From: Escherichia phage pinkbiff
DNA length: 64,000 nucleotides
Direction: 5' to 3' (one strand)
Sequence record: MN850603.1
Shown: positions 1 through 64,000 of the stretch, in pieces
Layout: every line of letters starts with the position of its first letter
How positions within the stretch are numbered: position 1 is the stretch's first letter
Position numbers and translations under genes: made by a program
Notes under the pieces: model-generated
Database searches by the model: none
The model's input: the letters and a program-made list of their open reading frames with translations, nothing else
What the model was told of the DNA's origin: nothing

Positions 1-733
1 TTGAAACGCCAACTGCTTCATACTCTTCAATCTGTACTTTATATTTCCACGGTACATAAGCATTAAGTAATGGTGAACGACCTTCTGGGTTTCCATATTC
101 ATCATCATACTTAAACAGCATGAATTTAGCTCGTGGAAGTTTTCTTGTTAATGGTCTCTCTCCAAGATTAATTGCTCCAGCAATATGTGAAACATTTCTC
201 AGATTTTGTCTGACACCAGTAACTTTTCTAAAGTCTTCATCAAAATACCACTTATCCAGTGTTGATTGGTTTCTGATTGGTAATTTAGCCCATCCAATTA
301 GACCATCATCAAATTTTGACTGGTACTTTCCTTTTTTACCCTGTCGCTTCTTATAAACTTTCTCGTTAACACAGAACCCATAAGTGCAGAATGACATTAC
401 AGAATTAATAAAATCTGCCCAATCATGCTCCATGTCATCCATTAAAGAATTAAAGAAGTCTGCTCTTTCAAGCATTTTAGGGTCTTGCTCTTTTCCCTTT
501 GGAGGTACGAATCTCCAGTTGACTTTTCTGACAAACATCTTAATAATATTTACAGATGCTGCTACAGCAGGGTCACGCATCATTAATTGGAAAGTTTTAA
601 TACTTTCAGGGAACCTTAGTGCCTGACGAGGTTCTTCATAGATTCTTCCATTCTTAACCTTCAGACCCAAAGAACCTACTTCACCCATTCTAAATGGTGG
701 TAAGCTTTCTTGTGTTTCTGTAATATCTGCCAT
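1..733 (-). CDS. putative portal protein, N-terminal part (gene continues past window start)
   Basis: Minus-strand frame open from ATG at 733 (SD AGGTGAGAAG upstream) to the window edge; sits directly downstream of large terminase in the same orientation. Portal call rests on gene order only. Confidence 0.4.
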   Translation of the reverse strand, partial: MADITETQESLPPFRMGEVGSLGLKVKNGRIYEEPRQALRFPESIKTFQLMMRDPAVAASVNIIKMFVRKVNWRFVPPKGKEQDPKMLERADFFNSLMDDMEHDWADFINSVMSFCTYGFCVNEKVYKKRQGKKGKYQSKFDDGLIGWAKLPIRNQSTLDKWYFDEDFRKVTGVRQNLRNVSHIAGAINLGERPLTRKLPRAKFMLFKYDDEYGNPEGRSPLLNAYVPWKYKVQIEEYEAVGVS

Positions 734-749
734 TCTTCTCACCTAGCTA

Positions 750-2351
750 TCAACGTCTAAGCCCCTCATATGGATTTCCTCTCACTAAGTCTGTGTGAGC
801 ACCCATTGATGGTGGCTTGAATAATTTAACTTCGTTAAGACTGTTGAAAGCATCACTGGTAGCATCCACTTGGTCATCTTTAGTTTTGCCATCACCACAA
901 AAGCCTTCAAGCTCTTGAAAGTAAGCTTCATTCCAACTACCTCTCAAGACTTTTACAAGTCCAGCTTCAGAAGCAGCAGAAAATCCCGCAAAGCGGGTAA
1001 CTTTATCTTTATTTGTTGGTTTAGCTCTTGCACGATAGCCTTTCTCGGAAAGTTTCCTGATGAGTGATGTTGCGTAGGATTTACCAGCAGCGCCTGGGTC
1101 TTGAGGGATAAAAATACCAGTTCGCTTACCGTCACTTTCAGCAGTCAAATTAATTTGTGTTTCGACTCCAGAGGGTCTATCTCTAAATCTTACTACATCA
1201 ATGATATAATAGCAACCGTCTTTTTTAGATTTACCCATCTTAACACCTGCTGTCCAGTCTGGATTAGGGTTAACCTCAGATGGTAAAGTTGCTGCTAAGT
1301 CCCATGCTCTAACATCAAATACATCTTCTGGGAGTGAATCAACAATCTCACACCATTGTCTTTGCCAATAGTTTGAACCTTCTGCACGAGCCTTCCAGTT
1401 ACCGAAACGAAGTCTTGCAACGTTTACAGGTGTGTTGTTTTCAAGCTTACCGCGATACTTTGGCTCTAAGAAGTCAAGAATTGGGTTATCATCAATCGTA
1501 CCAGAGATGAAGGTGTATGTTTGAGGAATCTCAAGAGGGAACATTTCAAGAATCTTGTCTCTCTCCCAATCAGAAACCATCACACCATCATTCATTACAT
1601 ACCAACGAATACGACCACACTTTTCAGGGTCTGGGTAACCTTCTTCATCTAAGAATGGTTCTACCCAATCGTAAATAAAGTGGTCTCTATCTGGGTTCAT
1701 GGAAATCTTCATGTATGAATCACCTTCAGCACCAGAACGTAGACGAGTTTGTAGGTATGAAATCTGTGAAGCAGAGAAGTGTGTACCTTCGTCAAAGTAA
1801 ATAGCTGAGTATTCAATACCCTGATGACCTTCAGCGTGCTTTTCAAGTTCTAGGTAGGTAAACTTGATAGTTGCCCCAGAAGGGAATGTGATAGTCATTT
1901 TCTGCTCGTGAGGAATCCCACCAAACTTACCAAATAGTTTCTTTGCAGCAGGCCATAAACCACCTTGTAACTGTGTTGTATTTCGACGGAAATATACAGC
2001 ATTATAGTTAGGGTCTTCAATAAATCTTAAAGAGTCCATTAACAATGCGGCAGTTTTACCAGCACCAGCAGCACCACCATAGAGAACCAAGTCAGCATTA
2101 GTATTTAAAAAGACCTCTTGAGAACCCGGCTGAGGGGCTACATAGTTCTTATCAGTCATCAATTTGAAGATAAGTCTAACTTGGTCTGGTGTGTATCTTA
2201 ATAAAGTCAGAATTTGAGTTGGAAGGAATTTAGAGGGGTCTTTACCGAATGATTTGATAATTTCTTTTACTTCATCAGAAAGCCCCAACTCTCCAGCTAG
2301 GACTTTCCTAACATCTTCCACTCGCTTCTGCTTAACAGCATTTAAGTCCAT
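750..2351 (-). CDS. terL: terminase large subunit
   Basis: Walker A GGAAGAGKT near N-terminus, about 530 aa; ATG at 2351 preceded by GGAGGTG. Track ORF starts at an upstream TTG (2366). Confidence 0.88.
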   Translation of the reverse strand: MDLNAVKQKRVEDVRKVLAGELGLSDEVKEIIKSFGKDPSKFLPTQILTLLRYTPDQVRLIFKLMTDKNYVAPQPGSQEVFLNTNADLVLYGGAAGAGKTAALLMDSLRFIEDPNYNAVYFRRNTTQLQGGLWPAAKKLFGKFGGIPHEQKMTITFPSGATIKFTYLELEKHAEGHQGIEYSAIYFDEGTHFSASQISYLQTRLRSGAEGDSYMKISMNPDRDHFIYDWVEPFLDEEGYPDPEKCGRIRWYVMNDGVMVSDWERDKILEMFPLEIPQTYTFISGTIDDNPILDFLEPKYRGKLENNTPVNVARLRFGNWKARAEGSNYWQRQWCEIVDSLPEDVFDVRAWDLAATLPSEVNPNPDWTAGVKMGKSKKDGCYYIIDVVRFRDRPSGVETQINLTAESDGKRTGIFIPQDPGAAGKSYATSLIRKLSEKGYRARAKPTNKDKVTRFAGFSAASEAGLVKVLRGSWNEAYFQELEGFCGDGKTKDDQVDATSDAFNSLNEVKLFKPPSMGAHTDLVRGNPYEGLRR

Positions 2352-2372
2352 TAAGCACCTCCGCAAATAGAA

Positions 2373-2573
2373 TTATTCAGAGTCTGTAGCAGTCTCTTCT
2401 TTCTTAACTTCGAACTTTGCATCAACAGCATCAAGAAGTGCATCCATAGATGCTTCTTTAATATCAATACCTGTTGCTACAGACAGTCTATCTGCAATTG
2501 CCATGATAGTATTCTGCATAAACTCTAACTTCTTGTTAGCTTCATAAAGTTCTTTATAAACGTTCTCGCTCAT
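2373..2573 (-). CDS. hypothetical small protein (66 aa)
   Basis: ATG at 2573 with GGAGAAAA SD; directly upstream of terL. Track ORF is longer (TTG at 2648). Confidence 0.5.
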   Translation of the reverse strand: MSENVYKELYEANKKLEFMQNTIMAIADRLSVATGIDIKEASMDALLDAVDAKFEVKKEETATDSE

Positions 2574-2795
2574 TATGTTTTCTCCAAATAATAAATCTCG
2601 TTTCCCCTTAAAAAAGACGGCACGGAGACCGTCAAGGAGAAACCACAATGTACGTCAGAGACATACTGTATAAGTCTTCCTATAAAGTATAACTCTGTAA
2701 AAAAGCCCTGTCTAAAAATACTCTTCGGTAGCGAAAGGAAGAATACTTATAGCAGGGCATTATTATTATTTTAATTGAGAGAGAGTAAAATAACT

Positions 2796-2871
2796 TGGAG
2801 AATCCGAAGGGACTTGAACCCTTATAAACCTGTTTTGCAGACAGGCACATAGCCATTTCTGTCACGGATTC
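2796..2871 (-). tRNA. tRNA-Cys (GCA)
   Basis: Manual cloverleaf: T-loop TTCAAGT, 7-bp acceptor stem, encoded CCA, anticodon loop CTGCAAA. Confidence 0.75.
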
Positions 2872-2875
2872 AAAT

Positions 2876-2968
2876 TGGAGGAAGATACCAGACTTGAACT
2901 GGTACACCGATTTCTCAGCTACTGGCAGTTTAGCAAACTGCTCCCTTACCTTTTAGGGTTAATCTTCC
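2876..2968 (-). tRNA. tRNA-Ser (GCU), type II
   Basis: 93 nt, long variable arm, T-loop TTCAAGT, CCA encoded, anticodon loop TTGCTAA. Confidence 0.75.
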
Positions 2969-2969
2969 A

Positions 2970-3704
2970 TTATTTCTGCAATGCGTTCTTCATTTCTGGT
3001 GTTGCAATAGAATCGATTACACCAGTTTTACAAGCATCATCAAACCAGTCTGGTAAGATACCTGCTAAGAACCCATTGATATTCGTTTTAAGGTACTCTG
3101 CAATAAGGGCAGCTTCTTCTTCAATCATCTGCACAACTTCATCTGCATAAGCTGTAATCTTTGAAATACCTTCATTAATCTTACTAACAGCTTGGTTAGC
3201 TAAATCAGAAATAGTATCAAGACCTTTATCAATAGCATCCTGTAAGTCACTTAACACATCATTAACACCATCTAGTGTACTGTTAATCGTATCCATAGCT
3301 TTTTGACCATACTCTGTAGCAACACCCATAATACCACTAAACGGTGTACAGCCAACTTGCTCTCCTGCTGCACCCATAACATTGGAATAACCTTTTGCTA
3401 CCTGCATACGTGATGAGAACTCATCAATGGACTTTTGACCGTAATCTGTCAGCGTCTTAGTAGTTGATGTAGTGCTTGTCAGACTCGTTGTAAAGCCATT
3501 AAGCAGAACTGTTGTAAGTCCAGCAGCAACAAGCTTATCCTTTACTGTAGGGTCTGATACAGAGCTAATAGAGTTTACAAGTGATGTAGAGGCAGCTACG
3601 GTTCCACCGAGAACTGCTGCACCAGTAATAAGGGGATTAGAAAACCCTCTACCGGTTTTTAAGAGATTGAAAATCTCCTTACCTTGTTCTGTCATCTCTT
3701 TCAT
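2970..3704 (-). CDS. hypothetical protein (244 aa) embedded in tRNA cluster
   Basis: Long minus ORF; start set to ATG at 3704 because the track start (3767) would overlap the next tRNA. Thr/Ser-rich low-complexity stretches; no motif recognised. Confidence 0.55.
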   Translation of the reverse strand: MKEMTEQGKEIFNLLKTGRGFSNPLITGAAVLGGTVAASTSLVNSISSVSDPTVKDKLVAAGLTTVLLNGFTTSLTSTTSTTKTLTDYGQKSIDEFSSRMQVAKGYSNVMGAAGEQVGCTPFSGIMGVATEYGQKAMDTINSTLDGVNDVLSDLQDAIDKGLDTISDLANQAVSKINEGISKITAYADEVVQMIEEEAALIAEYLKTNINGFLAGILPDWFDDACKTGVIDSIATPEMKNALQK

Positions 3705-3720
3705 TAAGCACCTTTGAAAT

Positions 3721-3796
3721 TGGTAGTCCAGTGGGATTTGAACCCTATTCTCATGTTTTTCAGACACGCGCTTTAACCATATAAGCTACTTGGACT
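3721..3796 (-). tRNA. tRNA-Phe (GAA)
   Basis: T-loop TTCAAAT, CCA encoded, anticodon stem-loop CGTGT-CTGAAAA-ACATG; acceptor/T-stem pairing imperfect, ends approximate. Confidence 0.6.
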
Positions 3797-3802
3797 ATAA
3801 AT

Positions 3803-3878
3803 TGGGGTGACCTACGGGATTTGAACCCGTATAGACCATGTTCACAGCATGGGTCATTACCATTTATGATAAGGCCAC
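3803..3878 (-). tRNA. tRNA-His (GUG)
   Basis: T-loop TTCAAAT, 7-bp acceptor with one G-U, CCA encoded, anticodon loop CTGTGAA. Confidence 0.75.
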
Positions 3879-3909
3879 ATTTAAGGCCTCTCGTAAGAAC
3901 CCTTAGAAG

Positions 3910-3985
3910 TGGCAGCGGCATAAGGATTTGAACCTTAATAGGACAGCTTCAGAGACTGCTGCATTGCCAGTTATGCTATACCGCT
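3910..3985 (-). tRNA. tRNA-Gln (CUG)
   Basis: D-stem GCAT/ATGC, T-loop TTCAAAT, CCA encoded, anticodon loop CTCTGAA. Confidence 0.65.
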
Positions 3986-3990
3986 AAATT

Positions 3991-4069
3991 TGGTACTCCA
4001 TATCGGATTCGAACCGATACATAACACAGATTTTAAGTCTGGCCTCTCTGCCAATTGGAGTAATGGAGC
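3991..4069 (-). tRNA. tRNA with anticodon UAA (Leu-type anticodon; short variable arm)
   Basis: T-arm ATCGG-TTCGAAT-CCGAT, 7-bp acceptor, A73, CCA; anticodon loop CTTAAAA. 79 nt with no long variable arm, so isotype needs confirmation. Confidence 0.55.
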
Positions 4070-4071
4070 AT

Positions 4072-4147
4072 TGGCGGGGGATGTTGGAATTGAACCAACT
4101 TCTTCGATTTCAAAGACCGAGGTTTTAACCTTGTAAACTAATCCCCT
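4072..4147 (-). tRNA. tRNA-Gln (UUG)
   Basis: T-arm GTTGG-TTCAATT-CCAAC, D-arm GTTT/AAAC, anticodon loop CTTTGAA; 1:72 unpaired. Confidence 0.7.
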
Positions 4148-4155
4148 TTAAATCT

Positions 4156-4713
4156 TTACTTTCTCAGTGGATGAATAAAGAATGCCAACATAACTCTTTC
4201 CCTTGAGAATGCTCTTTCTTCTGGGACAACACTTTTTAGTTTCCATCCAACATAGATTCTCCAGTAAAACTGTTTACCAAAGACTTTAATTGACGGAATA
4301 AAAGCGAATAATCCCCAAGCATTGTTGTTCCACATTAGGAGATAACCTGTCTGATTATCTTCGGGGTCAGAACTTACGTTGATATTACCTTTCCACTTAG
4401 TAACATCTTTTACATCTCTTCCTAATACATGGTAAGAGAAGTTATAAGCTTTGTTTCTCCAGAGCCATCCGACTCTCTGCATGTAGACACCCAGCTTACC
4501 AATCTTTCTAATCTTAGCCCATCTTTTAACGTGACCCTCATCACCATCAATTGGGTTGTCATATGTCTCCATCCATCTGAACCCGAAAGGTAAGTGTCCT
4601 TTCTTCTCACTGTAGAATGGAACTACAAAAGGTGCTAAGATAACTGCTAAGATTGCTGCAAATGGCTCTAACAAAGCTAAGAAAATCCATGAAGCATACT
4701 TCAAATATCTCAT
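4156..4713 (-). CDS. hypothetical membrane protein (185 aa)
   Basis: ATG at 4713 with AAGAGG SD; hydrophobic N-terminal segment. Confidence 0.6.
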   Translation of the reverse strand: MRYLKYASWIFLALLEPFAAILAVILAPFVVPFYSEKKGHLPFGFRWMETYDNPIDGDEGHVKRWAKIRKIGKLGVYMQRVGWLWRNKAYNFSYHVLGRDVKDVTKWKGNINVSSDPEDNQTGYLLMWNNNAWGLFAFIPSIKVFGKQFYWRIYVGWKLKSVVPEERAFSRERVMLAFFIHPLRK

Positions 4714-4732
4714 CTAAATAGCCTCTTTAAAT

Positions 4733-4808
4733 TGGCGCAGGATAAGGGATTCGAACCCCTATTAACAGCTTCGTAGACTGTTGCTCTATCCATTTGAACT
4801 AATCCTGC
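4733..4808 (-). tRNA. tRNA-Arg (ACG)
   Basis: T-loop TTCGAAT, 7-bp acceptor, CCA encoded, anticodon stem-loop ACAGT-CTACGAA-GCTGT. Confidence 0.75.
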
Positions 4809-4922
4809 TTACCTACGAGAACACCATACAGTTTTTCACAAACTTTGTTTTTACGTCTGTTTAGGTATGACGCTCTAAACTTTTTTGCGATGGAGTTATT
4901 ACTCATGGTGCTCTCCTCAAAT

Positions 4923-5000
4923 TGGTGTTCCAAGACGGATTCGAACCGTCACTAATACAAGGTTTGAGCTTGCATCCTCTGCCAATTGGGATACTGGAAC
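4923..5000 (-). tRNA. tRNA with anticodon CAA (Leu-type anticodon; short variable arm)
   Basis: T-arm GACGG-TTCGAAT-CCGTC, acceptor 7 bp, A73, CCA; anticodon loop CTCAAAC; 78 nt. Confidence 0.55.
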
Positions 5001-5001
5001 A

Positions 5002-5076
5002 TGGTACTCACTAAAGGACTTGAACCTTTTTCTTCATCTTGTAAGGGTGATGTTTTACCATATAAACTAAGCGAGT
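5002..5076 (-). tRNA. tRNA-Val (UAC)
   Basis: T-loop TTCAAGT, acceptor 7 bp incl. G-U, CCA encoded, anticodon loop CTTACAA. Confidence 0.7.
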
Positions 5077-5171
5077 GTGAAAGAGGTCTGAAGTTGTGCC
5101 GCTAACTCAACTCCGTGGAATTTGTTACGGTCTTCAGTTGACACCAGCGGTCTTTCACTTGACCTCTGAAT
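5077..5171 (-). other. unassigned structured spacer (tRNA-like/ncRNA candidate)
   Basis: 95-nt gap between tRNA-Val and tRNA-Thr flanked by complementary ends (agaggtc ... gacctct); no canonical T-loop found. Confidence 0.25.
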
Positions 5172-5247
5172 TGGTGCTCCCACAAGGATTCGAACCCTGA
5201 TAAGTTGCTTACAAGGCAACCGTAATAGCCAATTATACGATAGGAGC
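5172..5247 (-). tRNA. tRNA-Thr (UGU)
   Basis: T-loop TTCGAAT, CCA encoded, perfect anticodon stem GTTGC/GCAAC with loop CTTGTAA. Confidence 0.78.
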
Positions 5248-5254
5248 ATTAATT

Positions 5255-5329
5255 TGGAGCATCCAGAGGGAATCGAACCCTCAACCTCAGTTTGGAAGAC
5301 TGTAATTTTCCCGTTTAAACTATGGATGC
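5255..5329 (-). tRNA. tRNA-Gly (UCC)
   Basis: T-arm GAGGG-TTCGATT-CCCTC, acceptor GCATCCA/TGGATGC, CCA encoded, anticodon loop CTTCCAA. Confidence 0.78.
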
Positions 5330-5335
5330 ACTAAT

Positions 5336-5411
5336 TGGTGGAGAAGCAGGGAATTGAACCCTGTACTTAAGTTTGCAAAACTTATGTTTTAACCATGTAA
5401 ACTACATCCCC
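5336..5411 (-). tRNA. tRNA-Ala (UGC)
   Basis: Acceptor stem with G3:U70 (Ala identity pair), A73, CCA; anticodon stem TAAGT/ACTTA with loop TTTGCAA. Confidence 0.8.
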
Positions 5412-5417
5412 AATGTC

Positions 5418-5493
5418 TGGTACAGGTGGAGGGAATTGAACCCGTCGTCTTACTGATTAAGAGTCAGCCGCATAACCATTTTGCTACACCTGC
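5418..5493 (-). tRNA. tRNA-Lys (CUU)
   Basis: T-loop TTCAATT, CCA encoded, anticodon loop CTCTTAA; T-stem has two mismatches. Confidence 0.65.
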
Positions 5494-5500
5494 ATTAATT

Positions 5501-5578
5501 TGGTGGGAGACAAGGGATTCGAACCCTCAAACATCTCGTTCTAAGCGAGATAGGTTTACCAATTACCATCAATCTCCC
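5501..5578 (-). tRNA. tRNA with anticodon UAG (Leu-type anticodon; short variable arm)
   Basis: T-arm GAGGG-TTCGAAT-CCCTT, acceptor 7 bp, A73, CCA; anticodon stem TCTCG/CGAGA with loop CTTAGAA; non-canonical D region. Confidence 0.55.
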
Positions 5579-5833
5579 ATTAAATCTTTTTAGAGAACTT
5601 CTAAGAACCTAAGCAACAAGGTTCCACAACAAGCTGTAATAACCTTAGAAGCCCTCTAAAAAGACCTAAAAAGGTCTTTGCATAGTCTTGTTTAATCCGG
5701 TGACTAGAACCTTTGGAGAGCTTGATATTATCTCTTCTCCGTGACACCTACTAGGTGTTTTATCAGTGTGTACGACAATACACGAGGGATACCAAAGCAA
5801 CATCCGAATGAAGCTTGGCTTTAAATCTTATTA

Positions 5834-5923
5834 GGCGGTAAGTAAAGGAGTCGAACCCTCACCGTATCTCTACAGTGGCAACTGTTTTCAAGACAGTTTG
5901 GCTACCATTAGCCGCTACCTACC
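5834..5923 (-). tRNA. tRNA-Ser (UGA), type II
   Basis: About 88 nt, long variable arm, T-loop TTCGACT, perfect anticodon stem ACTGT/ACAGT with loop CTTGAAA; 3' end reads GCC-T, so CCA not fully encoded. Confidence 0.7.
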
Positions 5924-5936
5924 CCTAATAAGACTT

Positions 5937-6019
5937 TGGCATGGGACGGAGGAGTTGAACCCCTTTGAAACGGTTTTGGAGGCCGTTGCTCATGCCTTAG
6001 AGTCTTAACATCGTCCCAT
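5937..6019 (-). tRNA. tRNA-Trp (CCA) candidate, atypical D region
   Basis: Perfect 7-bp acceptor ATGGGAC/GTCCCAT, T-loop TTCAACT, CCA encoded, anticodon loop CTCCAAA; 83 nt with an over-long D region. Confidence 0.5.
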
Positions 6020-6160
6020 ACTATAATTCGAAGCTTACCGTATTATCTCAACACTGTAAAGCTCCTTCTCAGGTTATTTACATGTTCTGGAAACATGAGA
6101 TACAGACCACCTCCCTACAGGAAGACCCGCTTAGGTCGTCTAAGTAATCTGCTAACTAAT

Positions 6161-6237
6161 TGGCACACCCTACAGGATTCGAACCTGTAACTCAATGATT
6201 AGAAGTCATTTGCTCTGTCCAGTTGAACTAAGGGTGC
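6161..6237 (-). tRNA. tRNA-Arg (UCU)
   Basis: D-arm GTTC/GAGC, anticodon stem AATGA/TCATT with loop CTTCTAA, T-loop TTCGAAT, CCA encoded. Confidence 0.78.
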
Positions 6238-6573
6238 ATTAATCTTTAAAGACTCTCTTAGAAAGCCCTTAAAGATGCCCACCTTATTAATCATACCGTG
6301 GGCTAGTACGCCAAATTCTTTGATGAGGGATTGGAAGACCTCACTGGTGTTTAGCCTATCAAGCTACTGCCAGAAAAACATTGTCGTTTGCATTTATTTT
6401 AAATTTGCAAAATAGACGCTACGCAACGAAAACTATTCAGAATATGTACAACAAATTTCCCCACATTGTGTTACGTCTAACACTCATGTATTGGTGTTTG
6501 AATTATACATATTATGAAGTATTTTAGTTACTATAAAGTAGTCACATCTCAATGTCAACAACTTTATTGAAAT

Positions 6574-6649
6574 TGGTACTGGTAGGTGGAATCGAACCAC
6601 CGATGTTCCCTTATCAGGGGAGTGTTATAACCTTCTTAACTATACCAGC
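6574..6649 (-). tRNA. tRNA-Ile (GAU)
   Basis: T-arm GGTGG-TTCGATT-CCACC, CCA encoded, anticodon loop CTGATAA. Confidence 0.72.
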
Positions 6650-6650
6650 T

Positions 6651-6727
6651 TGGAGGTTCAGATGGGAATCGAACCCACATTCATAGGGTTTATGAGACCC
6701 TTGCATTACCTTATCTGCGACTGAACC
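6651..6727 (-). tRNA. tRNA-Met (CAU), elongator-like
   Basis: Perfect acceptor GGTTCAG/CTGAACC, anticodon stem AGGGT/ACCCT with loop CTCATAA, T-loop TTCGATT, CCA encoded. Confidence 0.75.
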
Positions 6728-6731
6728 ATAT

Positions 6732-6807
6732 TGGTAGAAGTGGAGGGATTCGAACCCATCGCCTGTCAGATTAAAAGTCTGCCGCATCACCATTCTGCTA
6801 CACTTCC
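6732..6807 (-). tRNA. tRNA-Lys (UUU)
   Basis: Anticodon loop CTTTTAA, T-loop TTCGAAT, CCA encoded; T-stem imperfect. Confidence 0.68.
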
Positions 6808-6810
6808 ATT

Positions 6811-6956
6811 AAATTATCTTTGTAGATAAGCTACCCAGACTTGCTTAAGGTCTGTAGCGATGTGCCTTTTTGGGTTTAAATCTAGAATTTACCCTTTCAC
6901 CCTTTGTGGTCGCATACTCACAGGTAAGCTTAATAACTTATCTACAAAGATAATTA
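6811..6956. repeat. 18-bp perfect inverted repeat flanking about 108 nt inside the tRNA cluster
   Basis: attatctttgtagataag (6813-6830) and its reverse complement cttatctacaaagataat (6938-6955); no tRNA fold found between them. Confidence 0.6.
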
Positions 6957-7004
6957 CCAGACCGTTGTTTATCATCTTAAGTGCTACCATTACACCAACT
7001 CGAC

Positions 7005-7035
7005 CTCTGCCGAGTGAAGGAATCGAACCTTCTCC
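7005..7035 (-). other. isolated tRNA T-arm-like element (possible tRNA remnant)
   Basis: GAAGG-TTCGATT-CCTTC T-arm followed by a 7-nt acceptor-like strand, but no matching 5' half in the expected position. Confidence 0.3.
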
Positions 7036-7239
7036 TTTTCTTTACCGAGAAATAGATTGTTTAAGTTTTGCTGTAAACGGTCTTCTGTAAATTTGTTGAG
7101 CCAGACCAAGTTTTAAATTTTTTTCAAAATTGAATTGGCTTGAAAATATCATACGTACTTGCTGTATTTGGTCTTCTGCCCCTTTAAAGAATACTCGTAA
7201 GAACTCTTTAAGGGAGGGGCTAAATAGCCCTCTCAAAAT

Positions 7240-7317
7240 TGGCGGTTACGAAGGGATTTGAACCCTCATCATCTCCCGTGACAGGGGAGTATTTTAACCA
7301 AATTAAACTACATAACC
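7240..7317 (-). tRNA. tRNA-Asp (GUC)
   Basis: Perfect anticodon stem CTCCC/GGGAG with loop CTGTCAC, T-loop TTCAAAT, CCA encoded. Confidence 0.75.
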
Positions 7318-7322
7318 TTTAT

Positions 7323-7410
7323 TGGTGTGCCGTGTAGGAGTCGAACCTACCGAGTCTCAATGACAAGGGATTTACAGTCCCCACCGCTACCATCTACGGG
7401 ATAACGACAC
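7323..7410 (-). tRNA. tRNA-Tyr (GUA), type II
   Basis: 88 nt, long variable arm, anticodon stem GGGGA/TCCCT with loop CTGTAAA, T-loop TTCGACT, CCA encoded. Confidence 0.72.
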
Positions 7411-7478
7411 ATTTAATTTCTATTCAGGCTAAGGACTTGCACCTTACAAATCGGTGAGCAATCGCTTCTCTCCTAAAT
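7411..7478 (-). other. unassigned 68-nt spacer with variant T-arm-like hairpin
   Basis: AAGG-TGCAAGT-CCTT hairpin but no complete cloverleaf. Confidence 0.2.
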
Positions 7479-7479
7479 T

Positions 7480-7556
7480 TGGCGGTTAGTCAGGGATTCG
7501 AACCCTGTGCCATTCGCTTAACAGGCGACCGCACATACCTTATGTGCTTCCTAACC
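7480..7556 (-). tRNA. tRNA-Asn (GUU)
   Basis: D-arm GCAC/GTGC, T-arm CAGGG-TTCGAAT-CCCTG, CCA encoded, anticodon loop CTGTTAA. Confidence 0.72.
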
Positions 7557-7639
7557 ATGTTTAGTATTACCAGACCGTATCTTTCAATTTTTCCGCTAAA
7601 AATTTAATAAATATTGCTGTAAACGGTCTTCTGTAAATT

Positions 7640-7716
7640 TGGAGGCGGGTGCAGGAGTCGAACCTGCCGATACCATGCTAATGAGACATGTGAGACGCCC
7701 TTTCTCTATACCCGCA
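7640..7716 (-). tRNA. tRNA-Met (CAU), second copy (initiator or Ile2-type possible)
   Basis: T-loop TTCGACT, CCA encoded, anticodon loop CTCATTA, 1:72 unpaired (T:C). Confidence 0.6.
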
Positions 7717-7806
7717 ATTCTTAATGACCAGACCAAATATCTTCTTTGTCCGATTTCGTGTCAGATGAGTAGATTAAGTTTGCTGTAATTGGTCTTCTGT
7801 CAAAAC

Positions 7807-7884
7807 TGGCGTTCCAGAAGGGATTTGAACCCTCAAATATCCACTTTGAAAGAGTGGTGACTTTACCATTTTGTCTACTGGAAC
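7807..7884 (-). tRNA. tRNA-Glu (UUC)
   Basis: Perfect acceptor GTTCCAG/CTGGAAC, anticodon stem CCACT/AGTGG with loop CTTTCAA, T-loop TTCAAAT, CCA encoded. Confidence 0.75.
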
Positions 7885-7891
7885 ATTAATT

Positions 7892-7968
7892 TGGTCTCTG
7901 TTGGAGGACTTGAACCTCCGGCCTTACCGCCCCAAACGGAACGCTCTACCAAGCTGAGCTAAACAGAG
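7892..7968 (-). tRNA. tRNA-Pro (UGG)
   Basis: Canonical D-arm GCTC-AGCTTGGTA-GAGC, T-arm GGAGG-TTCAAGT-CCTCC, CCA encoded, anticodon loop TTTGGGG. Confidence 0.75.
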
Positions 7969-8086
7969 ATAAACTTTTCAAACTCTATGTAACCACTTTA
8001 ACATTATTTTTTAGTGATTGTCAAGAACTTTTTTAAAATATTTTTCAGTATCTTAGAAAAGCTCTCATTTCGTTTCTATGTAGAAC

Positions 8087-8115
8087 ATATTAAAGGGTAT
8101 CAAACACATTGTCAA
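8087..8115 (-). promoter_or_regulatory. near-consensus sigma70-type promoter reading into the tRNA cluster
   Basis: Minus strand reads TTGACA (8115-8110), 17-nt spacer, TAATAT (8092-8087); overlaps an inverted repeat aaagggtat/atacccttt; about 120 nt upstream of tRNA-Pro. Confidence 0.5.
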
Positions 8116-8133
8116 TACCCTTTTTAAAACTTT

Positions 8134-9549
8134 TTACCAGATGTAACGGTCAATCATTACTGCTTTGAGCATTACACTGATTGGGTCAAACTTCTCACCA
8201 CCAAGCAAAGCTTTTAAAGTGGCTGGAGAGAAACCAGATACCATTGCTACACCGTTATCCTTAACAGACACTTCGCAAGTACCATTACGGTTTGCTAAGT
8301 ACCAGAATACCAGTTGTGGCATTTCGTATCCAGCTTTCTTGTACTTACTCTGAATTGCTTCAAAGTTTGTACGACCGTTAGCTCCATCAACCTGATTGAA
8401 CTCCATATCAGAGAAGATGATAAGCTTACTTGGCATATCTTTCTGAGTCAAGTTGTTTCTTTTACCTACCTCAAGAATGCGGTCAAAAGCTGCCTGTAAG
8501 TTAGTTGAGCCATATTCAACGTGTCGCATCACCTGACGATGACGGTTTCGTAAATCACCACTCAGTTCAATGAAGTGAGGGTTTGTTGAATAAACCATCA
8601 ACTCATCCTTAAAGCAACCTGTATTGCGTTCTGCTACATACAAGGCAAGTGATACGCCAATATCAAGGGCAGTGATTGAACCAAGATTCACCCAAGACAT
8701 TGAGCTTGAAACATCAGTCATACACAAGATGTTCTCACCTTCTGCCATCCAGTTTGGTAGTGCTTTCCACTGCTCATTGGCAACATCTGCATTACCATGC
8801 TTGATAGACTTAATCACATCGTATGGATAAACAGCACCAGCGTTAATCTTAGACTCACCCTTTGAGAGTGATTCGATGTAAGCTTTGTAACGTTCTCCAT
8901 CTTTGCGGTTAAAGAGCTTTTGGTAACGTGCAGCAGCGAGTGAAGGAATCTTGCTGTAGTCAATCTTACCAAACTCATTAGCAGAGATTTTTTGCTCAAC
9001 CGTATCAGACAGTGCAGATAACAGTGTGCGGTACTCTTTCTCACTCAAGTTGGCAAACTTGCAGAAACGTTTTACAAACTGCTTATGACGTGGTTTGACT
9101 CGTGGTAACCACTTAGCTGCCAAACCTGCTGTTGCAGGGTCTAGTAATGCTGCCTCTAAATGTTTGAAGGCATCCGTCTCGAAACGAGTACCTACGAAGA
9201 TTTTGAAGTCATCAAAACGACCAAGTTCTGCAATCTTATCCATAATGCGAAGAACCTGTGTAGGCTCTAAAACTTTATCTTCAATTGCTTGAAGTAAAAC
9301 AGTTCGGAAAGCTTTACGCTCACCCATACCTTCCCGTACATCTCGCATATGCAGTAAAATACGAACTGCAACATCAACATCCTCATGCAAAGCTTTGTAG
9401 AACAGGTCTGGTAAGATTTCTACATTGCTACGGCTTGAGCCAGCGGCTTTGTAAAAGTCTACCAGAGCAGACATTGATGAAGTATGGTTTACAGCACCAT
9501 TTTCAGTCCGACCTGCATGAAGGTGTGCATGTTTAAATAACTCGCTCAT
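8134..9549 (-). CDS. vWA-domain protein with MIDAS motif (471 aa); Ro60/TROVE-like architecture possible
   Basis: ATG at 9549 with GGAGAG SD; C-terminal region carries DxSxS (DVSSSMS) and a downstream SDMEF, typical of von Willebrand A metal-ion-dependent adhesion sites; helical N-terminal 280 aa. Confidence 0.7.
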   Translation of the reverse strand: MSELFKHAHLHAGRTENGAVNHTSSMSALVDFYKAAGSSRSNVEILPDLFYKALHEDVDVAVRILLHMRDVREGMGERKAFRTVLLQAIEDKVLEPTQVLRIMDKIAELGRFDDFKIFVGTRFETDAFKHLEAALLDPATAGLAAKWLPRVKPRHKQFVKRFCKFANLSEKEYRTLLSALSDTVEQKISANEFGKIDYSKIPSLAAARYQKLFNRKDGERYKAYIESLSKGESKINAGAVYPYDVIKSIKHGNADVANEQWKALPNWMAEGENILCMTDVSSSMSWVNLGSITALDIGVSLALYVAERNTGCFKDELMVYSTNPHFIELSGDLRNRHRQVMRHVEYGSTNLQAAFDRILEVGKRNNLTQKDMPSKLIIFSDMEFNQVDGANGRTNFEAIQSKYKKAGYEMPQLVFWYLANRNGTCEVSVKDNGVAMVSGFSPATLKALLGGEKFDPISVMLKAVMIDRYIW

Positions 9550-9628
9550 ATTTACTCTCCTCTCTCGTTGTTGTTTGATGTGACAGACTTTAGAGCAACT
9601 TTGTAGAGTCTGTCAACACCTTTTAAAA

Positions 9629-10000
9629 TTATTTTTTGAGAGTCGCTACAGCAGAAAACGTTGGTTTGTTATCTGTCTGGGTTTGACCACCATTATCGGG
9701 GGTCTTCTTAGTGTCTGCTGCAATCGCTTTCATCTCACCTGCTGAGTGGGTCATGATAGTTTTACCAGCTTCCATCATCGACTTCAGGTTTACATCGTCA
9801 GTCGTCAAACCGAACTCTGCAAGCTTAGCAGCATCCCTTGTAACAATCGCCTCAAACAACTTTGCAGCAAACTCAGCAGAATTATCAATGGTCAGTTGAG
9901 CTTTTACGAGTGAGCTTTTGTTACGAGAGCCTTTTGGTCTTCCAGATGGGTTTCCAGACTGGCCTTTTTTAAACTGGCCTTTGTTTGTTCTGTTTTTCAT
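9629..10000 (-). CDS. hypothetical basic protein (123 aa)
   Basis: ATG at 10000 with AAGAGG SD; N-terminal Gly/Lys/Arg-rich segment. Confidence 0.6.
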   Translation of the reverse strand: MKNRTNKGQFKKGQSGNPSGRPKGSRNKSSLVKAQLTIDNSAEFAAKLFEAIVTRDAAKLAEFGLTTDDVNLKSMMEAGKTIMTHSAGEMKAIAADTKKTPDNGGQTQTDNKPTFSAVATLKK

Positions 10001-10175
10001 TGGTATGCCTCTTATAAGACCTCTTAAAAGGCTTTTAAGATAAAAGATAGATATCCAGAAAGATATCTGTTTAAATAGCCTTTTTAGAGGAACCTTTTAA
10101 GTTATCTTCTAAGTATTTATAAGCCTACACCTTGTCAAGTACTTTGTCAACAACTTTTTTAACTTGCAATAGTTC

Positions 10176-10204
10176 TTGACTTGTTGTATGGATTACTGTA
10201 CCAT
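10176..10204 (+). promoter_or_regulatory. candidate promoter for the plus-strand operon
   Basis: TTGACT (10176-10181), 17-nt spacer, TACCAT (10199-10204), about 45 nt upstream of the first plus-strand ORF. Confidence 0.3.
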
Positions 10205-10249
10205 CTTACTTAAAGCTGTAGGTCTGCCTTGTTCTACAAAGGAGACTTA

Positions 10250-10411
10250 ATGAGGAAATCAAATAAACCGAAGAAAGGTAAGAATACCAATCACTGTAAG
10301 GAATCAAAAAGGGTAGAATTAATCTACTATTCATCCTCTGAAATTGGTCTGTACCTGTTCTTTCAAAATTACAGAAGACAAGAGGATTATCTATGTGTAG
10401 TTCCCAATTAG
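10250..10411 (+). CDS. hypothetical small basic protein (53 aa)
   Basis: ATG at 10250 preceded by AAGGAGA; track ORF starts at an upstream TTG. Confidence 0.4.
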   Translation: MRKSNKPKKGKNTNHCKESKRVELIYYSSSEIGLYLFFQNYRRQEDYLCVVPN

Positions 10412-10626
10412 AAATCGCAGATATTATAGACTTATATCAAACTGCAAAGAGTCATGGCTATATAACCTCAATTGGAAAGAATAGTCACTATGATGCTTTG
10501 ACTGGAATGTATTTCAGGGCAATGGCTCAATCTAGTGAACAACACTTAGTGGTTTCTTCCAGTGAGTTTACTTCGTTTCTCTATTGCAGCAAAATTATAA
10601 ATCGCAGGAGAACTGAAAAATGTTAA
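10393..10626 (+). CDS. hypothetical protein (77 aa)
   Basis: ATG with AAGAGGA SD; overlaps neighbours by a few nt (operon-like packing). Confidence 0.5.
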   Translation: MCSSQLEIADIIDLYQTAKSHGYITSIGKNSHYDALTGMYFRAMAQSSEQHLVVSSSEFTSFLYCSKIINRRRTEKC

Positions 10627-11210
10627 CAGTAAGTTTTAATTACAATAGTGATGGCTCTGTATCAATTAACTCACCATATGCAAATGACCTACTTAAAGAG
10701 CTAGTCAGTCAGTGTGAGCGGGGTCTTCACTATGTTCAAAATTCTTTTAAACAGAAGACTATTGCTAATAACTTGATGCGTGTAACAGTGACGGCATCGA
10801 ATCCAAACTATGACTTTGATAGTGAAAGTCCATACTCATTAGTTGCGCTTGGAGAGTCCAGCCAATTCAAACTTGTTTGCCACGACTCAGAAACATTCCT
10901 TAAGGTATTTTCCAACCTTACCCATAATAATAAGTACAGCTACGTTGATGGTAGTGTAAACTTCTATCCAGCAAACTATACATGTTTGTTGACTGATAAT
11001 ATGAGAAAAAGTAAGCAAGAACCTACAGAAATTTCATTTGATGTGAACTCTAGTCCAGACGCAGAAACAAGTAAGAACTTTGATATGAGTTACGCATTGT
11101 CACTTAGTAAGAAATCCGAGTTCATTGATTATGTCAATGGATTTGGTTTTAAGTTTGATGAGAGTATGAATCTTAAAAAACTTAAGAACCTACTTAAGAC
11201 TAAAGCTTAA
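10620..11210 (+). CDS. hypothetical protein (196 aa)
   Basis: ATG 10620 with AGGAGA SD. Confidence 0.6.
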   Translation: MLTVSFNYNSDGSVSINSPYANDLLKELVSQCERGLHYVQNSFKQKTIANNLMRVTVTASNPNYDFDSESPYSLVALGESSQFKLVCHDSETFLKVFSNLTHNNKYSYVDGSVNFYPANYTCLLTDNMRKSKQEPTEISFDVNSSPDAETSKNFDMSYALSLSKKSEFIDYVNGFGFKFDESMNLKKLKNLLKTKA

Positions 11211-11257
11211 GTGTGAATAGGGGCTGATGCCCCTTTAACTATTTATAAGGATATTTA

Positions 11258-11629
11258 ATGAAAGCTAAGAGTGCAAAAGACTTTTATTGCTTCCTACAAT
11301 CCTATATCAATTCCGTGCAAAATGGTGAAAGGTACAACCTTAATGATGTTATCCCAACACCTTTGACATGGAGACTCAGCAAATGGCCTGAAGAAGATAT
11401 TACACCAACAAGCGAACAACGCACCTACAAACCTGAAATCAATATTCCAGACTCTGAGAATCTACTATATCCAATGTTCCATATTGTTGGTCTTGGAAGA
11501 TTCCTTATGGATATCCAGTATGTAATTGGTAAGGGTTATAAGGTTAAAGGTATTGTTGTTGGTGATGTATCTCCACATCACAAAGGTTATTTTAGACTAA
11601 ACGCACATTTAGAGGCTAAAAAGAAATGA
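11258..11629 (+). CDS. hypothetical protein (123 aa), paralog of the N-terminal domain of the next gene
   Basis: ATG with AAGGA SD; shares a conserved motif (W-P-E-x-D-I ... F-x-M-D-x-Q-Y) with residues 1-120 of the 11626..13011 product. Confidence 0.6.
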   Translation: MKAKSAKDFYCFLQSYINSVQNGERYNLNDVIPTPLTWRLSKWPEEDITPTSEQRTYKPEINIPDSENLLYPMFHIVGLGRFLMDIQYVIGKGYKVKGIVVGDVSPHHKGYFRLNAHLEAKKK

Positions 11630-13011
11630 TTAAAGCAAAGACTTACCCAGACTTCAAAGAGTTTGTGAAGGGCTTCATTGCAAACGTAAAAGCTGGTAAG
11701 AGATATGATTTTAGAGCATATCAAGAGGCTATTTTACCGCTTACCTATAGTTCGTATTGGCCTGAAGCTGATATTGCAGAAGTTGAGGAGTTTGACTACA
11801 AACCAGACTACAAAGTTCCATTTAGTGATGAGTTGCTTTACAGCATTGGTGCTCAAATGAGAACTTCTGACTTCTTCATGGACTTACAATATGCAATTAT
11901 CAATGGTAAAGACGTTGACACAATTTATTGTGAATGGCTGGCAAGAGTTAAACCATTCTCAATGTTGAATGCTAAGTTGAAGGATGCTATCAAGCCACCA
12001 GCAATCACTCAGCAACCAACCAATCAAACAGTAAATGAAGGTGACACACTTACCCTAAGTGTTATTGCAACTAATGCCACTGGATATCAATGGAAAAAGG
12101 GTGGTGAGGATATCACTAGCGCCACATCTGCAACCTACACAAAACAGTCTGTAGCACCTTCTGATGCAGGTTCATACACTTGTGTTGTATCTGGAGAGGC
12201 TGGAACAAGTGTTACCTCAGATGCGGCAACAGTTACTGTCAACGCACTGCCTGTGATTACACAGCAACCTTCTAGCCAGACCATCAATGAGGGTGGGAAC
12301 ATTAACTTGGAAGTGACTGCAACAGGTGCAACAGGTTATCAGTGGAAGAAAGATGGCTCTGACATCCCTTCAGCTACAGAGGCTACCTATAGCAAGTCTG
12401 GTGCGCTGCCAGCAGATGCAGGTTCATACACTTGCGTTGTAACAGGTGCAGGTGGTTCTGTTACTTCTAGCCCTGCAACTGTCACGGTAAATGCTTTGCC
12501 AGTTATTACCAAGCAGCCAACCAATCAGGTAGTTAATGAGGGTAGCTCTTTGACACTGAGTGTTGAGGCGACAGGTGCGGAAGGTTATCAGTGGAAAAAG
12601 GACGATGTGAACATCCCTAGTGCAACTGGTGCGACTTACACGAAAGCTAACGCAGTTCCTGACGATGCTGGTTCATATACCTGTGTAGTTACTGGTGCTG
12701 GTGGTACAACAGTCACATCTAATGCTGCAACAGTTACTGTGAATGCACTTCCGGTAATCACTCAACAGCCAACCAATCAAGAAACCAATGAAGGTGAGAC
12801 CTTAACGCTGAATGTTGTAGCAACAGGTGCAACAGGTTACCAGTGGAAGAAAGGTGAGGAAGACATCCTCGATGCAACTACTGCAACTTACACCAAAGAA
12901 GGTGCAACCGCTGCTGATTCAGGAAGCTACACCTGTGTAGTTACTGGTGCAGGTGGCTCTGTAACATCTAATGCAGCAACAGTTACTGTTAACCCAGCAG
13001 GGGAGGCATAA
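11626..13011 (+). CDS. Ig-like (I-set-type) tandem-repeat protein (461 aa)
   Basis: N-terminal paralog domain followed by four tandem repeats of about 84 aa, each with P-V-I-T-Q-Q-P ... G-Y-Q-W-K-K ... A-G-S-Y-T-C-V-V. Confidence 0.75.
   Translation: MIKAKTYPDFKEFVKGFIANVKAGKRYDFRAYQEAILPLTYSSYWPEADIAEVEEFDYKPDYKVPFSDELLYSIGAQMRTSDFFMDLQYAIINGKDVDTIYCEWLARVKPFSMLNAKLKDAIKPPAITQQPTNQTVNEGDTLTLSVIATNATGYQWKKGGEDITSATSATYTKQSVAPSDAGSYTCVVSGEAGTSVTSDAATVTVNALPVITQQPSSQTINEGGNINLEVTATGATGYQWKKDGSDIPSATEATYSKSGALPADAGSYTCVVTGAGGSVTSSPATVTVNALPVITKQPTNQVVNEGSSLTLSVEATGAEGYQWKKDDVNIPSATGATYTKANAVPDDAGSYTCVVTGAGGTTVTSNAATVTVNALPVITQQPTNQETNEGETLTLNVVATGATGYQWKKGEEDILDATTATYTKEGATAADSGSYTCVVTGAGGSVTSNAATVTVNPAGEA
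11995..13005 (+). repeat. four tandem direct repeats of about 250 bp each (encode the Ig-like domains)
   Basis: Near-periodic recurrence of ...gttactgt(c/g)aa(c/t)gca(c/t)t(g/t)cc(t/a/g)gt(g/a/t)at(t/c)ac... and ggtta(t/c)cagtggaa(a/g)aa at about 250-bp spacing. Confidence 0.75.
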
Positions 13012-13475
13012 TGCAACTCTCAAGAAAAGGCTTAGATGCTATTAAGTTCTTTGAAGGTCTGAAGTTAGAGGCTTACGAAGACTCTGCCGGAATCCCAACA
13101 ATCGGGTATGGTACAATCCGTATTGACGGAAAACCTGTTAAGATGGGTATGAAAATTACTGCTGAACAAGCTGAACAGTATCTTCTCGCAGATGTTGAAA
13201 AGTTCGTTGCAGCAGTGAACAAATCCATCAAGGTTCCAACTTCCCAGAATGAGTTTGACGCACTTGTAAGTGAAACATACAACATTGGCATCACAGCTAT
13301 GCAGGACTCTACATTTATTAAGCGCCACAACGATGGCAATAAGGTAGGTTGTGCAGAAGCTATGCAATGGTGGAACAAGGTTACAGTCAAAGGTAAGAAG
13401 GTCACTTCAAACGGTCTTAAAAACAGACGTAGAATGGAAGCTGACATTTATCTTGACAGTGTATATCCAAAGTAA
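13011..13475 (+). CDS. endolysin, T4-lysozyme-like (GH24)
   Basis: N-terminal F-E-G-L-K-L-E-A-Y-E-D-S-A-G-I-P-T-I-G-Y-G-T matches the Glu/Asp/Thr catalytic region of T4-type lysozymes; GGGGAGG SD. Confidence 0.85.
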   Translation: MQLSRKGLDAIKFFEGLKLEAYEDSAGIPTIGYGTIRIDGKPVKMGMKITAEQAEQYLLADVEKFVAAVNKSIKVPTSQNEFDALVSETYNIGITAMQDSTFIKRHNDGNKVGCAEAMQWWNKVTVKGKKVTSNGLKNRRRMEADIYLDSVYPK

Positions 13476-13484
13476 TATCTTCAT

Positions 13485-13512
13485 AGGCTCCTTCGGGAGC
13501 CTTTTTTATTTT
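13485..13512 (+). terminator. rho-independent terminator
   Basis: aggctcc-ttcg-ggagcct hairpin followed by TTTTTTATTTT. Confidence 0.7.
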
Positions 13513-13526
13513 CTAAGGAGAAAACT

Positions 13527-13925
13527 ATGAAACTTTGGGCTAGTGACTTTGGGACTTTTAAGTACACTCGTGATGGTTCAATGGTGAGAATTATTGGCAG
13601 CCAGATTGTAGTAAGGGGTGATGAGGTCTGTACAAAGTTCACTGTAGAGTTAGCTGAGCTATCACCTATTACCCGTGCTAAGAATGGGTTTTTCAGGTTC
13701 GAGATTTACAAAGTAGATGAGTACGGTCGGTTCAACCCTCTTGGAGAAAGTGGATTAGATATTATTTCTGAACACCCATTGACAGCAGAGCAATTGTCAG
13801 GTTATTATAAAACTCTACTTGAAAGAGAGTTAGCAACCCACGAGTGTGAAGCAAAATATCACATAGAGCGTTGTGAAACACTCAAAGAAAAGATAAAACT
13901 AGCAGAGAGAGGTTTTTATGAATAA
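13527..13925 (+). CDS. hypothetical protein (132 aa)
   Basis: ATG with AAGGAG SD. Confidence 0.6.
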   Translation: MKLWASDFGTFKYTRDGSMVRIIGSQIVVRGDEVCTKFTVELAELSPITRAKNGFFRFEIYKVDEYGRFNPLGESGLDIISEHPLTAEQLSGYYKTLLERELATHECEAKYHIERCETLKEKIKLAERGFYE

Positions 13926-14313
13926 TAACAGTCATATTCACGTTAAAGTTGATGTCAGCCGTTACAGCGAAAATGAGGAACTAGACCTGCAAGATGCTAT
14001 TCTCTTTGAGAAGAATGGTAATCTCCATCTGCATTTCGAAGGTACAAACACATATCTCCACAGATGTCGAGATGATGCAGATGGTTGCCCTGTTTTTGCT
14101 TGGTATAATTTAGAGTTCCCTCTTTACGCAATCCACTACCCAGATGGTGGAGAAGACTGGACAACTCAGTCAATTTTTGATGAGCTTAACGGTGTTCCGG
14201 TTGAGCAAGAAGAGCAAGAGCCTGTTGAACTGACCTTCACCTTCGTCAAAGAAGAAACGGTTGGTGATTTGTCAGTAACTGAAGCTATTCAGGTAACACA
14301 GGTCATTCGCTAA
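13918..14313 (+). CDS. hypothetical protein (131 aa)
   Basis: Start overlaps the stop of the previous gene. Confidence 0.55.
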   Translation: MNNNSHIHVKVDVSRYSENEELDLQDAILFEKNGNLHLHFEGTNTYLHRCRDDADGCPVFAWYNLEFPLYAIHYPDGGEDWTTQSIFDELNGVPVEQEEQEPVELTFTFVKEETVGDLSVTEAIQVTQVIR

Positions 14314-14606
14314 TGAGTAAAGTACAGGTTATTTTCCCTATTTGTGACTTCTCACTAGAGCGTGAACTTGACCTGTACGAAGAAATTACTGACGAAATTA
14401 TCTGGTCTGTTGTAGAAGAGGCTATCAAGAAACTATATGGTGGCCTCTTAAACCCATCAAGCAAAAAGCTCAATACTAAACAAGTAGCTGACCCATATGT
14501 TTCATATGATGCCTACAACAAACCTTTTGAAAATACCTGCTTTGACCTTATGGTAGGCAATAACAAAGTCAACTATTTCTTCGTCAGAGAGTTTAACGAT
14601 GAGTAA
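14313..14606 (+). CDS. hypothetical protein (97 aa)
   Basis: Start overlaps the stop of the previous gene. Confidence 0.55.
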   Translation: MSKVQVIFPICDFSLERELDLYEEITDEIIWSVVEEAIKKLYGGLLNPSSKKLNTKQVADPYVSYDAYNKPFENTCFDLMVGNNKVNYFFVREFNDE

Positions 14607-14943
14607 GCTCCATGTCACAGTTTACAAAAACTTCTCAGATATCAAAGAGTCTTTAACAAATAAGCTTGACTTACAACGTAAAAGGCTCTTTTTAATGTAT
14701 GACATAGACAACTACAACCATCCTAAAGAGTTCAACTACAAAGATGGTACAAAGGTTGTCGAATTTGAAGATTCTGTGACGGTGTATGTCAAATATGACT
14801 TACCAGCAAAGTACATAGGGATGTTAGAGTATTACATATTCAAACATACAGGTATGCGTGGTGAAGCTGTCAAGATATCTTCTATAGAAGTTTTTGAGAA
14901 ACCTAACACACAACTTAAAAAGTATTTAATGAGGAAACTGTAA
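14599..14943 (+). CDS. hypothetical protein (114 aa)
   Basis: Start overlaps the stop of the previous gene. Confidence 0.55.
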   Translation: MSKLHVTVYKNFSDIKESLTNKLDLQRKRLFLMYDIDNYNHPKEFNYKDGTKVVEFEDSVTVYVKYDLPAKYIGMLEYYIFKHTGMRGEAVKISSIEVFEKPNTQLKKYLMRKL

Positions 14944-15524
14944 TGTCCGAAGAGCAACAGGATATCATTCCACAAGTAACGCTTGTACAACACTTTGGAA
15001 ATATTGAAGGGTGTGTTGCACTTTTTCAACCAAGCATCAACTCTCCTGCAAAAGTTTGCAAACTAACTATGAATGTTAACAACATCAGTGTTTGCCTTGT
15101 TGATGAAGTTCAATATTTCAAGTTTAATGACAGAGAGGTTGATGCTGCACTATTGAAGTACCGAGCAAGCCTAGAAAAAGACATCGACCACAAAGAACTT
15201 GTAACACTGTTTGGTGACCTTCACAAGCTTCTTGAAAAGGTTATTAAGCGCACATATTACATGAACAATGGTTCAATCATCACCACTTTGATTTCACCAT
15301 GTATTTCAGAGCCGATTTTAACTGATGACGGTGGATACTACGTGGTAGCATCAGCAGATTCTGATTGGTGGATGAAGAACACAGCACTTAAAACAGTGAT
15401 TGAGGCTATCCGTGAGCACATCCCCTCATTTAGCCCGTGGAAAGGTAAAAGTGATGATTTTATCGCACTATTGAGTGAAGAGAGCAACAAGCGCAGTGCA
15501 TTACTGCCTAAAAAATACTCTTGA
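14943..15524 (+). CDS. hypothetical protein (193 aa)
   Basis: ATGTCC start overlapping the previous stop. Confidence 0.55.
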   Translation: MSEEQQDIIPQVTLVQHFGNIEGCVALFQPSINSPAKVCKLTMNVNNISVCLVDEVQYFKFNDREVDAALLKYRASLEKDIDHKELVTLFGDLHKLLEKVIKRTYYMNNGSIITTLISPCISEPILTDDGGYYVVASADSDWWMKNTALKTVIEAIREHIPSFSPWKGKSDDFIALLSEESNKRSALLPKKYS

Positions 15525-15607
15525 CCGAATATACAAAACTGATTATGATGGGAGCTATCGAGAGGTAGTTCCCTTTTTAGTTTCTAGAGAAGAGACATGG
15601 TAAAAGA

Positions 15608-15826
15608 ATGAAAAAGTTAACTACAGTTGAAGATTACTACAAACTTTCCCTGTTAGAACAGTATCGCAGAAACCAGAATATCAGAAAATGCTATGGTAAA
15701 CACGCTGAGGGTGATTTTTACCATTGCTATGATGCAGATTTAAAAGGCGTAACACCTAGAGGGAAAGTCCTGCAAAGACTTGTTAACCTTGAGTGGAACA
15801 AACGATTGAGAGGGGTTGGAAAATGA
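15608..15826 (+). CDS. hypothetical protein (72 aa)
   Basis: ATG with AAGAA/GGTAAAAG upstream. Confidence 0.5.
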   Translation: MKKLTTVEDYYKLSLLEQYRRNQNIRKCYGKHAEGDFYHCYDADLKGVTPRGKVLQRLVNLEWNKRLRGVGK

Positions 15827-16326
15827 TTTACGAAGAAAGATATAAGATAGATTACCAGAAGACTGGTCATCATGTCTCCCTAAGAGTAACCAAACCAAAT
15901 GGAGACACCGGTATCATAGCACATTTTGGTGGTGATTATTGGTATGGTACTGGTTGCTTTGAAGGCTACAGTCAAGAATACTTGAAAGCTTTCTACAGAG
16001 ACTTTACAAACGACTACAATAGGGTTGTTGACGAAAAGAATAAGTGCATTAAGCATGAACACCATGCCAGAGGCTGCCTGAGTATTATTATGGTACTGGC
16101 ATTCTTCTTAGCAACGTTACTGGCAGTATCAGCAATCAGCTACATAGCTCAAGATTTAACCATTACACAGATTACTGCAAAGCTACATGATATCTGGTAC
16201 TTGTATGCTGTCCCTTTAGCTGGTATCATCATCTCACTAATAAGATTCAGAGTTCATAAGAAACGACTTAAGGATTCTGAGGTTAAACTTGAAGAGGTAA
16301 GTAAAGAATGCAACCTACAATTATAG
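15823..16326 (+). CDS. hypothetical membrane protein (167 aa)
   Basis: ATG at 15823 (ATGA overlap with previous stop, GAGAGGGG SD); two hydrophobic helices in the C-terminal half. Track ORF starts at GTG 15793. Confidence 0.55.
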   Translation: MIYEERYKIDYQKTGHHVSLRVTKPNGDTGIIAHFGGDYWYGTGCFEGYSQEYLKAFYRDFTNDYNRVVDEKNKCIKHEHHARGCLSIIMVLAFFLATLLAVSAISYIAQDLTITQITAKLHDIWYLYAVPLAGIIISLIRFRVHKKRLKDSEVKLEEVSKECNLQL

Positions 16327-16402
16327 CTGTATGTGTTCGTTTTGCAATCGCTGAAATGATTAACAAGGCAATCTTAAAAGATGCCTATGGAGAGACTAAG
16401 TA

Positions 16403-16627
16403 ATGATTAAGACACCTGTACCAATTTTTGGATTTCCTTCTATTGAAGAGTTCAAAGTCTATCTTGACAAAAACTTCTACAACGAGCAGCCTGTTACTTT
16501 GCTGAAGAGTGACTTATCAGAGCTTCTTGATATGGTTATCAAGGCAACTCCTGAGAAGGAACCTGAGCAGAAAGCTGAGAAGAAGACTAGTAAGAAATCC
16601 GATAAGAAGACTGAAAAGTCTGAGTAA
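16403..16627 (+). CDS. hypothetical protein (74 aa), Lys/Glu-rich tail
   Basis: ATG with GGAGAGA SD. Confidence 0.5.
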   Translation: MIKTPVPIFGFPSIEEFKVYLDKNFYNEQPVTLLKSDLSELLDMVIKATPEKEPEQKAEKKTSKKSDKKTEKSE

Positions 16628-16679
16628 TAACTTAGGGGTTACTTGATAGCCCCTTTGTAGAAACTTAGAAGGTAGCGAA

Positions 16680-17144
16680 ATGAAAATTAAAGTAGTAGTT
16701 CAAAAAGCAATGCTTAACAATTCAACTAAAGACGAAATGTACAAAGAGATTTGTGATAAGTTGAATTGTTCAAGACATGCTGCTAAGGTTCTTGTACATT
16801 GTTTTATCTGGGAATGCTCAGAGGCTTATATGCAATATGTAGCGTTTGAAAGTTCTCACTTACTAGGTGATGTAGAAGCTGGTGAGAAGCTAAAAGAACC
16901 TGAGATGAAAACAGTTCCTAAAGTTGGTAATGTATACCCTCTTAAAGATTTCAAGACCGGAAAGATTGTTGCAAAAGGTGTAGTAGAATCTGTTTATCAC
17001 GATGGTAAATACTTACTTAAAATATTTGAGTATGATAGCCACTACACACACTTATGTGGGATTACATTCTTAGTAACAGAAGAAGACCTCATTAAGAACA
17101 ATGGCAACAAGTTTGCAGTCCCAGCTTACCAAGTTTTACGATAA
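16680..17144 (+). CDS. hypothetical protein (154 aa)
   Basis: ATG with GAAGG SD. Confidence 0.55.
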   Translation: MKIKVVVQKAMLNNSTKDEMYKEICDKLNCSRHAAKVLVHCFIWECSEAYMQYVAFESSHLLGDVEAGEKLKEPEMKTVPKVGNVYPLKDFKTGKIVAKGVVESVYHDGKYLLKIFEYDSHYTHLCGITFLVTEEDLIKNNGNKFAVPAYQVLR

Positions 17145-17157
17145 TGGTGTGATAGAT

Positions 17158-17706
17158 ATGGAAAAAGATAACTTAAAAGGTGTTGAAGATAACTACCTAG
17201 TACTTGATTGGAATGATATTCGGGAAGCACTATCTGAAGAAAGCCTTGACCTGCTAGAGCAACTTATCTTCTCAGTACGCCATACCAGAGGTATTGTAAA
17301 CGGTAAAGAGCCACTTGAAGGAATCTTTGTAGAGAAGTCTTATCCGTTCTATGAAGATACTTTGCAGAAAGTTAAAATGTACTTTAAACAGAAGAACCGT
17401 AAAGTGGTCACTATGGTATCTCTTGGTGGACAGAGTATGTCTATTATGGAAGATATCAACCCTAAGAGACCAAGTAAGGGTGTATGTATAAAAATCACAG
17501 GTCATGAAGAGTATGTCTCAGCAAGTGATTTTAGTGTGTTCTGTAATGGTTCTGCTGTCTTTAAGGGGTTTCACTATGAAATCCGAGTGTACCCAATCAA
17601 GGGAGATGATATCATGATGCAGATATTTGATAACAACAATGGATTCACTCATTTTTATCAGACAACCAAGTCATCATTAAAAACAGTTTTAGAAAACCTG
17701 ATTTAA
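17158..17706 (+). CDS. hypothetical protein (182 aa)
   Basis: First ATG after the previous stop; track ORF begins earlier in an overlapping frame. Confidence 0.5.
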   Translation: MEKDNLKGVEDNYLVLDWNDIREALSEESLDLLEQLIFSVRHTRGIVNGKEPLEGIFVEKSYPFYEDTLQKVKMYFKQKNRKVVTMVSLGGQSMSIMEDINPKRPSKGVCIKITGHEEYVSASDFSVFCNGSAVFKGFHYEIRVYPIKGDDIMMQIFDNNNGFTHFYQTTKSSLKTVLENLI

Positions 17707-17715
17707 AATATCTTA

Positions 17716-17744
17716 AGAGCCTCCTTAATTGGGGGCTTTTTATT
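17716..17744 (+). terminator. rho-independent terminator ending the plus-strand operon
   Basis: agagcctcc-ttaatt-gggggct hairpin followed by TTTTTATT. Confidence 0.7.
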
Positions 17745-17749
17745 GAGTA

Positions 17750-19330
17750 AAATTTACGAAATTTATATTTTTATAAAATTTTATCGGTTGTCCCAACCTC
17801 TGGGTCACCATCATATGTGAATAAAATATCTATCCTTCTTAACAGCCTTCTTAATCTTACTCTCTATGTAGTTATATAGTACTATATAGTATCTTAGTAA
17901 CTATCTAGTGGTCTTAATAGCCCTCTGTATAACCCTTCTAACAAGCCCTCTAACAAGCCTTCTAAACACTCTTCTAACAAGCCTTCTTAACAACCTATAC
18001 AATCACCTTAATCATCCATCTACACCCTCTTAGAAGCTCCTATACACCTCTTAATCTCTAGGTTACCTATGTTACCCTCTATAGGTGTTCACTAGGTATT
18101 ACTAAGCCTCTATATAGACTGTTTTAACAAACTTAACAGGAATATCTTTACAGACCTTATCTCACAAGGTCTAACACGGTACTAACAAGGTATCTTATAA
18201 GCCTGTTTCTACCTGTATTTTTAAAATACTGTCTAGGTAATTATTCAGAATTTTAAAATTTTTATAAAATAGAGCTATCAAGTCATTTTTTAGGGTCTTT
18301 GAAGGAACTGAAAAATATCTGTCTAGGATGTATATCTGCTTGGTAGCCCTTAACAGCTCCCTTACAAGTACTTTGCAGAATTTTAAAATATCATTAACAG
18401 TTTCTTAACAGTTCTCACATCTTCTTAACAACTCTTCAAAGGTCTTAACAGATTCTTAACAGAACTAACAAGGGCTTAACAGTTTTCTAGGGATTGGTAA
18501 CAATACCAATTAACAAGTACTGAATAGGCTTTACAGAATCTTAACAGATGACTAACAAGAGCTAACAAGTTAATTTTAAAGAGTTATTTTGTTAAGATAA
18601 TTAACAAGTTCCTAACAAGTGTTTAATCTTTTTAACAAGCTATTAACATGGTCACTACTCTTTTCTTATCGTTCCCTTTCCTTTCTTAGTGACTTCTTAA
18701 ACATACCTCTTAAAAGCTCTTAAAAGCTCTTTATAGGCTCTTTTAAGTCCCTCCCTAGTATTTACCCCTCAACTGTATGGATAGCTCTTTATAGGGCTTT
18801 ACAGGAGCTTTTAAGGCTATGCCAAAGGTTCTTACAAGGTTTTTACGTGGTCTTAACAGAGATTTAACAAGGTGCTAACAAGAATAACTATGTAGGGTTT
18901 GTTAAGAAAATGTTAAAAAAATGTTAAGGGGGCTAGCATTTACGTAACTTTTAAGCTACTTCAAAGTAACTTTATAACCCCTATAACATGCTTTTTAATA
19001 GCTATCAAGGGGTTTGTTTAATCATTCACAAGATACTAGCCAGCCTATAAGCTTTCACCCTTATAAGATTCTTTTAAGGCTCTGGGAAGCTTTATAAAGG
19101 GCTTTTAAGGGTGAGGTAATGCAATCCCTTAAGTTAGGTTAATAAGGCCGTTATAGGGCTTTATAGAGCGTTTAAATGGTTGCCCTTCCCTTTCGGGTTA
19201 TGGGCTTATATTTAAGTTGATTTGATAAGAGGTTATAGAGTAGACTATAGAGTTATTGCTTTTTAAGGTCTAGTAAGATTCTGGAAAGGAAAGGGAAAGG
19301 GTTTGTATAAGGATTCGATAGACGTAAAAA
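17750..19330. repeat. 1.6 kb non-coding iteron-rich region (over 30 copies of CTTAACAG / CTAACAAG-type motifs plus CTTTTAAG / CTTTATAG motifs; AT-rich blocks)
   Basis: No ORF of any size with SD; dense short direct repeats at roughly 8-12 bp spacing (e.g. 17935-17995, 18395-18660, 18850-18880); bounded by convergent terminators. Confidence 0.8.
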
Positions 19331-19388
19331 AGCCCCTATGAGATAGATTCTATCGAATCCATTTTGAGTAGGGGCTGTTCAGGTATCT
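19329..19388 (-). terminator. rho-independent terminator ending the minus-strand small-gene array
   Basis: Minus strand: AGCCCCTA ... TAGGGGCT stem (30-nt loop, itself an inverted repeat) followed by TTTTTT. Confidence 0.55.
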
Positions 19389-19414
19389 GGGGCTATTTAG
19401 CCCCGTTGCGTCGA

Positions 19415-19663
19415 TTAGTTGTAACCTTGTTTGCTGTAGTACAGGGAGACAATCAAATCACCCCAGTAATGATAGTGATGCTCATCGTTTATGGCCTCTT
19501 TTACGGCATCTTTCCAGAAGTCATCAATAGGGTTATAGTCTGGGATAACTTGCTTGATAACTGTCTTCACTAAGGAAAAGCATTCATCAGTTCCGCCGAT
19601 ATCAAATTTAACGTCCAGAGTATAACAGCCATAAGCATTTACAGTAGCGCGGATAGTTGCCAT
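19415..19663 (-). CDS. hypothetical small protein (82 aa), cassette gene 1
   Basis: ATG at 19663 directly preceded by the conserved cassette ...CTAGGAGATTCAAAAATG. Confidence 0.6.
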   Translation of the reverse strand: MATIRATVNAYGCYTLDVKFDIGGTDECFSLVKTVIKQVIPDYNPIDDFWKDAVKEAINDEHHYHYWGDLIVSLYYSKQGYN

Positions 19664-19739
19664 TTTTGAATCTCCTAGTTTAAGGGTTTTATTTTAGTGG
19701 GGAAGTTCATTCCCTCCCCGTTGATTGACAATTTACAGA
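19664..19739 (-). repeat. conserved intergenic cassette, variant A (GGGGAGG hairpin)
   Basis: Minus strand: CTGTAAATTGTCAATCAACGGGGAGGGAATGAACTTCCCCACTAAAATAAAACCCTTAAACTAGGAGATTCAAAAATG; embeds the upstream gene's stop codon and this gene's SD and start. Confidence 0.8.
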
Positions 19740-20263
19740 TTTTTGATTGTCTCGTCAATATCTTTTTCAATATCTTTTAAAGTTTTTTCTAAGTTCTTGA
19801 TATTGAACGTTAAACCTTCACCGATGGTTTTAGCGTAACCGTTAGGTCGATGGTCGTAAAGCTCGATATCTTCCACATCGGATAAGTTTACTCTTTCACC
19901 GTTTGAAGCGTAAGCCATTGAAACAGTATTTACAGGGGCTTTATAAAACTTGTTTAAGGTCTTGATTGAACGCTCATAAGCCATTTTATAGCTATTTAAA
20001 AGGTTTTTAACGTGGCTATGAACGTTTTTGCACTCATCCAAGTAAATCCCTAAGAATAGCGGTAATAATTCTGCTACAGCTTGCATAAAGTGAGAGACTA
20101 CAACGGTTGCAGCATTGCGACGATGAACGTAATAAGCCCCGTTTTCTGATTTGGTGATGGTTGCGAAGTGTACACCATTGCAGCGAAATTCGTAGGTATC
20201 TTTGACAGGCTTTGACATTACAGCATTTGAACGAATATAGTTGATGGCTTTGAACTTGTTCAT
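19733..20263 (-). CDS. hypothetical protein (176 aa), cassette gene 2
   Basis: True start is the ATG after the AGGAGA SD (20263); the track N-terminal extension MTSPLNKTLKLGDSKM is a translation of the cassette. Confidence 0.6.
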   Translation of the reverse strand: MNKFKAINYIRSNAVMSKPVKDTYEFRCNGVHFATITKSENGAYYVHRRNAATVVVSHFMQAVAELLPLFLGIYLDECKNVHSHVKNLLNSYKMAYERSIKTLNKFYKAPVNTVSMAYASNGERVNLSDVEDIELYDHRPNGYAKTIGEGLTFNIKNLEKTLKDIEKDIDETIKNL

Positions 20264-20335
20264 TTTTGAATCTCCTAGTTTAAGGGTTTTATTTAGTGGG
20301 GAGGTCATCCATCCCGTTGATTAGTAATTTACTTG
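20264..20335 (-). repeat. conserved intergenic cassette, variant A (degenerate hairpin)
   Basis: Same TIR block (CTAGGAGATTCAAAAATG) and GGGGAGG-type hairpin with substitutions. Confidence 0.7.
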
Positions 20336-20423
20336 TTTTGATAGCTGATTGCAAGCAATTTTTTAAGCTTATCTATAAAGAACCTTTTAAGTGAATCCCT
20401 TTTAGAATAAACCCCCTCGAACA

Positions 20424-20452
20424 ACATTACCAATGTCAATAGGTATTGTCAA
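20424..20452 (-). promoter_or_regulatory. sigma70-type promoter inside the small-gene array
   Basis: Minus strand reads TTGACA (20452-20447), 17-nt spacer, TAATGT (20429-20424). Confidence 0.45.
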
Positions 20453-20484
20453 CACTTTTTTAAAAGTTTTTTATAAGTTATTGA

Positions 20485-20826
20485 TTAACTGATGGATATT
20501 TTTTCAGGTTTTACATAGTTGGCACGTTGGATTTTTAGCAGGTCATCCCAGATTAGTGCGGCAATATGAGCATAACCGGATTCACGTAGAAGCTTCATTG
20601 CTTTACTTCTCGTTTCAAATCGGTTTGCATAGTACTCACTATTCAGAGTTGTTTTCTTCCCTTCATTGTCTACATGAATAATCTGCATTACTTTGAAGGG
20701 GCTTACATCCTCGCCTTTATTCCATTGCTCAAAGTATTTTAGGCACTGCATAGGTGTCATCTTATCACTTACTTGAGTTGACCAAGATGAATCCGGTTTA
20801 TTGGTAATTACAGTTACGTGAGCCAT
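20485..20826 (-). CDS. hypothetical protein (113 aa), cassette gene 3
   Basis: Start at ATG 20826 after the conserved SD; track ORF carries the cassette-derived N-terminal extension. Confidence 0.6.
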   Translation of the reverse strand: MAHVTVITNKPDSSWSTQVSDKMTPMQCLKYFEQWNKGEDVSPFKVMQIIHVDNEGKKTTLNSEYYANRFETRSKAMKLLRESGYAHIAALIWDDLLKIQRANYVKPEKISIS

Positions 20827-20899
20827 TTTTGAATCTCCTAGTTTAAGGGTTTTATTTAGTGGGGAGGTCATTCCCTCCCCGTTGATTGACAATTTACAG
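20827..20899 (-). repeat. conserved intergenic cassette, variant A
   Basis: Near-identical to 19664-19739. Confidence 0.8.
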
Positions 20900-20916
20900 A
20901 CTTTTATCAGGCTTGT

Positions 20917-21150
20917 CTAGTCTTTTTCAATGATAATTTCATATTGACCATCAACACTATCAAAATAAATGCCGTCGTCGTCTTCTGTCTTAAAGTAGCA
21001 TTGAATATCATCACTTGCGGGGTAGTCTTGCCTTGCTATCTGGCAAACTTGAATAGCATTTTCTTTACTTCCTGTAAACTCCTCAAGCCCTTTAAAATCG
21101 CATGAATGACCATTACAGATGGAAAGGATGAGATAAATGGTTGTAAGCAT
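20917..21150 (-). CDS. hypothetical small secreted/membrane protein (77 aa)
   Basis: Hydrophobic N-terminus; preceded by its own hairpin (agcccct-acaa-ggggct) rather than the standard cassette. Confidence 0.5.
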   Translation of the reverse strand: MLTTIYLILSICNGHSCDFKGLEEFTGSKENAIQVCQIARQDYPASDDIQCYFKTEDDDGIYFDSVDGQYEIIIEKD

Positions 21151-21215
21151 GACTTAAGCCCTCTAAAAGCCCCTACAAGGGGCTAATTAGTGTTTATAAG
21201 GTGATTATATAGGTT

Positions 21216-21758
21216 TTAGAAAAAGCTCTTTAAATCTCTCTCTGTGATGTTTCCTGTCAGTGTGTCCATGATGTCACAAAAAACCTGAATACTGTCCGAC
21301 TGTTGAACGCTTTTAGCAAGAAGTTCCAGAGACTCATCAAGATAGTTTAAATTTGGGTTATCCAGTGAAGGAAGACAAAAAGGCGAAAACATCGCATTAA
21401 ACTCGGTTACGTAAACCTTTTTAATCCAACTTGCATCAAAGTACTCTGTAAAACTTGCCACGCCAGACATATTATCACAAGAATAATCATCATTCAGCTC
21501 ATCCTCTGGAATATCAAGTTCCAAGATAACAATATTTTGAGTTTTCATCTGGAAAGCTGCGGTGATAGCGGCATTGCCTAATGCTTGCTGGATACCTTCA
21601 GATGCTATCTCTTCCGCATCGTCGCCATAGATTTTATTTTCTGGATATACGTAAAAATTCCCATCCATATCCGAACAATTCCATGCGCCTGATGGTTTAT
21701 CGCCGTTATTAATCAGGTTGAGGAAGTTTTCTTGAGTAGTACCGTGAAAGCATTTCAT
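21216..21758 (-). CDS. hypothetical protein (180 aa), cassette gene
   Basis: ATG 21758 preceded by the conserved TIR. Confidence 0.6.
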   Translation of the reverse strand: MKCFHGTTQENFLNLINNGDKPSGAWNCSDMDGNFYVYPENKIYGDDAEEIASEGIQQALGNAAITAAFQMKTQNIVILELDIPEDELNDDYSCDNMSGVASFTEYFDASWIKKVYVTEFNAMFSPFCLPSLDNPNLNYLDESLELLAKSVQQSDSIQVFCDIMDTLTGNITERDLKSFF

Positions 21759-21845
21759 TTTTGAATCTCCTAGTTTAAGGATTGAGTGGTAAAGCTCTTT
21801 ATCTGGGGCTTAAGATATCAACTTTTAAGCCCCCTGTAAAGTACT
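21759..21845 (-). repeat. conserved intergenic cassette, variant B (GGGGCTTAA hairpin)
   Basis: Minus strand: CTGTAAAGTACTTTACAGGGGGCTTAAAAGTTGATATCTTAAGCCCCAGATAAAGAGCTTTACCACTCAATCCTTAAACTAGGAGATTCAAAAATG. Confidence 0.8.
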
Positions 21846-22049
21846 TTATCGGTTATTTTTGACAACTTTTAAAACAGCACGGTAACCTAAGCAATAGGAA
21901 TCACCGAAGAGCGACCGACCCATGAAGGAGTCCTCTGTAATATCTTTCGCCGTGACGGTTTTTTCTACGCCGTGAAAAAGAACTACATCCCCGGCTTTAA
22001 TGTCTTTGATGTGTGTGGTTTCAATGGTTAAGCCGTTAATAATAGCCAT
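21846..22049 (-). CDS. hypothetical small protein (67 aa), cassette gene
   Basis: Start at ATG 22049 after the conserved SD; track ORF has the cassette-derived extension. Confidence 0.55.
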   Translation of the reverse strand: MAIINGLTIETTHIKDIKAGDVVLFHGVEKTVTAKDITEDSFMGRSLFGDSYCLGYRAVLKVVKNNR

Positions 22050-22125
22050 TTTTGAATCTCCTAGTTTAAGGGTTTTATTTAGTGGGGGGCTGGTCATTCC
22101 CTCCCCGTTGATGTGTAACTTAATA
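22050..22125 (-). repeat. conserved intergenic cassette, variant A
   Basis: GGGGAGGGAATGACCAGCCCCCC hairpin variant plus conserved TIR; a TTGACA -35-like hexamer lies just upstream (22147-22142, minus). Confidence 0.75.
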
Positions 22126-22156
22126 TATATATAAAAACCAGTGTCAACAAAAATTT

Positions 22157-22561
22157 TTAAAGTTCTGCATAAATTGCATCACAGATATTACGGAAGTCGT
22201 GATTTGACAAATTACGCTGCAACCAAGTGGCGAAAAAGTCAGCGATTGCATAATTAGCATCATACTCGACGGATAGCCATACTTTTACGGCGAATCTGAA
22301 CATTTTTAAATCAAGCTCTTTATTCATTACCTTAGATTTGCCCAACATGTCAGCCATTTCATATTGCGCACCGTCTAGCGTGATACCTGCTGCAACGTCA
22401 GTTAATGAGTTTTTCACGTTTTCAACGTCTAAGATAACACTTTGAATCTTCCCAATAATGTTGTGCAATGTTTCATCAGGTGCTGATGATGTCAGAACAT
22501 TAATCCGGTTAACTGTCAAACGTGCTTTTAAGATTGATAACTCACGGTTATTAATAGCCAT
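22157..22561 (-). CDS. hypothetical protein (134 aa), cassette gene
   Basis: ATG 22561 preceded by the variant B cassette. Confidence 0.6.
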   Translation of the reverse strand: MAINNRELSILKARLTVNRINVLTSSAPDETLHNIIGKIQSVILDVENVKNSLTDVAAGITLDGAQYEMADMLGKSKVMNKELDLKMFRFAVKVWLSVEYDANYAIADFFATWLQRNLSNHDFRNICDAIYAEL

Positions 22562-22648
22562 TTTTGAATCTCCAATTTAGGATTTAGTGGTAAAGCTCTT
22601 TATCTGGGGCTTACTTTATCGAACTATAAGCCCCCTGTAAAGTACTTT
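22562..22648 (-). repeat. conserved intergenic cassette, variant B
   Basis: ctggggcttactttatcgaactataagccccctgtaaagtac on + strand. Confidence 0.75.
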
Positions 22649-22921
22649 TTATACTAAATGCAGTTTTTTACCTTTTACTATGATGTAACTTGATGCGCTA
22701 TTACTTTGCACATCTTGATAAATTCTACGCAAACGGCCTTTATAGTATACTTTCCAACTGGTTGGAATCTTTTTCCCGTATCCTGTAGCAGTTTTTTGCA
22801 GTCCTGCAAGTTGCCAATCTAAGATATGTTGTTCGGCTTGTAAATCCTCGAAGTGCATTACACCGTTCACATAGTGACGAAGGGTTACGTTTAAGGTGCG
22901 ACCGTTGTTAGTAGTATACAT
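22649..22921 (-). CDS. hypothetical protein (90 aa), cassette gene
   Basis: ATG 22921 preceded by the variant A cassette. Confidence 0.6.
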   Translation of the reverse strand: MYTTNNGRTLNVTLRHYVNGVMHFEDLQAEQHILDWQLAGLQKTATGYGKKIPTSWKVYYKGRLRRIYQDVQSNSASSYIIVKGKKLHLV

Positions 22922-22995
22922 TTTGAATCTCCTAGTTTAAGGACTTTGTTTAGTGGGGAGGTCATTACCTCCCGTTGATTAGTAATTTACTTGTT
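22922..22995 (-). repeat. conserved intergenic cassette, variant A
   Basis: GGGGAGG...CCTCCC hairpin plus conserved TIR. Confidence 0.75.
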
Positions 22996-23340
22996 TTAAA
23001 AACCAAAATCAAGAGAAATTTTTCGTTTGCTCAATTCTTGAACAATTACAGTGTAATAGTCTTTCAAATCACTGACATTTAAAGCATTTATCAGAGAATT
23101 ATAATCATCAACTAACTGAAAATTATCTTTGAAGATGTCACTTATCTGATAGGTTTTCGCTTTATATCTGAAGCTCATCTCTAGCCGCTTTATTTGCTCA
23201 TCACTGAGGCGCCCTAGAAAGCTTTCTACAAGGCTATTACTAACCTGCTGTGTGATTGCCTTATTTGCTAGATTATAGGCTTTATATGCCTTATATAGCG
23301 CGAAAATGGCAATGATTGCAGTGATACCAGTCATTAACAT
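22996..23340 (-). CDS. hypothetical membrane protein (114 aa)
   Basis: N-terminal transmembrane helix; own SD GAGGAAA; no standard cassette upstream. Confidence 0.55.
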   Translation of the reverse strand: MLMTGITAIIAIFALYKAYKAYNLANKAITQQVSNSLVESFLGRLSDEQIKRLEMSFRYKAKTYQISDIFKDNFQLVDDYNSLINALNVSDLKDYYTVIVQELSKRKISLDFGF

Positions 23341-23413
23341 GGTGTTTCCTCTTTACGTGATACTTTGCCATTTACAGTTATCTCATAGGATTCTAATAAA
23401 TCGCTTTTAGACT

Positions 23414-23629
23414 TTACAGGACTTTTAAAAGTATCATCATAGATATTAACTTGCAATACAGGTTTTTATACTCCCTGCAACTGTTCCATAAGCAAATCAC
23501 TACACGACGGCCTTTTATTTTGCCGTGTAACCATTCCATAACATCATGATTATTCCTTGATGTTTCAATGAAATCAATTTTGTTGAGTAATTTGCTTAGA
23601 TTTTCACGCACTTGATTTGATAATTTCAT
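23414..23629 (-). CDS. hypothetical small protein (71 aa), cassette gene
   Basis: ATG 23629 preceded by the variant B cassette. Confidence 0.55.
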   Translation of the reverse strand: MKLSNQVRENLSKLLNKIDFIETSRNNHDVMEWLHGKIKGRRVVICLWNSCREYKNLYCKLISMMILLKVL

Positions 23630-23721
23630 TTTAGAATCTCCTAGTTTAAGGGCTTTATTTGATAAATCTCTTTATCTGGGGCTATCCTACCAGCTTGATA
23701 ACCCCGTGTAAAGAAATCTAT
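23630..23721 (-). repeat. conserved intergenic cassette, variant B (diverged)
   Basis: tctttatctggggctatcc...ccccgtgtaaag plus conserved TIR. Confidence 0.7.
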
Positions 23722-24234
23722 TTAGTTCTTAAAGATATTCATCACTGAATCTTTTAGTGATTCCAAACGTTCTAATACTTCAGATTCTGCGTCTGAATTG
23801 TTCACCTCTTCTTTTAGTCTATCCTCTAAATCAACGCCGTCGCTATAGCACCAATCGAAAGCGTAACCAATAAAAAAGCTGTCTAAAACCGTTTTACCGT
23901 TTTCATCTACAACTTTTGCGGCTAGAAGGTATTCTGAAGCCTCTAAATCCCTTTCTAGTTCTCTTTGTAAGCTGATATAAGCCTCTTTTGAAGGGTTTTC
24001 CCGGCCTTGTTTTGCATAGTCGCTTGAAAGCTGTTTAAGGCTGTAATGTAAAGGGATTGCATATTTAAAAGCACCATAACGATAGTTGGGGTTTTTAATA
24101 GTCACACCGCCTTTATGGTCATCTGTAAACTTCCAATAATCAAGATTATAGCTTGATTCGTAGCAATTTACCGCTTCGTAGATGATGGAAAATTTTTCTT
24201 TTACAACTTCAAAGGTAGCGTCTACAGTTTTCAT
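23722..24234 (-). CDS. hypothetical protein (170 aa), cassette gene
   Basis: ATG 24234 preceded by the variant B cassette. Confidence 0.6.
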   Translation of the reverse strand: MKTVDATFEVVKEKFSIIYEAVNCYESSYNLDYWKFTDDHKGGVTIKNPNYRYGAFKYAIPLHYSLKQLSSDYAKQGRENPSKEAYISLQRELERDLEASEYLLAAKVVDENGKTVLDSFFIGYAFDWCYSDGVDLEDRLKEEVNNSDAESEVLERLESLKDSVMNIFKN

Positions 24235-24319
24235 TTTTGAATCTCCAGTTTAGGATTAAGTGGTAAAGCTCTTTATCTGGGGCTTAAGATATCAACTTTT
24301 AAGCCCCCTGTAAAGTACT
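24235..24319 (-). repeat. conserved intergenic cassette, variant B
   Basis: Nearly identical to 21759-21845. Confidence 0.8.
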
Positions 24320-24613
24320 TTATTTGTTAATTTTCAGCTTTGCATAACCTCTCATTGTACGAATGGGGGATGTTAATGCTACGCGTCTAATGTATGCCTT
24401 TTTCGTGTATACATTTGTCTTCCCGATAGTGTTTACACATGTAAAAAGGTTTATCGGTGAATTTTTTAACTTCAAATGTTTATCAACCTTTACGCCCCAT
24501 CTTACAGCGGATTGTTTTCCGTTGTCAACCACTTTCCCGCCTAACTTTTTCGCCATGATGCGAGCGTCATCACGAGTTTTTGCAGGAATTACAACGTTTT
24601 TGATAATAGCCAT
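24320..24613 (-). CDS. hypothetical protein (97 aa), cassette gene
   Basis: ATG 24613 preceded by the variant A cassette. Confidence 0.6.
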   Translation of the reverse strand: MAIIKNVVIPAKTRDDARIMAKKLGGKVVDNGKQSAVRWGVKVDKHLKLKNSPINLFTCVNTIGKTNVYTKKAYIRRVALTSPIRTMRGYAKLKINK

Positions 24614-24685
24614 TTTTGAATCTCCTAGTTTAAGGGTTTTTATTTAGTGGGGAAGTCATTTCCTCCCCGTTGATGCAAATACTAG
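24614..24685 (-). repeat. conserved intergenic cassette, variant A
   Basis: GGGGAAGTCATTTCCTCCCC hairpin plus conserved TIR. Confidence 0.8.
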
Positions 24686-24870
24686 ATAACCCCGTTCGAA
24701 TAGTCAAGAAAAATTTTAAAAATATTTTTGGCAAAATTGTAATGAAACGGGTGCGCGCGACTACCACAAAACAGAGCTACAATCAAGAATTATTTTTCAA
24801 TCCGCTACAAATTTTTCTGTTGACTTTTCTTTTCGGATGTGGTAGCCTTGTGAGAAATGGCGACATCCCT

Positions 24871-25070
24871 ACCTGCACCCACCTACCTGCACAATTCTAA
24901 AATGATTTTTCTTGCCCGACCTGATTTTTCTCTGCACGTTTTGAAAATGAAAAAGCTCTTTGGAGATTACCTGCACAGTTTGAAAATGAATTTTCTCTTT
25001 GGAGTTCAAAATTCTCTCTACAGATTTCTCTATAGAAATATACCTGCACAATTCTGAAATGAAAAAGCCC
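24871..25070. repeat. array of 4-5 direct repeats, consensus CCTGCACARTTYTRAAATGAAWWAG
   Basis: Copies at about 24886, 24932, 24969 and 25042 (partial at 24871) in a 480-bp ORF-free interval. Confidence 0.7.
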
Positions 25071-25135
25071 TCCTTACCTGAAAAATTTACCAGATAAGAA
25101 AGGCTTAGTCTATTGTGAGTATTTTACAGAGTTTC

Positions 25136-25921
25136 TTAGTTCTTTGCGTCTAAGAAGGTAAGCTCTGGTGAAGAGAAGATTAACTCGATATCCTCATCAG
25201 TTCTCGCATAGATATAAGTATCTGCATCACTGCCAAATGTTACTGCAATCCTGTGATTGCTCTTCGACAGGTGGGTAACTAGAGCGTTACTTAGAGACAT
25301 CTTTTCAACCGGAGGGTTACTTTGATGTATCTTACCTTTTCTTCGTCTGAAAAGGGTAACTGCATTATCCGTGAACACTGCTACACCTGCAAAGTATTCT
25401 GGTTCACAGTAGTTCTTCCAACCTGAGAGTAACTTGTGGTACATCTCTCCTTCATAGACATACAGATAAACATCTACACTCTTCATGACCTGATTGATGA
25501 TAACTGTGACAGCTTGAGGGTCGAGTCCACCGATACCTGCACCAATCATAGGTAGACCGACTTTCTTCAACTGGTTAACTTCACAGTATCTGTTAAGCTG
25601 TTTCAAAGATGACTCTAAAGCACTGTATCGTGCATCTTTACCAGTCTTAAGCTGAGTGTAAAGGTTAGCTATACGGCCTTGTTTTAAACGTGCTACAGAG
25701 GAATTACCCAGTAAATTTTCACAGGGTTTGTGTCCTATACCACCTGCATATAGATAAACTTCTGTATCGGTCTCATATGCTTTTGGGTAAAGTTTAGAAA
25801 TCTTGTCAGCGATACCTGCACCCATTAAATTCATACAGTTGCAACCGTGACCGATGATGTCAAACTTACCTTTATCAAATGCGGAAAAGATATCACCGTT
25901 GATAATTTTTACAATACCCAT
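25136..25921 (-). CDS. macro-domain protein (ADP-ribose binding/processing), 261 aa
   Basis: N-terminus G-D-I-F ... D-I-I-G-H-G-C-N-C-M-N-L-M-G-A-G-I-A matches the macro-domain glycine-rich ADP-ribose pocket; extra C-terminal domain of about 100 aa. Confidence 0.7.
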   Translation of the reverse strand: MGIVKIINGDIFSAFDKGKFDIIGHGCNCMNLMGAGIADKISKLYPKAYETDTEVYLYAGGIGHKPCENLLGNSSVARLKQGRIANLYTQLKTGKDARYSALESSLKQLNRYCEVNQLKKVGLPMIGAGIGGLDPQAVTVIINQVMKSVDVYLYVYEGEMYHKLLSGWKNYCEPEYFAGVAVFTDNAVTLFRRRKGKIHQSNPPVEKMSLSNALVTHLSKSNHRIAVTFGSDADTYIYARTDEDIELIFSSPELTFLDAKN

Positions 25922-25922
25922 A

Positions 25923-26123
25923 CTAATAATGCTCCCAACGTTGCATGTCTTCGGATGGTTTTACACGGTTACCCTCATGGTCTACATAACCTGCACCACA
26001 ACCTTCACAGATAACTGGCATAGCTGAACCAGCTTCAAACTCTTCTTTGGTGAAGAGACCTTTCAAGTCCCCTGTATCAACACCAAAATGTTCTATTGCA
26101 CACTTCTTGCAGAAATCAGCCAT
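25923..26123 (-). CDS. small zinc-ribbon-like protein (66 aa)
   Basis: ATG 26123 with AAGAGG SD; CxxC ... CxxC pattern. Confidence 0.5.
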   Translation of the reverse strand: MADFCKKCAIEHFGVDTGDLKGLFTKEEFEAGSAMPVICEGCGAGYVDHEGNRVKPSEDMQRWEHY

Positions 26124-26343
26124 GAATAATTGCCTCTTGAATGATGATACCTTTACCACAACGGCTTTTAAAGTCTTCCAATGGTTGGGAGATGAAGCCA
26201 CGCAAGCAATCACTAAATACTAAGTTTTTCCTGTAGGCTATCACATCGTTTGCTGTAAACGGGATGACTTCATTTCTTCCAATGAATACTGCTGACCGGA
26301 TGAGTTTCCGTGTCTTTTTATCTCTGGCTAGAATTACTCTCAT
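26116..26343 (-). CDS. hypothetical protein (75 aa)
   Basis: ATG 26343; overlaps the downstream start by 8 nt. Confidence 0.5.
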   Translation of the reverse strand: MRVILARDKKTRKLIRSAVFIGRNEVIPFTANDVIAYRKNLVFSDCLRGFISQPLEDFKSRCGKGIIIQEAIIHG

Positions 26344-26644
26344 AATTTACCTTCTCAGTTAGCTCATATAAATCAACATGCTCAATACTATCAATGTTGA
26401 TATCAATCTTTTTGAAGCGTTCTATCACTTCGTTGTCAGTCATCCATATCAGACACCAATGATTCTGAATGGATTCTTCAAGAAGGTCAACACAATCTTT
26501 AAAAGTTTTTGTATCACTTCTTGTGCCTACTACTGCGATTGTTCCATATAGCCACTTACCATTGCCATAAGTTACTTGTGCTACGCCAACTTCTTTATCT
26601 TTCTCGTAGTAAACGGCTACAAAGTCTCTTCCATTAATCTGCAT
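26318..26644 (-). CDS. hypothetical protein (108 aa)
   Basis: ATG 26644. Confidence 0.5.
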   Translation of the reverse strand: MQINGRDFVAVYYEKDKEVGVAQVTYGNGKWLYGTIAVVGTRSDTKTFKDCVDLLEESIQNHWCLIWMTDNEVIERFKKIDINIDSIEHVDLYELTEKVNYESNSSQR

Positions 26645-26646
26645 AG

Positions 26647-26916
26647 TTACTTCCTCGTTTTGAGAACTGCTAAGATTTCTTTAGAGTCTGGTAAGAACCA
26701 TGTGTAGTGATTCTCTTTGATTTCTGGATGAGTGTCAACCTTTATTTTGCAGTCTTTACCGACATGCTTAAGCTGTGCTGTGACACCTTGCATAAAGATA
26801 TGACACATCACATTATCCATAATGGTTGGTATGAAGTCAATTCGCATATAAGTTTCTTTTGGTCGTGGTAACAGTAAGTAACCTTCTACATAGAAAGTAT
26901 CTTCATTCTCTGTCAT
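26647..26916 (-). CDS. hypothetical protein (89 aa)
   Basis: ATG 26916. Confidence 0.5.
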   Translation of the reverse strand: MTENEDTFYVEGYLLLPRPKETYMRIDFIPTIMDNVMCHIFMQGVTAQLKHVGKDCKIKVDTHPEIKENHYTWFLPDSKEILAVLKTRK

Positions 26917-27182
26917 TGCTGCTTATTCCCTAATAAAATCATGTCAATAAGGTTGTTAGCTTTGATTGTGCACTGGTAAAAGCCGTCACGATAGAACTCA
27001 AGGGCTGCTGCTACATCACTGCCTGTGTTGCCTTTGATGATATACCGTGATTCTTCTTGAGTGTACTTATCACTCTCACTTACTTGGGAGTTTTTGAATG
27101 TACTGCTCACTTTGTTCGTTGAACACCCTGACATAGTTATCAGTAACACAAACATTATAAAACTCTGGCTTAGTTTTTTCAT
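26913..27182 (-). CDS. putative o-spanin-like lipoprotein (89 aa)
   Basis: Signal peptide ending in lipobox-like L-I-T-M-S-G-C; starts inside the upstream gene in another frame (Rz1-like overlapped arrangement). Confidence 0.45.
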   Translation of the reverse strand: MKKLSQSFIMFVLLITMSGCSTNKVSSTFKNSQVSESDKYTQEESRYIIKGNTGSDVAAALEFYRDGFYQCTIKANNLIDMILLGNKQQ

Positions 27183-27423
27183 ATGTTAGTACCTCTTTTG
27201 TATGCTTATTCTTAGCAAGCACATCCTTCAAATCATTTTTGTAATTGGTGCTCAATGTTACTAATCCTTCCTGATAAGCATCTTTAGCAACACTTATGAG
27301 CTTTTGATTGTTTAGCTCAGTTTCAGCAACTTGATAGTCTCTGTAAGAGTATCCTCCCCAGACACCTGCCCCAACTAAGAAAACAATTATGAAAGTAGCT
27401 TGACAGAACTCTTTAAATGTCAT
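27076..27423 (-). CDS. putative i-spanin-like protein (115 aa)
   Basis: N-terminal transmembrane helix then a polar periplasmic-type domain; its 3' 107 nt overlap the lipoprotein gene. Confidence 0.45.
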   Translation of the reverse strand: MTFKEFCQATFIIVFLVGAGVWGGYSYRDYQVAETELNNQKLISVAKDAYQEGLVTLSTNYKNDLKDVLAKNKHTKEVLTYEKTKPEFYNVCVTDNYVRVFNEQSEQYIQKLPSK

Positions 27424-27439
27424 TTAACAATCTCCTGAA

Positions 27440-27464
27440 ATGAAAAAGGCTCCCGAAGGAGCCT
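27440..27464 (-). terminator. rho-independent terminator
   Basis: Minus strand: GGCTCC-TTCG-GGAGCC followed by TTTTTCATTT. Confidence 0.65.
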
Positions 27465-27475
27465 GTATCTTAACC

Positions 27476-27940
27476 TTAACCGAGGACTTTAGCAAGGACA
27501 TTTGCAGCCATCGAAGAAGCTTTTGCAGCAGCAGCTACCCCAGCTTTGATAGCGTTATCCTTGATAGCAGATACCGTTGCAGCATCAGTAAAGAGATAAG
27601 TAGTTGTTTTAGAACCACTTGTAAAGGAAAGCATGAGAGCAGTTTCCAGATTGAAAGAGCGATACGGAGCACCTTCTTTAACGATACCTTCAGCACCTAA
27701 CTCTGAGGCCATACCCATATCATAGATAGTCATCAGGTTTTCTTTGTGTGCTGTCGTTGAGCCAGAACCTTTTACGTGTTTCTTAACATTCAAAAGAGCA
27801 CGATACTCCCGGATGTTACCGTCTGCTTTTACATTGACAGCACGGAAGATTTTACCCTCAAAGTTGCTCTTGATAATGTTACGAACTACTTCAGATTTGT
27901 TTGCTGTAACGTCCAGTGCTACCGTGATAATGTTGTTCAT
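27476..27940 (-). CDS. hypothetical protein (154 aa)
   Basis: ATG 27940; no motif recognised. Confidence 0.55.
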   Translation of the reverse strand: MNNIITVALDVTANKSEVVRNIIKSNFEGKIFRAVNVKADGNIREYRALLNVKKHVKGSGSTTAHKENLMTIYDMGMASELGAEGIVKEGAPYRSFNLETALMLSFTSGSKTTTYLFTDAATVSAIKDNAIKAGVAAAAKASSMAANVLAKVLG

Positions 27941-27950
27941 AAGTTTTCTC

Positions 27951-28646
27951 TCAATGTTTAACTAACATGGTTTTGATGTGTGGAAGGATTCTATTCACTT
28001 TCTGCACATTCTTCTCTGTATCTTCTATAAAACATACTATATTAAAGTAAGGCAGAATGCAAGACTGAATCATCCTCACTTTCAAACTTTCTGCACTTAT
28101 AGAGTTAGTTCCAAAACCACGCATAAAAAGCATATAATCATGCTCTGTGTTATGCCTTAAAAACATCTCAGTAGGTATTCTCTGAGATTCGCCTCTCGCT
28201 GTCAAGAGTCCAACGGCAGCATGATTAGCAATTGCATCAATGATATTGAAAACATACGTTGGTTTTGCTCTTACAGAGTCAAGAAGATTAGTGTACTGTG
28301 AAAATGAACCATCAGTCAATTCCGTTGAACAATCTTCGTGATTAAAATTTGTAAGAACTCCATCAATATCTGCTAAGATAAGATTACCTTTCTCTACAAG
28401 GTCTTTGTTGACTATGACTAAACTATCACGTTTTACACCTATGGATTGTCCAGTCTCTTTGTCCACAACGTTCACAATTGGTTCTGATGTGTGGAACTCT
28501 TCAAGTGAACATACAACTTCTCTTGCGGTGTCTTCAAAATCCCTGCACTGTTCTGGAGTCCATACACAGGAATCAAGACCTAACTCATGAGGGTGTAAGT
28601 CATAAGCATGGCACAATACTTCATCAAACTTTCTTAATTTTTTCAT
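27951..28646 (-). CDS. hypothetical protein with HAD-like motif (231 aa)
   Basis: Internal L-I-L-A-D-I-D-G-V-L-T resembles HAD phosphatase motif I, and G-L-L-T-A-R motif II; assignment tentative. Confidence 0.45.
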   Translation of the reverse strand: MKKLRKFDEVLCHAYDLHPHELGLDSCVWTPEQCRDFEDTAREVVCSLEEFHTSEPIVNVVDKETGQSIGVKRDSLVIVNKDLVEKGNLILADIDGVLTNFNHEDCSTELTDGSFSQYTNLLDSVRAKPTYVFNIIDAIANHAAVGLLTARGESQRIPTEMFLRHNTEHDYMLFMRGFGTNSISAESLKVRMIQSCILPYFNIVCFIEDTEKNVQKVNRILPHIKTMLVKH

Positions 28647-29172
28647 GATTTACCTTAGAAATGTTTGTTGCAAATTCACATTGAGCGATGACTTTCATAT
28701 TGTTATAGACATCTTGAGAGTATTTCTTAGCTTTAGGAATTTTGTATGAATACCCAGCATTGTATGATGCTAAAACTTTTTGTAAAGTCTTCTTTGACTT
28801 TGGTTGACCGTGTACCTTAGTCCAAAATTCAAGCTCTTTGTGTGTTTCCTTTGCAGCATAGTCAAAATCTTTTAAGAGTTTCTTTTTAGCCACATTAGGA
28901 CTGATTTTGTTACGCTTTACAACAGTCTTCAAGTGATTCTGGAAGATACCATAATCATGTGTCTTTTTATTCTCTACCTTCAGACCTAACCCTGACTCTT
29001 GTAAGGCTATAGCAGCTAGAGTGATACCCCAACCTTTACCCATGTTATTCTCACCATACTGGTAAGCTTTTAACATGTTTACTTTTTGGCTAATTGATAG
29101 CTCTGGGCAGTCAACTGCATAAGATAAGTGTGCTGTAAACATTAAGCACAAACCTAGAATCAATTTCTTCAT
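28624..29172 (-). CDS. secreted lytic-transglycosylase-like protein (182 aa)
   Basis: Signal peptide (MKKLILGLCLMFTAHLSYA); Q-E-S-G-L-G ... Y-G-I-F-Q resembles the SLT/GH23 catalytic Glu-Ser and YG-x-x-Q motifs. Confidence 0.5.
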   Translation of the reverse strand: MKKLILGLCLMFTAHLSYAVDCPELSISQKVNMLKAYQYGENNMGKGWGITLAAIALQESGLGLKVENKKTHDYGIFQNHLKTVVKRNKISPNVAKKKLLKDFDYAAKETHKELEFWTKVHGQPKSKKTLQKVLASYNAGYSYKIPKAKKYSQDVYNNMKVIAQCEFATNISKVNHEKIKKV

Positions 29173-29231
29173 TGGTTCTCCTGTTTAGTTTATCGTGACA
29201 ACAATTATACAGCACTCTGCACAAAATACAA

Positions 29232-29260
29232 ATAAAAAAGGCCGCCGAAGCAGCCTTTTA
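29232..29260 (-). terminator. rho-independent terminator (A-run/T-run on both sides)
   Basis: Minus strand: GGCTGC-TTCG-GCGGCC followed by TTTTTTATTTG. Confidence 0.65.
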
Positions 29261-29272
29261 AGAAATTACTTA

Positions 29273-30382
29273 TTAGATTTCACGTTTACGTTGGGAGATT
29301 AGTTCACCAGCAGTGCCAACGATGATATGCAAAGCTTCAGTCTTGCCATCCCATTCTTTCAGCACTTTACGTTGATTATCAACGATTGCTGCAACTTCAT
29401 AACGAGACGAACGCATCTTCATATCGTTGTAATCAGTTGGAACAGATACAACATCTCGTGGATGGACACGAACCTTCAGGATTGTATCACCTGAGAAGCA
29501 ACGAACATAATCCCAAGCACCAACGTGAAGACCCTGAGAGCAAGTCACGTTACGGTTATTATCAACCATCCAACGTGGCATTTCTACAATGTTACCCAAA
29601 TCATTAGGTACTCTGTAGGTGTGGGAGTCAACCAGCTTGCCTTCATGAGTAGAGACTTTCTTCCAACCAATGATGTAGCCTTCTTCATCAATTTCAACAT
29701 CAAGGTGAGATACGAATCCCCAAAGTTGTTCTACAGAATCTTTAGATGGGTTTTCCATCAGTTTTTCGAAGAACATCACAAGGCGTTCAAAACCCTTATC
29801 TCCAGTCTTCATCATGTGAAGAATACGGTCAACCAGAGTAGAACGCATCTCAACAGCACCGTAGAATAACTTGTCACCTTTGATGGTGATAGCACCCTGA
29901 GTGAAGTTTTCGATAGACTTACGAATGTTCATCAGTTCGAAAGCTTTCTTATACTCACCTGATACAACAGCCATCACGATTTCTTTGTAGTTCGGATGGG
30001 TAGATTCAACGATTTCAGAATCTGCACCGAAAGTCATGATAACAGAGTCGCCAGTAATCATGTACTCAATCTGGTTGCCATTCTGCATAGCTTCATGCAG
30101 TTTATTTACCGGAGCTTTCTGTACAGGCTCTTTAACAACCTTTTCAACTGGTTTGTCAGCTTTCTTTTTAACTGATTTAGCAACTTGCTTCAAAGTCTTC
30201 GTAGCTGGTTTAGAAGCTACCTTTTTCTTACCTTTTAAGGTTGCTTCATGACGCTCTACAGCACGACCAACTGAACGGGTTGAAGTATTGAACTTCTGTG
30301 CAATAGCTGTTTTAGTCAGCTTACCTTCTTTAACCAGTTCGTAAATTTCTGCGTCAATCTGTGCTTTAGTTTTAGTAGTCAT
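29273..30382 (-). CDS. rIIB: rIIB-like protein (369 aa), N-terminal HTH and Lys-rich linker
   Basis: Sits directly downstream of the rIIA-like gene; HTH-like segment T-K-T-A-I-A-Q-K-F-N-T-S-T-R-S-V-G-R-A-V. rIIB assignment is by synteny and size only. Confidence 0.4.
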   Translation of the reverse strand: MTTKTKAQIDAEIYELVKEGKLTKTAIAQKFNTSTRSVGRAVERHEATLKGKKKVASKPATKTLKQVAKSVKKKADKPVEKVVKEPVQKAPVNKLHEAMQNGNQIEYMITGDSVIMTFGADSEIVESTHPNYKEIVMAVVSGEYKKAFELMNIRKSIENFTQGAITIKGDKLFYGAVEMRSTLVDRILHMMKTGDKGFERLVMFFEKLMENPSKDSVEQLWGFVSHLDVEIDEEGYIIGWKKVSTHEGKLVDSHTYRVPNDLGNIVEMPRWMVDNNRNVTCSQGLHVGAWDYVRCFSGDTILKVRVHPRDVVSVPTDYNDMKMRSSRYEVAAIVDNQRKVLKEWDGKTEALHIIVGTAGELISQRKREI

Positions 30383-30461
30383 CTTATTACTCTCTCTTGT
30401 TAGTTAATAAATCATTTTGTAAGGCTATTCTAAGGGGCTTCGAAGCCCCTTGTCAAACACT

Positions 30462-32828
30462 TTAATCGTAAATTGTAGTTCCTTCTGGAACACACTTCAC
30501 ATCAAAACCTAAGAACTTACTCACTTCGATGGGTGACACTTTATTCCAATCTAAATGAGAAAGCAAGAAGTTTTCTTGTTTTCTTTTTGAAAGATAGTTT
30601 GTCAGTTTGATAACCATGCGGTCACCCGCTTTCTTAATCTTTTTGTACAGTTTTGTATCATTGTCAAGGCATGACTTCAAATCCTGAAGAACACTGATAG
30701 TGTAAGTGTATGCAAACGGTGCAGCAACGTATTGGATTTTACCAAACATTGCCTCTACAGCCTCTTCATTACCTTCTAGGAAGATAGTTTTGTTTGTGTC
30801 TCGTGAATAGCAATAACCACGAGAAATCTTCCTGTTATTGAACGTAAAGTTTCTGGCAATAATCCAACTGCTTGTCAGGTCTAGGACACCATTCATATAG
30901 ATACGTGTCATATACCTGTTGTGATTAATCCAGTGAACATCAGTTAAGCTGTCATTCAAGAGCTTCTCATCTACTTCAATCCAGTCTTCTGGTATCTTTT
31001 TCCAATTTGCTTTTCGGAAAACATAGACTGTCTTCCCTATAACATTAGCAACTGACTTAGCTACATCTTCTGGAGATGAGCAAAAACATTTGCCATCAAC
31101 TGTGTCGCCTACTGCCTTAATGTAAAGCTGAGGTTCCTCAATTGTGTCTAAGTCTTCTGACACCTCTGTGTATGAGGCTACAGACTCTGCTGGAACTGCT
31201 TTCCAGAGTTTTACAACACCCCTCACAGCTTCTTTACGCTGATAATGGTGTTCCTTATCAGACATCTTCACAATCTTTAACAAACTTTTATCAAGTTTAT
31301 GTAGGTTGATTAAATCATCTAACTCTTTTTCAGTCGAGAATACAAACACAATACCATTGTATCTGTGGAACAGGCTTGACTCGTTAGCGTAGTCTCGACA
31401 TGCACCACGCAGAATCTGATTGCGGCCTACAGTCTTCTCAGTGCCATTTTTATTACGACGGTCATTAATCACGAACAAAAACTGTTCAATTTGGCTTTTA
31501 CGCATTGCACCAAAGATATTGAACATACTTGCCTCTTGAGTGTAGGAAAGTGCTGTTGCACGAATCTTACTCTCTAAAGAGTTGAACTTGACATAAGCAA
31601 CTGGATTATAAAGATAATCCACTTTAGGGATATTGTTCCCGTTCCTATCAACCTTGATATTACCTTTACCGTCACGTTCATAAATGACTGAGCCGTCTTC
31701 TGCGTAGATAATCCCACGACGAATGTTTAGTAATTCTTCTTCCAGAGAATCAAGCTTAACACCTCCCCACTCTAGCTTTGGACACACAGCATTAAACATC
31801 TCTCGTGAGTTCAAACGTAACTCAGCATAAGCCTGTGCAGCATCCATGAGTGTAGGTTGGCTATTAACTTTCTTGATAACATCCTTTGTAATTGCTTCAG
31901 TTATCTTTTTAGTAGCCTCAATGATAACATTTTTTGTCGTATCATTCATCTGCAATGCTTCACGAGAAGCTGCAATAGCAACTGAGCCAATAGGCATGTA
32001 GATGTTTACAAGGTCTACGCTCCTACGGAAAAATTCTGGCAAGACTTTGAAGAAATCATCACCAAGTAATGCTTCCATGTTAACAGGGTATGCAATGTTA
32101 CCCATCACCACATTAAACTCTGTCCTGTTACCACTAGAACGCCAGCTTTGCTTATGAATCATGGCATCATAAACACCTTCTTCACGGGCAATGACGTTCA
32201 TATCTGCTAATACATCGTCATACTCGATATTGCTTTCTGGTTTTACAGCAAAGTATGAGTATACGTGACCAGCTTCTTCAAAGAATTTTGAGATACGATG
32301 GTCAGCAACTGCTACACGTACAGCTAAGCCATTAGGTTCCTTTGTTGGGTTGGTAGTCAGCTTAGTCACTTGAGGAATACCATTCTCAAGATAAACAGAG
32401 TACTTATTAACAACACCGTCAACATAGCTAGACACTGTGAATGACTGAGCAATTGCAAATGGAGATTTTGAGCCGATACCCATTGCACCAATGTAATCAT
32501 TAGAGTCATTCTTCGTAGAAGCCCCGTAGTTTAGGTACAAACTCATAACTTTATCATGAGTCAATCCAGTTCCAAAATCACGGACTTCAAAGTAAGGCTC
32601 AAAACGAGTAGGTAAATGCACATGGAACGGGATATTCTCTTTTCCAGCTTCTTTCTGAGCATCTACTGCGTTACATGACAGTTCACGAATCACTGCCCTT
32701 TCTTTAAAGGTATATACACCAGAACTCAGAAGGCTGAACATTTCAGGTGTCATTGTAATCTGTGCTTGAGACGTCTCTAAAGAAGTTGAACTCTTAATCA
32801 CTTCTGCGTGGTCGTTTACCATGCGCAT
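30462..32828 (-). CDS. rIIA: rIIA-like protein with GHKL-type ATPase fold (788 aa)
   Basis: N-terminal Bergerat-fold motifs (E-L-S-C-N-A-V-D-A ... D-F-G-T-G-L ... G-A-M-G-I-G-S-K-S) as in T4 rIIA; size and pairing with a downstream partner gene. Confidence 0.6.
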   Translation of the reverse strand: MRMVNDHAEVIKSSTSLETSQAQITMTPEMFSLLSSGVYTFKERAVIRELSCNAVDAQKEAGKENIPFHVHLPTRFEPYFEVRDFGTGLTHDKVMSLYLNYGASTKNDSNDYIGAMGIGSKSPFAIAQSFTVSSYVDGVVNKYSVYLENGIPQVTKLTTNPTKEPNGLAVRVAVADHRISKFFEEAGHVYSYFAVKPESNIEYDDVLADMNVIAREEGVYDAMIHKQSWRSSGNRTEFNVVMGNIAYPVNMEALLGDDFFKVLPEFFRRSVDLVNIYMPIGSVAIAASREALQMNDTTKNVIIEATKKITEAITKDVIKKVNSQPTLMDAAQAYAELRLNSREMFNAVCPKLEWGGVKLDSLEEELLNIRRGIIYAEDGSVIYERDGKGNIKVDRNGNNIPKVDYLYNPVAYVKFNSLESKIRATALSYTQEASMFNIFGAMRKSQIEQFLFVINDRRNKNGTEKTVGRNQILRGACRDYANESSLFHRYNGIVFVFSTEKELDDLINLHKLDKSLLKIVKMSDKEHHYQRKEAVRGVVKLWKAVPAESVASYTEVSEDLDTIEEPQLYIKAVGDTVDGKCFCSSPEDVAKSVANVIGKTVYVFRKANWKKIPEDWIEVDEKLLNDSLTDVHWINHNRYMTRIYMNGVLDLTSSWIIARNFTFNNRKISRGYCYSRDTNKTIFLEGNEEAVEAMFGKIQYVAAPFAYTYTISVLQDLKSCLDNDTKLYKKIKKAGDRMVIKLTNYLSKRKQENFLLSHLDWNKVSPIEVSKFLGFDVKCVPEGTTIYD

Positions 32829-32856
32829 AATACTTTCCTCTCAGTTTACTGTTAAA

Positions 32857-33033
32857 TTACTTATTAAACATTTTACCAGAACCACCACACATAGGGCAAC
32901 ATCCTGCCCTTGTGTACCCCTCTCCATTACAGTAGTCACATTTTTTGTGCTCTGCAAAGTACTTACAAAGGAGGTAAACAAATACTGCTACACTACCAAG
33001 TGACAGTAAAATTTCTATCCAATATGCTTGCAT
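32857..33033 (-). CDS. small membrane-anchored zinc-ribbon protein (58 aa)
   Basis: Not in the track (under 60 aa); ATG 33033 with GAGAGGTGAG SD; TM helix then C-x2-C ... C-x2-C. Confidence 0.4.
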   Translation of the reverse strand: MQAYWIEILLSLGSVAVFVYLLCKYFAEHKKCDYCNGEGYTRAGCCPMCGGSGKMFNK

Positions 33034-33350
33034 GACTCACCTCTCATATTCTTGTAAAGGATAAAGCTTCTGTCATGGACAATACTTGTAGACACTGCAA
33101 AGTTACTTTCAAGCATCTGTTTGTTTGGATTGTAGAAGCTCTCTTTAAACTCGTCAAGTGCAAATTGGTGATGTTGCGGAAGACCTTTTACGCAGACCTT
33201 TATTGTGATTGCTGCTGCGACCTTGCCAGTCAGTTCTTCTTTAGCTGCTACCAAGATTTTGTTAAGGAACTTATGACCATCTTCAGGCTTCTTGATGTTC
33301 TCCCAACGTTCTTCTAAGACAATGTTGATGTTCATCTCTTTGATTTTCAT
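33015..33350 (-). CDS. hypothetical protein (111 aa)
   Basis: ATG 33350. Confidence 0.5.
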   Translation of the reverse strand: MKIKEMNINIVLEERWENIKKPEDGHKFLNKILVAAKEELTGKVAAAITIKVCVKGLPQHHQFALDEFKESFYNPNKQMLESNFAVSTSIVHDRSFILYKNMRGESCKHIG

Positions 33351-33364
33351 AGTTTTCTCCAGAA

Positions 33365-33390
33365 ATTAAAAAGGCTCCCGTAGGAGCCTC
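33365..33390 (-). terminator. rho-independent terminator
   Basis: Minus strand: GGCTCC-TACG-GGAGCC followed by TTTTTAATTT. Confidence 0.65.
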
Positions 33391-33403
33391 TTATCATATA
33401 CTT

Positions 33404-41791: not shown

Positions 41792-42988
41792 ACCCATCGG
41801 GGAAATTACCTTGCCAGAACGCTCAAAAGCCTCTGCTACAGCACCATGACCAGATACACTTAAGAAATCTGGATACATAGCTTTAGAGCAACACTCAATA
41901 GCTTTTTCAAACAACCTTGCTTGGCATACATCAAGCTTATGTCTCGTTTCTTCATAGATATACACAAGTTTAGGGAACACAACAGGTTTTTTGCTTTTTC
42001 CTTGCCCGTTCATCCTTACGTTAAGGATTGTATTGGCAATCATAAACTGAAGACGGTTATCTTCATTGTGCATATCTGGTTCCAACAGACCAAATGTCAG
42101 AGTAGTAAATGCAAAATCACCGCGACTGCAAGGAACAGTGTTAAGTTTCATTTCAAGAGATTGGAAACCTTGTGTTAACTCATTCTGTAATTGCTCCATT
42201 ACGTAATTATAGTGTTGCTCTTTAGGGATTCCGTACTCTTCAGCTTTCTCTGAGTGGTACACTAAAGACTTCTTAGCATACGGTACAAGTACCTTATCAA
42301 TCTCTGCTAAAGTAAAGCCACCAAATTGCTGTGCAGTTGCTGAAAGAACTACATCACCAATAACCTGTAAGGCTGACAGCACAGACTTCGGTTCACAGTA
42401 TTCAATGCCAGACATTTCAAAGCCACCTTTCAGCACTTTACCAATGTCAAACAGGCAACAGTTGATACCACCAAAAATTAGGTCTCTTAAATCATGGATA
42501 TAGATAAACCCTTTTTCAATGGCTTCAAGTTCCTCTGGTGTTAAATGGTACTGTTTAAAGATTTCTTTAGTCAGGTAACCACGAATAATTGAACCTTTTG
42601 TAGAAATTAAACTGCTGTCAAAATTAGCATTCTCTCTGTCACCTAAGAAGAGTGTATCTCTGGTCTTCTGGTAAAGCTCATCCCAATTTTGAGCAACTTC
42701 TTTACGGTAATTTCTATATGTTGAGTAAGACTCATAAATCTCGTGATTGACTTCTGCCAAAGCCCCTTCAACAATACTGTGAATATCATTTACAGAAACT
42801 AGCAAATTATTCTGCTTAGTGGACTTTACCAGAATCCTCATAAATGCTGACTCAAGAGCTTGGGTAACATCTGGTGGAAGCTCTTTATAACCAACCCTGT
42901 TAGCTGACTTTGTGACTGCTGCTAAAACTTTTTTGATATCAGGTTCTTCGAGTGAGCCATTCTTTTTAATAATCTGTACTTTGTTCAT
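41792..42988 (-). CDS. nrdD: anaerobic ribonucleotide reductase (class III), exon 1 / N-terminal part
   Basis: About 399 aa; with exon 2 gives about 714 aa, the size of a class III RNR; reading frame ends ...K-V-I-S-P-M-G then stop. Confidence 0.75.
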
Positions 42989-43004
42989 TATTGCCCCTTT
43001 ACAT

Positions 43005-43030
43005 GCTAAAAAGGTCTCCGAAGAGACCCT
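43005..43030 (-). terminator. rho-independent terminator-like hairpin
   Basis: Minus strand: GGGTCTC-TTCG-GAGACC followed by TTTTTAGC. Confidence 0.5.
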
Positions 43031-43036
43031 TTCATT

Positions 43037-43243
43037 TTAAATCTTTTTAGAAAACTTCGCAAAGAGTTCTCTTAGTTTTTCAGTGATACCTAACTGTATC
43101 TCTAATATTTCAAAGATAACCCATAGTAACATGGCTCCAAACAATGAACCTTGTTCAAAGTCAGTAAATAGGTTAACAATAAGCATACCAATTACAATAG
43201 CTGGTGCATCAACAACCAAACCTTCCCAAATGCGTTTAAGCAT
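43037..43243 (-). CDS. hypothetical membrane protein (68 aa)
   Basis: ATG 43243; hydrophobic. Confidence 0.5.
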   Translation of the reverse strand: MLKRIWEGLVVDAPAIVIGMLIVNLFTDFEQGSLFGAMLLWVIFEILEIQLGITEKLRELFAKFSKKI

Positions 43244-43478
43244 TATTCACCTCTGCCATAAGATTCTGTAGCGTCCCAACAGGTTTTAGGTTTTGTCCAT
43301 CAGTTTTCATGATGAATGGCATCTGACGAACTGGCATCTGTGCAATATCCATTAGTTCTGATAGCTCATAGTCCTGCCCTAACATTCTCACAACATGGTC
43401 AATACCACGAGCTTTTGCAAAATTCTTTGCAGTCTCACACTGAGGGCATCCAGTTTTGGAGTAAATTACATAAGTCAT
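43236..43478 (-). CDS. glutaredoxin/NrdH-like redoxin (80 aa)
   Basis: C-P-Q-C active-site motif near the N-terminus; directly downstream of nrdB. Confidence 0.72.
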   Translation of the reverse strand: MTYVIYSKTGCPQCETAKNFAKARGIDHVVRMLGQDYELSELMDIAQMPVRQMPFIMKTDGQNLKPVGTLQNLMAEVNNA

Positions 43479-44551
43479 TAAGGAACCTCTAAAAATCCAC
43501 TATTCAAATCATCTACAACAGTATTCAATAGGTACGCACCGTTCTGTTGCTCCTGATTAGCATTCTGCTCTTTATCAATTTCCATCTTCTTAATCATATA
43601 CTTCAAAGGTGGTTCTTTAGGAGCTACAAAATCTCTTGGAATGCCAAACATATCATACAGTGGTGCAGCATTATAGTAAACCCACTCATGAAGAAGCTTT
43701 GTATTTAAGCCAACTACAGCACGCCCTTCAGAGAAGATATAATACGACCATTTTTCTTCACTTTCAACTACTTCATCTAAGATTACTTTAATCTCTGGAA
43801 GAATTTGTTGAAAAGCTTTCTGCCACTCATCATCTCTTAAAGTTTCTTTTAAAACTTCAATATCAATTTTAGTGTGAAGAATTTCGTCAAGCATAATTTT
43901 CTGGACAGCTTGAGCAATACCCTGAAATTTATCTTGAGCATCAAGTGCAAAGGTACATGCAAAGGATGCCATAAAAGATATACCTTCAAGTGCAGTCACT
44001 GCAAACAGACCTTTTAGAATCACTTTATGGAAGTGTAAAGGGTCTTTGTCCAAAAGTGAGTCACGCACATAACTCAGCCGATAGTTTATACCTTCATCCA
44101 GTAATTCTTCAAGAACACGATTCACAGTTTTTAATCGGTCTTGCACAGCAACATTCTGGTTAATCTCATCTAAGATTGTTTCAGGGTTTTTAATACATTG
44201 TCTTACAATCTCTGAGTAAGTAAGAGCATGTAGGTTTTCAATCTCAGACTGCTTCATAATTGCAGTTGCATAGATGTCGTCAGAGATAAAGGGTGCAAAG
44301 GCAAATGCCAAGCTCTTAGCAACTTGAGTGTCTGCTTCCCATTGCCACTTAAGAATCTCAAGCATTACACCTGACATTGATGCTGGGACACTCTCAAAAT
44401 CAAGACGTGATTGTTCAAAAGGGAACTCATCTTCTGACCAATCTTGTGCTTTTTGTTGTTTATAAAGTTCAAAGATTTTTGGGTAGTGCTTATTGAGTGA
44501 GTCAAAAGTTTTTCTCTCACCACCTAAAAAGATTGGGTGCTGGTTAATCAT
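43478..44551 (-). CDS. nrdB: ribonucleotide reductase small (beta) subunit
   Basis: About 357 aa from ATG 44551 (AAGGAGA SD); ferritin-like helical protein adjacent to nrdA. Confidence 0.85.
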   Translation of the reverse strand: MINQHPIFLGGERKTFDSLNKHYPKIFELYKQQKAQDWSEDEFPFEQSRLDFESVPASMSGVMLEILKWQWEADTQVAKSLAFAFAPFISDDIYATAIMKQSEIENLHALTYSEIVRQCIKNPETILDEINQNVAVQDRLKTVNRVLEELLDEGINYRLSYVRDSLLDKDPLHFHKVILKGLFAVTALEGISFMASFACTFALDAQDKFQGIAQAVQKIMLDEILHTKIDIEVLKETLRDDEWQKAFQQILPEIKVILDEVVESEEKWSYYIFSEGRAVVGLNTKLLHEWVYYNAAPLYDMFGIPRDFVAPKEPPLKYMIKKMEIDKEQNANQEQQNGAYLLNTVVDDLNSGFLEVP

Positions 44552-44805
44552 AGCGTGATTTCTCCTTTCTTTATCATTTCTAAGGCTTGTTTTCTGTCTA
44601 AAACTTCCCAATTTTCTTTGTTGAACATCTCATAAGGTCTTGCGTAGATTTTACCATCTGCTGTAGAGATGTAAGAGATACCAGCAACCCATGAGTCATC
44701 CTTTTGTTTTATCATCATATCTGTGCTACTCACATAGTACATCGTTTTCCGAGGCTTGTGGAGCAAGTATATAGGTCGCTCATGTTTTTCTATTAAATCT
44801 TTCAT
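44548..44805 (-). CDS. hypothetical protein (85 aa) between nrdA and nrdB
   Basis: ATG 44805 with GGAGAG SD; the longer track ORF would overlap the nrdA 3' end. Confidence 0.45.
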   Translation of the reverse strand: MKDLIEKHERPIYLLHKPRKTMYYVSSTDMMIKQKDDSWVAGISYISTADGKIYARPYEMFNKENWEVLDRKQALEMIKKGEITL

Positions 44806-44860
44806 GGTCTCTCCAAAGTTATTTTTAGAGGGTCTTTTACGACCCTCATAGTTATTAAAA

Positions 44861-47095
44861 CTAAACACCACAGCCCTCGCAATAAGCATCTTGCAGTGCA
44901 GATTTACCTACACCAATGCGACTGTTAAGGTAGTACATGGTTTTCATACCTACCGAGTTGGCATAAATCATGTACTTCAAAGCTTGAGCCAATGATACCT
45001 TCTTAGACTTTGCATAGTCAACATAGAAGTCTGAAGAGATAGCCTGACCAGTGAACTTTTGAACAATTGCATAACAATCAATCATATCAAAGGTGTCAAT
45101 ATCCCAAGCAATTTCATAGACATACTTCAGTTCTTCATAATCTGGAACAATAAACAGTACGTTACCAGTTGCAGACTTTTTAGTTAAAATAAAGTCACGA
45201 ATTGGGTACAAGCCATTTGTCGTATTAGTTGCTAGTGAAGAACTCTCATTAGGCATGTAAGCTTCTAATACAGAGTTTCGGATTCCACCATTCTCTTTGA
45301 TACGTTGTGCTAAGTCATCCCAATCATATCTTAGTTTTGCATCATGCTTTTCATCAATCTTCTTGTTAGCTGTCTTTGGAGGAACCCAGCCTTCAGGATA
45401 CTTAGTGAACTTCATGTACTCTGGAACACCACGCTCTTTAGCAAGTCTCAGAGAGGCTTCATGCAGATAGTAAGAGTGCATCTCTGCAAGTTCATGAAGC
45501 TTCGTCTTACCTGCTCGTGAAGAGTAGTTCACGTAGTTCTTCGCAAGGTAATGAGCCACATTTGTAAGGCCAATCCCAACAGAACGACGCTTCTGAACAT
45601 GGTTACGCATCGACGGATACGGATAATCCATAAGGTCAATAACGGAGTCAACCATTGCAAGAGCATAATAAGCAACGTCAGCGTATTCATCTTCTGAAAT
45701 TCTCCCTGCAACCAAACTAGCTAGGAAGCAAAGAGCCACCTCACCATCCTCTTTCACAGCATCGTCTCTGTAAAGGTCTGTCTCTTTCTCAAAACCATAC
45801 ACTGGCAACACAATTTCCATACAAAGATTTGACATCTTCAATGGTTCTTTAAATGGTGTATGTGTGTTTGCATTGTTAGTGAAGAATGGATACACACGAC
45901 CTGTAGCATAACGCTGTTGAATAAACAGCTTAGCAATTTCACGAGCCTTGACTCGTCTGTGCTTAACTCCTGAATGTACTGCGTGACCAACTGCCATAGC
46001 AAACTCATCAGCAGATGCTGTGTAGAACATGTCATAGAGTTTTGGTGCATCTTTGTAAGAGAATAGCAACCAATCTGTATCATACTGAACACACTGCCAG
46101 AAATAATCGTTTGTGCCGAATGAGTAGTCCATCTCATTAATACGTTTAGAAGGAACCGTTGTAGGGTGCTTCAAACGCAGTAAATCTTCAATCTGCGGGT
46201 CTAGAGCAGTGTAGAAGTTATTAGCTGAACCACCACGACTCTTCTGTTTGTTTGCCTCTACAGATGAACGTACAAGCTTATAATAAGGCAGCTTACCCAT
46301 GTGTTCAATAGTATTTTGACGGATGCCATCACCAATAGTGCGAGTCTCCATCAGCATCCCAATACCAGCTTGCTTTGTGGTCATGTCATAGGCAACCTTT
46401 GCAGCAATACCTAGAGATTCAGCAGTATCATTCGCCTTAATCAAACAGCATGACGCATAACCTGATTTAGTAGCTCTTAAACCGTTTAAATAAGGTGTAG
46501 GAGCATTAATCTTCAGGTCAGATAGATAAGTGTACAGCTTGATAACATCTTGCAGTCTACGGTGCTTTGGTTGCTTCTCAAAGGCTTTCATAGCCATACC
46601 CATAAACATAAATTGCGGTGACTCAAAAAGTCTTCCCGTTTTAATATCACGGATACCATACTTGTCTCTGAACTGTTTCAAGACTGCATAACCGTAAGAG
46701 ATATCTTTTGAGTGTACGATGTAACCTTGCAGGTATTCAAGCTCTTCCTGTGAATAGTCCATCTTCTCCCAAAGTCCCGCCCTCTCCATGTTTTTAACGA
46801 AGGTAACCAGCGTAGGAACCTTAGTAAAGCCTCCAAAGGCTTCTTTGTAGATAATACCCAAAAGCAGTCGTCCAGCCATATCTGAGTACTCTTGAGTTTG
46901 TTTATCAACACAAACATCAATCATGGCTTGGTGCATCTCTTTTGTAGTGCAACCCTCATAGACACGTTTCATGGCTTCCATAGTGACTTCTGACCAGATA
47001 ATTCCACGCTTATCTGCCCATGATGCCCATTTATTCAGTCTTTCTGGGTCAAAGCTTACTACTGTACCATTTGATTTTTTAATTGTCTTAATCAT
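44861..47095 (-). CDS. nrdA: ribonucleotide reductase large (alpha) subunit, class I
   Basis: 744 aa; N-terminal ATP-cone-like region, C-terminal Y-x-x-x-C-E-G-C tail with the redox cysteine pair. Confidence 0.88.
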   Translation of the reverse strand: MIKTIKKSNGTVVSFDPERLNKWASWADKRGIIWSEVTMEAMKRVYEGCTTKEMHQAMIDVCVDKQTQEYSDMAGRLLLGIIYKEAFGGFTKVPTLVTFVKNMERAGLWEKMDYSQEELEYLQGYIVHSKDISYGYAVLKQFRDKYGIRDIKTGRLFESPQFMFMGMAMKAFEKQPKHRRLQDVIKLYTYLSDLKINAPTPYLNGLRATKSGYASCCLIKANDTAESLGIAAKVAYDMTTKQAGIGMLMETRTIGDGIRQNTIEHMGKLPYYKLVRSSVEANKQKSRGGSANNFYTALDPQIEDLLRLKHPTTVPSKRINEMDYSFGTNDYFWQCVQYDTDWLLFSYKDAPKLYDMFYTASADEFAMAVGHAVHSGVKHRRVKAREIAKLFIQQRYATGRVYPFFTNNANTHTPFKEPLKMSNLCMEIVLPVYGFEKETDLYRDDAVKEDGEVALCFLASLVAGRISEDEYADVAYYALAMVDSVIDLMDYPYPSMRNHVQKRRSVGIGLTNVAHYLAKNYVNYSSRAGKTKLHELAEMHSYYLHEASLRLAKERGVPEYMKFTKYPEGWVPPKTANKKIDEKHDAKLRYDWDDLAQRIKENGGIRNSVLEAYMPNESSSLATNTTNGLYPIRDFILTKKSATGNVLFIVPDYEELKYVYEIAWDIDTFDMIDCYAIVQKFTGQAISSDFYVDYAKSKKVSLAQALKYMIYANSVGMKTMYYLNSRIGVGKSALQDAYCEGCGV

Positions 47096-47109
47096 TTTTG
47101 AATCCTACA

Positions 47110-47137
47110 GATGAAAAGAGCCTCCGAAGAGGCTCCC
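47110..47137 (-). terminator. rho-independent terminator
   Basis: Minus strand: GAGCCTC-TTCG-GAGGCTC followed by TTTTCATCTG. Confidence 0.6.
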
Positions 47138-47141
47138 TAGT

Positions 47142-47480
47142 TTAAATCTTGAAAATTTGCTCATTCTGCCACATATCGTAAAACTTATCACTTACCTTTG
47201 TGACTGAAGAAGTGTGCATACAATTCAGGGAGAACCATGATGATGTATTATCATCCATAATTGTTTCAAGTTTTTGTGTAACGTTCACATCCATGTCTGC
47301 AACAACGTAATTACCTCGCATCTTGCAAACAACTCTTCCAAACAAGATTGCACTTCTACCTCTTCGGTCATCACAGTACATAACTGTGTCTCCGTGCTTA
47401 ACGTCTTGTCCGATGCTGTCAACACCTAGCTTAACACCTGAGATAATGTCATCATAAGATAGCTTTTTTGCTTTAGACAC
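47142..47480 (-). CDS. hypothetical protein (112 aa)
   Basis: GTG start per track. Confidence 0.45.
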   Translation of the reverse strand: MSKAKKLSYDDIISGVKLGVDSIGQDVKHGDTVMYCDDRRGRSAILFGRVVCKMRGNYVVADMDVNVTQKLETIMDDNTSSWFSLNCMHTSSVTKVSDKFYDMWQNEQIFKI

Positions 47481-47796
47481 GGTATTTCTCCAAGTTTCTT
47501 TTTAGATACAACCAACCATAGTCAGTCCTTTCTACACCCATAAAGAGTGGAGCCATCACAACTTTACCGAAAGTATTCCTGTGTTGGCAGATTTCAAAGG
47601 AATACTCTTTCTCAATATCAATCCCGTATTTGTACAGGACTGCTTTTAAAACTTGTTCATTGTCCAGAAGTGTATCTGGAGTCTCACCATATTTTTCTAG
47701 TAACGGGTCATTCATAAACACCGTCATAGAAATATTGTAGTTTGAGAAGTGACTCTTCTGAGCCACACCCTCTTTATTAATGTTCTGTGAATCCAT
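47473..47796 (-). CDS. hypothetical protein (107 aa)
   Basis: ATG 47796 with AAGGGG SD. Confidence 0.5.
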   Translation of the reverse strand: MDSQNINKEGVAQKSHFSNYNISMTVFMNDPLLEKYGETPDTLLDNEQVLKAVLYKYGIDIEKEYSFEICQHRNTFGKVVMAPLFMGVERTDYGWLYLKRNLEKYRV

Positions 47797-48532
47797 TATA
47801 ACCAACCCCTTTTAACCAGCACTTCAGGTTATTAGCATCATAATTCAGTTTCGGGTATGAGGTTACATGGAACTGCTCACCATCATAATAGACAATATCT
47901 GCAATCCATAGTCCATTCTCTTTACAGAAGTCTTTATCTGCTTTAGAGGTAATTGGATTAACTTCTACAAAACCATCTACACCCAAATCCTTTAAGCTAC
48001 CTACAATACCTTTGCAGATAACGCATGTCTCAGATACTACCACAAAAAGTTCTTGGCTTTCAAGTTCTACAATGTATTCACCAAGCTGTACTTTAGGGAG
48101 ATTTGATTGCTTCATAATCTTCCCATCGGCTGCACGAACAATCGCATACCACTCTTTACCATCAACTACTGACATTCTGATAATACACTCTTGACCAGTA
48201 CGCTTCTCAATGTCTGCAAGACGTTTTAAAGCTTCTTCATAGTCATCTGTGTACTTCAGGTCATTATTATGGCAAACAGCTTTCATAGCACCATTATGGT
48301 CATGTTGTGACAGATAAATCAAGCCGTCAAGAACATATTGTAAATCTGCCTGAGCATCCAGTGTCTCAATGGGGTCTTTCTCTTCAATTGCTTTTACAAG
48401 CTCTTTTGCTTCTTCAAGCATACACAGAGATTGAGATTTTAAAGATTCCCAATACTCATCACTGTAAGGTTGCTTTTGAGTGTTTCCACAACGAAGGTTC
48501 CAGTTTTTTACTGATTCTCTTGAGTTAAACAT
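47777..48532 (-). CDS. hypothetical protein (251 aa)
   Basis: ATG 48532. Confidence 0.55.
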   Translation of the reverse strand: MFNSRESVKNWNLRCGNTQKQPYSDEYWESLKSQSLCMLEEAKELVKAIEEKDPIETLDAQADLQYVLDGLIYLSQHDHNGAMKAVCHNNDLKYTDDYEEALKRLADIEKRTGQECIIRMSVVDGKEWYAIVRAADGKIMKQSNLPKVQLGEYIVELESQELFVVVSETCVICKGIVGSLKDLGVDGFVEVNPITSKADKDFCKENGLWIADIVYYDGEQFHVTSYPKLNYDANNLKCWLKGVGYNGFTEH

Positions 48533-48756
48533 TCGGACTCCTTAAAATATTTGTTAACCTTTAGCTCTCGTGTTTCAATATATTCTAGATGCTCACGTAG
48601 CTCTTGACGTTTAAGCATTAGGTGCTGCATTTGAGATTCAACAGATTCAACTTCTTTAATTATTGACTCTCTAGCATTTGCAAGGATGCGCTCAAGTTCT
48701 TCAATCTTGCTGTCAACTTTTGCTACATGGCTCACAGCTTTACTTTTGTTAAACAT
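48508..48756 (-). CDS. hypothetical coiled-coil protein (82 aa)
   Basis: ATG 48756 with GAGAGAGAA SD. Confidence 0.5.
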   Translation of the reverse strand: MFNKSKAVSHVAKVDSKIEELERILANARESIIKEVESVESQMQHLMLKRQELREHLEYIETRELKVNKYFKESECLTQENQ

Positions 48757-48777
48757 TTTATTCTCTCTCAATAGTTA

Positions 48778-49278
48778 TCAAGCACAATTTGCTTTCATTA
48801 CCTTATGGATTCTTTTTTCAGCATCTTCATAAGTTTCTTTAGTAATAAACTTAATTGCTGCAATATTGGCATTGTAGAAGAGTCTGAGCTTCGAGTCAAT
48901 CCTTTTTGTCATTACATCGAACTTATGTTGAAGGTTTGCTTCTCCATAAACTAGGCCACCTTTTGTGTAGTAGGTTTGGATAATGTAAAAGTCAAAAGAT
49001 TCCTTTCCAAAGCTTTCAATATCTTTTTTAATATACTCAGAAGAAGTCTCGTAAGTCATCCAATCACTTTCCTTAGTGACTACCTTCTTTCGAGTCTTCC
49101 CAGCAACTTTTCTTTTGGTCACACTGTTAAGCTGTTTTTTACCCAAATAGTACTGTCCAGTCTTTTTGCAGTACACTAGGTAGACAAAACCAAAGTGCTT
49201 TGCTGGGTCAACTTCACCACATAGTGAAATCCAATGTCCATATTCAGGGCAATTGCCAAAACCTTTTATTTTTCTCAT
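48778..49278 (-). CDS. possible GIY-YIG-type homing endonuclease (166 aa)
   Basis: G-F-V-Y-L-V-Y-C-K-K-T-G-Q-Y-Y-L-G-K-K resembles the GIY ... YIG core; adjacent to an HNH endonuclease. Confidence 0.4.
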   Translation of the reverse strand: MRKIKGFGNCPEYGHWISLCGEVDPAKHFGFVYLVYCKKTGQYYLGKKQLNSVTKRKVAGKTRKKVVTKESDWMTYETSSEYIKKDIESFGKESFDFYIIQTYYTKGGLVYGEANLQHKFDVMTKRIDSKLRLFYNANIAAIKFITKETYEDAEKRIHKVMKANCA

Positions 49279-49781
49279 TCATCACCTTTATTAGCAAACT
49301 CTTTGTGTAAACGTTGACGTTCCCTATTTACAACCTCTGCTGCTTCATCAATAGTGTCATAGTTGCCGAAGAAGTAGACCCTCTTCTTAAAAGTTATCTG
49401 TGTAGACCACTTACCATACTGTTTTTTGTAGTACACACCTTTAACACCTGATTTATTGTTCTTATTGAGCAATCTATTACATTGGTTCTCTGATAACGTA
49501 CATGCTCTAAGATTTACCCAACGGTTATCTAGTGTTACATGATTTTTATGGTCAACACACTCAGGGAGGTAACCATCCATATACAGAACAGCTAGTGTAT
49601 GTGCATAATAGCCCTTACCAAACAAATAAATTCTGGTGTAACCTTTTAAGTTTGTACCTGCAACAGAGCCAATTTTTGTGTGTCTAGCAGACTTCTTAAT
49701 CCAAGTAAAGACCCCTGTTTCGGGGTCATAGTGTAGGTATTCTTTAAGAGTTTGTTGGGTTAACATTTGGTGTCCATCCAT
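49275..49781 (-). CDS. HNH homing endonuclease with AP2-type domain (168 aa)
   Basis: V-D-H-K-N-H ... N-L-R-A-C-T-L-S-E-N, C-terminal K-S-G-V-K-G-V ... F-x-x-x-D-E-A; overlaps the 3' end of the FEN gene. Confidence 0.78.
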   Translation of the reverse strand: MDGHQMLTQQTLKEYLHYDPETGVFTWIKKSARHTKIGSVAGTNLKGYTRIYLFGKGYYAHTLAVLYMDGYLPECVDHKNHVTLDNRWVNLRACTLSENQCNRLLNKNNKSGVKGVYYKKQYGKWSTQITFKKRVYFFGNYDTIDEAAEVVNRERQRLHKEFANKGDE

Positions 49782-50790
49782 ACTTGTCGAAAGTGAAATC
49801 GTCTTTCTTGTTTCTTTCCTGATAAGCTAAGAAAAAGTGTTGCTGCATTAACTCTAAAGGTGTTCTGGTAATTGTTTGACCATCCCACGAGACATAAGTG
49901 TATGACTCTTTCTTAGCATAAAGCTCATAAATTGCATCAAGACACTCTTTATAAGTGGTTTTACCCTCAAGGGCTTTCATTATAGTAACCTTGCCAACAC
50001 CCTTTAAGCCAAAATAATTATCCGCATTATCACCAGCCACGGCTTGATAGCAAAGAAATTTAAAACCTACCCCAACTGTCTTCTTAGCTTTTGGTGTCGA
50101 TTTTATTGGGCAATCCCAAATTTCACCTACGTTGTTGTCAGCAATGAAAATCAAAGGTGACTTTTCATAGGTCATATCAATGCAGTAAGTCCCTTCAGCT
50201 TGGCGAAGGTCTTTATCAATACTCATTAAGGCAGCCTTTTTTCCCATTTTTTCAGCTTTAGCAATAACGATAGAGTCAGCTTCAAATCCATCAAGAATCA
50301 ATTTGAACTCTGGTCTTGACAGAAGATACTCACGACAAGCAACTAAGTGTGTTGGTGTGACAGCATCTTTGCGGTTACCTTGATATTGGTGCTCAAGACC
50401 TTTAATGTCTTTATGTTTATGCACACCTTTCTCTGTTAAATAACCCACCCAAGTTCTATCTTTACCAACAACCTTAAGCCATTCCTGAAGAACCTGTTGA
50501 GTAGCCATGATAGCTTCTTTTTCACTCTTAGCTTCTTTCCAAGTCTGTCTTTCCCATTCATCTTCATCAAATGTCAGGCCAAGTTCTTCCACAAGGATTC
50601 TCTGGTCTGCTAACCATCTTGCAGCATCTTTCGCATTATCAAATGGCTCAGACTCTTCTGCTGTGAGTTTATTGACATATTTATACTTTGCTTTCTCAAC
50701 TACACAAGCACCTTTATAGGCAATACTGTCAGAGTCAATAAAGACATGTGTAACTGAATCGGGAAGTTTTGTTAATGTGTACTTCTCCAT
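49744..50790 (-). CDS. 5'-3' exonuclease / flap endonuclease (RNase H-like)
   Basis: PIN-like N-terminus (H-V-F-I-D-S-D-S-I-A-Y) and H3TH motif G-D-N-A-D-N-Y-F-G-L-K-G-V-G-K. Confidence 0.78.
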   Translation of the reverse strand: MEKYTLTKLPDSVTHVFIDSDSIAYKGACVVEKAKYKYVNKLTAEESEPFDNAKDAARWLADQRILVEELGLTFDEDEWERQTWKEAKSEKEAIMATQQVLQEWLKVVGKDRTWVGYLTEKGVHKHKDIKGLEHQYQGNRKDAVTPTHLVACREYLLSRPEFKLILDGFEADSIVIAKAEKMGKKAALMSIDKDLRQAEGTYCIDMTYEKSPLIFIADNNVGEIWDCPIKSTPKAKKTVGVGFKFLCYQAVAGDNADNYFGLKGVGKVTIMKALEGKTTYKECLDAIYELYAKKESYTYVSWDGQTITRTPLELMQQHFFLAYQERNKKDDFTFDKYGWTPNVNPTNS

Positions 50791-50852
50791 TATGGCTCTC
50801 CATATGAAAAAGCCCCATACTGAGTACAGGGCTTTAAAGTAACTTTTAGAGA

Positions 50853-51710
50853 TTAATCTTCTGTATCGAAGTCTTCATCTTCTTCGTCATCTGGGTCTGG
50901 CAAATCTTCATCATCACCATCATCAGAATCATTCGAAGATTTATGGTCTGTTGCGTCTTCTTCAGTGATTTCACCGTTATCTTCAACACCGTCAAGACCA
51001 AGCATAGCCAGTTCATCTTCATCCAGTTCAGGCTCACCATTAGCACCGTTACCACCAGTGTAAGGTACAAGAGTGTCAATGATAAACTGTTCCTGAATAG
51101 GTTTTGTCAGAACATTGTTCTCAAAAGTGTAGAAGTGAGTAGAAAGAATCACACTACCAAAAGAACCGTTGCCAACTGCAATATCTGGATGAATTACATC
51201 ATAGTTCTTGTCATCTTCATGTTTATCAGATGCTTGAGCTTTGATTTTCTTCATCGGCTGCTTAACAGCTACACGCTTACCATTTACTTCTTCAATCAGC
51301 ATTACAGGGAATGACTGTTTAGCTGTCCATACAGCACCATCTTTATAAGCTGCTGCACGACTTACTTTCAAGATGTAGTAAGTGTCTGCTTCAAAAGGTG
51401 GTTTACAACCAAACTTCTCTTCGAAGTCGTCTGCATCAACTGCTTCAGTGGTAACTTTATCCCAACCCTCTGGGTTTTTCTTAGACTTAGTAAACTCTTT
51501 AAACAGTTTGTTACCGTCTTCTGCCAGAATTGATACACTGTAGTTACAATCTTTTCCTGGGAATTTCTTGTCAATAGATTTACCTTTACCCGGACGTGGT
51601 GAAGTGTTCAGGTAATAAAACCAGACATCTTTCAGCAGGTAACGCAGAGTTTGACGTTCAGTACCGTTGTACTTCTCTACCGGAGCTTTCATTTTAACAA
51701 CTTTAGACAT
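50853..51710 (-). CDS. single-stranded DNA-binding protein candidate (285 aa)
   Basis: Very acidic C-terminal tail (D/E-rich, ...D-E-E-D-E-D-F-D-T-E-D) as in phage SSBs; in the replication block. Confidence 0.5.
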   Translation of the reverse strand: MSKVVKMKAPVEKYNGTERQTLRYLLKDVWFYYLNTSPRPGKGKSIDKKFPGKDCNYSVSILAEDGNKLFKEFTKSKKNPEGWDKVTTEAVDADDFEEKFGCKPPFEADTYYILKVSRAAAYKDGAVWTAKQSFPVMLIEEVNGKRVAVKQPMKKIKAQASDKHEDDKNYDVIHPDIAVGNGSFGSVILSTHFYTFENNVLTKPIQEQFIIDTLVPYTGGNGANGEPELDEDELAMLGLDGVEDNGEITEEDATDHKSSNDSDDGDDEDLPDPDDEEDEDFDTED

Positions 51711-51782
51711 TATTTAAACCTCTATCTCAATTTATGAAGAGTACCAATTCTAATTTGTTGATACTCTATTGTCAAATACTAA

Positions 51783-51932
51783 TTACTGGAAGTTGTGCTT
51801 ATCTTTAGAAGCTGCTTTACGTGCAGTTTTTCCAGTTCTTACACGTTTCTCTTCATAGTACTTTGCTGGTTTTCCAGCAGTGGCTTTTAAGGAATCCCCA
51901 AAAACTTTTTCAAATGCTTTAGAGTGTTTCAT
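51783..51932 (-). CDS. small basic protein (49 aa)
   Basis: Not in the track; ATG 51932 with GGAGAA SD; Lys/Arg-rich. Confidence 0.35.
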   Translation of the reverse strand: MKHSKAFEKVFGDSLKATAGKPAKYYEEKRVRTGKTARKAASKDKHNFQ

Positions 51933-52210
51933 GATATTCTCCGATATACTTGATATTCAAACACATTTTCTTTCATTATAAACAGCCAACCAATATTATG
52001 TTCAGGTATAGTAATAGTGACTGTGGTAATACTGTGATGGAACTTTTCTTCTACCTCAACACCGCCATCACATTTCATGTAGAGCATTCTATAGAACCTA
52101 TCAATCTTTGTCAAACACTCTTCCTGAAATTTATTTAAACTTTTTTCTTCAAAGAAGGGTGTGAACCCCTCTCTTTTATAACTATCACTCAGTTTCGAAT
52201 GGGCAGTCAT
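51929..52210 (-). CDS. hypothetical protein (93 aa)
   Basis: ATG 52210 with GAGGA SD; track starts at GTG 52222. Confidence 0.5.
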   Translation of the reverse strand: MTAHSKLSDSYKREGFTPFFEEKSLNKFQEECLTKIDRFYRMLYMKCDGGVEVEEKFHHSITTVTITIPEHNIGWLFIMKENVFEYQVYRRIS

Positions 52211-54170
52211 CTGCATCCTCACTTAATACAGGTGGAATCGTTGAGCTTTGACGCTGCTCTTCAGTATAGACTTCACCAGTCTCACGGTCAAACACTTCAT
52301 CCTCATAATGTGGCAAAGAGTCATCGTAATGGTCTTCCGCTTCACCAATACCAAACTGTTGGCGAATATTTTCTGCTGCACCATCAATGTCAACTCCACA
52401 ACCCGATGCTTTGATAAGACGTCCTGTATCTGGATTGTACCAAGTATGACCAGCAATACCTGTTGACTTACCATGACGACGACATTTAGTTAGCTTGATT
52501 TTTGTCAAGTTTTTCTTAACAGGGTCTGGGTCAACCTTGTTACGCATTAACAGGATGTTGTTCATAGAAATCTGGAAATACGCACCAGAGCCTTTAATAT
52601 CCTCTTCAGAGATATCCCCACCTTCAGAGTTAGCCTTCTGACCACCTGCACTCTTACGAACGTGACAGACGTTCACCTGTGCATACTGGTAGCGTTTGCA
52701 ACGACGCAATAGCTCAGACAAAACTTCCTCTTCATCCGTATCTGAACGTGACAGAGCCAACGTAATAGGGTCAAGAATAATAATCTTACAGTCTAAACTA
52801 TTAACAAGATAGTCAACAAATTCCAGCAAGTTATCTTGGTCAATTGCCCCTTGATGGTCAACGATGTGGATACGACGACCTTTAGACAGTTCTGCGTGTG
52901 CCTCCTTCAATTCATCCCAATCACGTTCATCATAAGGAATCTCAGAAATCTGCTTGCTAAGGTGGATTGCACAGAGCATCTCCATCAACTCTTCATAGGT
53001 ATCTTCTACAGGAATTACACCAATATTGTAATCGGTATCTTTCCAAGCAGTATAAATCATTTCACGAGTGTATGCTGATTTACCCACTGAAGATGGTGCT
53101 GCCAGCGTTGTAATCTCACCTAAACCGTAACCGCCATAAGTCAGCCTGTTCAAATCTCCGAAAGATTCTGGGAAAGGAATCAATGGAATCTGACCACGAT
53201 TCTTCATTGCCTCAAAACCATCTGCGAAGTTCTTGATACCAGCAGGACAGTAACGAGGTGCATTGTAGATACGCTGCTTAAATCCTTCCAGAACTGTATC
53301 TTTCTCTTTATAGAACTTTGTCCACCATTCATTAAGGTCTTTTACACCTTCTGGATACTGGAATAAACGAACCTTCTCAATAGGTAGGATACCAGCAGCT
53401 TCTTTGGTAGCTTTAGCACCTGCTTCATCGTTATCAAAGCACAAGTAAATCTCATCAAATGATGTGATGTACTGATAGTTGTCTTTGATAGACTTAATGT
53501 TTGCACCCGATGGAACAGATACGTGACAGTAATTCTTACGACGAGATTTGTCCTTAATCGCAAGAGAAGTCATATAGATTGCTGTCGCACATTCCATCTC
53601 ACCTTCCCAGATGAATAGACGGTTACCCCCTTCTGGAGCAATCCATGAACCGAACATTGCCAGTTCACCTTTAATGTCTCCAACACCACCTGAGAAGTCT
53701 TTTAACTTACCACGTAGGTGCTCTTTTGGATGGTCTTCTGGATAACGGTGACGAACACGGTAGCCAACATGTTCTAACTTACCATCTTCATTGCGTTTGT
53801 AAGTTGGGTAGAAATGTGCGTCAATTTCACCATCGCTGTCAATGTCTACCTTGATACCTAAACGCTCAAGAACTTTTGCAGGAATCTTCCTGTCTTTTAA
53901 GTCCATTGCTTCAAGGTTTTCTTTTACATCGTCTAAATCCATTCCACGGAAAGTACGGTTTTTATTGTCTGAACCAGTAGAATAAGTGCTCACGATTTGT
54001 CCTTTATCAAAGTCCCACTCTGGGAAACCTTTGTTACAACTAAAGCAAGTCATCGAATAAGAATCATCGTCATGATGATAGATTGAACCAGCATCTGATG
54101 AACCACAACGTGGACATGCACAATGACCAATAAACTGACCAGCCTCTTTCAATTTACGACCTTTAGACAT
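52185..54170 (-). CDS. DNA primase-helicase (zinc ribbon, TOPRIM, DnaB-like helicase)
   Basis: N-terminal C-P-R-C ... C-F-S-C zinc ribbon, TOPRIM D-N-D-E-A-G, Walker A G-L-G-E-I-T-T-L-A-A-P-S-S-V-G-K-S. Confidence 0.85.
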   Translation of the reverse strand: MSKGRKLKEAGQFIGHCACPRCGSSDAGSIYHHDDDSYSMTCFSCNKGFPEWDFDKGQIVSTYSTGSDNKNRTFRGMDLDDVKENLEAMDLKDRKIPAKVLERLGIKVDIDSDGEIDAHFYPTYKRNEDGKLEHVGYRVRHRYPEDHPKEHLRGKLKDFSGGVGDIKGELAMFGSWIAPEGGNRLFIWEGEMECATAIYMTSLAIKDKSRRKNYCHVSVPSGANIKSIKDNYQYITSFDEIYLCFDNDEAGAKATKEAAGILPIEKVRLFQYPEGVKDLNEWWTKFYKEKDTVLEGFKQRIYNAPRYCPAGIKNFADGFEAMKNRGQIPLIPFPESFGDLNRLTYGGYGLGEITTLAAPSSVGKSAYTREMIYTAWKDTDYNIGVIPVEDTYEELMEMLCAIHLSKQISEIPYDERDWDELKEAHAELSKGRRIHIVDHQGAIDQDNLLEFVDYLVNSLDCKIIILDPITLALSRSDTDEEEVLSELLRRCKRYQYAQVNVCHVRKSAGGQKANSEGGDISEEDIKGSGAYFQISMNNILLMRNKVDPDPVKKNLTKIKLTKCRRHGKSTGIAGHTWYNPDTGRLIKASGCGVDIDGAAENIRQQFGIGEAEDHYDDSLPHYEDEVFDRETGEVYTEEQRQSSTIPPVLSEDADDCPFETE

Positions 54171-54363
54171 TAGCACCTCTTCGTTGTAGTTCTGCTTTTA
54201 ATCCATTTTCAATCTTGTCCAGTTCATGAATTTCATCTGCAATCTCTTTCCTTCGTGATTCAACTCTCTTAAGACGTTCAATCATTACCTCATTGGAAAG
54301 AGATGAGAGTTCCACTAAACGGTGGTCAATAACTTTAAAATTGTCTTTTACTCTCATCTTCAT
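54163..54363 (-). CDS. hypothetical coiled-coil protein (66 aa)
   Basis: ATG 54363. Confidence 0.5.
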   Translation of the reverse strand: MKMRVKDNFKVIDHRLVELSSLSNEVMIERLKRVESRRKEIADEIHELDKIENGLKAELQRRGANV

Positions 54364-54371
54364 TCTCTCTT

Positions 54372-55115
54372 TTAAATCTTCAGGATGGCTCTTAGTTTGC
54401 TCTCAAGGTCTTCAAGAGTACCATTATTATGAATAATGTCACGCGCATATTTGGTAGAAATCCCATTTTCTGAAACATGTGATGAAACTTTATCCATATT
54501 GTTTCTTTTTACTTCAATAGTTTGGTGTGCAAATCTACTCAGCCATTCAGCTTCAGAGTCAAATCTTAAATCACTGATTAAAACAACACCCTCTTGATTT
54601 CTAAGTGAACAAATATCAAAGAAGTTTACCATTCGTTTTTCGAGGTCTTTAGCCCAGAACTTGTCACCCATAACTTTACGGATAACTTCAGTGCCCCAAA
54701 TCTGTTGAATTTGTCTTGATGAGAATTTATACTTGTTGCTAAATCCCAGGCGTGTTAATAGGGTCGGTTTAGCAACCTTCTTAAGCTCCATGATTAATCG
54801 TCCGGTTAGTTCTGACATAAGCTTAAAATCCATATGGTAACGTTCACCTTTGAAGGTAAACTCCATAGCTTCAGTCACTTTGAACATCAGTTCAGGATAT
54901 GATAAGTCAAAAACCTGTGGAGTCTCTTTAGTTTCACCATACAGGTCATTCCAAGTCAGGTCAAATATCCTTGATGCAGATAGCTTAAGGTTGTCTGCAT
55001 AGGCCATTACTGCAACATTGTAGCCGTATTCATCCTCTAAGATATTTTTCACAATAGAACATGAGGTGTCTTTTCCAGAACGTGCCTTTCCAGTAAATGC
55101 GATAATATTACTCAT
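54372..55115 (-). CDS. deoxynucleoside monophosphate kinase-like P-loop kinase
   Basis: N-terminal I-I-A-F-T-G-K-A-R-S-G-K-D-T P-loop as in T4-type dNMP kinases. Confidence 0.62.
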   Translation of the reverse strand: MSNIIAFTGKARSGKDTSCSIVKNILEDEYGYNVAVMAYADNLKLSASRIFDLTWNDLYGETKETPQVFDLSYPELMFKVTEAMEFTFKGERYHMDFKLMSELTGRLIMELKKVAKPTLLTRLGFSNKYKFSSRQIQQIWGTEVIRKVMGDKFWAKDLEKRMVNFFDICSLRNQEGVVLISDLRFDSEAEWLSRFAHQTIEVKRNNMDKVSSHVSENGISTKYARDIIHNNGTLEDLESKLRAILKI

Positions 55116-55142
55116 TTTATCCCCATTAATTACTAAAAAGCC

Positions 55143-55170
55143 CCCAACTAAGGAGGCTTGTAAAATTTAT
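55143..55170 (-). terminator. rho-independent terminator
   Basis: Minus strand: AGCCTCC-TTAGTT-GGGGGCT followed by TTTTTAGT (same stem as the 17716 terminator). Confidence 0.6.
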
Positions 55171-55176
55171 AAAGAC

Positions 55177-55977
55177 TTAGTGCAGTTGCTCAGCAGACTC
55201 TTTTTCAGCCATAGCTGAGAGTTGCTTCACAAAATCATCACCGAAGTTAATGCGTAGTTTCTCTTCAATGATGGAAGCACCAATGTTCACCAAAACATCA
55301 TTGATTGCTTGCATACTGACACCACCAGTCATCTCCTCAATGAACTCAATACTCACACCCATCATCTGTGACAGTTGGACTAGCGCAACGATATTCATCA
55401 TCGTAGAGATAGCTGGAATCATCAGTGCAACTTTCACCTGAAGTGGTTCGATGTCAGCTACAGAGTCATTCTCAACAGCTTCTTCCAAAGACTCTTTAGT
55501 TTGCTGGATAATCTCTTTGATTCGTGGGTTTAATTCTTCTACGCCCCAATCAAGTTTTTCATATCGTGAAAGTTTCTCTTCCATGCGCTTCTCAAGAACA
55601 GCCATAACAGCACTCGTTGATGAGATAAGCATATCAATAATGAAATCAGTGTCCTTAGTCAGCAACAGCTCCTTATCTTCATCTGACATTCTGATATAGT
55701 CATTCTTTTGCATTTCATAAAAAATGAACTCAGCAAGTGCATCAACACCAACCGCAATAGATGCCAGAGCAAGTTTAGTGTCTGTCAACATCATATTAAC
55801 CTGTTCTGCAAAAGCACCGTTATCAGACTTGTCTTTAGGTAAGTTATAGCTTGCAGGCATAAACTGTTCTGTGTAGTTATTACCACGAAGAATCATAGCC
55901 ATGCTTTCTACGGCATTGATTAAAAATGCTTCGTCAATACCTTTTTCTTCAAGCATCTTTTCTACATCGGTATTCAT
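55177..55977 (-). CDS. hypothetical protein (266 aa)
   Basis: ATG 55977. Confidence 0.55.
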   Translation of the reverse strand: MNTDVEKMLEEKGIDEAFLINAVESMAMILRGNNYTEQFMPASYNLPKDKSDNGAFAEQVNMMLTDTKLALASIAVGVDALAEFIFYEMQKNDYIRMSDEDKELLLTKDTDFIIDMLISSTSAVMAVLEKRMEEKLSRYEKLDWGVEELNPRIKEIIQQTKESLEEAVENDSVADIEPLQVKVALMIPAISTMMNIVALVQLSQMMGVSIEFIEEMTGGVSMQAINDVLVNIGASIIEEKLRINFGDDFVKQLSAMAEKESAEQLH

Positions 55978-55978
55978 A

Positions 55979-56401
55979 TTATTTCTCTCTCAGTTGGTTA
56001 AGTTTCTTTCTAGAACATTTTAAGTTTTCGGATGAAGAAAAGTCAAGTGTCTTTTCAGAACGTGGATAATAGTGCCTATCCCAAGAAGTTTCAACATCGT
56101 TAATCAGTGACGCTAGATTACACAGGTCTGTACCACTTTGCAACCTCTTTTTAAGAGAATCTAGTAAAGCAACTGTGTCTTTAGCTTTACGTCTCGCTGT
56201 AGCAACATCTTTCATATGCTCAAATACAGAGCATTTTAAGTCATCTTCATAGTTTTCAGACAACTCTATTTCATGTTGTATATCAACCATTCTCCTGTGA
56301 TGGTGAGCATATTCCCGTTGAGCAGCAATGTCAAGTTCTTCCAACTTCTGCAAAGCTCTAACAAAGTCAGCTATGTCTGGGTGAACAAACATTTTCTGCA
56401 T
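55979..56401 (-). CDS. hypothetical protein (140 aa)
   Basis: ATG 56401. Confidence 0.55.
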   Translation of the reverse strand: MQKMFVHPDIADFVRALQKLEELDIAAQREYAHHHRRMVDIQHEIELSENYEDDLKCSVFEHMKDVATARRKAKDTVALLDSLKKRLQSGTDLCNLASLINDVETSWDRHYYPRSEKTLDFSSSENLKCSRKKLNQLREK

Positions 56402-56658
56402 GTAAGCCTCTTTTAAGTAACTATTAAGTTTTAATCTTTTATCTTAACGTATTCTATACGTTATACTTTAAAGCTTTTTAAAAGCTATTAAATAATCTTT
56501 TAAGAGTTTTAAAGTATCTGTATAGTTAAACTGTTAAGTAACCTTTTAAGTAAAAACCCACTTCGCAAAGATTAACACCTTGTCAAGTACATTGTCAACT
56601 TGCTTTTTATAATTTTTTGCAGTAATGTATGAGGTTAATGATTTTAGAGGGAGTAAAA

Positions 56659-59358
56659 ATGGAAAACGTAGATTTTAAAAACTTACATTTGGTTGGTGAT
56701 ACAGAAACTGATGGTTTACTCCTTGAGTTCACTAAAGTGCACGTAATGGCTTTCGCAGACTATAAATCTGACGAGGAAGAGCCACCTGTATGGGTCTTTA
56801 CAGATGAACCTATCCTCGGTCACAAGTACACTAAGTACATCAAAGGTGGTTTACGTGAAGGTGTTGAATTTGCGTTAAAGGCAAAACGTCTTTGCATTCA
56901 TAATGGTCTCGGTTATGACTGGTGGGTTTTCAATCACATTGCACCTGATTTATGGAACTTTGATAATCCAAAGTGTAAACCGTGGAGTAATTTCTTTCAG
57001 GACTCTCTTATCCAGTCTCGTGTTCAGTGGATGGATAGGCCAACCCCAAAGGGTTATAAAGGTGCTCATGGTTTGGCTGCATGGGGTGCTCGTGTTGGTG
57101 TCCGTAAACCAGAGATTGAACATTGGGGTGTGTGGAATGCAGAAATCTTCACTCGTGTTGTAGAAGATATCCGTATTAATGCCAAAACTAAACGGGCACT
57201 TGATAACGAGTATCTCAAGCTTAAGAAGTGTGGTATAGACACTTATGAGACTTACATGCGAGCTAAAGAGACATCTTTCTGGATGAGCCAGCAAGCTATC
57301 AATGGTTGGAAAGCTGATAAAGAGCTTATGGAGTTCCATGTAAAGGAACTTGACAAGTTGACTAATGAGCTTGCTTCAGAGGTTGAACCACATCTTCCTC
57401 CAACTATTAAGACCAAAGGTAAAGTCACTGGAGAAGAGTTTGCAAAAGCTTGGAATGAGTATGTTGAAACATTCGGTCATGCAGATGGACTGAAGAGAAT
57501 TACCAAGTACCCTAAAACAAAGTATCGTCAGCAGGTACGTAACGGTGAGATGCAGACATACGAAATCAAGCCATTTGGTAAGCCAACTACAAAGATTTTT
57601 AACATTGAAAAGAGAAATTGCTATACACCAACCAACTCTGTAACTGGTGAAGAGTACAAGGAAGGCTTTGTAGCAATGAAGGATGCTCGTGCAATTTGCA
57701 ATGAGTTGAATGCAAAGATTGGCAAGAAATGCAAAGACTGGAAGCCAGTAAAAACAGTCAAGACTGTGAAGTACTATAACAGTCACGTTGTCAATCACTT
57801 TGAACTTGAGTCAAGTCGCTACACAGGTTTGATTGATGCACCATATACACCAATTGAGTTTGAAGTTTCTCGTATGACTCAGGTAGCAGTTGTTAAAGAC
57901 TACTTGAAATCAGTTGGTTGGATTCCAGATGACTGGAACTACAAGAAAGACTCAGACGGTCGCCCTGTCAAAGTTTGTCGTTTCAAAGACAATAAAAAGA
58001 TGATTACAAAACACCCTAAGTGGCAGGAAATGGTTGAGCGGTGTGGTTTGAGTTATGTTGAACATGAAGGTGTCCAGTATATTGAGCATAACTGGTCTGT
58101 GAAGAAATACACAGATTTGCTTGAGCCTTGCTTAATCCGTACTTCACCAAAACTTACTGAATCATCTTATGATACGATTGAAGGTGAGCTTGGACAGAAG
58201 ATTGCTAAATACTACACTTTGATGCACCGACGCAGAACTATTGAGAACTCAAAGGATGATGAAAAAGGTTGGTTGAACCAGATTCGTCCTGATGGTCGCC
58301 TTAGTGCTGGTGCAATGGTGTTTGGTACTTCAACTGGACGTATGACACAATATGGTATTGTAAACGTACCGTCTGGTGCTGCTGTCTATGGAGCACCTAT
58401 GAGGGAGGTGTGGACTTGTGAAGATGGTACAGATATCATCTCCGTAGACCAAAACTCAGCCCAGCTAGTTCTTCTTTGTAACTTTATGGGTGATGAAGAC
58501 TTCACTAAAGCGGTAACTGAGGGTAAAGAGTCAGTAGAGTTCACTAAGCAAGATGATGGTAGATACTACTGTAAACATCTTGACAAGTATCTTAACCCAG
58601 AAACTGACAAGTATCTGCGTTATGATGCTGAAAATGACCTCTATGAAGTCTACACAGGGACTGATGCGCATACACTGAACAGTATTTACTTTGGTCTTAA
58701 CAAAGAAGAGGATATTGTTCGTTGCAGGGAGACACAGGATGAGGAACTTCTCCACGAGATTACAAAAGGTCGTAAGAAGAGCAAAAATGGCATCTACGCC
58801 CTGTTATTTGGAGCCGGAGACGAGAAGTTTGCAAAAACTATCAAGGCATCATCTACGGAAGAGGGTGCATTGACTAAACAAACTTACTTTGTGCGTCTAC
58901 CTAAGATTAAAAAGCTGCTTGATAGACTAGAGGAAGACTTCAAAGCAACTAAGAAAGCACTTGAAGAGGTTTTCGGAAAGACTTCTGCAATTGCAAAAGG
59001 TGGCTATATCAAGGTTGCTGGGGCGTGGTTATGGTGTAAATCTCCACATAAGTTATTGAATTACACACTTATGGGCAGTGAGGCGCAGGTGCAGAATGAG
59101 GGTATTAACTTGGCTAACAGGGAGTTAACAGAGCGCAAGCTTACAGTTCTAAATGGTAGGAAGCCAGCTATTGGTGCTAGGTGGGTCTGTAGTTACCACG
59201 ATGAGGTCTCTTTAGAGGTTCCAACCAAAGATGTACCTGATGTTAAGGAGATTATTGATAGAATGTATGGTCAAGCATCAAAAAATCTTGGATTAAAGAG
59301 TAAGACGCTTGTTACAGGCACTGGTAAGGTAGGTAAGACATGGTACGCCGTACACTAA
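56659..59358 (+). CDS. DNA polymerase, family A, with 3'-5' exonuclease domain
   Basis: Exo I L-V-G-D-T-E-T-D-G; motif B-like R-K-K-S-K-N-G-I-Y-A-L-L-F-G-A-G; motif C Y-H-D-E; ATG 56659 with GAGGGAG SD. Confidence 0.88.
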   Translation: MENVDFKNLHLVGDTETDGLLLEFTKVHVMAFADYKSDEEEPPVWVFTDEPILGHKYTKYIKGGLREGVEFALKAKRLCIHNGLGYDWWVFNHIAPDLWNFDNPKCKPWSNFFQDSLIQSRVQWMDRPTPKGYKGAHGLAAWGARVGVRKPEIEHWGVWNAEIFTRVVEDIRINAKTKRALDNEYLKLKKCGIDTYETYMRAKETSFWMSQQAINGWKADKELMEFHVKELDKLTNELASEVEPHLPPTIKTKGKVTGEEFAKAWNEYVETFGHADGLKRITKYPKTKYRQQVRNGEMQTYEIKPFGKPTTKIFNIEKRNCYTPTNSVTGEEYKEGFVAMKDARAICNELNAKIGKKCKDWKPVKTVKTVKYYNSHVVNHFELESSRYTGLIDAPYTPIEFEVSRMTQVAVVKDYLKSVGWIPDDWNYKKDSDGRPVKVCRFKDNKKMITKHPKWQEMVERCGLSYVEHEGVQYIEHNWSVKKYTDLLEPCLIRTSPKLTESSYDTIEGELGQKIAKYYTLMHRRRTIENSKDDEKGWLNQIRPDGRLSAGAMVFGTSTGRMTQYGIVNVPSGAAVYGAPMREVWTCEDGTDIISVDQNSAQLVLLCNFMGDEDFTKAVTEGKESVEFTKQDDGRYYCKHLDKYLNPETDKYLRYDAENDLYEVYTGTDAHTLNSIYFGLNKEEDIVRCRETQDEELLHEITKGRKKSKNGIYALLFGAGDEKFAKTIKASSTEEGALTKQTYFVRLPKIKKLLDRLEEDFKATKKALEEVFGKTSAIAKGGYIKVAGAWLWCKSPHKLLNYTLMGSEAQVQNEGINLANRELTERKLTVLNGRKPAIGARWVCSYHDEVSLEVPTKDVPDVKEIIDRMYGQASKNLGLKSKTLVTGTGKVGKTWYAVH

Positions 59359-59843
59359 CACTTCAAGACTACAAGGATAATTCTATTTACGACCCCGACA
59401 AAGGGGTCTTCTACAACAAGTATGACAGGAATAGACAAGCTAAAGCTGGGCAGATTGCAGGAGGTGCTGATGCTTACGGTTACAAAGTACTTAAATTCAA
59501 AGATGTCGTAATAAAAATTCATCACCTCGTTTGGTGGTTCGAACATGGTTACAAACCCACTAAGATGATAGACCACATTGATGGTAACAGAAGTAATAAT
59601 CACATTTCTAATCTTAGGGAGACTGATAAATACGGAAATGCTCAAAATAGAGTAAAGCAGACGACTAACAAATCAGGTTACAAGGGTGTATATTACTTTA
59701 AAGACTGCAATAAGTGGAGGGCAGCTATAACATGTAGAGGTAAAAGGACATCACTTGGTTTATTTGACACCCCTGAAGAAGCCCATAAAGCTTACTGTGA
59801 AGCTGCTATTAAACTCCACGGAGAGTTTGCAAAACTAAGTTGA
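59340..59843 (+). CDS. HNH homing endonuclease with AP2-type domain (167 aa)
   Basis: I-D-H-I-D-G-N-R-S-N-N-H-I-S-N-L-R, C-terminal K-S-G-Y-K-G-V ... F-D-T-P-E-E-A; overlaps the last 19 nt of the polymerase gene. Confidence 0.8.
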   Translation: MVRRTLTLQDYKDNSIYDPDKGVFYNKYDRNRQAKAGQIAGGADAYGYKVLKFKDVVIKIHHLVWWFEHGYKPTKMIDHIDGNRSNNHISNLRETDKYGNAQNRVKQTTNKSGYKGVYYFKDCNKWRAAITCRGKRTSLGLFDTPEEAHKAYCEAAIKLHGEFAKLS

Positions 59844-59894
59844 CAAGGTTCTCATGGAAGAGTACCTTATACTACATCTTATATAGGAGGGCTT

Positions 59895-60104
59895 ATGAGC
59901 CACCGTGGAAGAACCCATGCAGCGATGATGAAAGGTGCTTCAAAGGAAACTATCAAGAACCGTAAGCAGAAGTTGTTTGAGAGAATGAACAGGTTAATTG
60001 ACAATTCATCTCTTTCAGGTTCTGAGAAGGTTTTCTTGAAAGGTAATCTGAAAAGTATTGCACAAGAACTTATTGACATTGAGTATTGGAGACATCAAAA
60101 ATGA
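59895..60104 (+). CDS. hypothetical protein (69 aa)
   Basis: ATG with strong SD AGGAGGG. Confidence 0.55.
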   Translation: MSHRGRTHAAMMKGASKETIKNRKQKLFERMNRLIDNSSLSGSEKVFLKGNLKSIAQELIDIEYWRHQK

Positions 60105-60313
60105 CACTTGCAGACGTTATTCAGCAACTTCATGACAATTGCTATACTCCAGAGTTGATACAGGAGATGTCCATTGTAGTGATGCCTAGTAAGTTCGTAA
60201 AAGGTTTTAATGGTGACTCTTTAAGGTCTGCACACATCCTTATTGTTGACGGTAAGATTGCAAGAGACCGCACAGGAGTCCTTAAGGGTGAACGTATTAG
60301 TATTGGCCTCTGA
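60101..60313 (+). CDS. hypothetical protein (70 aa)
   Basis: ATGA overlap with previous stop; GGAGACA SD. Confidence 0.5.
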   Translation: MTLADVIQQLHDNCYTPELIQEMSIVVMPSKFVKGFNGDSLRSAHILIVDGKIARDRTGVLKGERISIGL

Positions 60314-60499
60314 GTATTGTGGATACCAAAATGAAACGCAAAGTAAAATTATTTAGTTTATATGGAAGAGTCGGTAAAGGTTTTGATTGGCAACTGCTAC
60401 GTTCAGATGTTAAAAGCAACGAGTTAGCACAGCTTATTATATACTACCGACGCACATACAGAGAAGTAGAACATCGTGAACAGTAATAGGAGAAGTGTT

Positions 60500-60736
60500 A
60501 TGTGGAAAGCAGTAATTGTGCTTGGTGTTATTTTTCTATCTGGCTGCAACCCTTCTTATGAAGATAAAAATGCTTCTTACAGCCTCCCACCAGAGATGCA
60601 GGATTGCAGAGTATACAAGTTACATGGTGATGCTATAAGCAGAGATATTGTTGTTGTCAGATGTCCAAACTCTCAAACAACAACATCTTACAGCTATGGC
60701 AAAAATGGACAATCACATACTACGGTTATTGAGTAA
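60500..60736 (+). CDS. putative lipoprotein (78 aa)
   Basis: Signal peptide with lipobox F-L-S-G-C; AGGAGA SD. Confidence 0.55.
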   Translation: MWKAVIVLGVIFLSGCNPSYEDKNASYSLPPEMQDCRVYKLHGDAISRDIVVVRCPNSQTTTSYSYGKNGQSHTTVIE

Positions 60737-60746
60737 GGTTTTCACG

Positions 60747-60953
60747 ATGGAAGTCCTAGTAAACTATATCTATCGTTATGATGTTGTTCACTCCACTACA
60801 ACCGTAGCTCAAGGTAATCCAATAGTTCCACGAGAAGGTGAGCTTGTTCGCATTGATGGTTGGACTTACACCGTGGAAAGCATCATTCATAAGTTTGATG
60901 TTGCTGGTGATGTTCAAGTTATTGACGTAGAAATTGGTGGTAAGAGAAAATGA
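60747..60953 (+). CDS. hypothetical protein (68 aa)
   Basis: First ATG after the lipoprotein stop. Confidence 0.45.
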   Translation: MEVLVNYIYRYDVVHSTTTVAQGNPIVPREGELVRIDGWTYTVESIIHKFDVAGDVQVIDVEIGGKRK

Positions 60954-61168
60954 CTGTAGAGGATAAATTTAAGAACGCAGTTCTTACAGAAGATGGTGAG
61001 CTTGAAACATTCATTCTTCGTGTTGATGGTAAGCTATTCCGGTGTCGCTGTGGGTCAAACTGTTTCCATAAACCAGATAAAAATGACTTAGAGCTTTACG
61101 CATGTAACGCTTGCAATACTTGGTATCACTCAGAGGTTAAAAATGACAACACTGTACAAACAAAATAA
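60950..61168 (+). CDS. small zinc-finger protein (72 aa)
   Basis: C-R-C-G ... C-N-A-C cysteine pairs; ATGA overlap. Confidence 0.5.
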   Translation: MTVEDKFKNAVLTEDGELETFILRVDGKLFRCRCGSNCFHKPDKNDLELYACNACNTWYHSEVKNDNTVQTK

Positions 61169-62246
61169 AGACGGTTCCTTCAACGTCTGGTCATGTGTTG
61201 CTGTAGGTGACAAAGTTATTACAACCTACGGTAAAGAAAATGGCAAGATGATGTTTGAAGAGTATACAGCAGAACCTAAAAACATCGGTAAAAAGAATGA
61301 GCGTAACGCTGAACAGCAAGCTCTCTTTGAAGTTGCTGCTAAGTATAAAAAGCAAGTTGACCGCAAGGGTTACGCTTACACAAAAGAGTCTGCACAGAAC
61401 ACTGAAAAGGTAGGTGTACAGCTTGCTCACGATGCTGCAAAGGTTAGCCATGCAAAGTATCTGAAGTTCCCTGCTGATGCTCAACCGAAGTTTGATGGTG
61501 TTCGTTGTAGAATTTCAAGACACTTGAGCATTGGTAGTGTATTTACAGCATACTCTCGTGAGAATACTGTTTATAAAATTCCCACTGAGCTAATACCTGA
61601 CATTATGGCAATGTTGAGGCTTCATAAAGATGTTGATGAATTTGATGGTGAGATTTATGCTCATGGGTGGGACTTAGAAGATATTGTCTCTATGATTAAA
61701 AATGAAGACAATCCTGACCGACATCTACTCAAGTTTTACTGGTACGATATCTGTGACAGTACTAAGACGTGGCCTGAGCGTAGAGATATTATTGAGACTT
61801 CACCATTGAATGATTTTAGAGACGGCTGTAAAGTTGTTCCTGTTAAATCTCGTCGTGTAAATTCTTGGGAAGAGTTTGACGAAGCTCATGATAAGTGGGT
61901 TGAAGCTAAGTTTGAAGGTGCAATGTACCGTTCAATCTCTGAAGACTCCTTCTATGAGTGTTGTCACCGTTCATACTTCTTGATTAAGCACAAGAAGATG
62001 CACACTGAAGAGTTTAAAGTGACTGGTGTCAAGACCGATAAGCGTGGTCATGGTAAGTTCGTTGTAGAGACTCTTCCTAACGTCTTTGTAGACGTCTCAT
62101 GGAAGACTACCCATGAGAAGAAACAGTATCTTGCTGAGCACCCTGATGAGTTTATCGGGAAGCCTTTAACGGTTCAGTTCCAGAAGATGACTCGTAAGGG
62201 GTCTCTGCTGTTCCCTGTTGGGTTAGTTATTAGGGATTATGAATAG
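61143..62246 (+). CDS. ATP-dependent DNA ligase
   Basis: Adenylation motif I P-K-F-D-G-V-R; about 367 aa. Confidence 0.82.
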   Translation: MTTLYKQNKDGSFNVWSCVAVGDKVITTYGKENGKMMFEEYTAEPKNIGKKNERNAEQQALFEVAAKYKKQVDRKGYAYTKESAQNTEKVGVQLAHDAAKVSHAKYLKFPADAQPKFDGVRCRISRHLSIGSVFTAYSRENTVYKIPTELIPDIMAMLRLHKDVDEFDGEIYAHGWDLEDIVSMIKNEDNPDRHLLKFYWYDICDSTKTWPERRDIIETSPLNDFRDGCKVVPVKSRRVNSWEEFDEAHDKWVEAKFEGAMYRSISEDSFYECCHRSYFLIKHKKMHTEEFKVTGVKTDKRGHGKFVVETLPNVFVDVSWKTTHEKKQYLAEHPDEFIGKPLTVQFQKMTRKGSLLFPVGLVIRDYE

Positions 62247-62439
62247 TGAAAAGAGAGATTATCAAGTTTACAAATCCGGGGAGTTGTTGTCCGGTTCATG
62301 ATAAGTATCCTAGTAATACTTACAAGAATAGGCGCTCTGTTAAGAAGAGGTCACTCTTTATCAAGAAAGAGCATAGGCATGTGAGGCGGGTCGTTAAGCA
62401 AAATCTTCATAAAACTTCATTAGAAAGTTGTTGACATAG

Positions 62440-62800
62440 GAAATTTGGTGAGTATACTGAGCAGCATAAACCAACGGGTACTCACCAGCATCACTTAAGA
62501 GTTTTTTGAAAAGGGTTTTTAAGTGATGTTCGGTATAGTCAGGTACTGTGCTGCTTGGTGAGGTGCGGCTAGGTCAGGTAAGACATGGTATGTCGAGGTG
62601 TTGTGGGGTCTGGTCAGGTATGGGTAGTTAGTCTCAGCTACATTAAAATGAGACTTACCTTTTTAAAAGGTCTTTAAATAGGGTCTTTTAATAAGGTCTG
62701 GTCGTGTCCGGTTCGGTAGTGTTGGGCTTGGCTTGGTCTGGTCTGGTAAGGGTGGATGGTAGTAGCCACGTTAAAAATCTACCAAGTTTCTAAAGAGTCT
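62440..62800. repeat. non-coding region with short direct repeats (GGTCAGGTAAG / GGTCTGGTCAGG-type) and a block also found at 63919-64000
   Basis: Repeats at about 62575, 62603, 62745; block ttttaaaaggtctttaa(a/g)(t/g)agggtcttttaataaggt at 62662-62700 recurs at 63920-63958. Confidence 0.6.
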
Positions 62801-62841
62801 TCTATTGAGGGTTCTTTACAAACAACTTAACAATCAACTAA

Positions 62842-63447
<606 letters not shown>

Positions 63448-63449
63448 TT

Positions 63450-63890
63450 ATGAATACAAAAGCATTAGCAGCAAAGTTTAGTTACGGTGACACTGTATCA
63501 CACTCTGAGATGGATACCTTCTTAGGTATTGTGAAGCCAACTTATCAAGGTGACATTGTTAAGTACGAAGATGAAATGAAGGCTTATGCGCTTACACGTC
63601 TAAACCGACTTGAGAAGTTTATTGAGAAGCTTCTTAAAGAAGAGAAGATTTATCTGGTTGCTTCAATGGGTGTTGGTTATCGTGTGGTTGAACCTAAGCA
63701 TCAAGCAACTATTGCAAAACGTAAAATGTCTGGTAAGATTGGTCGAGCTTTAAAGCAAGCCACTCAAGCAATTGAGAATGTGAACACTATGGCACTTAGC
63801 CATCAAGAACGTTCACGACTAATTGAACAGCAAAACCATTTAGCTGCTATGAAAGCTAACATTAACAAGCAACGTAGAAAGCCTTTCTAA
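63450..63890 (+). CDS. hypothetical protein (146 aa)
   Basis: ATG with GAAGGTAA SD. Confidence 0.55.
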   Translation: MNTKALAAKFSYGDTVSHSEMDTFLGIVKPTYQGDIVKYEDEMKAYALTRLNRLEKFIEKLLKEEKIYLVASMGVGYRVVEPKHQATIAKRKMSGKIGRALKQATQAIENVNTMALSHQERSRLIEQQNHLAAMKANINKQRRKPF

Positions 63891-63899
63891 GTTGACTAG

Positions 63900-63926
63900 G
63901 CAGCCTCTTCGGAGGCTCCTTTTTAA
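63900..63926 (+). terminator. rho-independent terminator
   Basis: gcctc-ttcg-gaggc hairpin followed by TCCTTTTT. Confidence 0.6.
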
Positions 63927-64000
63927 AAGGTCTTTAAGAGGGTCTTTTAATAAGGTATGGTTCGGTCAGGTAAGGTTAGGCGCTGTAAGGTGCGGTCTGG

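Follow-up and report, generated by a model that had tools for sequence, protein, structure and literature searches.

Lytic phages such as Felix O1, T4 and T5 carry clusters of 20-27 tRNA genes with early host-type promoters and short spacers, and the T4 cluster also holds two small stable RNAs. Such large sets have been proposed to make up for the loss of host tRNAs or to counter anticodon nucleases. In bacteria, the Ro60 protein Rsr is associated with YrlA-type Y RNAs (Rfam RF02553), as in Salmonella rsr-yrlBA-rtcBA and Deinococcus Rsr/Yrn1/PNPase (Chen et al., 2014, PMC4201824). Class I RNAs (Rfam RF01414) were reported as unique to dictyostelid social amoebae, where they bind the RRM protein Rnp1A (Kjellin et al., 2021, PMC7919456). 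Virions of a P100-like Listeria phage reportedly contain a homologue of the Ro60-like protein treated below, and the abundant non-coding RNAs found upstream of its gene were proposed to be Y RNAs (PMC12282133).

The window, i.e., the whole stretch of DNA analysed here, comprises 64,000 nucleotides of Escherichia phage pinkbiff (MN850603.1), a Felixounavirus with 95-97% identity to Felix O1. Its tRNA cluster resembles those of the lytic phages named above. All features of the cluster are located on the minus strand, at the coordinates given in a preliminary description of this DNA, which had counted about 27 tRNA genes covering all 20 amino acids. ARAGORN identified 26 tRNAs, 24 of which reached the gathering score of the Rfam tRNA model, and an atypical tRNA-Trp(CCA)-like gene was obtained as the 27th at a score threshold of 80%; with this gene added, the set indeed covers 20 of 20 amino acids. 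The Ser (90 and 93 nt) and Tyr (88 nt) tRNAs keep their long arm, as had been stated. The cluster is real and mostly ordinary: apart from three short-arm Leu tRNAs, the Trp-like gene and one CAU tRNA, its members are ordinary decoding tRNAs, and the cluster with its Leu tRNAs is already annotated in Felix O1, Shigella phage Sf14 and many relatives. The features are listed in Table 1.

Table 1. Features in and around the tRNA cluster of phage pinkbiff.
Feature	Position	Strand	Evidence and remarks
tRNA cluster	2796-7968	-	26 ARAGORN tRNAs and Trp-like gene
Terminator-like hairpin with U run	2616-2633	-	3' of last tRNA
ORF within cluster, DUF7217	2970-3767		
ORF within cluster, DUF7338	4156-4713		
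tRNA-Leu(UAA)	3991-4069	-	ARAGORN; Rfam tRNA 47.5 bits; short variable region, A73, 3-bp D stem, 11-nt D loop
tRNA-Leu(CAA)	4923-5000	-	ARAGORN; Rfam tRNA 44 bits; short variable region, A73; 100% identity in Sf14
tRNA-Leu(UAG)	5501-5578	-	ARAGORN; Rfam tRNA 43.7 bits; short variable region, A73
Conserved structured spacer	5077-5171	-	z -3.0 versus shuffles; 95-97% identity to Sf14
tRNA-Trp(CCA)-like gene, atypical, 27th tRNA	5937-6019	-	ARAGORN at 80% score threshold (6024-5937)
Sigma-70-like promoter, cluster-internal	6558-6530	-	consensus match only, 11/12 matches
148-nt hairpin closed by 22-nt inverted repeat	6811-6958	-	z -5.7; compensatory changes in Sf14
Module Y4	6958-7083	-	closing helix and motif of the module type, enclosing permuted tRNA-like domain; fold
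Module Y3	7102-7174	-	AGACCAA/UUGGUCU + G, AUACAGCAA; motif search, strict scan; CM R2 18.6 bits
Conserved structured spacer	7411-7479	-	z -2.6; 97% identity to Sf14; degenerate T-arm-like hairpin AAGG UGCAAGU CCUU
Module Y2	7571-7629	-	AGACCGU/ACGGUCU + G, UUACAGCAA; between tRNA-Met and tRNA-Asn
CAU tRNA	7640-7716	-	ARAGORN; U1.C72 mismatch, U73, fMet-like acceptor stem (GCGGG)
Module Y1	7729-7795	-	closing helix AGACCAA/UUGGUCU, 3' G, UUACAGCAA, variable interior; between tRNA-Glu and tRNA-Met (7640-7716)
Sigma-70-like promoter, TTGACA-18-TAAAGT	8024-7995	-	consensus match only; between Ro-like gene and tRNA-Pro
Sigma-70-like promoter, TTGACA-17-TAATAT	8115-8087	-	consensus match only; between Ro-like gene and tRNA-Pro
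Ro60-like protein gene, 471 aa	8134-9549	-	Pfam DUF2828 and DUF7788; alpha-solenoid ring and vWA domain, DxSxS MIDAS motif
Sigma-70-like promoter	9616-9587	-	consensus match only; precedes Ro-like gene

Several spacers of the cluster had been described as tRNA-like but incomplete. Their structure was confirmed, but as a main description the phrase did not hold; four spacers of the cluster represent a distinct conserved RNA module (Y1-Y4), 59-126 nt in length and placed 10-14 nt from the flanking tRNAs. A strict signature, CAGAAGACCNNTTACAGCAA followed downstream by GGTCTGG, occurs in only four copies in the 64 kb, all on the tRNA strand. Module interiors diverge freely, while helix and motif stay. 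Y1 and Y2 were supported by motif search, strict signature scan and fold (z -2.1 for Y2), and also by CM R2, a model built from 11 modules of non-Ounavirinae phages only (26.8 bits, E 0.0033, and 26.0 bits, respectively). The same model matched Y4 over its full length (65.2 bits, E 4e-11). Y4 contains a complete, permuted YrlA-type tRNA-like domain, with a V hairpin (7033-7056), a T arm (7016-7032) and an anticodon-stem-like CUUA/UAAG. The T arm had been regarded as isolated, which proved incorrect, as an acceptor-like closed hairpin (6998-7015) and a D arm (6980-6996) come next. Compared to Sf14, the acceptor-like stem shows a compensatory change (ACUCG/CGAGU to ACACG/CGUGU). None of the records examined annotates the modules, and the Trp-like gene is mostly missing from them as well.

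The Ro60-like gene is located just upstream of the tRNA cluster, beyond the stretch covered by the preliminary description. The modelled architecture of its product shows a Ro60 fold, although TROVE/Ro60 is not recognisable in the protein by sequence; the records examined label it hypothetical or 'RNA-binding protein'. In 82 loci bearing a homologue, the gene strand carried 113 copies of the signature, compared to 7 on the other strand and 4 in shuffles; 70 of the matches were within 500 nt of the homologue. Among 75 divergent metagenomic phage loci (protein identity 39-48%), 45 had a module no more than 1.5 kb from the gene, including 23 in which the module adjoined the gene at a locus without tRNA. 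Against a Ro/Y relationship, neither module nor tRNA occurred within the DNA examined in 26 of the 75; the strict signature scan probably misses variants. All 191 tRNAs near homologues were on the gene's strand. The same arrangement was found in cultured phages with hosts of three bacterial phyla, namely Listeria P100 and cka18 (three modules, upstream of the gene), Mycobacterium Snenia (three, downstream), Campylobacter CP8 (two) and Klebsiella FBKp34 (at least two). Over the loci as a whole, up to six tandem copies occur per locus. Genetically, the module goes with the Ro60-like gene; it is not bound to tRNAs as such, since 23 of the divergent loci combine module and gene in the absence of neighbouring tRNAs.

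The helix and the G accompanied the hexamer CAGCAA in 97 of 417 cases on the gene strand, compared to 6 of 335 on the other, and control hexamers in 1-5%. A prior-free hexamer search returned CAGCAA 86 times, followed by CCGCAA with 9. Conservation extended to module positions unused in selection (A 76/94, G 88/94, U 87/94, C 88/94). The percentage of paired positions in the closing helix is circular since pairing served as a selection criterion; all seven pairs covary, with up to five pair types. Over the homologue loci, CM R2 yielded 25 matches, all on the gene strand, in which 97.7% of cells pair; shuffles reach 61% and slid controls about 42%. Double changes occurred at 20 of 23 pairs, spread over the closing helix, the T stem, the 7-bp acceptor-like stem and the D stem. 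No Rfam family reached threshold on the modules. The earlier advice to try Y-RNA models was the productive lead. In relatives, matches of the YrlA model coincided exactly with the long modules, although they stayed below threshold (39.6, 38.9, 42.1 and 39.3 bits; E 2.5e-7 to 5e-5). Covariation and strand-specific gene linkage across distant phages show an RNA family, and the four spacers belong to this widespread, uncatalogued family of small structured RNAs beside a Ro60-like gene in many unrelated phages.

Because the four odd spacers belong to a family linked to a Ro60-like gene, the locus looks like a phage Ro/Y-RNA particle. It is reasonably probable that a Felix O1-like phage tRNA operon is fused here to a Ro/Y-RNA-type system, the best reading being a phage Ro-like protein with Y-like RNA partners that are co-transcribed with the tRNAs. 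As in Rsr/YrlA systems, a gene for a ring-plus-vWA protein adjoins small RNAs with mutually pairing 5' and 3' ends, a locus has multiple RNA copies, one RNA holds a tRNA-like domain made up successively of V, T arm, closed acceptor-like stem and D arm, and the setting is one of tRNA and RNA repair (one homologue has an RNA ligase and PTH2 close by). However, the phage protein belongs to DUF2828/DUF7788 and not to TROVE by sequence, most phage copies are devoid of a tRNA-like domain, and the YrlA model scores at most 42 bits versus a gathering score of 69. Further points against this reading are that the YrlA model does not match the window's own Y4, that the Rsr-binding motif GNCGAAN0-1G is absent from the modules, whose presumed protein-binding part is the 7-bp helix with CAGCAA, and that the pinkbiff modules are 340-1050 nt away from the Ro60-like gene with separate promoters between, so that co-regulation does not follow. 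The pinkbiff RNAs also differ from Rsr/YrlA systems in being spacers inside a tRNA operon.

The modules also resemble dictyostelid Class I RNAs, which are about 60 nt long and have their 5' and 3' ends paired in a short stem; the 5'-end G of this stem pairs with the C of the 3' CUG(U), (CC)UUACAGCAA comes directly after the 5' strand, and the remainder is variable and A/U-rich. In both motifs, C and C-A-A are the most fixed and the second position varies. All nine RF01414 matches in about 170 kb of searched phage DNA fell on modules, among them Y2 (20.1 bits at 7571-7628). However, the modules reach 20-29 bits where the gathering score is 41.5, their motif begins one nucleotide nearer the stem, the helix has one additional A-U pair, a DUSE promoter is lacking, and the elements are viral with bacteria as hosts.

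If the Ro/Y-type reading holds, host RNA polymerase would transcribe the Ro60-like gene and, from strong sigma-70-type promoters (consensus matches), a polycistronic tRNA precursor with four spacers, each of 59-126 nt, that would form stem-closed RNAs. Their release may come about through RNase P and 3'-end processing of the adjacent tRNAs. The 7-bp terminal helix (AGRNNNN/NNNNYCU), the unpaired 3' G and the single-stranded UUACAGCAA represent a putative binding site for the ring-shaped Ro-like protein, a pairing that we infer from gene linkage only. By analogy to YrlA, the tRNA-like domain of Y4 could recruit tRNA-binding enzymes or mimic tRNA. If it works like Rsr/Y RNA in bacteria, the particle would have structured RNAs as its targets during infection; most likely it would serve in quality control, processing or repair of the tRNA pool of phage and host, or tether an exoribonuclease.

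Linkage is no proof of binding, and the modules may be real RNAs whose partner is a host factor (PNPase, RNase E, Hfq/ProQ, tRNA enzymes) or another phage protein, or they may regulate the neighbouring gene's mRNA in cis. The UTR-like position of many modules directly upstream or downstream of the gene would agree with this, as would the motif-sharing Class I RNA that was reported to bind Rnp1A (PMC7919456). We consider this unlikely but worth keeping in mind, as copies occur in tandem, those in the window sit among tRNAs behind promoters of their own, and the Ro60 fold of the linked protein is that of the one family known to partner stem-closed, tRNA-like RNAs encoded alongside (PMC4201824). 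Less probable still, the spacers could belong to a polycistronic tRNA transcript as hairpins for processing or insulation, or as decayed tRNA genes, with neither partner protein nor independent life. The short distance to the flanking tRNAs, the tRNA-like arms in one module, the weak match of CM R2 to an adjacent tRNA pair (28.5 bits at 5361-5488) and the pseudo-tRNAs known from phage clusters, annotated as tRNA-OTHER and tRNA-Pseudo, would suit such an origin. However, the helix ends AGR/YCU-G and an invariant motif foreign to tRNAs, CAGCAA, are conserved among phages with 40% protein identity, 23 loci have the module beside the Ro-like gene in a tRNA-free vicinity, and helix and motif are retained despite free interior divergence. 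In particular, tRNA decay is disfavoured because the acceptor-like stem is loop-closed and covaries. DNA-level elements (miniature mobile element, homing-endonuclease targets, recombination sites) would explain the variable cluster content of relatives and fit a multicopy repeat and the HNH endonuclease genes inserted at several cluster sites in relatives, but are highly improbable given the extreme strand bias (113 vs 7), compensatory changes that keep pairing and not sequence, the lack of terminal inverted repeats and target duplications, and an identical signature with unrelated helix sequences in phages of different phyla.

Outside the module family, the spacer 5077-5171 is structured as claimed, but no support was found for its likeness to tRNA. 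The spacer 7411-7479 folds and includes the degenerate T-arm-like hairpin. The inverted repeat, first given as 18 bp and perfect, is real and has arms of 22 nt (6812-6833/6934-6955; 95%).

The three Leu tRNAs are short-armed as proposed, with 78-79 nt including CCA, A73 and a 6-8-nt variable region without stem, and their D loop is Leu-type (AAUUGG). Since the tRNAscan-SE annotation of Sf14 gives the same Leu genes of 77-79 nt, folding as canonical type II tRNAs is not indicated. Type I tRNA-Leu of Streptomyces coelicolor and animal mitochondria likewise combine a Leu anticodon with the absence of a long variable arm (PMC6614811). In the phage, however, the variable region has 6-8 nt versus 5, every Leu isoacceptor is short-armed, and the charging enzyme would be enterobacterial LeuRS. 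According to the Streptomyces study, E. coli LeuRS charges type II tRNA-Leu only (PMC6614811), and with the Rfam tRNA model the three genes score lowest of all standard-length tRNAs (43.7-47.5 bits). That they are not host leucine acceptors but decoys, charged by another synthetase or non-functional, nevertheless appears doubtful. They retain A73, U8, A14 and the Leu-type D loop with G18 G19, and are the sole Leu decoders of a set otherwise covering all amino acids. Leu(UAA) and Leu(CAA) are 99-100% conserved in Sf14, and homologues persist in T5-like (gap-free for Leu(UAG), ~78% identity), Campylobacter and Klebsiella phages. In addition, E. coli LeuRS reportedly does not need the long arm (work ascribed to Asahara, Tocchini-Valentini and Larkin).

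Both CAU tRNAs were present as described, the mismatch in the 7640-7716 copy was read off the sequence, and this copy gave no match with the Rfam tRNA model. The Trp-like gene has A1-U72, G73 and an encoded CCA, together with a C31.A39 mismatch and a D region that is 4-7 nt over-long; the Rfam search returned tRNA-Sec only (23 bits). It is 92% identical to its Sf14 counterpart, from which compensatory changes separate it in both the D stem (CUC/GAG to CAC/GUG) and the T stem, and a homologue is present in L007.

The tRNA cluster in which the preliminary description had counted about 27 genes was recovered at exactly the coordinates claimed, with 26 tRNAs by ARAGORN, all on the minus strand, 24 of which scored above the threshold of the Rfam tRNA model. 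Under a relaxed threshold, ARAGORN yielded a 27th gene, a tRNA-Trp(CCA)-like sequence at 5937-6019 (minus strand) with A1-U72, G73 and an encoded CCA, although its D region is over-long and C31.A39 is mismatched. As its D and T stems show compensatory changes relative to Shigella phage Sf14, a Mooglevirus, and a homologue occurs in a relative of 48% identity (L007), the gene may well be functional, and once it is counted the proposed coverage of all 20 amino acids is reached. The region 2700-8100 matched Felix O1 and over 200 genomes of Felixounavirus with 94-97% identity across nearly its whole length. The Felix O1 annotation of the same cluster comprises 22 tRNAs with interspersed HNH endonuclease genes and an 'RNA-binding protein' (ORF42) just upstream. 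Therefore, the cluster as such was already known, and the original observation, which was confirmed overall, concerns a feature that is already annotated in a known phage genus.

Within the cluster, the sequence CAGAAGACCNNTTACAGCAA occurred in four copies on the minus strand compared to 0.07 expected, and each copy was followed 40-110 nt further on by its complement, ending in GGTCTGG. RNA folding of each pair resulted in a helix that closes the respective spacer, and the four stem-closed spacer RNAs are referred to here as modules Y1 to Y4 (see table). The interior of Y4 is tRNA-like and is composed of a V hairpin, a canonical T arm (GAAGG UUCGAUU CCUUC), a hairpin where a tRNA would have its acceptor stem, and the D arm (GGUGU AAUGGUA GCACU). 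The gene upstream of the cluster, which encodes a Ro-like protein of 471 amino acids, ends 340 nt ahead of the first module. The analyses show the existence and structure of an RNA family, its linkage to the gene and the fold of the protein model. We infer that the spacers and the adjacent gene represent a variant Ro/Y-RNA system, in which the Ro-like protein and the Y-like RNAs would be expressed, bind each other and function together. The variant is distinct by its protein lineage, its RNA motif and its unusual site inside a tRNA operon. The literature searched yielded neither a link of Felix O1 to Ro or Y RNA nor the motif of the modules, UUACAGCAA, in phages.

Features of the tRNA cluster and its upstream gene; modules and gene lie on the minus strand
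Feature	Coordinates	Position	Basis
Consensus promoter	9616-9587	before Ro-like gene	predicted, pattern match
Ro-like gene	8134-9549	upstream of tRNA cluster	
Consensus promoter	8115-8087	before tRNA-Pro	predicted, pattern match
Consensus promoter	8024-7995	before tRNA-Pro	predicted, pattern match
Module Y1	7729-7795		RNA folding
Module Y2	7571-7629		RNA folding
Module Y3	7102-7174		RNA folding
Module Y4	6958-7083		RNA folding
Consensus promoter	6558-6530	inside cluster	predicted, pattern match
Terminator-like hairpin	2633-2616	after last tRNA	predicted, pattern match

The only Pfam domains of the Ro-like protein were DUF2828 and DUF7788, and in the literature searched DUF2828 (PF11443, IPR011205) was mentioned only for plants and mimivirus-like sequences. 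The AlphaFold model of the protein (pLDDT 86.4, from a 36-sequence alignment) predicted an alpha-helical repeat toroid and a C-terminal vWA domain with a MIDAS motif, as in the TROVE proteins Ro60 and Rsr, and the ten best PDB matches of the model by Foldseek were exclusively Ro60, Rsr or TROVE proteins, with alignments that spanned the full length. Ro60 and Rsr bind Y RNA on the outer surface, and their central hole takes up single-stranded RNA ends. Membership in the Pfam TROVE family (PF05731) was not found, and neither phmmer nor the 36-sequence profile found Ro60 in searches against the PDB sequences. The phage collection yielded 709 matching records for the family, the protein search 2262 clusters, and the homologues of Mycobacterium cluster L phages had already been named 'Ro-like RNA binding protein' by their annotators. 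The phages with members of this family include strains for therapy or biocontrol, e.g., Felix O1 and Listeria P100. The homologue of Listeria phage CKA15 has been identified by mass spectrometry of purified virions with 57% coverage (PMC12282133), which hints that the protein may be packaged.

The neighborhood of the gene in other phages was also noted. In a 127-kb metagenomic phage (L086, 510-899 and 2356-3438), genes for a peptidyl-tRNA hydrolase (PTH2), an RNA ligase, an ADP-ribosylglycohydrolase and a NADAR protein occur near the Ro-like gene, a context of RNA repair and tRNA. Klebsiella phage FBKp34 and a 148-kb metagenomic phage both have two NAD-salvage genes just upstream of the Ro-like gene. 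The same two genes, nicotinamide/nicotinate phosphoribosyltransferase and PRPP-synthetase-like, are present in the window at 33404-35185 and 35700-36596 (minus strand).

Above the gathering thresholds, Rfam 15 matched only tRNA, tmRNA and a group I intron in the window and 11 divergent loci. The sub-threshold matches belonged to two families and were confined to the modules, YrlA to the long and Dictyostelium Class I RNA to the short ones. With regard to YrlA (RF02553), Y4 possesses the T arm, the stem-loop replacing the acceptor stem and the D arm in the order of the tRNA-like domain of YrlA Y RNAs (PMC4201824), inside a stem formed by the ends, and it is positioned 1.05 kb downstream of a gene whose product is predicted to adopt the Ro60 fold, although by sequence this gene is no Ro60 orthologue. 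However, the modules of the window carry UUACAGCAA where YrlA has GNCGAAN0-1G; this motif, located near the 5' end and proposed to contact Rsr, was absent from all four. The Rfam YrlA model did not match Y4 even at E values up to 10, and the long modules of relatives scored 28.7-42.1 bits, below the gathering score of 69.

RNAalifold recovered the closing helix, the T arm and the acceptor-like stem from 13 long modules. A covariance model (R2) produced from 11 modules, none of them from Ounavirinae, matched Y4 over its full length (65.2 bits, E 4e-11) and the three short modules with 18.6-26.8 bits via the shared ends. R2 matched the loci 25 times at E <=0.001; every match was on the gene strand, and roughly half were new. 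In the alignment of these matches, which was fitted to the model and thus favors pairing, 97.7% of the cells paired (61% after shuffling, about 42% when the partners were slid), and covariation was seen as double changes in 20 of the 23 pairs over four helices, including the 7-bp acceptor-like stem.

The spread of the RNA was determined in 80 viral contigs with homologues of the Ro-like protein and in cultured phages by scanning for a 7-bp helix with CAGCAA 3 nt after its 5' strand and a G next to its 3' strand. This signature was found 113 times on the gene strand compared to 7 times on the other strand and 4 times in shuffles; 56 of 82 loci were positive, and 70 matches were located within 500 nt of the Ro-like gene. 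As pairing had been a selection criterion of the scan, tests that do not rely on it were used in addition. CAGCAA was accompanied by the helix in 23% of cases on the gene strand, in 1.8% on the opposite strand and in 1-5% for control hexamers, and the positions not selected for were strongly conserved (consensus A-G-R-N-U-N-N-W-U-W-CAGCAA ... Y-C-U-G). When just the ends of the helix were fixed, the search recovered CAGCAA (86 times), CCGCAA (9) and CAGCAT (7), and the other strand yielded nothing. A module was present at a distance of up to 1.5 kb from the gene in 45 of 75 loci (39-48% protein identity), and 23 of these 45 were devoid of any tRNA, which shows that the RNA follows the gene and not the tRNAs. 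All 191 tRNAs in the 75 loci were on the strand of the gene; thus, the gene often belongs to tRNA operons. Three modules each occur just upstream of the gene in Listeria phages P100 and cka18, three just downstream of it in Mycobacterium phage Snenia, the middle one being tRNA-like, two between a tRNA cluster and the gene in Campylobacter phage CP8, and several in Klebsiella phage FBKp34 and the 148-kb metagenomic phage.

The RNA family is widespread in phages and absent from Rfam 15, and its signature is simple enough to make automatic annotation feasible. If the pairing of protein and RNA is real, it would provide an RNA partner, and a role in RNA metabolism that can be tested, for a protein family labelled hypothetical in hundreds of cultured phages, and part of the 'junk' between phage tRNA genes would be explained. 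Ro/Y-RNA biology would then reach a second protein lineage, which is unrelated by sequence and uses another RNA recognition motif.

Several attempts and candidates were discarded. A covariance model (R1) trained on 39-nt 'mini' alignments, which combined both halves of the helix, did not span the long loops and gave noise-level matches only; it was dropped for an explicit scan for the signature, controlled by strand and by shuffles. A MAFFT alignment of full-length short modules did not right-align the 3' strands. An outer extension of the helix past the 3' G (columns 1-3 with 37-39) was paired in 38.6% of the cells, which is chance level, and is no feature of the family. An isolated motif in another phage locus (L056) was located inside coding sequence, lacked its partner and probably occurred by chance. 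The same probably applies to a module-like signature within the coding sequence of a DUF7338 ORF of the window (4156-4713; signature at about 4470-4668, minus strand), AGAGCCA UUUG CAGCAA ... UGGCUCU G, which has a 4-nt linker and strands 190 nt apart and is kept by close relatives.

Class I RNAs (RF01414), in which an invariant 5' G pairs with the C of a 3' CUGU, have been described as unique to Dictyostelia (PMC7919456). The phage modules similarly have a short stem joining the ends and a 5' G that pairs with the C of a CUG at the 3' end; among 94 modules, the Class I-type positions were occupied by G in 88, C in 88, U in 77 and G in all 94, the latter being required by the scan, followed by U or A. 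The Class I consensus consists of the G-stem, CCUUACAGCAA, a variable A/U-rich part, the stem and CUG, and the modules have the same layout and nearly the same motif, with 9 of the 11 nt of CCUUACAGCAA present as UUACAGCAA, one nucleotide nearer to the stem. The Class I model scored 20.1-28.9 bits on the modules and did not reach the gathering score of 41.5. The DUSE promoter that Class I RNA genes have about 60 nt upstream is absent, and the modules of the window follow predicted bacterial-type promoters and tRNAs. We regard it as a tentative and rather doubtful idea that the UUACAGCAA stem RNAs of phages and the dictyostelid Class I RNAs form one ancient family, whose members would serve as the equivalent of Y RNAs for Ro-like proteins of the DUF2828 type, which are known from phages, giant viruses and eukaryotes. 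If true, Class I RNAs would not be restricted to Dictyostelia and would function in a Ro-like ribonucleoprotein particle, and such particles would be routine cargo of phage tRNA operons. The common motif provides a concrete hypothesis on what a class of abundant eukaryotic RNAs does, a question that dates from 2004.

Listeria phage CKA15 produces three abundant transcripts, which were considered as equivalents of the three modules of P100 and cka18. This was rejected, as the sole region with published coordinates is more likely a ROOL RNA between two tRNAs. In P100 (DQ004855), a ROOL match (RF03087; 86 bits compared to a gathering score of 99.1, E 5e-16) was found at 2426-2977 on the plus strand, between tRNA-Pro and tRNA-Met and some 1 kb ahead of the Ro-like gene. 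This match is probably the counterpart of the 492-nt highly transcribed 'non-coding' region reported for CKA15.

Several further spacers had been described as tRNA-like but incomplete. Their structured nature was borne out, and the one with the inverted repeat turned out to be a very stable 148-nt hairpin (6811-6958, minus strand; z -5.7) directly after Y4, whose pairing is kept in Sf14 by compensatory changes. Its inner hairpin at 6831-6857, CUACAGACC-UUAAGCAA-GUCUGGGUAG, resembles a shrunken module. The spacers at 5077-5171, 7411-7479 and 3879-3909 (minus strand) folded better than shuffles and gave no match to a known family; their identity to Sf14 was 95-97%, level with the tRNAs and far above the 76% of a protein gene inside the cluster.

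The three Leu tRNAs, which had been folded by hand as short-arm molecules with A73, appeared as such in the ARAGORN cloverleaves, with 6-8 unpaired nucleotides instead of a long arm, and the Ser and Tyr tRNAs kept the long arm. The same short Leu genes are contained in the tRNAscan-SE calls for Sf14. The long variable arm with a stem (>10 nt) of canonical type II tRNA-Leu was absent from all three, which retain A73, U8-A14 and the Leu-type D loop of the bacterial type. Related short Leu tRNAs were found in T5-like phages, Klebsiella phage FBKp34 and Campylobacter phage CP8. E. coli LeuRS has been stated to charge type II tRNA-Leu only (PMC6614811), and the short-arm tRNAs have a bearing on LeuRS substrate recognition in enterobacteria. 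tRNA-Leu(UAG) at 5501-5578 was the sole tRNA strongly diverged between Felixounavirus and Mooglevirus, with no full-length blastn match to Sf14; the identity to Sf14 was 100% for Leu(CAA) and 99% for Leu(UAA). The CAU tRNA noted for its unpaired 1:72 is located at 7640-7716 and combines a U1.C72 mismatch with an acceptor stem that is fMet-like; it was missed by the Rfam tRNA model. In addition, 13-nt inverted repeats (5823-5835 and 5924-5936) flank tRNA-Ser(UGA), so that its leader and trailer could pair and lengthen the acceptor stem of the precursor.

Follow-up and report, generated by a model that had tools for sequence, protein, structure and literature searches.

What is encoded by a short motif that recurs between the tRNA genes of Escherichia phage pinkbiff: internal promoters, processing signals, or part of something larger? 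The DNA analysed is a 64,000-nt window of this Felixounavirus (Felix-O1-type; record MN850603.1), in whose tRNA spacers a sequence-only reading had described a recurrent 28-nt motif with four copies. The recurrence is real. The 28-mer TTGCTGTAAACGGTCTTCTGTAAATTTG occurs exactly twice (7068-7095 and 7614-7641; none expected from 100 shuffles), and a 20-nt degenerate core, CAGAAGACCNNNTACAGCAA (written on the minus strand, which is the tRNA strand), occurs four times without mismatch, always on the minus strand, against 0.20 copies expected at ≤3 mismatches; four copies were reached in no shuffle. The first near-identical copy lies exactly where it had been placed, the second begins at 7614 rather than at 7612, and the two diverged copies, given as 7162-7180 and 7779-7806, were located correctly to within a few bases (cores 7159-7178 and 7780-7799). 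Two copies do abut tRNA 3′ termini; that they end there holds on the plus strand only, and on the minus strand they start directly after the encoded CCA (tRNA-Glu, ending at 7807, and tRNA-Met, ending at 7640).

Each motif copy is accompanied, 60-130 nt downstream on the minus strand, by a complementary partner, NNN′GGTCTGG, which that reading had overlooked. The tRNA cluster holds four small genes for structured RNAs, termed here units A-D (Table 1), and the 28-nt motif represents their conserved 5′ half, 5′ strand and box together. The same fold is predicted for all four: an outer stem of 4 bp, an internal loop that is asymmetric (AGA on the 5′ side, G on the 3′ side), a 7-bp inner stem that always begins A-U, G-C, and a single-stranded UWCAGCAA box directly after the stem. 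The interiors vary, with short hairpins in A-C and a tRNA-like domain in D. Between tRNA-Glu and tRNA-Met, unit A begins 4 nt past the CCA of the former and stops 8 nt short of the latter; between tRNA-Met and tRNA-Asn, unit B begins 3 nt past the CCA of the former and stops 10 nt short of the latter. The covariance model R1, from whose training alignment unit C was left out, returns these units and nothing else in the window, and the units occupy unchanged positions in 25 of 29 Felix-like genomes. Small ‘hypothetical protein’ ORFs on the opposite strand over these RNAs in Bas63 are probably spurious.

Table 1 Positions of the motif copies, predicted RNA units and neighbouring features in the window
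Feature	Position	Strand	Details
Ro60-like gene, 471 aa	8134-9549	minus	DUF2828 + DUF7788 (Pfam); helical repeats, then vWA domain
Sigma-70-like site	8115-8087	minus	TTGACA-17-TAATAT, 10/12; consensus match
Sigma-70-like site	8024-7995	minus	TTGACA-18-TAAAGT, TG upstream, 10/12; consensus match
Core CAGAAGACCNNNTACAGCAA, four copies	7068-7087, 7159-7178, 7614-7633, 7780-7799	minus	pattern search, 0 mismatches
GGTCTGG partner strands	7728-7734, 7570-7576, 7101-7107, 6957-6963	minus	sequence search
Unit A	7725-7802, 78 nt	minus	short Y-RNA-like hairpin RNA; model R1 E=1e-8; covariation
Unit A outer stem	7802-7799 with 7728-7725	minus	UGAC with GUCA; AGA bulge 7798-7796
Unit A inner stem	7795-7789 with 7736-7730	minus	AGACCAA with UUGGUCU; bulged G 7729
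Unit A box	7788-7780	minus	UUACAGCAA
Unit B	7567-7636, 70 nt	minus	short Y-RNA-like hairpin RNA; model R1 E=1e-10
Unit B outer stem	7636-7633 with 7570-7567	minus	UUAC with GUAA; AGA bulge 7632-7630
Unit B inner stem	7629-7623 with 7578-7572	minus	AGACCGU with ACGGUCU; bulged G 7571
Unit B box	7622-7614	minus	UUACAGCAA
Unit C	7098-7181, 84 nt	minus	short Y-RNA-like hairpin RNA; model R1 E=1e-5
Unit C outer stem	7181-7178 with 7101-7098	minus	GGGC with GCUC; one G·U pair
Unit C inner stem	7174-7168 with 7109-7103	minus	AGACCAA with UUGGUCU; bulged G 7102
Unit C box	7167-7159	minus	AUACAGCAA
Unit D	6954-7090, 137 nt	minus	YrlA-like RNA; stem-plus-box module around tRNA-like interior
Unit D module	outer 7090-7087 with 6957-6954; inner 7083-7077 with 6965-6959; box 7076-7068	minus	bulged G 6958
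Unit D V hairpin	7056-7033	minus	
Unit D T arm	7032-7016	minus	GAAGG-UUCGAUU-CCUUC
Unit D closed acceptor-like hairpin	7015-6998	minus	ACUCGGC-AGAG-GUCGAGU
Unit D D arm	6995-6981	minus	GUGU-AAUGGUA-GCAC; dinucleotide UG precedes, after acceptor-like hairpin

Rfam searches of the window, at the gathering score and at E values up to 10, returned nothing relevant besides tRNAs and no Y_RNA match; at the gathering score, 11 distant loci likewise gave no Y_RNA or other relevant family. A weak Rfam match of units A and B to Dictyostelium class I RNAs (E 1-4.5) reflects the stem-plus-loop shape only, and a K-turn or bulge-helix-bulge assignment of the AGA/G loop was dropped, the loop having neither tandem G·A pairs nor a second bulge on the opposite strand. 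No terminator-like site was found at any unit in an intrinsic terminator scan of the minus strand. The generic test returned a fifth match in the window (4457-4675, minus strand), which falls within the ORF of a 185-aa membrane protein and was set aside as chance. The loops of the short units contain AGCAA 13 times against 1.5 expected, an excess that hints at a reader of single-stranded RNA.

Unit D carries tRNA-type residues (U8, A14, G18G19, a UUCGA T loop and a G53-C61 pair, read from the sequence) in addition to its V hairpin, T arm, acceptor-like hairpin and D arm. RNAalifold arrived independently at the same five helices, and compensatory changes among relatives are seen in the acceptor-like hairpin. 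Within the window this V-T-acceptor-like-D arrangement belongs to unit D and not to A-C; it is also present in long units of distant loci. An ordinary tRNA was rejected for unit D, in which a 4-nt loop closes the acceptor stem and a terminal stem replaces the anticodon arm; neither ARAGORN nor Rfam RF00005 called it a tRNA. The ‘tRNA-pseudo’ annotations in related records are Asp and Tyr tRNAs and were discarded as labels for unit D.

The predicted helices were examined for covariation across 18 distinct modules, drawn from Felix-like phages and locus L034. Paired cells amounted to 96.5%, where shuffles gave 72% and slid registers 26-44%; changes on both sides were seen in nine of the 11 pairs, and none of 500 shuffles reached the observed values. 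Both stems covary. Compensated outer-strand changes among relatives span UUAC/GUAA, UUGC/GCAA, UGAC/GUCA and GRGC/GCUC, the outer stem of unit B, for instance, passing from UUAC/GUAA to UUGC/GCAA. Beyond the Felix-like phages the outer stem is poorly conserved.

Upstream of unit A, which starts 332 nt beyond its end, lies a gene for a 471-aa protein with an invariant DxSxS motif in its vWA domain (D279, S281 and S283). Pfam assigns it DUF2828 and DUF7788 and no TROVE domain, and phmmer and profile searches of PDB sequences gave no significant Ro60 match. When its AlphaFold model (pLDDT 88) was compared with the PDB by Foldseek, the top 11 matches were all Ro60, Rsr or Thermus phage phiLo Ro60 (TM 0.5-0.64, probability 1.0, full length); the kinship with Ro60 lies in the predicted fold and was not picked up by the sequence searches. 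The gene is the ortholog of gp130 of the close relative Bas63, with conserved synteny to bas63_0130. According to the PhageMaP preprint (2024), gp130, a Felixounavirus Ro60-like protein, counters the bacterial Ppl defence system; its likeness to Ro60 had been found earlier, and Y RNAs were suspected among the tRNA genes, none being named (PMC11482910). Literature on DUF2828 and on Felixounavirus together with Ro60 yielded no description of the present RNAs. The 471-aa protein is the presumed partner of units A-D.

Association between module and gene extends to distant phages. In 80 distant phage loci, whose DUF2828 proteins are 39-48% identical, the stem-plus-box module adjoins the gene in about 55, always on the gene strand; by a strict test, units lie within a few hundred nucleotides of the gene and on its strand in 43 of the 80, and a unit stands beside the gene in 23 of 51 loci without any tRNA. 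A looser descriptor (at least 6 of 7 inner pairs, G·U allowed) returned 154 plus and 82 minus matches with about 45 in shuffles; this background was too high, and an exact Watson-Crick test was therefore used instead, covering CAGCAA boxes on the gene strand at most 1.5 kb from the DUF2828 gene in the 80 loci. An exact complement of the preceding 7-mer follows 20-200 nt downstream for 60 of 148 distinct boxes, compared with 0/148 upstream, 2/148 for shuffled 7-mers, 2/305 on the opposite strand and 0/52 inside the gene. All 62 matches of model R1 in 930 kb fall on the gene strand. k-mer enrichment around the distant genes returned AT-rich words only. The reverse test, in which a generic box pattern was searched in partial contig stretches from IMG/VR, found the stem in 31 of 82 matches; a DUF2828 gene lay in the stretch for 12 of the 31 structured and 2 of the 51 unstructured matches, both of the latter at most 450 nt from the gene, and gene strand and motif strand agreed in 14 of 14 gene-bearing cases.

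Two hallmarks of Y RNAs are found in the units, a position beside a Ro60-fold gene and ends that pair into a bulged stem; two others, a Ro60-binding sequence motif and a match to a curated covariance model, are missing. The binding motifs GNCGAAN0-1G (bacteria), GGUCCGA (animals) and CGAA (phiLo) are absent from the units and their distant relatives: the units have UUACAGAAGACC (Felix: ACAGAAG) and distant relatives (U/A)AA-AGR or UAAAGG, with CGAA in none. Unit D resembles YrlA, which is found in Salmonella Typhimurium, Mycobacterium smegmatis and mycobacteriophages beside a Ro60-type gene (PMC4201824) and whose published hallmarks are the order V-T-acceptor stem-D and a YUAY conserved where the V region begins (Chen et al. 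2014, PMC4201824; bioRxiv 10.1101/312249). In both RNAs a stem formed between the 5′ and 3′ ends stands in for the anticodon stem, Y-U-A-Y is conserved at the junction of stem and V region, and a V stem-loop, T arm, closed acceptor-like stem-loop, 2-nt linker beginning with U and D arm follow. Unlike YrlA, the units have an AG/CU-G junction and the UWCAGCAA box in place of GNCGAAN0-1G, their presumed partner gene is DUF2828/DUF7788 rather than Pfam TROVE, and their genes lie inside a tRNA array.

Units A-C find their counterparts in YrlB of Salmonella and Yrl1/Yrl2 of Thermus phage phiLo, which are likewise short, multicopy, without a tRNA-like domain, placed beside a Ro60 gene and built as stem-bulge-stem; the phiLo RNAs, too, were recognised by position and fold beside a phage Ro60 (PMC12135203). 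The phiLo and Salmonella RNAs differ in carrying CGAA, and binding of the phiLo RNAs to the Ro60 protein and PNPase has been shown by experiment (PMC12135203). Metazoan Y RNAs (RF00019) share with the units a length of ~70-140 nt, a terminal stem with a 5′-strand bulge, a variable loop and a Ro60-fold protein as known or presumed partner; the units lack the GGUCCGA/UUGACU helix and any Rfam match at E up to 10, and transcription and processing differ between the two.

We consider it probable that units A-D are Y-RNA-like partners of the phage Ro60 homolog, freed by tRNA processing. The analysis demonstrates the repeats, the covarying fold, the tRNA-like anatomy, the Ro60 fold predicted for the neighbour and the linkage that ties the module to the gene in distant phages; expression as discrete RNAs, binding to the protein and function are inferred. 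To date the units are the strongest candidates for the Y RNAs of this Ro60-like protein.

A rather unlikely alternative sees the units as stable small RNAs that belong to the tRNA cluster and work without the Ro60-like protein, in which case the stem-plus-box module would serve another partner or merely stabilise the RNA. They would then resemble species 1 and 2 (RNA C and D) of phage T4, which are encoded among its tRNA genes and released by tRNA-processing enzymes as small, stable RNAs whose function is not known; no Ro60-like partner for them is known in T4. The missing canonical binding motif and the AGCAA excess in the loops are compatible with such independence, as are the 19 of 31 structured reverse matches that lie in co-oriented tRNA clusters where the partial stretch examined has no DUF2828 gene. 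Because these stretches are partial, the gene may lie elsewhere on the contigs, as it does for two of the 19 (L112 and L181). Independence is further opposed by the proximity of units to the gene on its own strand in distant loci, including those without tRNA, and by unstructured chance matches being nearly never near the gene.

It is improbable that the units are leader-trailer cassettes, in which the flank helix would direct an endonuclease to excise a cargo (tRNA, tRNA-like RNA or hairpin). Units A and B do abut tRNA 3′ ends and stop 8-10 nt from the next tRNA, and in L066 (5727-5838) the module encloses an ordinary tRNA-Thr, which would also fit a general cassette. Classical RNase III substrates, however, comprise ~20 bp, about two turns of near-continuous duplex, a length far above the 11-12 bp of the unit helix, which consists of 4 + 7 (or 8) bp broken by a 3/1 internal loop. 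Moreover, the most conserved part is the single-stranded box on the ‘cargo’ side, most interiors amount to AU-rich loops of 25-40 nt that are not conserved and suggest no obvious product, and the module stands beside the gene also where tRNAs are absent. The earlier suggestion that the motif copies are processing signals survives in so far as the motif marks where, next to tRNA 3′ ends, separate RNAs start; as a sequence it makes up the 5′ strand and box of structured RNA genes, a module found also beside the Ro60-like gene in 23 loci without tRNA.

The other proposal, internal promoters, taken here as sigma-70 sites (TTTACA or TTGACA, N16-19, AT-rich hexamer) driving the downstream tRNAs, is very hard to sustain. 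Both strings put forward for it do exist, TTTACA-N18-TATTTA in copy B and TTTACA-N18-AACTTA in copy D, copy A has a perfect TTGACA, and copy B passes a lenient sigma-70 scan (9/12, TTTACA-16-AATATT). The remaining three copies fail that scan; the best -10-like hexamer of copy A lies 19 nt off, and copy C has GGGGCA in the -35 place. Close relatives do not preserve the -10-like hexamers, and distant relatives keep the helix and CAGCAA box with no -35-like hexamer. Changes in the -35-like hexamer are compensated in the distal strand 60-130 nt downstream, indicating a constraint on RNA pairing and not on a promoter. Strong promoter matches lie instead upstream, where both 10/12 sites fall between the Ro60-like gene and tRNA-Pro, the first tRNA of the block; judged by consensus, they are the likely source of a transcript carrying the tRNAs and units A-D. 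Least credible of all are DNA-level repeats, whether terminal inverted repeats of miniature mobile elements or recombination or homing sites scattered over the tRNA cluster: short inverted repeats do flank each unit and interiors differ between units, but matches are strand-specific (62/62 with the model; 60 versus 2 in the box test), helix sequence varies freely with pairing kept while the asymmetric box and bulges are conserved, some pairs are G·U and would be C-A mismatches on the other strand, and unit positions are constant in 25/29 Felix-like genomes.

As Y-RNA-like partners of the Ro60 homolog, units A-D would share a transcript with the tRNAs, started at the sigma-70-type promoters that precede tRNA-Pro, and be freed by the enzymes that excise the flanking tRNAs, with RNase P acting at tRNA 5′ ends and 3′ trimming or RNase E in the AU-rich spacers. 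The Ro60-like protein would bind them via the conserved junction and box, and the units would then act as its Y RNAs, which could mean that they gate the protein or that they tether it to a further factor, in the case of unit D one recognising the tRNA elbow. Because Bas63 gp130 counters Ppl, the particle is probably an RNA-metabolism or anti-defence module. A broader possibility, which we put forward tentatively and hold to be somewhat less likely than its converse, is that phage RNPs built from DUF2828-type Ro60 homologs and ‘CAGCAA-box’ RNAs make up a class that is widespread and as yet undescribed, present in many unrelated tailed-phage lineages, often with RNA arrays, some of the RNAs being permuted tRNA mimics with an N-CCA acceptor loop, with a recognition module unlike that of known Y RNAs and a role in anti-defence or RNA surveillance; since gp130 counters Ppl, the RNAs of such a class might serve as necessary cofactors or as tRNA decoys.

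The functions of Ro60-Y RNA particles, which are conserved between organisms as distant as bacteria and humans, are poorly understood. Coordinates and a structural model are now given for four candidate partner RNAs in a genetically tractable E. coli phage, making it testable whether gp130 binds them, whether they are needed for the anti-Ppl effect and what the tRNA-like unit recruits. Their recognition module differs from the canonical Ro60-binding motif and is common to many distant phages with the same protein family.

The window, which belongs to the genus Felixounavirus, shares 99% identity with Escherichia phage finno. Its 26 tRNA genes, each with an encoded CCA, all occupy the minus strand between 2796 and 7968. 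Units A–D fall within the first block of this tRNA cluster. The recurrent motif singled out there by the sequence-only reading was confirmed with slightly corrected coordinates: the exact 28-mer occurs twice (7068–7095 and 7614–7641; 0 expected), and a 20-nt core, CAGAAGACC-NNN-TACAGCAA on the tRNA strand, has four zero-mismatch copies (at 7068, 7159, 7614 and 7780), all on the minus strand (0.2 expected at ≤3 mismatches). Copies A and B follow the CCA of tRNA-Glu and tRNA-Met, respectively, after a gap of 3–4 nt. Overlooked in that reading was a partner, NNN'GGUCUGG, located 60–130 nt downstream of every core copy on the minus strand, whose NNN' is complementary to the core's variable triplet (CGU with ACG, CAA with UUG). 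Separate folding of the four units yielded one shared structure, a stem-plus-box module.

Coordinates and predicted structural elements of the candidate RNA units and neighboring features
Feature	Coordinates	Strand	Description
Unit A	7725–7802	minus	
Unit B	7567–7636	minus	
Unit C	7098–7181	minus	
Unit D	6954–7090	minus	
Outer stem (units A–D)			4 bp; separate folding
Bulge (units A–D)			AGA (3 nt) on the 5' strand versus a lone G on the 3' strand; separate folding
Inner stem (units A–D)			7–8 bp, AGACCNN(N) with (N)NNGGUCU; separate folding
Single-stranded box (units A–D)			U-U/A-A-CAGCAA, immediately 3' of the inner stem's 5' strand; separate folding
V (unit D)			hairpin inside the module
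T arm (unit D)			canonical, GAAGG-UUCGAUU-CCUUC
Acceptor-like helix (unit D)			7 bp, tetraloop-closed, ACUCGGC-AGAG-GUCGAGU
D arm (unit D)			preceded by UG, GUGU-AAUGGUA-GCAC
Structured RNA between unit D and tRNA-Lys	6812–6955	minus	about 145 nt, 22-bp closing stem
tRNA-Asn/tRNA-Tyr spacer	7411–7479	minus	69 nt; T-arm-like hairpin AAGG-UGCAAGU-CCUU
Ro60-like gene	8134–9549	minus	471 aa

Exact motifs recovered all four units downstream of the same gene in 25 of 29 Felix-like genomes, and two to three units in the other four. The outer stem of unit B changes from UUAC/GUAA to UUGC/GCAA, a compensatory exchange within the Felix-like alignments; across units this stem reads UGAC/GUCA and GRGC/GCUC. 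Covariation was quantified over 18 distinct modules from Felix-like phages and L034, a relative at 48% identity with inner helices AGAGCAC, AGAGCAGU, AGGACAC and AGAAG. Paired cells amounted to 96.5%, compared with 72% after shuffling and 26–44% in slid registers, and both sides changed in 9 of 11 pairs, a count that includes L034 3' arms placed by eye; none of 500 shuffles reached the observed values.

On its predicted fold, unit D is a YrlA-type tRNA mimic. YrlA RNAs are defined by a V-T-AS-D order, a U-purine linker preceding the D arm and a conserved Y-U-A-Y at the junction of stem and V region (PMC4201824; bioRxiv 10.1101/312249); the UUAC opening the box of unit D fits the last of these. 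RNAalifold independently predicted the same five helices, and in one clade the acceptor-like helix reads ACACGU-UACG-GCGUGU, with both sides changed in two pairs. Unit D has the elbow-building nucleotides of a tRNA (U8, A14, G18G19, U54-U55-C56, A58 and G53-C61). ARAGORN and the Rfam tRNA model nevertheless do not call it a tRNA, since its topology is permuted and its acceptor stem closed.

Two further elements were observed in the window. The structured RNA between unit D, which it directly follows, and tRNA-Lys has no Rfam match and is kept in all Felix-like genomes, with conserved loops (UUCUAGAUU and UUARGCAAG) and many compensatory changes between two clades (GUAGAUAAG/CUUAUCUAC versus GCAGUGAC/GUUACUGC; CAGAC/GUCUG versus CAAACC/GGUUUG). 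The Bas63 annotation lists small "hypothetical protein" ORFs (bas63_0137 and bas63_0138) on the strand opposite this RNA and unit D; these are probably spurious. The hairpin in the tRNA-Asn/tRNA-Tyr spacer may represent a degenerate tRNA or a further small RNA.

The neighboring gene ends 166 nt upstream of tRNA-Pro. Its product matches only DUF2828 and DUF7788 in Pfam and "RNA-binding protein" in PHROGs, and sequence searches of the PDB returned nothing. An AlphaFold model built with 38 homologs (pLDDT 88) matched Ro60 proteins over its full length in all top 11 hits (probability 1.0, TM 0.5–0.64), comprising Xenopus and human Ro60, Deinococcus Rsr and Thermus phage phiLo Ro60, with isolated vWA domains ranking lower; the MIDAS motif DxSxS is invariant. 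The gene is orthologous to bas63_0130, whose product, gp130, is reported to be structurally Ro60-like and to counter the Ppl defence system (PhageMaP preprint, PMC11482910).

Linkage of module and gene was assessed in 80 loci encoding homologs 29–48% identical to the 471-aa protein; tRNA genes lie <6 kb from the gene in 29 of these and, with one locus as the exception, share its strand. For each distinct CAGCAA, the 7-mer ending 3 nt upstream was taken without prior selection on pairing, and its exact Watson–Crick complement was sought 20–200 nt downstream. Complements were found for 60 of 148 gene-strand boxes lying no more than 1.5 kb from the gene, compared with 0/148 when the search was directed upstream, 2/148 with shuffled 7-mers, 2/305 on the opposite strand and 0/52 within the gene. 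This strict test placed a unit near the gene in 43/80 loci, including 23 of the 51 that have no tRNA at any point in the locus, mostly <400 nt away on either flank. The consensus of distant units, (U/A)(A/U)A - A72 G90 R - NNNN - N U93 W - CAGCAA ... NNNN Y C90 U72 - G95 (numbers are percentages), leaves the helix sequence free and fixes the A-U/G-C helix base, the box and the G that follows the 3' strand. Unit lengths are bimodal (58–80 and 85–220 nt), and many long units repeat the T arm, closed acceptor stem and D arm. A covariance model trained on short units recovered B (E = 1e-10), A (1e-8) and C (1e-5), with no other significant match in the 64-kb window. Across the distant loci (930 kb) it gave 62 matches, every one on the gene strand; combined with the strict test, about 55 of 80 loci hold at least one unit. 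In the reverse direction, searching IMG/VR with AAAGGATNNNTACAGCAA returned 82 matches, of which 31 have the stem. Within the partial contig stretches retrieved, a DUF2828 gene accompanied 12/31 structured versus 2/51 unstructured matches, and all 14 of these genes lie on the same strand as the motif; six other structured matches inspected all lay in co-oriented tRNA clusters.

Several additional features were seen in these searches. The pentamer AGCAA is over-represented in loops of short distant units (13 occurrences in 9/34 units versus 1.5 expected; maximum 6 in 500 shuffles; for example L046 4558, L092 5829, L083 3952 and L070 12875, in distant loci), which suggests a single-stranded motif read more than once. 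Head-to-tail arrays of 2–5 units are common in distant phages (L103 7379–7519, L054 5700–5817, L030 5672–5902); their members touch or share a few nt, so adjacent outer stems cannot all form simultaneously, and this crowding may explain weak outer-stem conservation outside Felix-like phages. In several long units of distant phages the acceptor-like helix is closed by N-CCA plus 2–4 nt (G-CCA-AUU, A-CCA-UGA, C-CCA-AU, CCA-ACUA; L075 7521–7640, L066 7415–7549, L103 7788–7922 and 10477–10611), as though the encoded-CCA 3' end of one tRNA had been fused to the 5' end of the following one. Such loops agree with a published proposal that YrlA originated from dimeric tRNA transcripts (bioRxiv 10.1101/312249) and raise the question of RNase P cleavage there. 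A permuted tmRNA (L055 1353–1676, 71.7 bits) and a group I intron (L054 11696–11922, 71.5 bits) lie within a few kb of the Ro60-like gene in two distant phage contigs. In the window, a fifth generic box-plus-complement pass (4457–4675, minus), which also bears the AG...CU-G signature, is probably due to chance, given its position within a 185-aa membrane-protein ORF (4156–4713).

Judged from anatomy, linkage and known Ro60–Y RNA systems (PMC4201824; PMC12135203), units A–D most likely represent Y-RNA-like RNAs that would be co-transcribed with the tRNAs and trimmed down to the terminal stem, with junction and box forming the contact for the Ro60-like protein and unit D presenting a tRNA elbow to a further factor. 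The earlier suggestion of a processing signal holds in part: units start at tRNA 3' ends and finish a few nt ahead of the following tRNA and would therefore be freed by tRNA-processing enzymes. The motif, however, belongs to the product rather than to a discarded signal. Small RNAs of the tRNA cluster serving a different partner are an unlikely alternative, and a leader–trailer processing cassette is more doubtful still, even though the L066 module at 5727–5838 encloses a tRNA-Thr of ordinary topology (ARAGORN; Rfam 52.9 bits) where a permuted mimic would otherwise sit. Internal promoters, also proposed from the motif, are highly improbable: in a lenient scan copy B alone scores 9/12, and two promoter-like sites upstream of tRNA-Pro score 10/12; the -10-like hexamers differ between close relatives, and the -35-like hexamer forms one strand of a helix, its changes being matched by compensating ones far downstream. 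DNA-level repeats have the least claim of all, and the G.U pairs among those observed fit an RNA of the tRNA strand only.

As Y-RNA-like RNAs, unit D resembles YrlA, and units A–C YrlB or Yrl1/2, in architecture and genomic context, but all four lack the GNCGAA/CGAA motif that helps define those RNAs, and their presumed partner protein falls outside Pfam TROVE. The units match no Rfam family, and literature searches returned no account of them beyond a conjecture in the PhageMaP preprint. They are widespread and can be tested at once in a tractable phage.

Follow-up and report, generated by a model that had tools for sequence, protein, structure and literature searches.

The question raised by this locus, positions 8134 to 9549 of the 64,000-nucleotide stretch of Escherichia phage pinkbiff (MN850603.1) that we analysed and refer to as the window, is whether a gene beside a large tRNA cluster encodes a Ro60-like protein, as a preliminary description had proposed, and whether the cluster itself holds RNAs that could act as its partners. 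Ro60/Y RNA particles are an old puzzle of RNA biology and autoimmunity and have only recently been studied in phages; in such particles the Ro60 ring carries Y RNA on its outer surface and takes single-stranded RNA ends into its central cavity. Here, we consider the protein, the RNAs found beside its gene and the association of the two across phage lineages, before weighing what they may do together.

The protein and its resemblance to Ro60

The source phage is a Felixounavirus (Felix O1-type) whose DNA is 99% identical to that of phage Alf5, and the orthologues of the gene product include Alf5 gp043 and Bas63 gp130, the latter identical at 461 of 471 residues (98%). Since homologues of the gene are found by DNA comparison in 299 phage records and by protein comparison in 709, it is no chance open reading frame; its neighbours are a DUF5681 protein and tRNAs. 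The helical N-terminal half and C-terminal von Willebrand A (vWA) domain that had been read from the translation are both seen in the AF2 model (pLDDT 88.4, pTM 0.89), in which the chain is predicted to be all-helical to about residue 265 and alpha/beta thereafter. The MIDAS signature is complete, as had been claimed, with D279-V-S281-S-S283 and S380-D381-M-E-F in place, and D279, S281, S283, T349 and D381 are invariant in a 45-sequence family alignment with a mean column identity of 53%. Pfam places DUF2828 (PF11443, 103 bits) and DUF7788 (PF25043, 149 bits) on the protein in this order, both above gathering score, while PHROG 850, 'RNA-binding protein', matches it over its full length (E 3e-183) and RefSeq labels the gene 'RNA-binding protein', some records giving simply 'vWFA protein'.

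When the model was compared with the PDB by Foldseek, ranks 1-11 were all Ro60/TROVE structures, from Xenopus, human, Deinococcus (Rsr) and the Thermus phage phiLo, matched over their full length (514-560 columns, TM 0.48-0.65, E 9e-9 to 6e-7). After rank 11 came vWA-only matches with E of at least 1e-3, and below E 1e-6 there were only Ro60 structures. At the level of sequence, hhalign aligned the family profile with a Ro60 profile at 91% probability (E 9.8e-7), residues 232-452 against Rsr 305-529, a region that comprises the 'RIHP' helix and the vWA domain; against the single human Ro60 sequence the probability was only 31%, on the vWA domain, and the Pfam vWA_Ro60 model (PF25045) gave weak matches in 9 of the 45 family members. 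Pfam TROVE (PF05731) matched neither the product nor any of these 45 at E <= 10, and the N-terminal 230 residues carried no TROVE similarity detectable by Pfam, hmmsearch or hhalign, nothing being aligned before residue 232. No Ro60 was found by hmmsearch of the family profile against the PDB, and phmmer of the protein against the PDB, like NCBIfam, returned nothing or very little pointing to Ro60.

The Ro60-like reading proposed for this protein is thus supported by both Foldseek and hhalign, and the suggested comparison of a predicted structure with Ro60 has come out in its favour, only Ro60/TROVE structures being matched over the full length. The profile search suggested alongside it gave a divided answer, positive for the Ro60 profile in hhalign but negative for Pfam TROVE, with the protein filed under DUF2828 and DUF7788 instead. 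These results support the view that the product is a strongly diverged Ro60-type protein, with a predicted ring-like helical-repeat N-domain followed by a vWA/MIDAS domain, the modelled N-domain being like Ro60 at the level of fold only. This part of the story is not new, given the RefSeq label and the published phenotype and Ro60-like fold of the 98%-identical Bas63 gp130 (PMC11482910).

Structured RNAs in the spacers of the tRNA cluster

That the gene abuts the tRNA cluster is correct: tRNA-Pro (7968-7892) follows the gene on its strand after 165 nt, and the cluster holds 26 tRNA genes (Table 1). The overlap noted earlier between a promoter and a hairpin just downstream of the gene is likewise present, and since 12 promoter-like sites occur in the region against 9.9 +/- 3.6 expected from shuffled sequence, which is no excess, this promoter is to be read as a consensus match only. 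Judging by the sequence, the hairpin/promoter-like region at 8087..8123 is likely to be the start of an operon of tRNAs and Y-like RNAs. Adjacency to tRNAs is not universal in the family, with a tRNA within 6 kb of the DUF2828 gene in about 28 of 75 loci.

Table 1. Features of the locus, with positions in the window and, for RNA elements, the pairing segments of the P1 stem.
Feature	Position	Strand	P1 stem	CAGCAA	Basis and remarks
Promoter-like site, sigma-70 type, upstream of gene	9616-9587	-			TTGACA-18-TAAAGT; consensus match only
Purine-rich, Shine-Dalgarno-like GAGAGAGGAGAG	9566-9555	-			Read from sequence
Ro60-like protein gene	8134..9549	-			471 aa, ATG start; DUF2828 helical-repeat N-domain and DUF7788 vWA with MIDAS
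12-pair hairpin just past stop codon	8123-8092	-			Overlaps promoter-like site 8115-8087
Promoter-like site	8115-8087	-			TTGACA-17-TAATAT; consensus match only
Second promoter-like site	8024-7995	-			Consensus match only
Cluster of 26 tRNA genes	2796..7968	-			ARAGORN, Rfam; E1-E4 embedded in promoter-proximal part
E1, short Y-like RNA (candidate)	7797-7722	-	AGACCAA (7795-7789) with UUGGUCU (7736-7730); UUACAGCAA loop	7785-7780	Spacer tRNA-Glu/tRNA-Met; R1 34.9 bits, E 5e-4; R2 49.7 bits, E 4e-9; also sequence-motif test and fold
E2, short Y-like RNA (candidate)	7631-7564	-	AGACCGU (7629-7623) with ACGGUCU (7578-7572)	7619-7614	Spacer tRNA-Met/tRNA-Asn; R1 42 bits, E 1.5e-5; R2 55.9 bits, E 1e-10; also sequence-motif test and fold
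E3, short Y-like RNA (candidate)	7176-7095	-	AGACCAA (7174-7168) with UUGGUCU (7109-7103)	7164-7159	Internal hairpin; R2 26.1 bits, E 0.007; sequence-motif test
E4, long YrlA-like RNA (candidate)	7085-6951	-	AGACCGUU (7083-7076) with AACGGUCU (6966-6959)	7073-7068	Own scanner; R1 154 bits; fold z-score -2.6; T-arm 7032-7016, 7-bp acceptor-like stem with AGAG loop 7015-6998, D-arm 6995-6981

Four elements, E1-E4, follow downstream on the gene strand at a distance of 0.34-1.2 kb. Common to all is a stem of 7-8 bp (P1) that opens with a conserved A-U and G-C pair and is followed, on the 5' side, by UUACAGCAA. In E4 this outer stem joins the 5' and 3' ends and closes a module in which T-arm, acceptor-like stem-loop and D-arm follow one another, the order of the permuted tRNA-like module of YrlA, and the acceptor-like stem shows compensatory changes across the Ounavirinae. 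The YrlA of M. smegmatis is a substrate of RNase P cleavage and of CCA addition. Scores were obtained with two covariance models, R1 and R2, for which a hand-structured seed was used in place of the MAFFT alignment of long forms; in the latter the acceptor-like stem was misaligned, so that RNAalifold found the T and D arms alone. Rfam gave neither a Y RNA nor a YrlA match on the window at E <= 1, and its YrlA model (RF02553, gathering score 69 bits) remained without a match at E <= 10, E4 included. The canonical Ro-binding motif GNCGAAN0-1G has no occurrence on the minus strand of the cluster or its surroundings, UUACAGCAA standing in its place.

Covariation in related elements argues that these are structured RNAs. 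When 22 diverse short elements were aligned with MAFFT, the P1 stem was 99.4% paired, with compensatory changes at six of its seven pairs; none of 500 shuffles matched this, partners slid by 1-3 columns paired in only 30-44%, and RNAalifold recovered the stem without being given it. Unusually for an RNA stem, P1 of the short elements is free of G-U pairs. No two of 19 long forms have the same sequence in the acceptor-like stem, which was paired in 129 of 133 cells; the T stem was paired in 95 of 95, and ARAGORN called a tRNA in all 15 of 15 long forms permuted in silico, a lenient test. The Rfam YrlA model did find related long forms in two loci, L071 and L025 (E 5e-5 and 4e-5, respectively; 1.7e-7 in local search), with scores reaching 39 bits and hence below the gathering threshold, and in L071 the stem of the model does not align. 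The expected tRNA-like Y RNA partners in unassigned spacers have therefore gained substance as four conserved structured RNAs, one with the YrlA arm order, their role as partners being that of candidates.

Two further features of the motif were considered and rejected. A pseudoknot of UUAC with the 3' tail GUAA is ruled out by geometry and by the lack of covariation, and TTTACA is ruled out as a -35 promoter element by other lineages that have UUUCAGCAA or UAACAGCAA with covarying flanks.

Linkage to DUF2828 genes and a possible RNP

In many lineages these RNAs accompany the gene. R2 matches fall on the gene strand in 80 of 82 cases, and of 75 loci on unrelated viral contigs from outside the Ounavirinae, 48 have an element at E <= 0.01, which in 41 lies no more than 600 nt from the gene, with no opposite-strand match at that threshold in any of the 75. 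The covariation sequences had first been picked with a structure-aware model, a bias that is countered by a test using sequence alone: CAGCAA sites near the gene on its strand have a 6-nt complement downstream in 49.6% of cases, against 2-6% in four of five control categories, 14.7% for distant same-strand sites, which include real distal elements, and 18.2% (4/22) for opposite-strand sites near the gene. With proteins sharing 26-33% identity with the pinkbiff product, phages of Mycobacterium, Listeria, Staphylococcus and Bacillus also have elements flanking the gene; elements number 1 to 7 per locus, stand upstream or downstream, and in some cases are found up to several kb away inside tRNA arrays. 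None was detected in 27 of the 75 loci or in Vibrio phage D481, and the T5 tRNA cluster yielded neither R1 nor R2 matches. No partner gene is common across lineages in the 75 loci, the biggest neighbour cluster covering 19 and being lineage-specific (ClpP, DnaJ, RNase HII and others). In bacteria, rsr stands in an operon with yrlA/yrlB and rtcBA, and in Listeria phage LMTA-34 an RtcB ligase gene lies 1.3 kb from the DUF2828 gene.

We propose, with moderate confidence, that the divergent Ro60-type protein and E1-E4 as its candidate partners would form a phage RNP of the Ro60/Y RNA type. The tRNA operon that follows the gene would also yield the four small RNAs and, since these fill inter-tRNA spacers, ordinary tRNA processing would release them. 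Each would consist of a handle, the stem plus UUACAGCAA, to which a variable cargo is attached, a hairpin in E1-E3 and, in E4, a tRNA-like domain in the circularly permuted form known from bacterial YrlA. The handle is most likely the site at which the Ro60-like protein would bind, which would make this locus the phage form of the Ro60/Y RNA RNP, with the RNAs probably gating, targeting or tethering the ring and the tRNA mimic recruiting or decoying tRNA-binding factors. The fold, the partial homology, the structure and covariation of the RNAs and their linkage to the gene are shown, as is, in published work, the anti-Ppl phenotype; binding, release and the activity of such a particle we infer. 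The RNA partner appears to be new, as none is on record for the DUF2828 family in Rfam 15 or the literature searched, where RNAs of the E1-E4 type are likewise undescribed.

What is known of function comes from Bas63, whose gp130 is a non-essential counter-defence gene that counters Ppl, an effect that carries over to T7 with the gene (PMC11482910). As gp130 alone, from a plasmid or the T7 genome, suffices against Ppl (PMC11482910), phage RNAs are not needed for that phenotype, and its rescue of T7 on Ppl-carrying cells would suit a protein that works by itself as a protein-protein inhibitor, its MIDAS face blocking Ppl protein or a host factor, with the CAGCAA elements unrelated or regulating expression. 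MIDAS sites are classical protein-ligand sites, the one here is invariant, and the 27 loci without a detectable element fit this account; we nevertheless hold it to be unlikely, given that, in phages infecting Proteobacteria, Firmicutes and Actinobacteria alike, the RNA family tracks the gene on its strand and as a rule no more than 600 nt from it, that the whole fold and not the vWA domain alone is Ro60-like, and that in the T7 experiment the part of the phage RNAs could be taken by RNAs of the host. Still further from Ro60 would be an ordinary vWA protein, structural or a MoxR-type chaperone cofactor, with a superficial resemblance. Some records do say just 'vWFA protein', and VWA_2 and CoxE-type vWA models match weakly, yet the fold match spans both domains with Ro60 structures alone below E 1e-6, there is no AAA+ MoxR gene nearby nor a conserved ATPase neighbour in the 75 loci, and the Bas63 orthologue acts in counter-defence (PMC11482910), all of which make this very improbable.

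The RNAs, for their part, might not be free Y-type partners but cis-acting signals of the tRNA operon and the DUF2828 mRNA, for example processing sites, stabilisers or UTR elements for autoregulation. Their position in inter-tRNA spacers and directly beside gene ends is what such signals would have, and in one locus (L035) the handle brackets an ordinary tRNA-Thr. We consider this quite unlikely, however, since the elements occur on either side of the gene, in varying copy number and at times up to several kb off in tRNA arrays, since some hold a tRNA-like module in full, one that Rfam recognises as YrlA-like, and since the T5 cluster, from a stretch lacking a homologue of the gene, has no element.

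Going beyond the pinkbiff locus, we tentatively suggest that DUF2828 Ro proteins and 'CAGCAA-handle' RNAs may constitute a widespread, previously undescribed phage RNP system with its own recognition code, parallel to Ro60/Y RNA, in which the handle loads interchangeable cargo (plain hairpins, permuted tRNA mimics or whole tRNAs) and which phages of Gram-negative, Gram-positive and actinobacterial hosts would use to sense, shield or decoy RNAs while infecting, an activity that would underlie the anti-Ppl effect of Bas63 gp130. For a Ro60-like protein with a published counter-defence phenotype there are now candidate RNA partners whose coordinates are exact and whose motif is simple and mutable, such that the speculation that some tRNAs are Y RNAs becomes directly testable. 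E1-E4 also account for several 'empty' spacers that hundreds of Felix O1-like phages, a group used in typing and therapy, have in their tRNA clusters, and they provide a rule for annotating the whole family, in over 700 phage genomes with DUF2828 genes. Were the handle-plus-cargo arrangement true, tRNA-like RNAs could be placed on a protein ring by means of a natural scaffold.

Comparison with known systems

That a phage tRNA cluster holds small RNAs other than tRNAs has a precedent in the stable RNAs of T5 (RNA1, RNA2 and others, described as 'tRNA-like'), although these match neither R1 nor R2 and the T5 stretch examined has no DUF2828 homologue. The protein is a full-length, high-scoring member of the DUF2828+DUF7788 / PHROG 850 family, and the 'Ro-like RNA binding protein' of mycobacteriophage Archie, so named in actinobacteriophage annotation, has the same two Pfam domains. 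Bas63 (JohannRWettstein) gp130 is the same gene, likewise upstream of tRNA-Pro, in a sister Felixounavirus; the authors of that work identified no RNA and guessed that Y RNAs might lie hidden among the annotated tRNAs, whereas the candidates described here are in unannotated spacers (PMC11482910).

The fullest comparison is with Ro60/Rsr and YrlA/YrlB, as found in bacterial rsr loci, the TROVE-type mycobacteriophage ET08 and the Thermus phage phiLo (phiRo60 with Yrl1/Yrl2; PMC4201824, PMC12135203). These share with the pinkbiff locus the same two-domain fold and several small RNAs encoded on the gene strand at a distance of up to 4 kb, one a permuted tRNA-like RNA and the shorter ones having in common only the protein-binding stem, a role for which the stem is a candidate here, and in some phages an RtcB ligase gene is nearby. 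The pinkbiff protein differs in having no Pfam TROVE match, its N-domain being alike in fold only, and its RNA family scores below the Rfam YrlA gathering threshold, E4 itself giving no match. In place of GNCGAAN0-1G, the handle is an A-U/G-C-initiated stem with UWACAGCAA, and the RNAs that bear it are set within the spacers of a tRNA operon.

The Ro-like protein and its locus

The region around the gene (7000-11000) shares 99% DNA identity with Escherichia phage vB_EcoM_Alf5 and 95-99% with about 150 further Felixounavirus genomes, the gene itself being the counterpart of Alf5 gp043, which is named 'RNA-binding protein' in RefSeq and 'vWFA protein' or 'hypothetical protein' in other records. 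A preliminary description had read it as a possible Ro60-like protein, helical in its N-terminal part and then a von Willebrand A (vWA) domain with a complete MIDAS, abutting the tRNA cluster. The 471-aa ORF is indeed present, its translation contains DVSSSMS and SDMEF, and the MIDAS is complete, as D279, S281, S283, T349 and D381 are invariant among 45 family members; a same-strand tRNA-Pro begins 165 nt past the 3′ end of the ORF, in a cluster of 26 tRNAs. The promoter-like site and overlapping hairpin described there also exist, as a consensus match only, and a second such site lies 5′ of the gene; promoter-consensus matches were not enriched relative to shuffled sequence.

Pfam assigns DUF2828 (N-terminal) and DUF7788 (C-terminal) and finds no TROVE domain in the protein, its full-length PHROGs match is to phrog_850, 'RNA-binding protein', and PDB sequence searches with the single protein and with a family profile gave no match. 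The family is large, with more than 2,262 clusters in a metagenome protein database and 709 phage records. A confident AF2 model (45 homologues as input; pLDDT 88.4, pTM 0.89) has only helices up to about residue 265 and an alpha/beta part after it, and when the model was compared with the PDB using Foldseek, the 11 best matches were all Ro60/TROVE proteins, namely Xenopus and human Ro60, Deinococcus Rsr and Thermus phage phiLo Ro60 (514-560 aligned columns, E 9e-9 to 6e-7, TM 0.48-0.65), with vWA-only matches at E >= 1e-3 beyond rank 11. Profile-profile comparison with a Ro60 profile (20 bacterial TROVE proteins plus human Ro60) aligned residues 232-452 (91% probability, E 9.8e-7), spanning the helix with Ro60's RIHP motif and the entire vWA domain, while for residues 1-230 the likeness lies at the level of the predicted fold only. 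The Ro60-like reading holds for fold and for residues 232-452 and fails for a Pfam TROVE match; we conclude that the gene product is a Ro60 homologue that has diverged very far and carries parallel Pfam labels (PF11443+PF25043 for the DUF2828 family, PF05731+PF25045 for bona fide Ro60).

This reading is correct but already known, from earlier work on phage Bas63 and from actinobacteriophage annotation, where the homologue is named 'Ro-like RNA binding protein' (that of Mycobacteriophage Archie has the same two DUF domains). Gene 130 of Bas63 (MZ501086), in the same position upstream of tRNA-Pro, encodes a protein 98% identical to the 471-aa protein; its deletion gives smaller plaques on cells carrying the bacterial defence Ppl, complementation restores them, and T7 overcomes Ppl when given gp130 from a plasmid or from its own genome (PhageMaP preprint, PMC11482910). 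The same authors state a 'high structural similarity to Ro60'; they also speculate that Y RNAs may lie behind some of the tRNA annotations (PMC11482910). The protein is a recognised member of the DUF2828 or 'Ro-like' family with a published phenotype.

Candidate Y-like RNAs within the tRNA cluster

Apart from those of the called tRNAs, a search for T-loop motifs returned one, at 7028-7020, in the long tRNA-like candidate E4. Its T-arm (GAAGG-UUCGAUU-CCUUC) is followed by a 7-bp acceptor-like stem (ACUCGGC/GUCGAGU) closed by AGAG, a U and the D-arm, all enclosed by an outer stem, AGACCGUU/AACGGUCU, formed by the 5′ and 3′ ends. The order of T, acceptor stem-loop and D is that of the circularly permuted tRNA-like module defining bacterial YrlA Y RNAs (PMC4201824), which bears out the earlier suspicion of tRNA-like spacers. 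Across Ounavirinae the acceptor-like stem shows compensatory changes, reading ACACG../..CGUGU in SUSP1 and Sf15 and ACCCUUC/GAAGGGU in Moogle.

With a purpose-written scanner, the same arrangement was found in many unrelated viral contigs, beside a DUF2828 gene and on the strand of that gene, without overlap with called tRNAs. All long elements have a 5′ motif, UUUCAGCAA or UUACAGCAA, preceded by 6-9 nt complementary to a stretch 3′ of the D-arm. Pairing in 19 long forms holds for 95/95 cells of the T stem, 129/133 of the acceptor-like stem, which has 19 different sequences, and 68/75 of the D stem; cutting at the acceptor loop and rejoining gave an ARAGORN tRNA call in 15/15, a lenient test with many junctions tried. 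The Rfam YrlA model (RF02553) matches the long forms of two contigs, L071 and L025, at 39 bits, below its 69-bit gathering score (E about 5e-5; 1.7e-7 in local search), aligning T-arm, acceptor stem-loop, D-arm and inner stem and leaving its own GNCGAA stem unaligned; it does not match E4, and the GNCGAAN0-1G motif was not found on the minus strand within or around the window's tRNA cluster.

R1, the covariance model for long forms, recovers long elements together with shorter ones keeping only the stem and motif; two of the shorter ones are additional elements of the window. R2, made from 22 diverse short elements aligned with MAFFT, was run against both strands of 923 kb and gave 82 matches at E <= 1, of which 80 are on the gene strand; the E-values of such models are rough, their calibration having been shortened. 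The four elements of the window, E1-E4, have the common start GAAGACC(R)(W)(W)UACAGCAA, and E1 and E2 occupy inter-tRNA gaps of 90 and 83 nt with 5-9 nt left on each side, so ordinary tRNA processing would be expected to release both.

In the MAFFT alignment 99.4% of the cells of the 7-bp stem are paired, with double changes in six of seven pairs (59 cells; equalled in 0/500 shuffles), partners shifted by 1-3 columns are paired in just 30-44%, and RNAalifold predicts the same stem unaided. Because the aligned sequences had been chosen with a structure-aware model, we also applied a sequence-only test, counting how many CAGCAA sites have an exact 6-nt complement in the expected position. The share is 49.6% for gene-strand sites up to 700 nt from the gene (chance about 4%), and four of five control categories gave 2-6%; it was 14.7% for distant same-strand sites, some of which are real distal elements, and 18.2% (4/22) for nearby opposite-strand sites. 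On the window's minus strand, E1-E4 and one other passed among 32 CAGCAA sites. In one contig the handle, that is, the conserved stem with CAGCAA, encloses an ordinary tRNA-Thr, which suggests that it is combinable with different cargo RNAs.

Features of the window and of compared loci
Feature	Position	Strand	Remarks
Ro-like gene	8134-9549	-	
Promoter-like site	8115-8087		
Hairpin	8123-8092		
Promoter-like site	9616-9587		
E1	7797-7722	-	between tRNA-Glu and tRNA-Met
E2	7631-7564	-	between tRNA-Met and tRNA-Asn
E3	7176-7095	-	
E4	7085-6951	-	long form
tRNA-Met(CAT)	7640-7716	-	divergent; ARAGORN call, tRNAscan calls same gene in Sf15; E1 and E2 on either side; Rfam just 15.9 bits (tRNA-Sec model, E 4.6), absent from E <= 1 list
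tRNA-like gene	5935-6026	-	missed by ARAGORN; 7-bp acceptor stem ATGGGAC/GTCCCAT, T-loop GTTCAACTC, encoded GCCA 3′ end; possible CCA (Trp) anticodon, irregular anticodon arm; Rfam at 5943-6017 weak tRNA-Sec-like only (23 bits, E 0.85)
Two further spacers of the tRNA cluster, 336 and 255 nt	6238-6573; 5579-5833	-	no R1 or R2 match; signals limited to a tmRNA-like match, very weak (6238-6427, 15 bits), and one promoter-like site
Strong promoter-like site	6558-6530		TTGACA-17-TATAGT
DUF5681 protein, 123 aa (phrog_4114)	9629-10000	-	immediately upstream of Ro-like gene; basic N-terminal KGQSGNPSGRPKG motif; kept within Ounavirinae, not in other lineages
Ig-like-repeat protein, 461 aa	11626-13011	+	four tandem repeats of ~90 aa; 'immunoglobulin-like domain protein' in Bas63
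Endolysin gene	13011-13475		directly downstream of Ig-like-repeat gene
Handle with tRNA-Thr (L035)	5732-5840		non-permuted; ARAGORN 5753-5824
RtcB 'tRNA splicing ligase' (LMTA-34, L090)	6808-8019		1.3 kb downstream of Ro-like gene
ROOL-like large RNA (LMTA-34, L090)	2428-2979		between tRNAs and Ro-like gene; 88.5 bits, E 9e-17, just below gathering score
Group I intron match (L025)	11696-11922		71.5 bits; near Ro-like gene and tRNA arrays
Group I intron match (viral contig L063)	4253-4443		40.9 bits; near Ro-like gene and tRNA arrays
Stable RNAs (T5, L096)	10284-13949		in the tRNA cluster; annotated 'stable RNAs with unknown functions', a tRNA-like label on some

Linkage of RNA and gene across phages

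Among 75 loci from outside Ounavirinae, encoding proteins 39-48% identical to the 471-aa protein, 48 have an element on the gene strand (E <= 0.01), within 600 nt of the gene in 41, and none has an opposite-strand element at that threshold; 27, and some phages such as Vibrio D481 and those of Campylobacter, have no clear element. Among cultured phages with distant hosts, elements also flank the Ro-like gene: short-long-short right after the stop codon in Mycobacterium phage Archie (where the first stem pair is U-A rather than A-U, a compensated change), three just upstream in Listeria LMTA-34, three in tandem downstream in Staphylococcus S-CoN_Ph5, a set in Bacillus Tsamsa with a long form occupying a tRNA spacer, and others in Pseudomonas Milchi and Sinorhizobium phiM12. 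As a negative control we used 50 kb of phage T5 in which the 471-aa protein has no homologue and which includes a 25-tRNA cluster and annotated stable RNAs; it gave no R2 match below E 0.19 and no R1 match below E 2.9, and these stable RNAs are unrelated to the CAGCAA family by both models. A tRNA near the Ro-like gene is frequent, not universal (about 28 of 75 loci, always same strand), and no protein neighbour was found conserved across lineages in the 75 loci; in Listeria phages an RtcB ligase gene lies 1.3 kb away.

A putative Ro60/Y RNA-type particle

The best-supported reading is that the locus encodes a phage Ro60/Y RNA-type particle, whose binding, processing and RNP function we infer. 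The Ro-like ring would recognise the conserved handle, made up of the stem, whose first pairs are A-U and G-C, and the single-stranded UWACAGCAA, and the cargo, hairpin or tRNA mimic, would modulate or target the ring. Anti-Ppl counter-defence is the sole demonstrated function, and since gp130 alone suffices against Ppl in T7, the RNAs would be dispensable there, replaceable by host RNAs, or possessed of another role.

We found no description of CAGCAA-handle RNAs in Rfam 15 or the searchable literature; the protein is already known, and the apparent novelty lies in the RNAs. The putative recognition motif of these RNAs differs from that of YrlA/YrlB and their scores fall below the Rfam threshold; the two systems have a common logic, in which a long tRNA-like RNA is accompanied by short ones on the same strand, within 4 kb.

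Follow-up and report, generated by a model that had tools for sequence, protein, structure and literature searches.

Two divergent intergenic regions in the genome of Escherichia phage pinkbiff (MN850603.1) carry the same short sequence, raising the question of what it does there and which of the genes facing away from each region it serves. We addressed this question in a 64,000-nt stretch of the genome (hereafter, the window), which belongs to a Felixounavirus (a Felix O1-like myovirus) and is oriented opposite to the Felix O1 reference; both regions are 97–99% identical to Felixounavirus genomes (Alf5, humlepung, Felix O1). A preliminary description of this DNA had placed both regions between diverging genes, and the layout is as described. 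The first region, site 1, separates a minus-strand gene with its end at 10000 from a plus-strand gene starting at 10250, and the second, site 2, separates a minus-strand gene with its end at 56401 from a plus-strand gene starting at 56659. At site 1, the minus-strand gene corresponds to Felix O1 ORF41 (DUF5681), behind which lie ORF42 (an RNA-binding protein), a block of tRNA genes, and then the packaging and structural genes; on the plus strand, the genes from 10250 onward correspond to Felix O1 ORF40 to ORF24. At site 2, the minus-strand gene is ORF97, the first of a long nucleotide-metabolism, replication, and rII unit (dNMP kinase, primase/helicase, exonuclease, nrd genes, rII), and the plus-strand gene is ORF96, encoding DNA polymerase. 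As a side observation on the first region, the record of Salmonella phage Si3 is linearised within site 1, which is a chance expectation given about 250 records.

Felix O1 has been divided into four transcription units with divergence points at 40/41 and 96/97; its temporal control was called not understood, no polymerase-modifying proteins were reported, and read-through of terminators in its operons was noted as unexplained (Whichard et al. 2010, PMC3185647). By RT-PCR in Felix O1, ORFs 41, 42, 97, 98, and 99 form one class with a maximum at 25 min, a time shared by ORF96 and ORF38, and ORF22 peaks at 5 min. Our search of the literature found no mapped transcription start or RNA-seq for any Ounavirinae phage.

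Two copies of a tandem TTGACA motif

The shared motif, CCTTGTCAAGTAC(T/A)TTGTCAAC, occurs at 10130–10151 and 56578–56599, confirming the earlier observation of a sequence common to both divergent regions (its second copy had been placed at 56576–56600). A search of the 64 kb at up to three mismatches returned these two matches and no others, where shuffles predict 0.01, and the whole Felix O1 genome (86 kb) likewise holds exactly two copies. Over 10127–10151 and 56575–56599, the sites are identical at 24 of 25 positions, and the two intergenic regions, aligned locally, reach a score of 48, compared with a shuffle maximum of 30, with the homology ending after about 25–40 nt. Read on the minus strand, the motif is GTTGACAA-N4-CTTGACAAGGTG, i.e. 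two perfect TTGACA boxes 12 bp apart. By itself, TTGTCAA is not enriched in the window (29 matches vs 20.9 expected). Perfect tandem TTGACA boxes are found between genes at three points of the window, namely the two sites and 20452, and pairs of TTGACA 9–14 bp apart with at most one mismatch in total number 9, compared with 2.5 in shuffles.

A sigma-70 weight-matrix scan of the window recovered 33 sites of at least 11 bits, compared with 11 in shuffles, mostly on the transcribed strand. Moreover, a layout of A-tract, TTGACA(A), 16–18 bp, and TAnnnT recurs at about 10 other minus-strand sites.

Anatomy of two putative leftward promoters

We consider it likely, with a probability of roughly 0.7, that the shared 22–25 nt are the −35-to-spacer core of two paralogous minus-strand promoters of the host sigma-70 type, which would make up a putative co-regulated class. 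At site 1, the distal box, a perfect TTGACA at 10145..10150 on the minus strand that is invariant in all relatives, is the proposed −35. It is preceded by an A-rich, UP-element-like tract (ATTGCAAGTTAAAAAAGTTG, 10151..10170, minus strand), and followed at 17 bp by a proposed −10, TAGGCT (10122..10127, minus strand), which gives the promoter a weight-matrix score of 11.83 bits and rank 17 in the window. This is the best minus-strand sigma-70-like candidate of the site 1 region (11.8 bits), and it lies 122 nt 5′ of the start codon of the ORF41 homologue. The proximal box, CTTGACAAGG (10133..10138, minus strand), falls within the promoter spacer and is invariant in Felixounavirus, Mooglevirus, and Suspvirus; no usable −10 was found 16–18 bp 3′ of it, the best candidate scoring 7.4 bits at 15-bp spacing. 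The site 1 distal box is the one from which P41 of Felix O1 was predicted (from 21515), there paired with TATAGG at N15 (Whichard et al. 2010, PMC3185647). Our comparison of relatives favors TAGGCT at N17 as the probable partner over the published TATAGG at N15.

Site 2 repeats this arrangement. Its distal box (56593..56598, minus strand) is again a perfect TTGACA and the proposed −35 of the ORF97 unit, and the GenBank record of phage AYO145A (KR014248) annotates the 30 nt matching window positions 56598..56569 as a minus-strand promoter of the type TTGACA(N15-18)TATAAT. The proximal box, CTTGACAAGGTG (56581..56586, minus strand), is invariant in 10 distinct sequences from three genera. The proposed −10, TAATCT (56569..56574, minus strand), follows the distal box at 18 bp and scores 9.54 bits; it is the sole minus-strand candidate of at least 6.5 bits in its intergenic region and lies 168 nt 5′ of the start codon of the ORF97 homologue. 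The A-rich tract before the distal box reads GTTAAAAAAGTT at site 1 and ATTATAAAAAGCAA at site 2, and a TTTTAAAAAAGT-type A-tract also precedes TTGACA promoters with −35 starts at 8024, 8115, 9616, 20452, and 24707. A sequence homologous to P41 was stated to be absent from the 96–97 region (Whichard et al. 2010, PMC3185647); this statement is incorrect, as a near-identical copy is present.

Candidate promoters also face rightward. At site 1, TTGACT-17-TACCAT (10176..10204, plus strand; 11.48 bits), invariant in the alignment, could serve the ORF40-side operon. At site 2, a weak candidate for the DNA polymerase operon, TTGCTT-17-TAATGT (56600..56628, plus strand), scores below 6.5 bits and abuts the motif; TTGCTT and TA(A/G)(T/G)GT are kept in the site 2 alignment.

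Because the TTGACA boxes stand 17–18 bp from a kept TAnnnT and behind an A-tract, the motif is best read as part of leftward sigma-70-type promoters, and it is most likely that both fire leftward, not rightward. Each would run, on the minus strand, from an A-rich tract through the distal TTGACA (−35) and a 17/18-bp spacer to a weak −10 (TAGGCT or TAATCT), followed by an AT-rich leader of about 120–170 nt that opens with the element ACTTAAAAGGTT and is filled with CTTWWAAG 8-mers. The site 1 promoter (P41) would launch DUF5681, the RNA-binding protein, the tRNA block, and then the packaging and structural genes, and the site 2 promoter would launch the ORF97 unit, with each leftward promoter back to back with a rightward one. 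We infer that both sites are probably active start points. Since their −10 hexamers match the consensus at only 3 of 6 bases, a consensus promoter scanner called neither site.

Conservation across relatives

We aligned both regions across Felixounavirus, Mooglevirus, and Suspvirus, and added about 50 further orthologous loci from IMG/VR. An exact-pattern scan of IMG/VR with TTGACAA-N5-TTGACAAG returned more than 120 mostly unrelated contigs and was too unspecific. Neither TTGACAA box differs in any of about 20 Felixounavirus genomes, nor in Mooglevirus or Suspvirus; because the intergenic regions as wholes are about 92% conserved between genera, this invariance alone cannot single out the promoter. 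The most variable positions nearby are the 4–5 bases between the boxes: they read AGTAC, AGGAC, or AGCAC at site 1 and TGTAC, TGCAC, TGCGC, or TACAC at site 2, and the variants at the two sites assort independently among about 20 genomes. The GTAC shared by both sites in the window is therefore a coincidence, and the motif is not homogenised. Concerted evolution of the inter-box spacer, which the pairing of AGTAC with TGTAC in the window and of AGCAC with TGCAC in Felix O1 might suggest, is ruled out by the same independent assortment. Consequently, the 22-nt unit of the preliminary description stands in part: what is conserved is two 7-bp boxes plus flanks, whereas the shared GTAC spacer is polymorphic and unconstrained.

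The proposed −10 varies in a classic way. Its first T, its A at position 2, and its last T are kept through 10 hexamers at 17–18 bp from the distal box in seven lineages (Felixounavirus, Mooglevirus, Suspvirus, Zyzzx, Wc4, Hena2, and PMBT37). At site 1, the hexamer reads TAGGCT, TAGCCT, TAAGTT, TAGTGT, or, in Zyzzx, TACTCT, always with T1, A2, and T6; at site 2, it reads TAATCT or TAGTCT, with TATTGT in Zyzzx, TAGGCT in Wc4, and TACATT in Hena2 and PMBT37. Zyzzx, Wc4, Hena2, PMBT37, and Yersinia phage P778 are more distant relatives, with DNA polymerases 55–63% identical. Of these, Wc4 (a Pectobacterium phage), Hena2 (from Erwinia), and PMBT37 (from Salmonella) carry a single CTTGACA beside the polymerase gene, 17 bp from TAGGCT or TACATT in the leftward direction, and the proximal box is absent from their orthologous promoter. 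In Hafnia phage Zyzzx, each of the two regions carries a pair of boxes, the periods being 10 and 11 bp; the −10 is shifted, with the distal-box spacing staying at 17 bp, and perfect tandem boxes occur in its whole genome at exactly the two orthologous regions. In Yersinia phage P778, two boxes are present in inverted orientation, serving two back-to-back promoters.

Taken across these lineages, the spacing that selection appears to hold constant is that from the distal box to the −10, as a sigma-70 promoter requires. The second box, by the same alignments, is seemingly a derived feature kept by selection, with an exact phase that is not critical. As a −35 in its own right it was rejected, since TAnnnT follows it at 16–18 bp in no lineage. 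The period of the boxes drifts from 12 bp at both sites to 13 bp at a third promoter and to 10 and 11 bp in Zyzzx, and such drift, over 10–13 bp between lineages and sites, speaks against a rigid dimer that contacts both boxes. Our guess, offered quite tentatively, is that the second box could be a second docking site for sigma-70 region 4/RNA polymerase or an operator for a phage factor, tuning or timing promoters with a weak −10.

A downstream element and a third putative promoter

The exact 12-mer ACTTAAAAGGTT occurs four times in the window, each time on the minus strand. Three of the copies lie 17–31 nt past the −10 of the three tandem-box promoters, and the fourth lies within an HNH-like ORF. 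At site 1 it occupies 10091..10102 (minus strand), 19 nt past the −10, and co-varies with its counterpart at site 2, which occupies 56540..56551 (minus strand), 17 nt past the −10. The third promoter (20381..20452, minus strand) lies 5′ of the ORF22 homologue and has TTGACA at 20452..20447 and again at 20439..20434 (period 13), a −10 of TAATGT at 20429..20424, and ACTTAAAAGGTT at 20392..20381. Felix O1 keeps both boxes at this third promoter, with the spacer and −10 changed, and carries the exact 12-mer twice, at site 1 and site 2. We infer that the second TTGACA box is a functional, lineage-specific addition which, together with the downstream element, would mark a co-regulated class of three members in the window.

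The element recurs beyond Felixounavirus. In Zyzzx, CTTAAAAGACTC is found exactly twice, just past both tandem-box promoters, and Zyzzx shares the form CTTAAAAG-ACTC with Mooglevirus, Suspvirus, and related phages from metagenomes, the Mooglevirus version at site 2 being CTTAATAG-ACTC. In place of ACTC, Felixounavirus has GTTC at the first site and GTTA at the second; the replacement of ACTC by GTT(C/A) at both sites thus amounts to two substitutions that are identical at two loci more than 40 kb apart. Such a parallel change fits a shared trans-acting reader, and short-patch gene conversion, instead of co-evolution with a factor, could also have produced it. Long-range pairing of the 12-mer with sequence close to the ribosome-binding site was discarded as an explanation, being present at site 1 and absent at site 2.

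The earlier suggestion that the motif marks a common regulatory site rather than a chance repeat is thus borne out on several counts: the boxes are invariant in about 20 Felixounavirus genomes and in Mooglevirus and Suspvirus, Zyzzx, with a DNA polymerase 55% identical, carries tandem boxes at the same two regions only, and the downstream element co-varies between both sites.

CTTWWAAG arrays, the terminal-repeat field, and DUF5681

The preliminary description had further linked CTTTTAAG elements at the motif to an ‘iteron field’ elsewhere in the window. This link is real: these elements fall into the palindromic CTTWWAAG family, which also has relatives at one mismatch, for example CTTAACAG, and the family is dense in both leaders and in the field. 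The sequence CCTTTTAAG has eight matches in the window compared with 1.05 expected, including 10023 (minus strand), 10093 (plus strand), and 56542 (plus strand), and CTTWWAAG as such occurs 39 times, or 0.61/kb compared with 0.12/kb expected (five-fold). The three 300-bp segments in which it is densest lie in a noncoding field (at 18.7 kb), at site 2, and at site 1; Felix O1 has its highest densities at these places too, and in Zyzzx each of them ranks within the top seven. For the broader pattern CT[TA][AT][ACT][ACT]AG, the density per kb per strand is 34–38 in both leaders, 19.7 in the field, and 1.8 elsewhere. The family is concentrated 10–20-fold in the two leaders and the 1.5-kb field.

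The two leaders are the most AT-rich noncoding stretches (24–28% G+C), and the final 8-mer of each overlaps the ribosome-binding site. The site 1 leader (10001..10121, minus strand; 28% G+C) has CTTWWAAG starts at 10011, 10023, 10032, and 10094, as well as invariant palindromes at 10023–10039 and 10049–10068. The site 2 leader (56402..56568, minus strand; 24% G+C) contains a dense array of the CTTWWAAG type, along with the small hairpin ACGTAT-N3-ATACGT, the only one to show compensatory changes. Rfam 15 covariance models gave no match near the gathering score in either region.

The noncoding field (17760..19330) is dense in CTTAACAG, CTAACAAG, and CTTAAAAG 8-mers at a spacing of 10–12 bp. It holds the genome ends: the 581-bp direct terminal repeat of Felixounavirus Pr103Blw maps to 18342–18933. 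Two terminator-like hairpins flank the field and, as we read the sequence, apparently insulate it from transcription. In two unrelated metagenomic phage lineages, a DUF5681 gene directly precedes and overlaps the large terminase gene, the position of a small terminase, and the DUF5681 protein (ORF41) is, judging from this gene order, a probable small terminase. Sequence searches of Pfam, PHROGs, and the PDB with the first genes of both units found only DUF5681, and an AlphaFold model of this protein, mediocre in quality (pLDDT 66), matched no fold significantly. Since the arrays are shared, the terminal repeat maps to the field, and the DUF5681 gene holds this position, it is conceivable that one DNA-binding protein might act on the terminal repeat as well as on the two leaders.

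A broader and rather unlikely extension is that the tandem boxes, the CTTAAAAG-RYTC element, and the CTTWWAAG arrays form one regulatory module of the Felix O1 group, read by a single phage DNA-binding protein (the DUF5681 protein being the candidate) that would time both leftward operons and link transcription to packaging. If true, this module and its reader would be the missing temporal switch of a family with no known sigma factor, anti-sigma factor, or polymerase modifier.

Alternative explanations of the shared motif

The preliminary description had assigned the motif to the plus-strand operons, and that assignment would make the tandem boxes an upstream activator or repressor site, bound by a phage or host factor, at about −43/−55 of the DNA polymerase promoter and about −64/−76 of the ORF40-side promoter. 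We judge this unlikely, although several observations speak for it. The plus strand of site 2 has no sigma-70 promoter of at least 6.5 bits, TTGCTT-17-TAATGT being weak, and the DNA polymerase operon could therefore need help; the boxes directly abut the −35 of that candidate, each box is near-palindromic (TTGnCAA) and thus readable from either strand, a weak plus-strand candidate with an upstream TG (TTGTCA-18-AATAGT) exists at site 1 as well, and the rightward ORF96 and ORF38 are also at their maximum at 25 min. The geometry, however, points the other way: from the boxes to the rightward −35 the distance is 0 at site 2 vs about 25 bp at site 1, and to the ATG 59 vs 98 nt, whereas the spacing to the leftward TAnnnT is a constant 17–18 bp in every lineage. 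TTGACA is perfect on the minus strand only, the leftward side is also where the A-tract and the co-varying downstream element are found, and the single box of Wc4, Hena2, and PMBT37 pairs with a leftward −10. With perfect minus-strand boxes at 17–18 bp from a conserved TAnnnT behind an A-tract, and with distances to the rightward promoters that differ by about 24 bp between sites, the plus-strand assignment is probably wrong.

Still less probable, in our estimate, is that the likeness survives from an old duplication or from gene conversion, with the second box and the 12-mer lacking functions of their own. The homology is indeed short (about 25–40 nt), phage genomes are mosaic, conversion can yield parallel changes at two sites, and the Erwinia/Pectobacterium relatives manage on one box. 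Against this, the second box is invariant amid polymorphic neighboring bases in about 20 close genomes and persists at periods of 10, 11, 12, and 13 bp (Zyzzx and the third promoter included), the independently assorting spacers give no sign of ongoing conversion of the motif, and TTGACA pairs 9–14 bp apart are rare, with 9 at up to one mismatch vs 2.5 in shuffles. Least probable of all, and by our reckoning very improbable, is that the motif and the CTTWWAAG arrays are mainly replication or packaging sites, whether transcription-primed origins or arrays for terminase or another DNA-binding protein. The 8-mer family of the leaders also fills the field with the direct terminal repeat, site 1 precedes a DUF5681 gene, found in other phages where a small terminase would lie, no noncoding stretch is more AT-rich than the leaders (24–28% G+C), and site 2 adjoins the DNA polymerase gene; yet the motif consists of two boxes only, each an exact host −35 consensus, the structure model of DUF5681 has no significant fold match, and the arrays and the tandem boxes are separable elements.

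Significance of the promoter assignment

Felix O1 has been used for Salmonella typing for decades, and its relatives are used in biocontrol. With the two sites read as leftward sigma-70-type promoters, the architecture common to both divergent control regions and the direction that it probably serves are pinned down, and the published claim that the 96–97 region has no counterpart of P41 is corrected. The constrained positions (the two boxes, the −10, and the downstream element) provide a short list of bases to mutate and a 60-bp probe for fishing out a regulator. In practice the gain is modest, amounting to improved promoter annotation in about 250 sequenced Felixounavirus genomes and to candidate parts with which these phages could be engineered.

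Comparison with known regulatory systems

We compared the motif with the sites of known regulators, several of which could be set aside. A PhoB pho box (TGTCA repeats with an 11-bp period, 10 bp before the −10) was rejected on the period, which is 12 bp at both sites, and because the TATAAT that would follow at site 2 is not conserved in other genera. A T4 MotA-dependent middle promoter, in which a MotA box (TGCTT) centred at −30 takes the place of the −35 and which goes with MotA/AsiA homologues, was likewise rejected, as the leftward promoters have a consensus −35 and polymerase modifiers have not been reported in Felix O1; the TTGCTT beside the motif at site 2 belongs to the opposite strand and is out of register by about 2 bp. 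IHF was rejected too, as its match (TCAA-N4-TT) depends on the unconserved spacer, and resemblance to sigma-E or sigma-32 promoters depends on unconserved bases. With respect to an iteron-type origin, which calls for at least three direct repeats of an initiator site, an AT-rich region for unwinding, and a gene for the initiator, the motif has two boxes only, CTTWWAAG arrays and AT-rich leaders are present, and no initiator is known. The only annotated regulator in Felix O1 is ORF85, an XRE-type HTH protein encoded outside the window. Its presence in Felixounavirus, Mooglevirus, and Suspvirus and absence from the Erwinia/Pectobacterium relatives fit a reader of the boxes, a role weakened by its absence from Zyzzx, which keeps the tandem boxes.

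The strong early promoters of the virulent coliphages T4 and T5, read by the host sigma-70 polymerase, carry A-rich upstream tracts. The promoters proposed here resemble them in their consensus −35, their A/T-rich upstream tract, their proposed use of unmodified host polymerase, and their many copies along the early strand; they differ in having a weak −10 (3 of 6) and a second consensus −35 hexamer inside the spacer, and in heading genes with a maximum at 25 min and not at 5 min.

The sites of lambda CII and P22 C1 are TTGC-N6-TTGC direct repeats straddling the −35. Like them (the P22 C1 motif is quoted in PMC4837284), the tandem boxes are direct repeats beginning with TTG, about one helical turn apart, over the −35 and spacer of a promoter with a poor −10. 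Unlike them, the boxes are full TTGACA hexamers with a period of 10–13 bp, whereas CII requires a fixed 10 bp. We know of no CII/C1 homologue in this virulent phage, and membership in the class of CII-type activator sites is not supported, given TTGACA in place of TTGC and periods of 12–13 bp in the window and 10–11 bp in Zyzzx.

The downstream element recalls lambda nutL and nutR, shared elements situated just past two divergent early promoters. As with nutL/nutR, a short shared sequence, here ACTTAAAAGGTT, lies 17–31 nt past the −10 of promoters that head long operons across many terminators; unlike them, it has no boxB-like hairpin and no known N-like protein, which leaves a resemblance only. 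A role at the DNA level is favored over a nut-like one because the 8-mer family also fills the terminal-repeat field, which is apparently insulated from transcription. The arrays, in turn, resemble the short-repeat arrays SRL/SRR of T7, with the heptamer CCTAAAG, which Dunn and Studier reportedly described in 1983 beside the terminal repeats. Both are arrays of a short A/T-rich motif at a spacing of about one turn in or next to a direct terminal repeat; in contrast to T7, the motif family here also occupies two promoter leaders far from the genome ends.

Set against these systems, the architecture is undescribed: neither Whichard 2010 nor the AYO145A record mentions the tandem boxes, the downstream element, or the conservation of either. 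As a kind of promoter it is ordinary, and we regard the result as a useful refinement, not as a new kind of system.

Noncoding 8-mer field and genome ends

Between two convergent units lies a noncoding stretch of 1.5 kb, the iteron field (window 17760-19330), in which the 8-mers CTTAACAG, CTAACAAG and CTTAAAAG recur with a spacing of 10-12 bp. Within it, positions 18342-18933 are homologous (87%) to the direct terminal repeat, 581 bp long, that is annotated for the Felixounavirus Pr103Blw. This homology places the physical genome ends within the 8-mer array, and probably the packaging signals as well.

A candidate small terminase subunit

The homologue of Felix O1 ORF41 (9629-10000, minus strand) is a DUF5681 protein with a conserved N-terminal KGxSGNPxGRPKG motif, and probably represents the small terminase subunit that had been missing. 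Two families of metagenomic phage contigs, unrelated to each other, encode DUF5681 immediately 5' of the large terminase gene and overlapping it; in pinkbiff, a tRNA/HNH block stands between the two genes. A structure model of the ORF41 homologue was uninformative (pLDDT 66).

Inverted repeats and polymorphism at the proposed tandem-box promoters

The AT-rich leader separating the proposed site 1 promoter from its leftward gene contains two perfect palindromes, CTTAAAAG-G-CTTTTAAG (10023-10039) and AGATATC-cagaaa-GATATCT (10049-10068), both invariant across three genera. The site 2 leader carries a small hairpin or palindrome, ACGTAT-N3-ATACGT (56449-56463, minus strand), whose Mooglevirus version, ATGTAT...ATACAT, shows compensatory changes, with double substitutions preserving two pairs. 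A further inverted repeat, AGCTTTT-T-AAAAGCT, occurs at site 2 (~56472-56488).

The three bases separating the two TTGACA boxes (10140-10142 at site 1 and 56588-56590 at site 2) are a hot spot of polymorphism, although the DNA around them is invariant; their central position is T, G or C in near-identical genomes. In the window, these bases generate GTAC at both sites and AGTACT at site 1; restriction-site avoidance is a possible explanation for the polymorphism. Separately, Felix O1-like sequence with 96-99% identity to the window is present in two public records assigned to phages of unrelated hosts, Staphylococcus phage SA1 (GU169904) and Campylobacter phage A126 (MG065668); both records are probably chimeric or contaminated assemblies.

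Promoter-like elements elsewhere in the window and in relatives

The 14-mer ACTTAAAAGGTTAC, identical to the downstream element that follows the site 2 -10, recurs at 49638-49651 (minus strand) within an HNH-endonuclease-like ORF, where it codes for ...NLKGYT...; this copy may reflect chance or past movement of a homing endonuclease. Within the ORF22 homologue, the plus, non-transcribed strand holds a fourth perfect tandem, TTGACA-N4-TTGACA (20202-20217), which is followed after 18 bp by TATAGT (13 bits) and could constitute an antisense promoter. Modules of ~57 bp (Whichard's 57-bp repeats) recur in the early region on the minus strand at ~21830, 22630, 23705 and 24305. Their pattern, CTTTACAGGGGGCTTAAAAG...TAAGCCCCAGATAAAGAGCTTTACCACT, is readable as TTTACA-17-TA(A/T)nnT promoters, with a spacer that can form a GGGGCTTA/TAAGCCCC hairpin, and they contribute part of the CTTAAAAG counts.

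Among relatives, Erwinia phage phiEa104 (locus L190, ~440-680) carries CTTAAAAG-type elements at two promoters: they lie upstream of the one reading TTGACA-16-TAGAAT and downstream of another reading TTTACA-17-TACACT. In Yersinia phage P778 (locus L191, ~495-545), the two boxes are inverted as TGTCAAG-A-CTTGACA, each with its own -10, yielding a compact back-to-back promoter.
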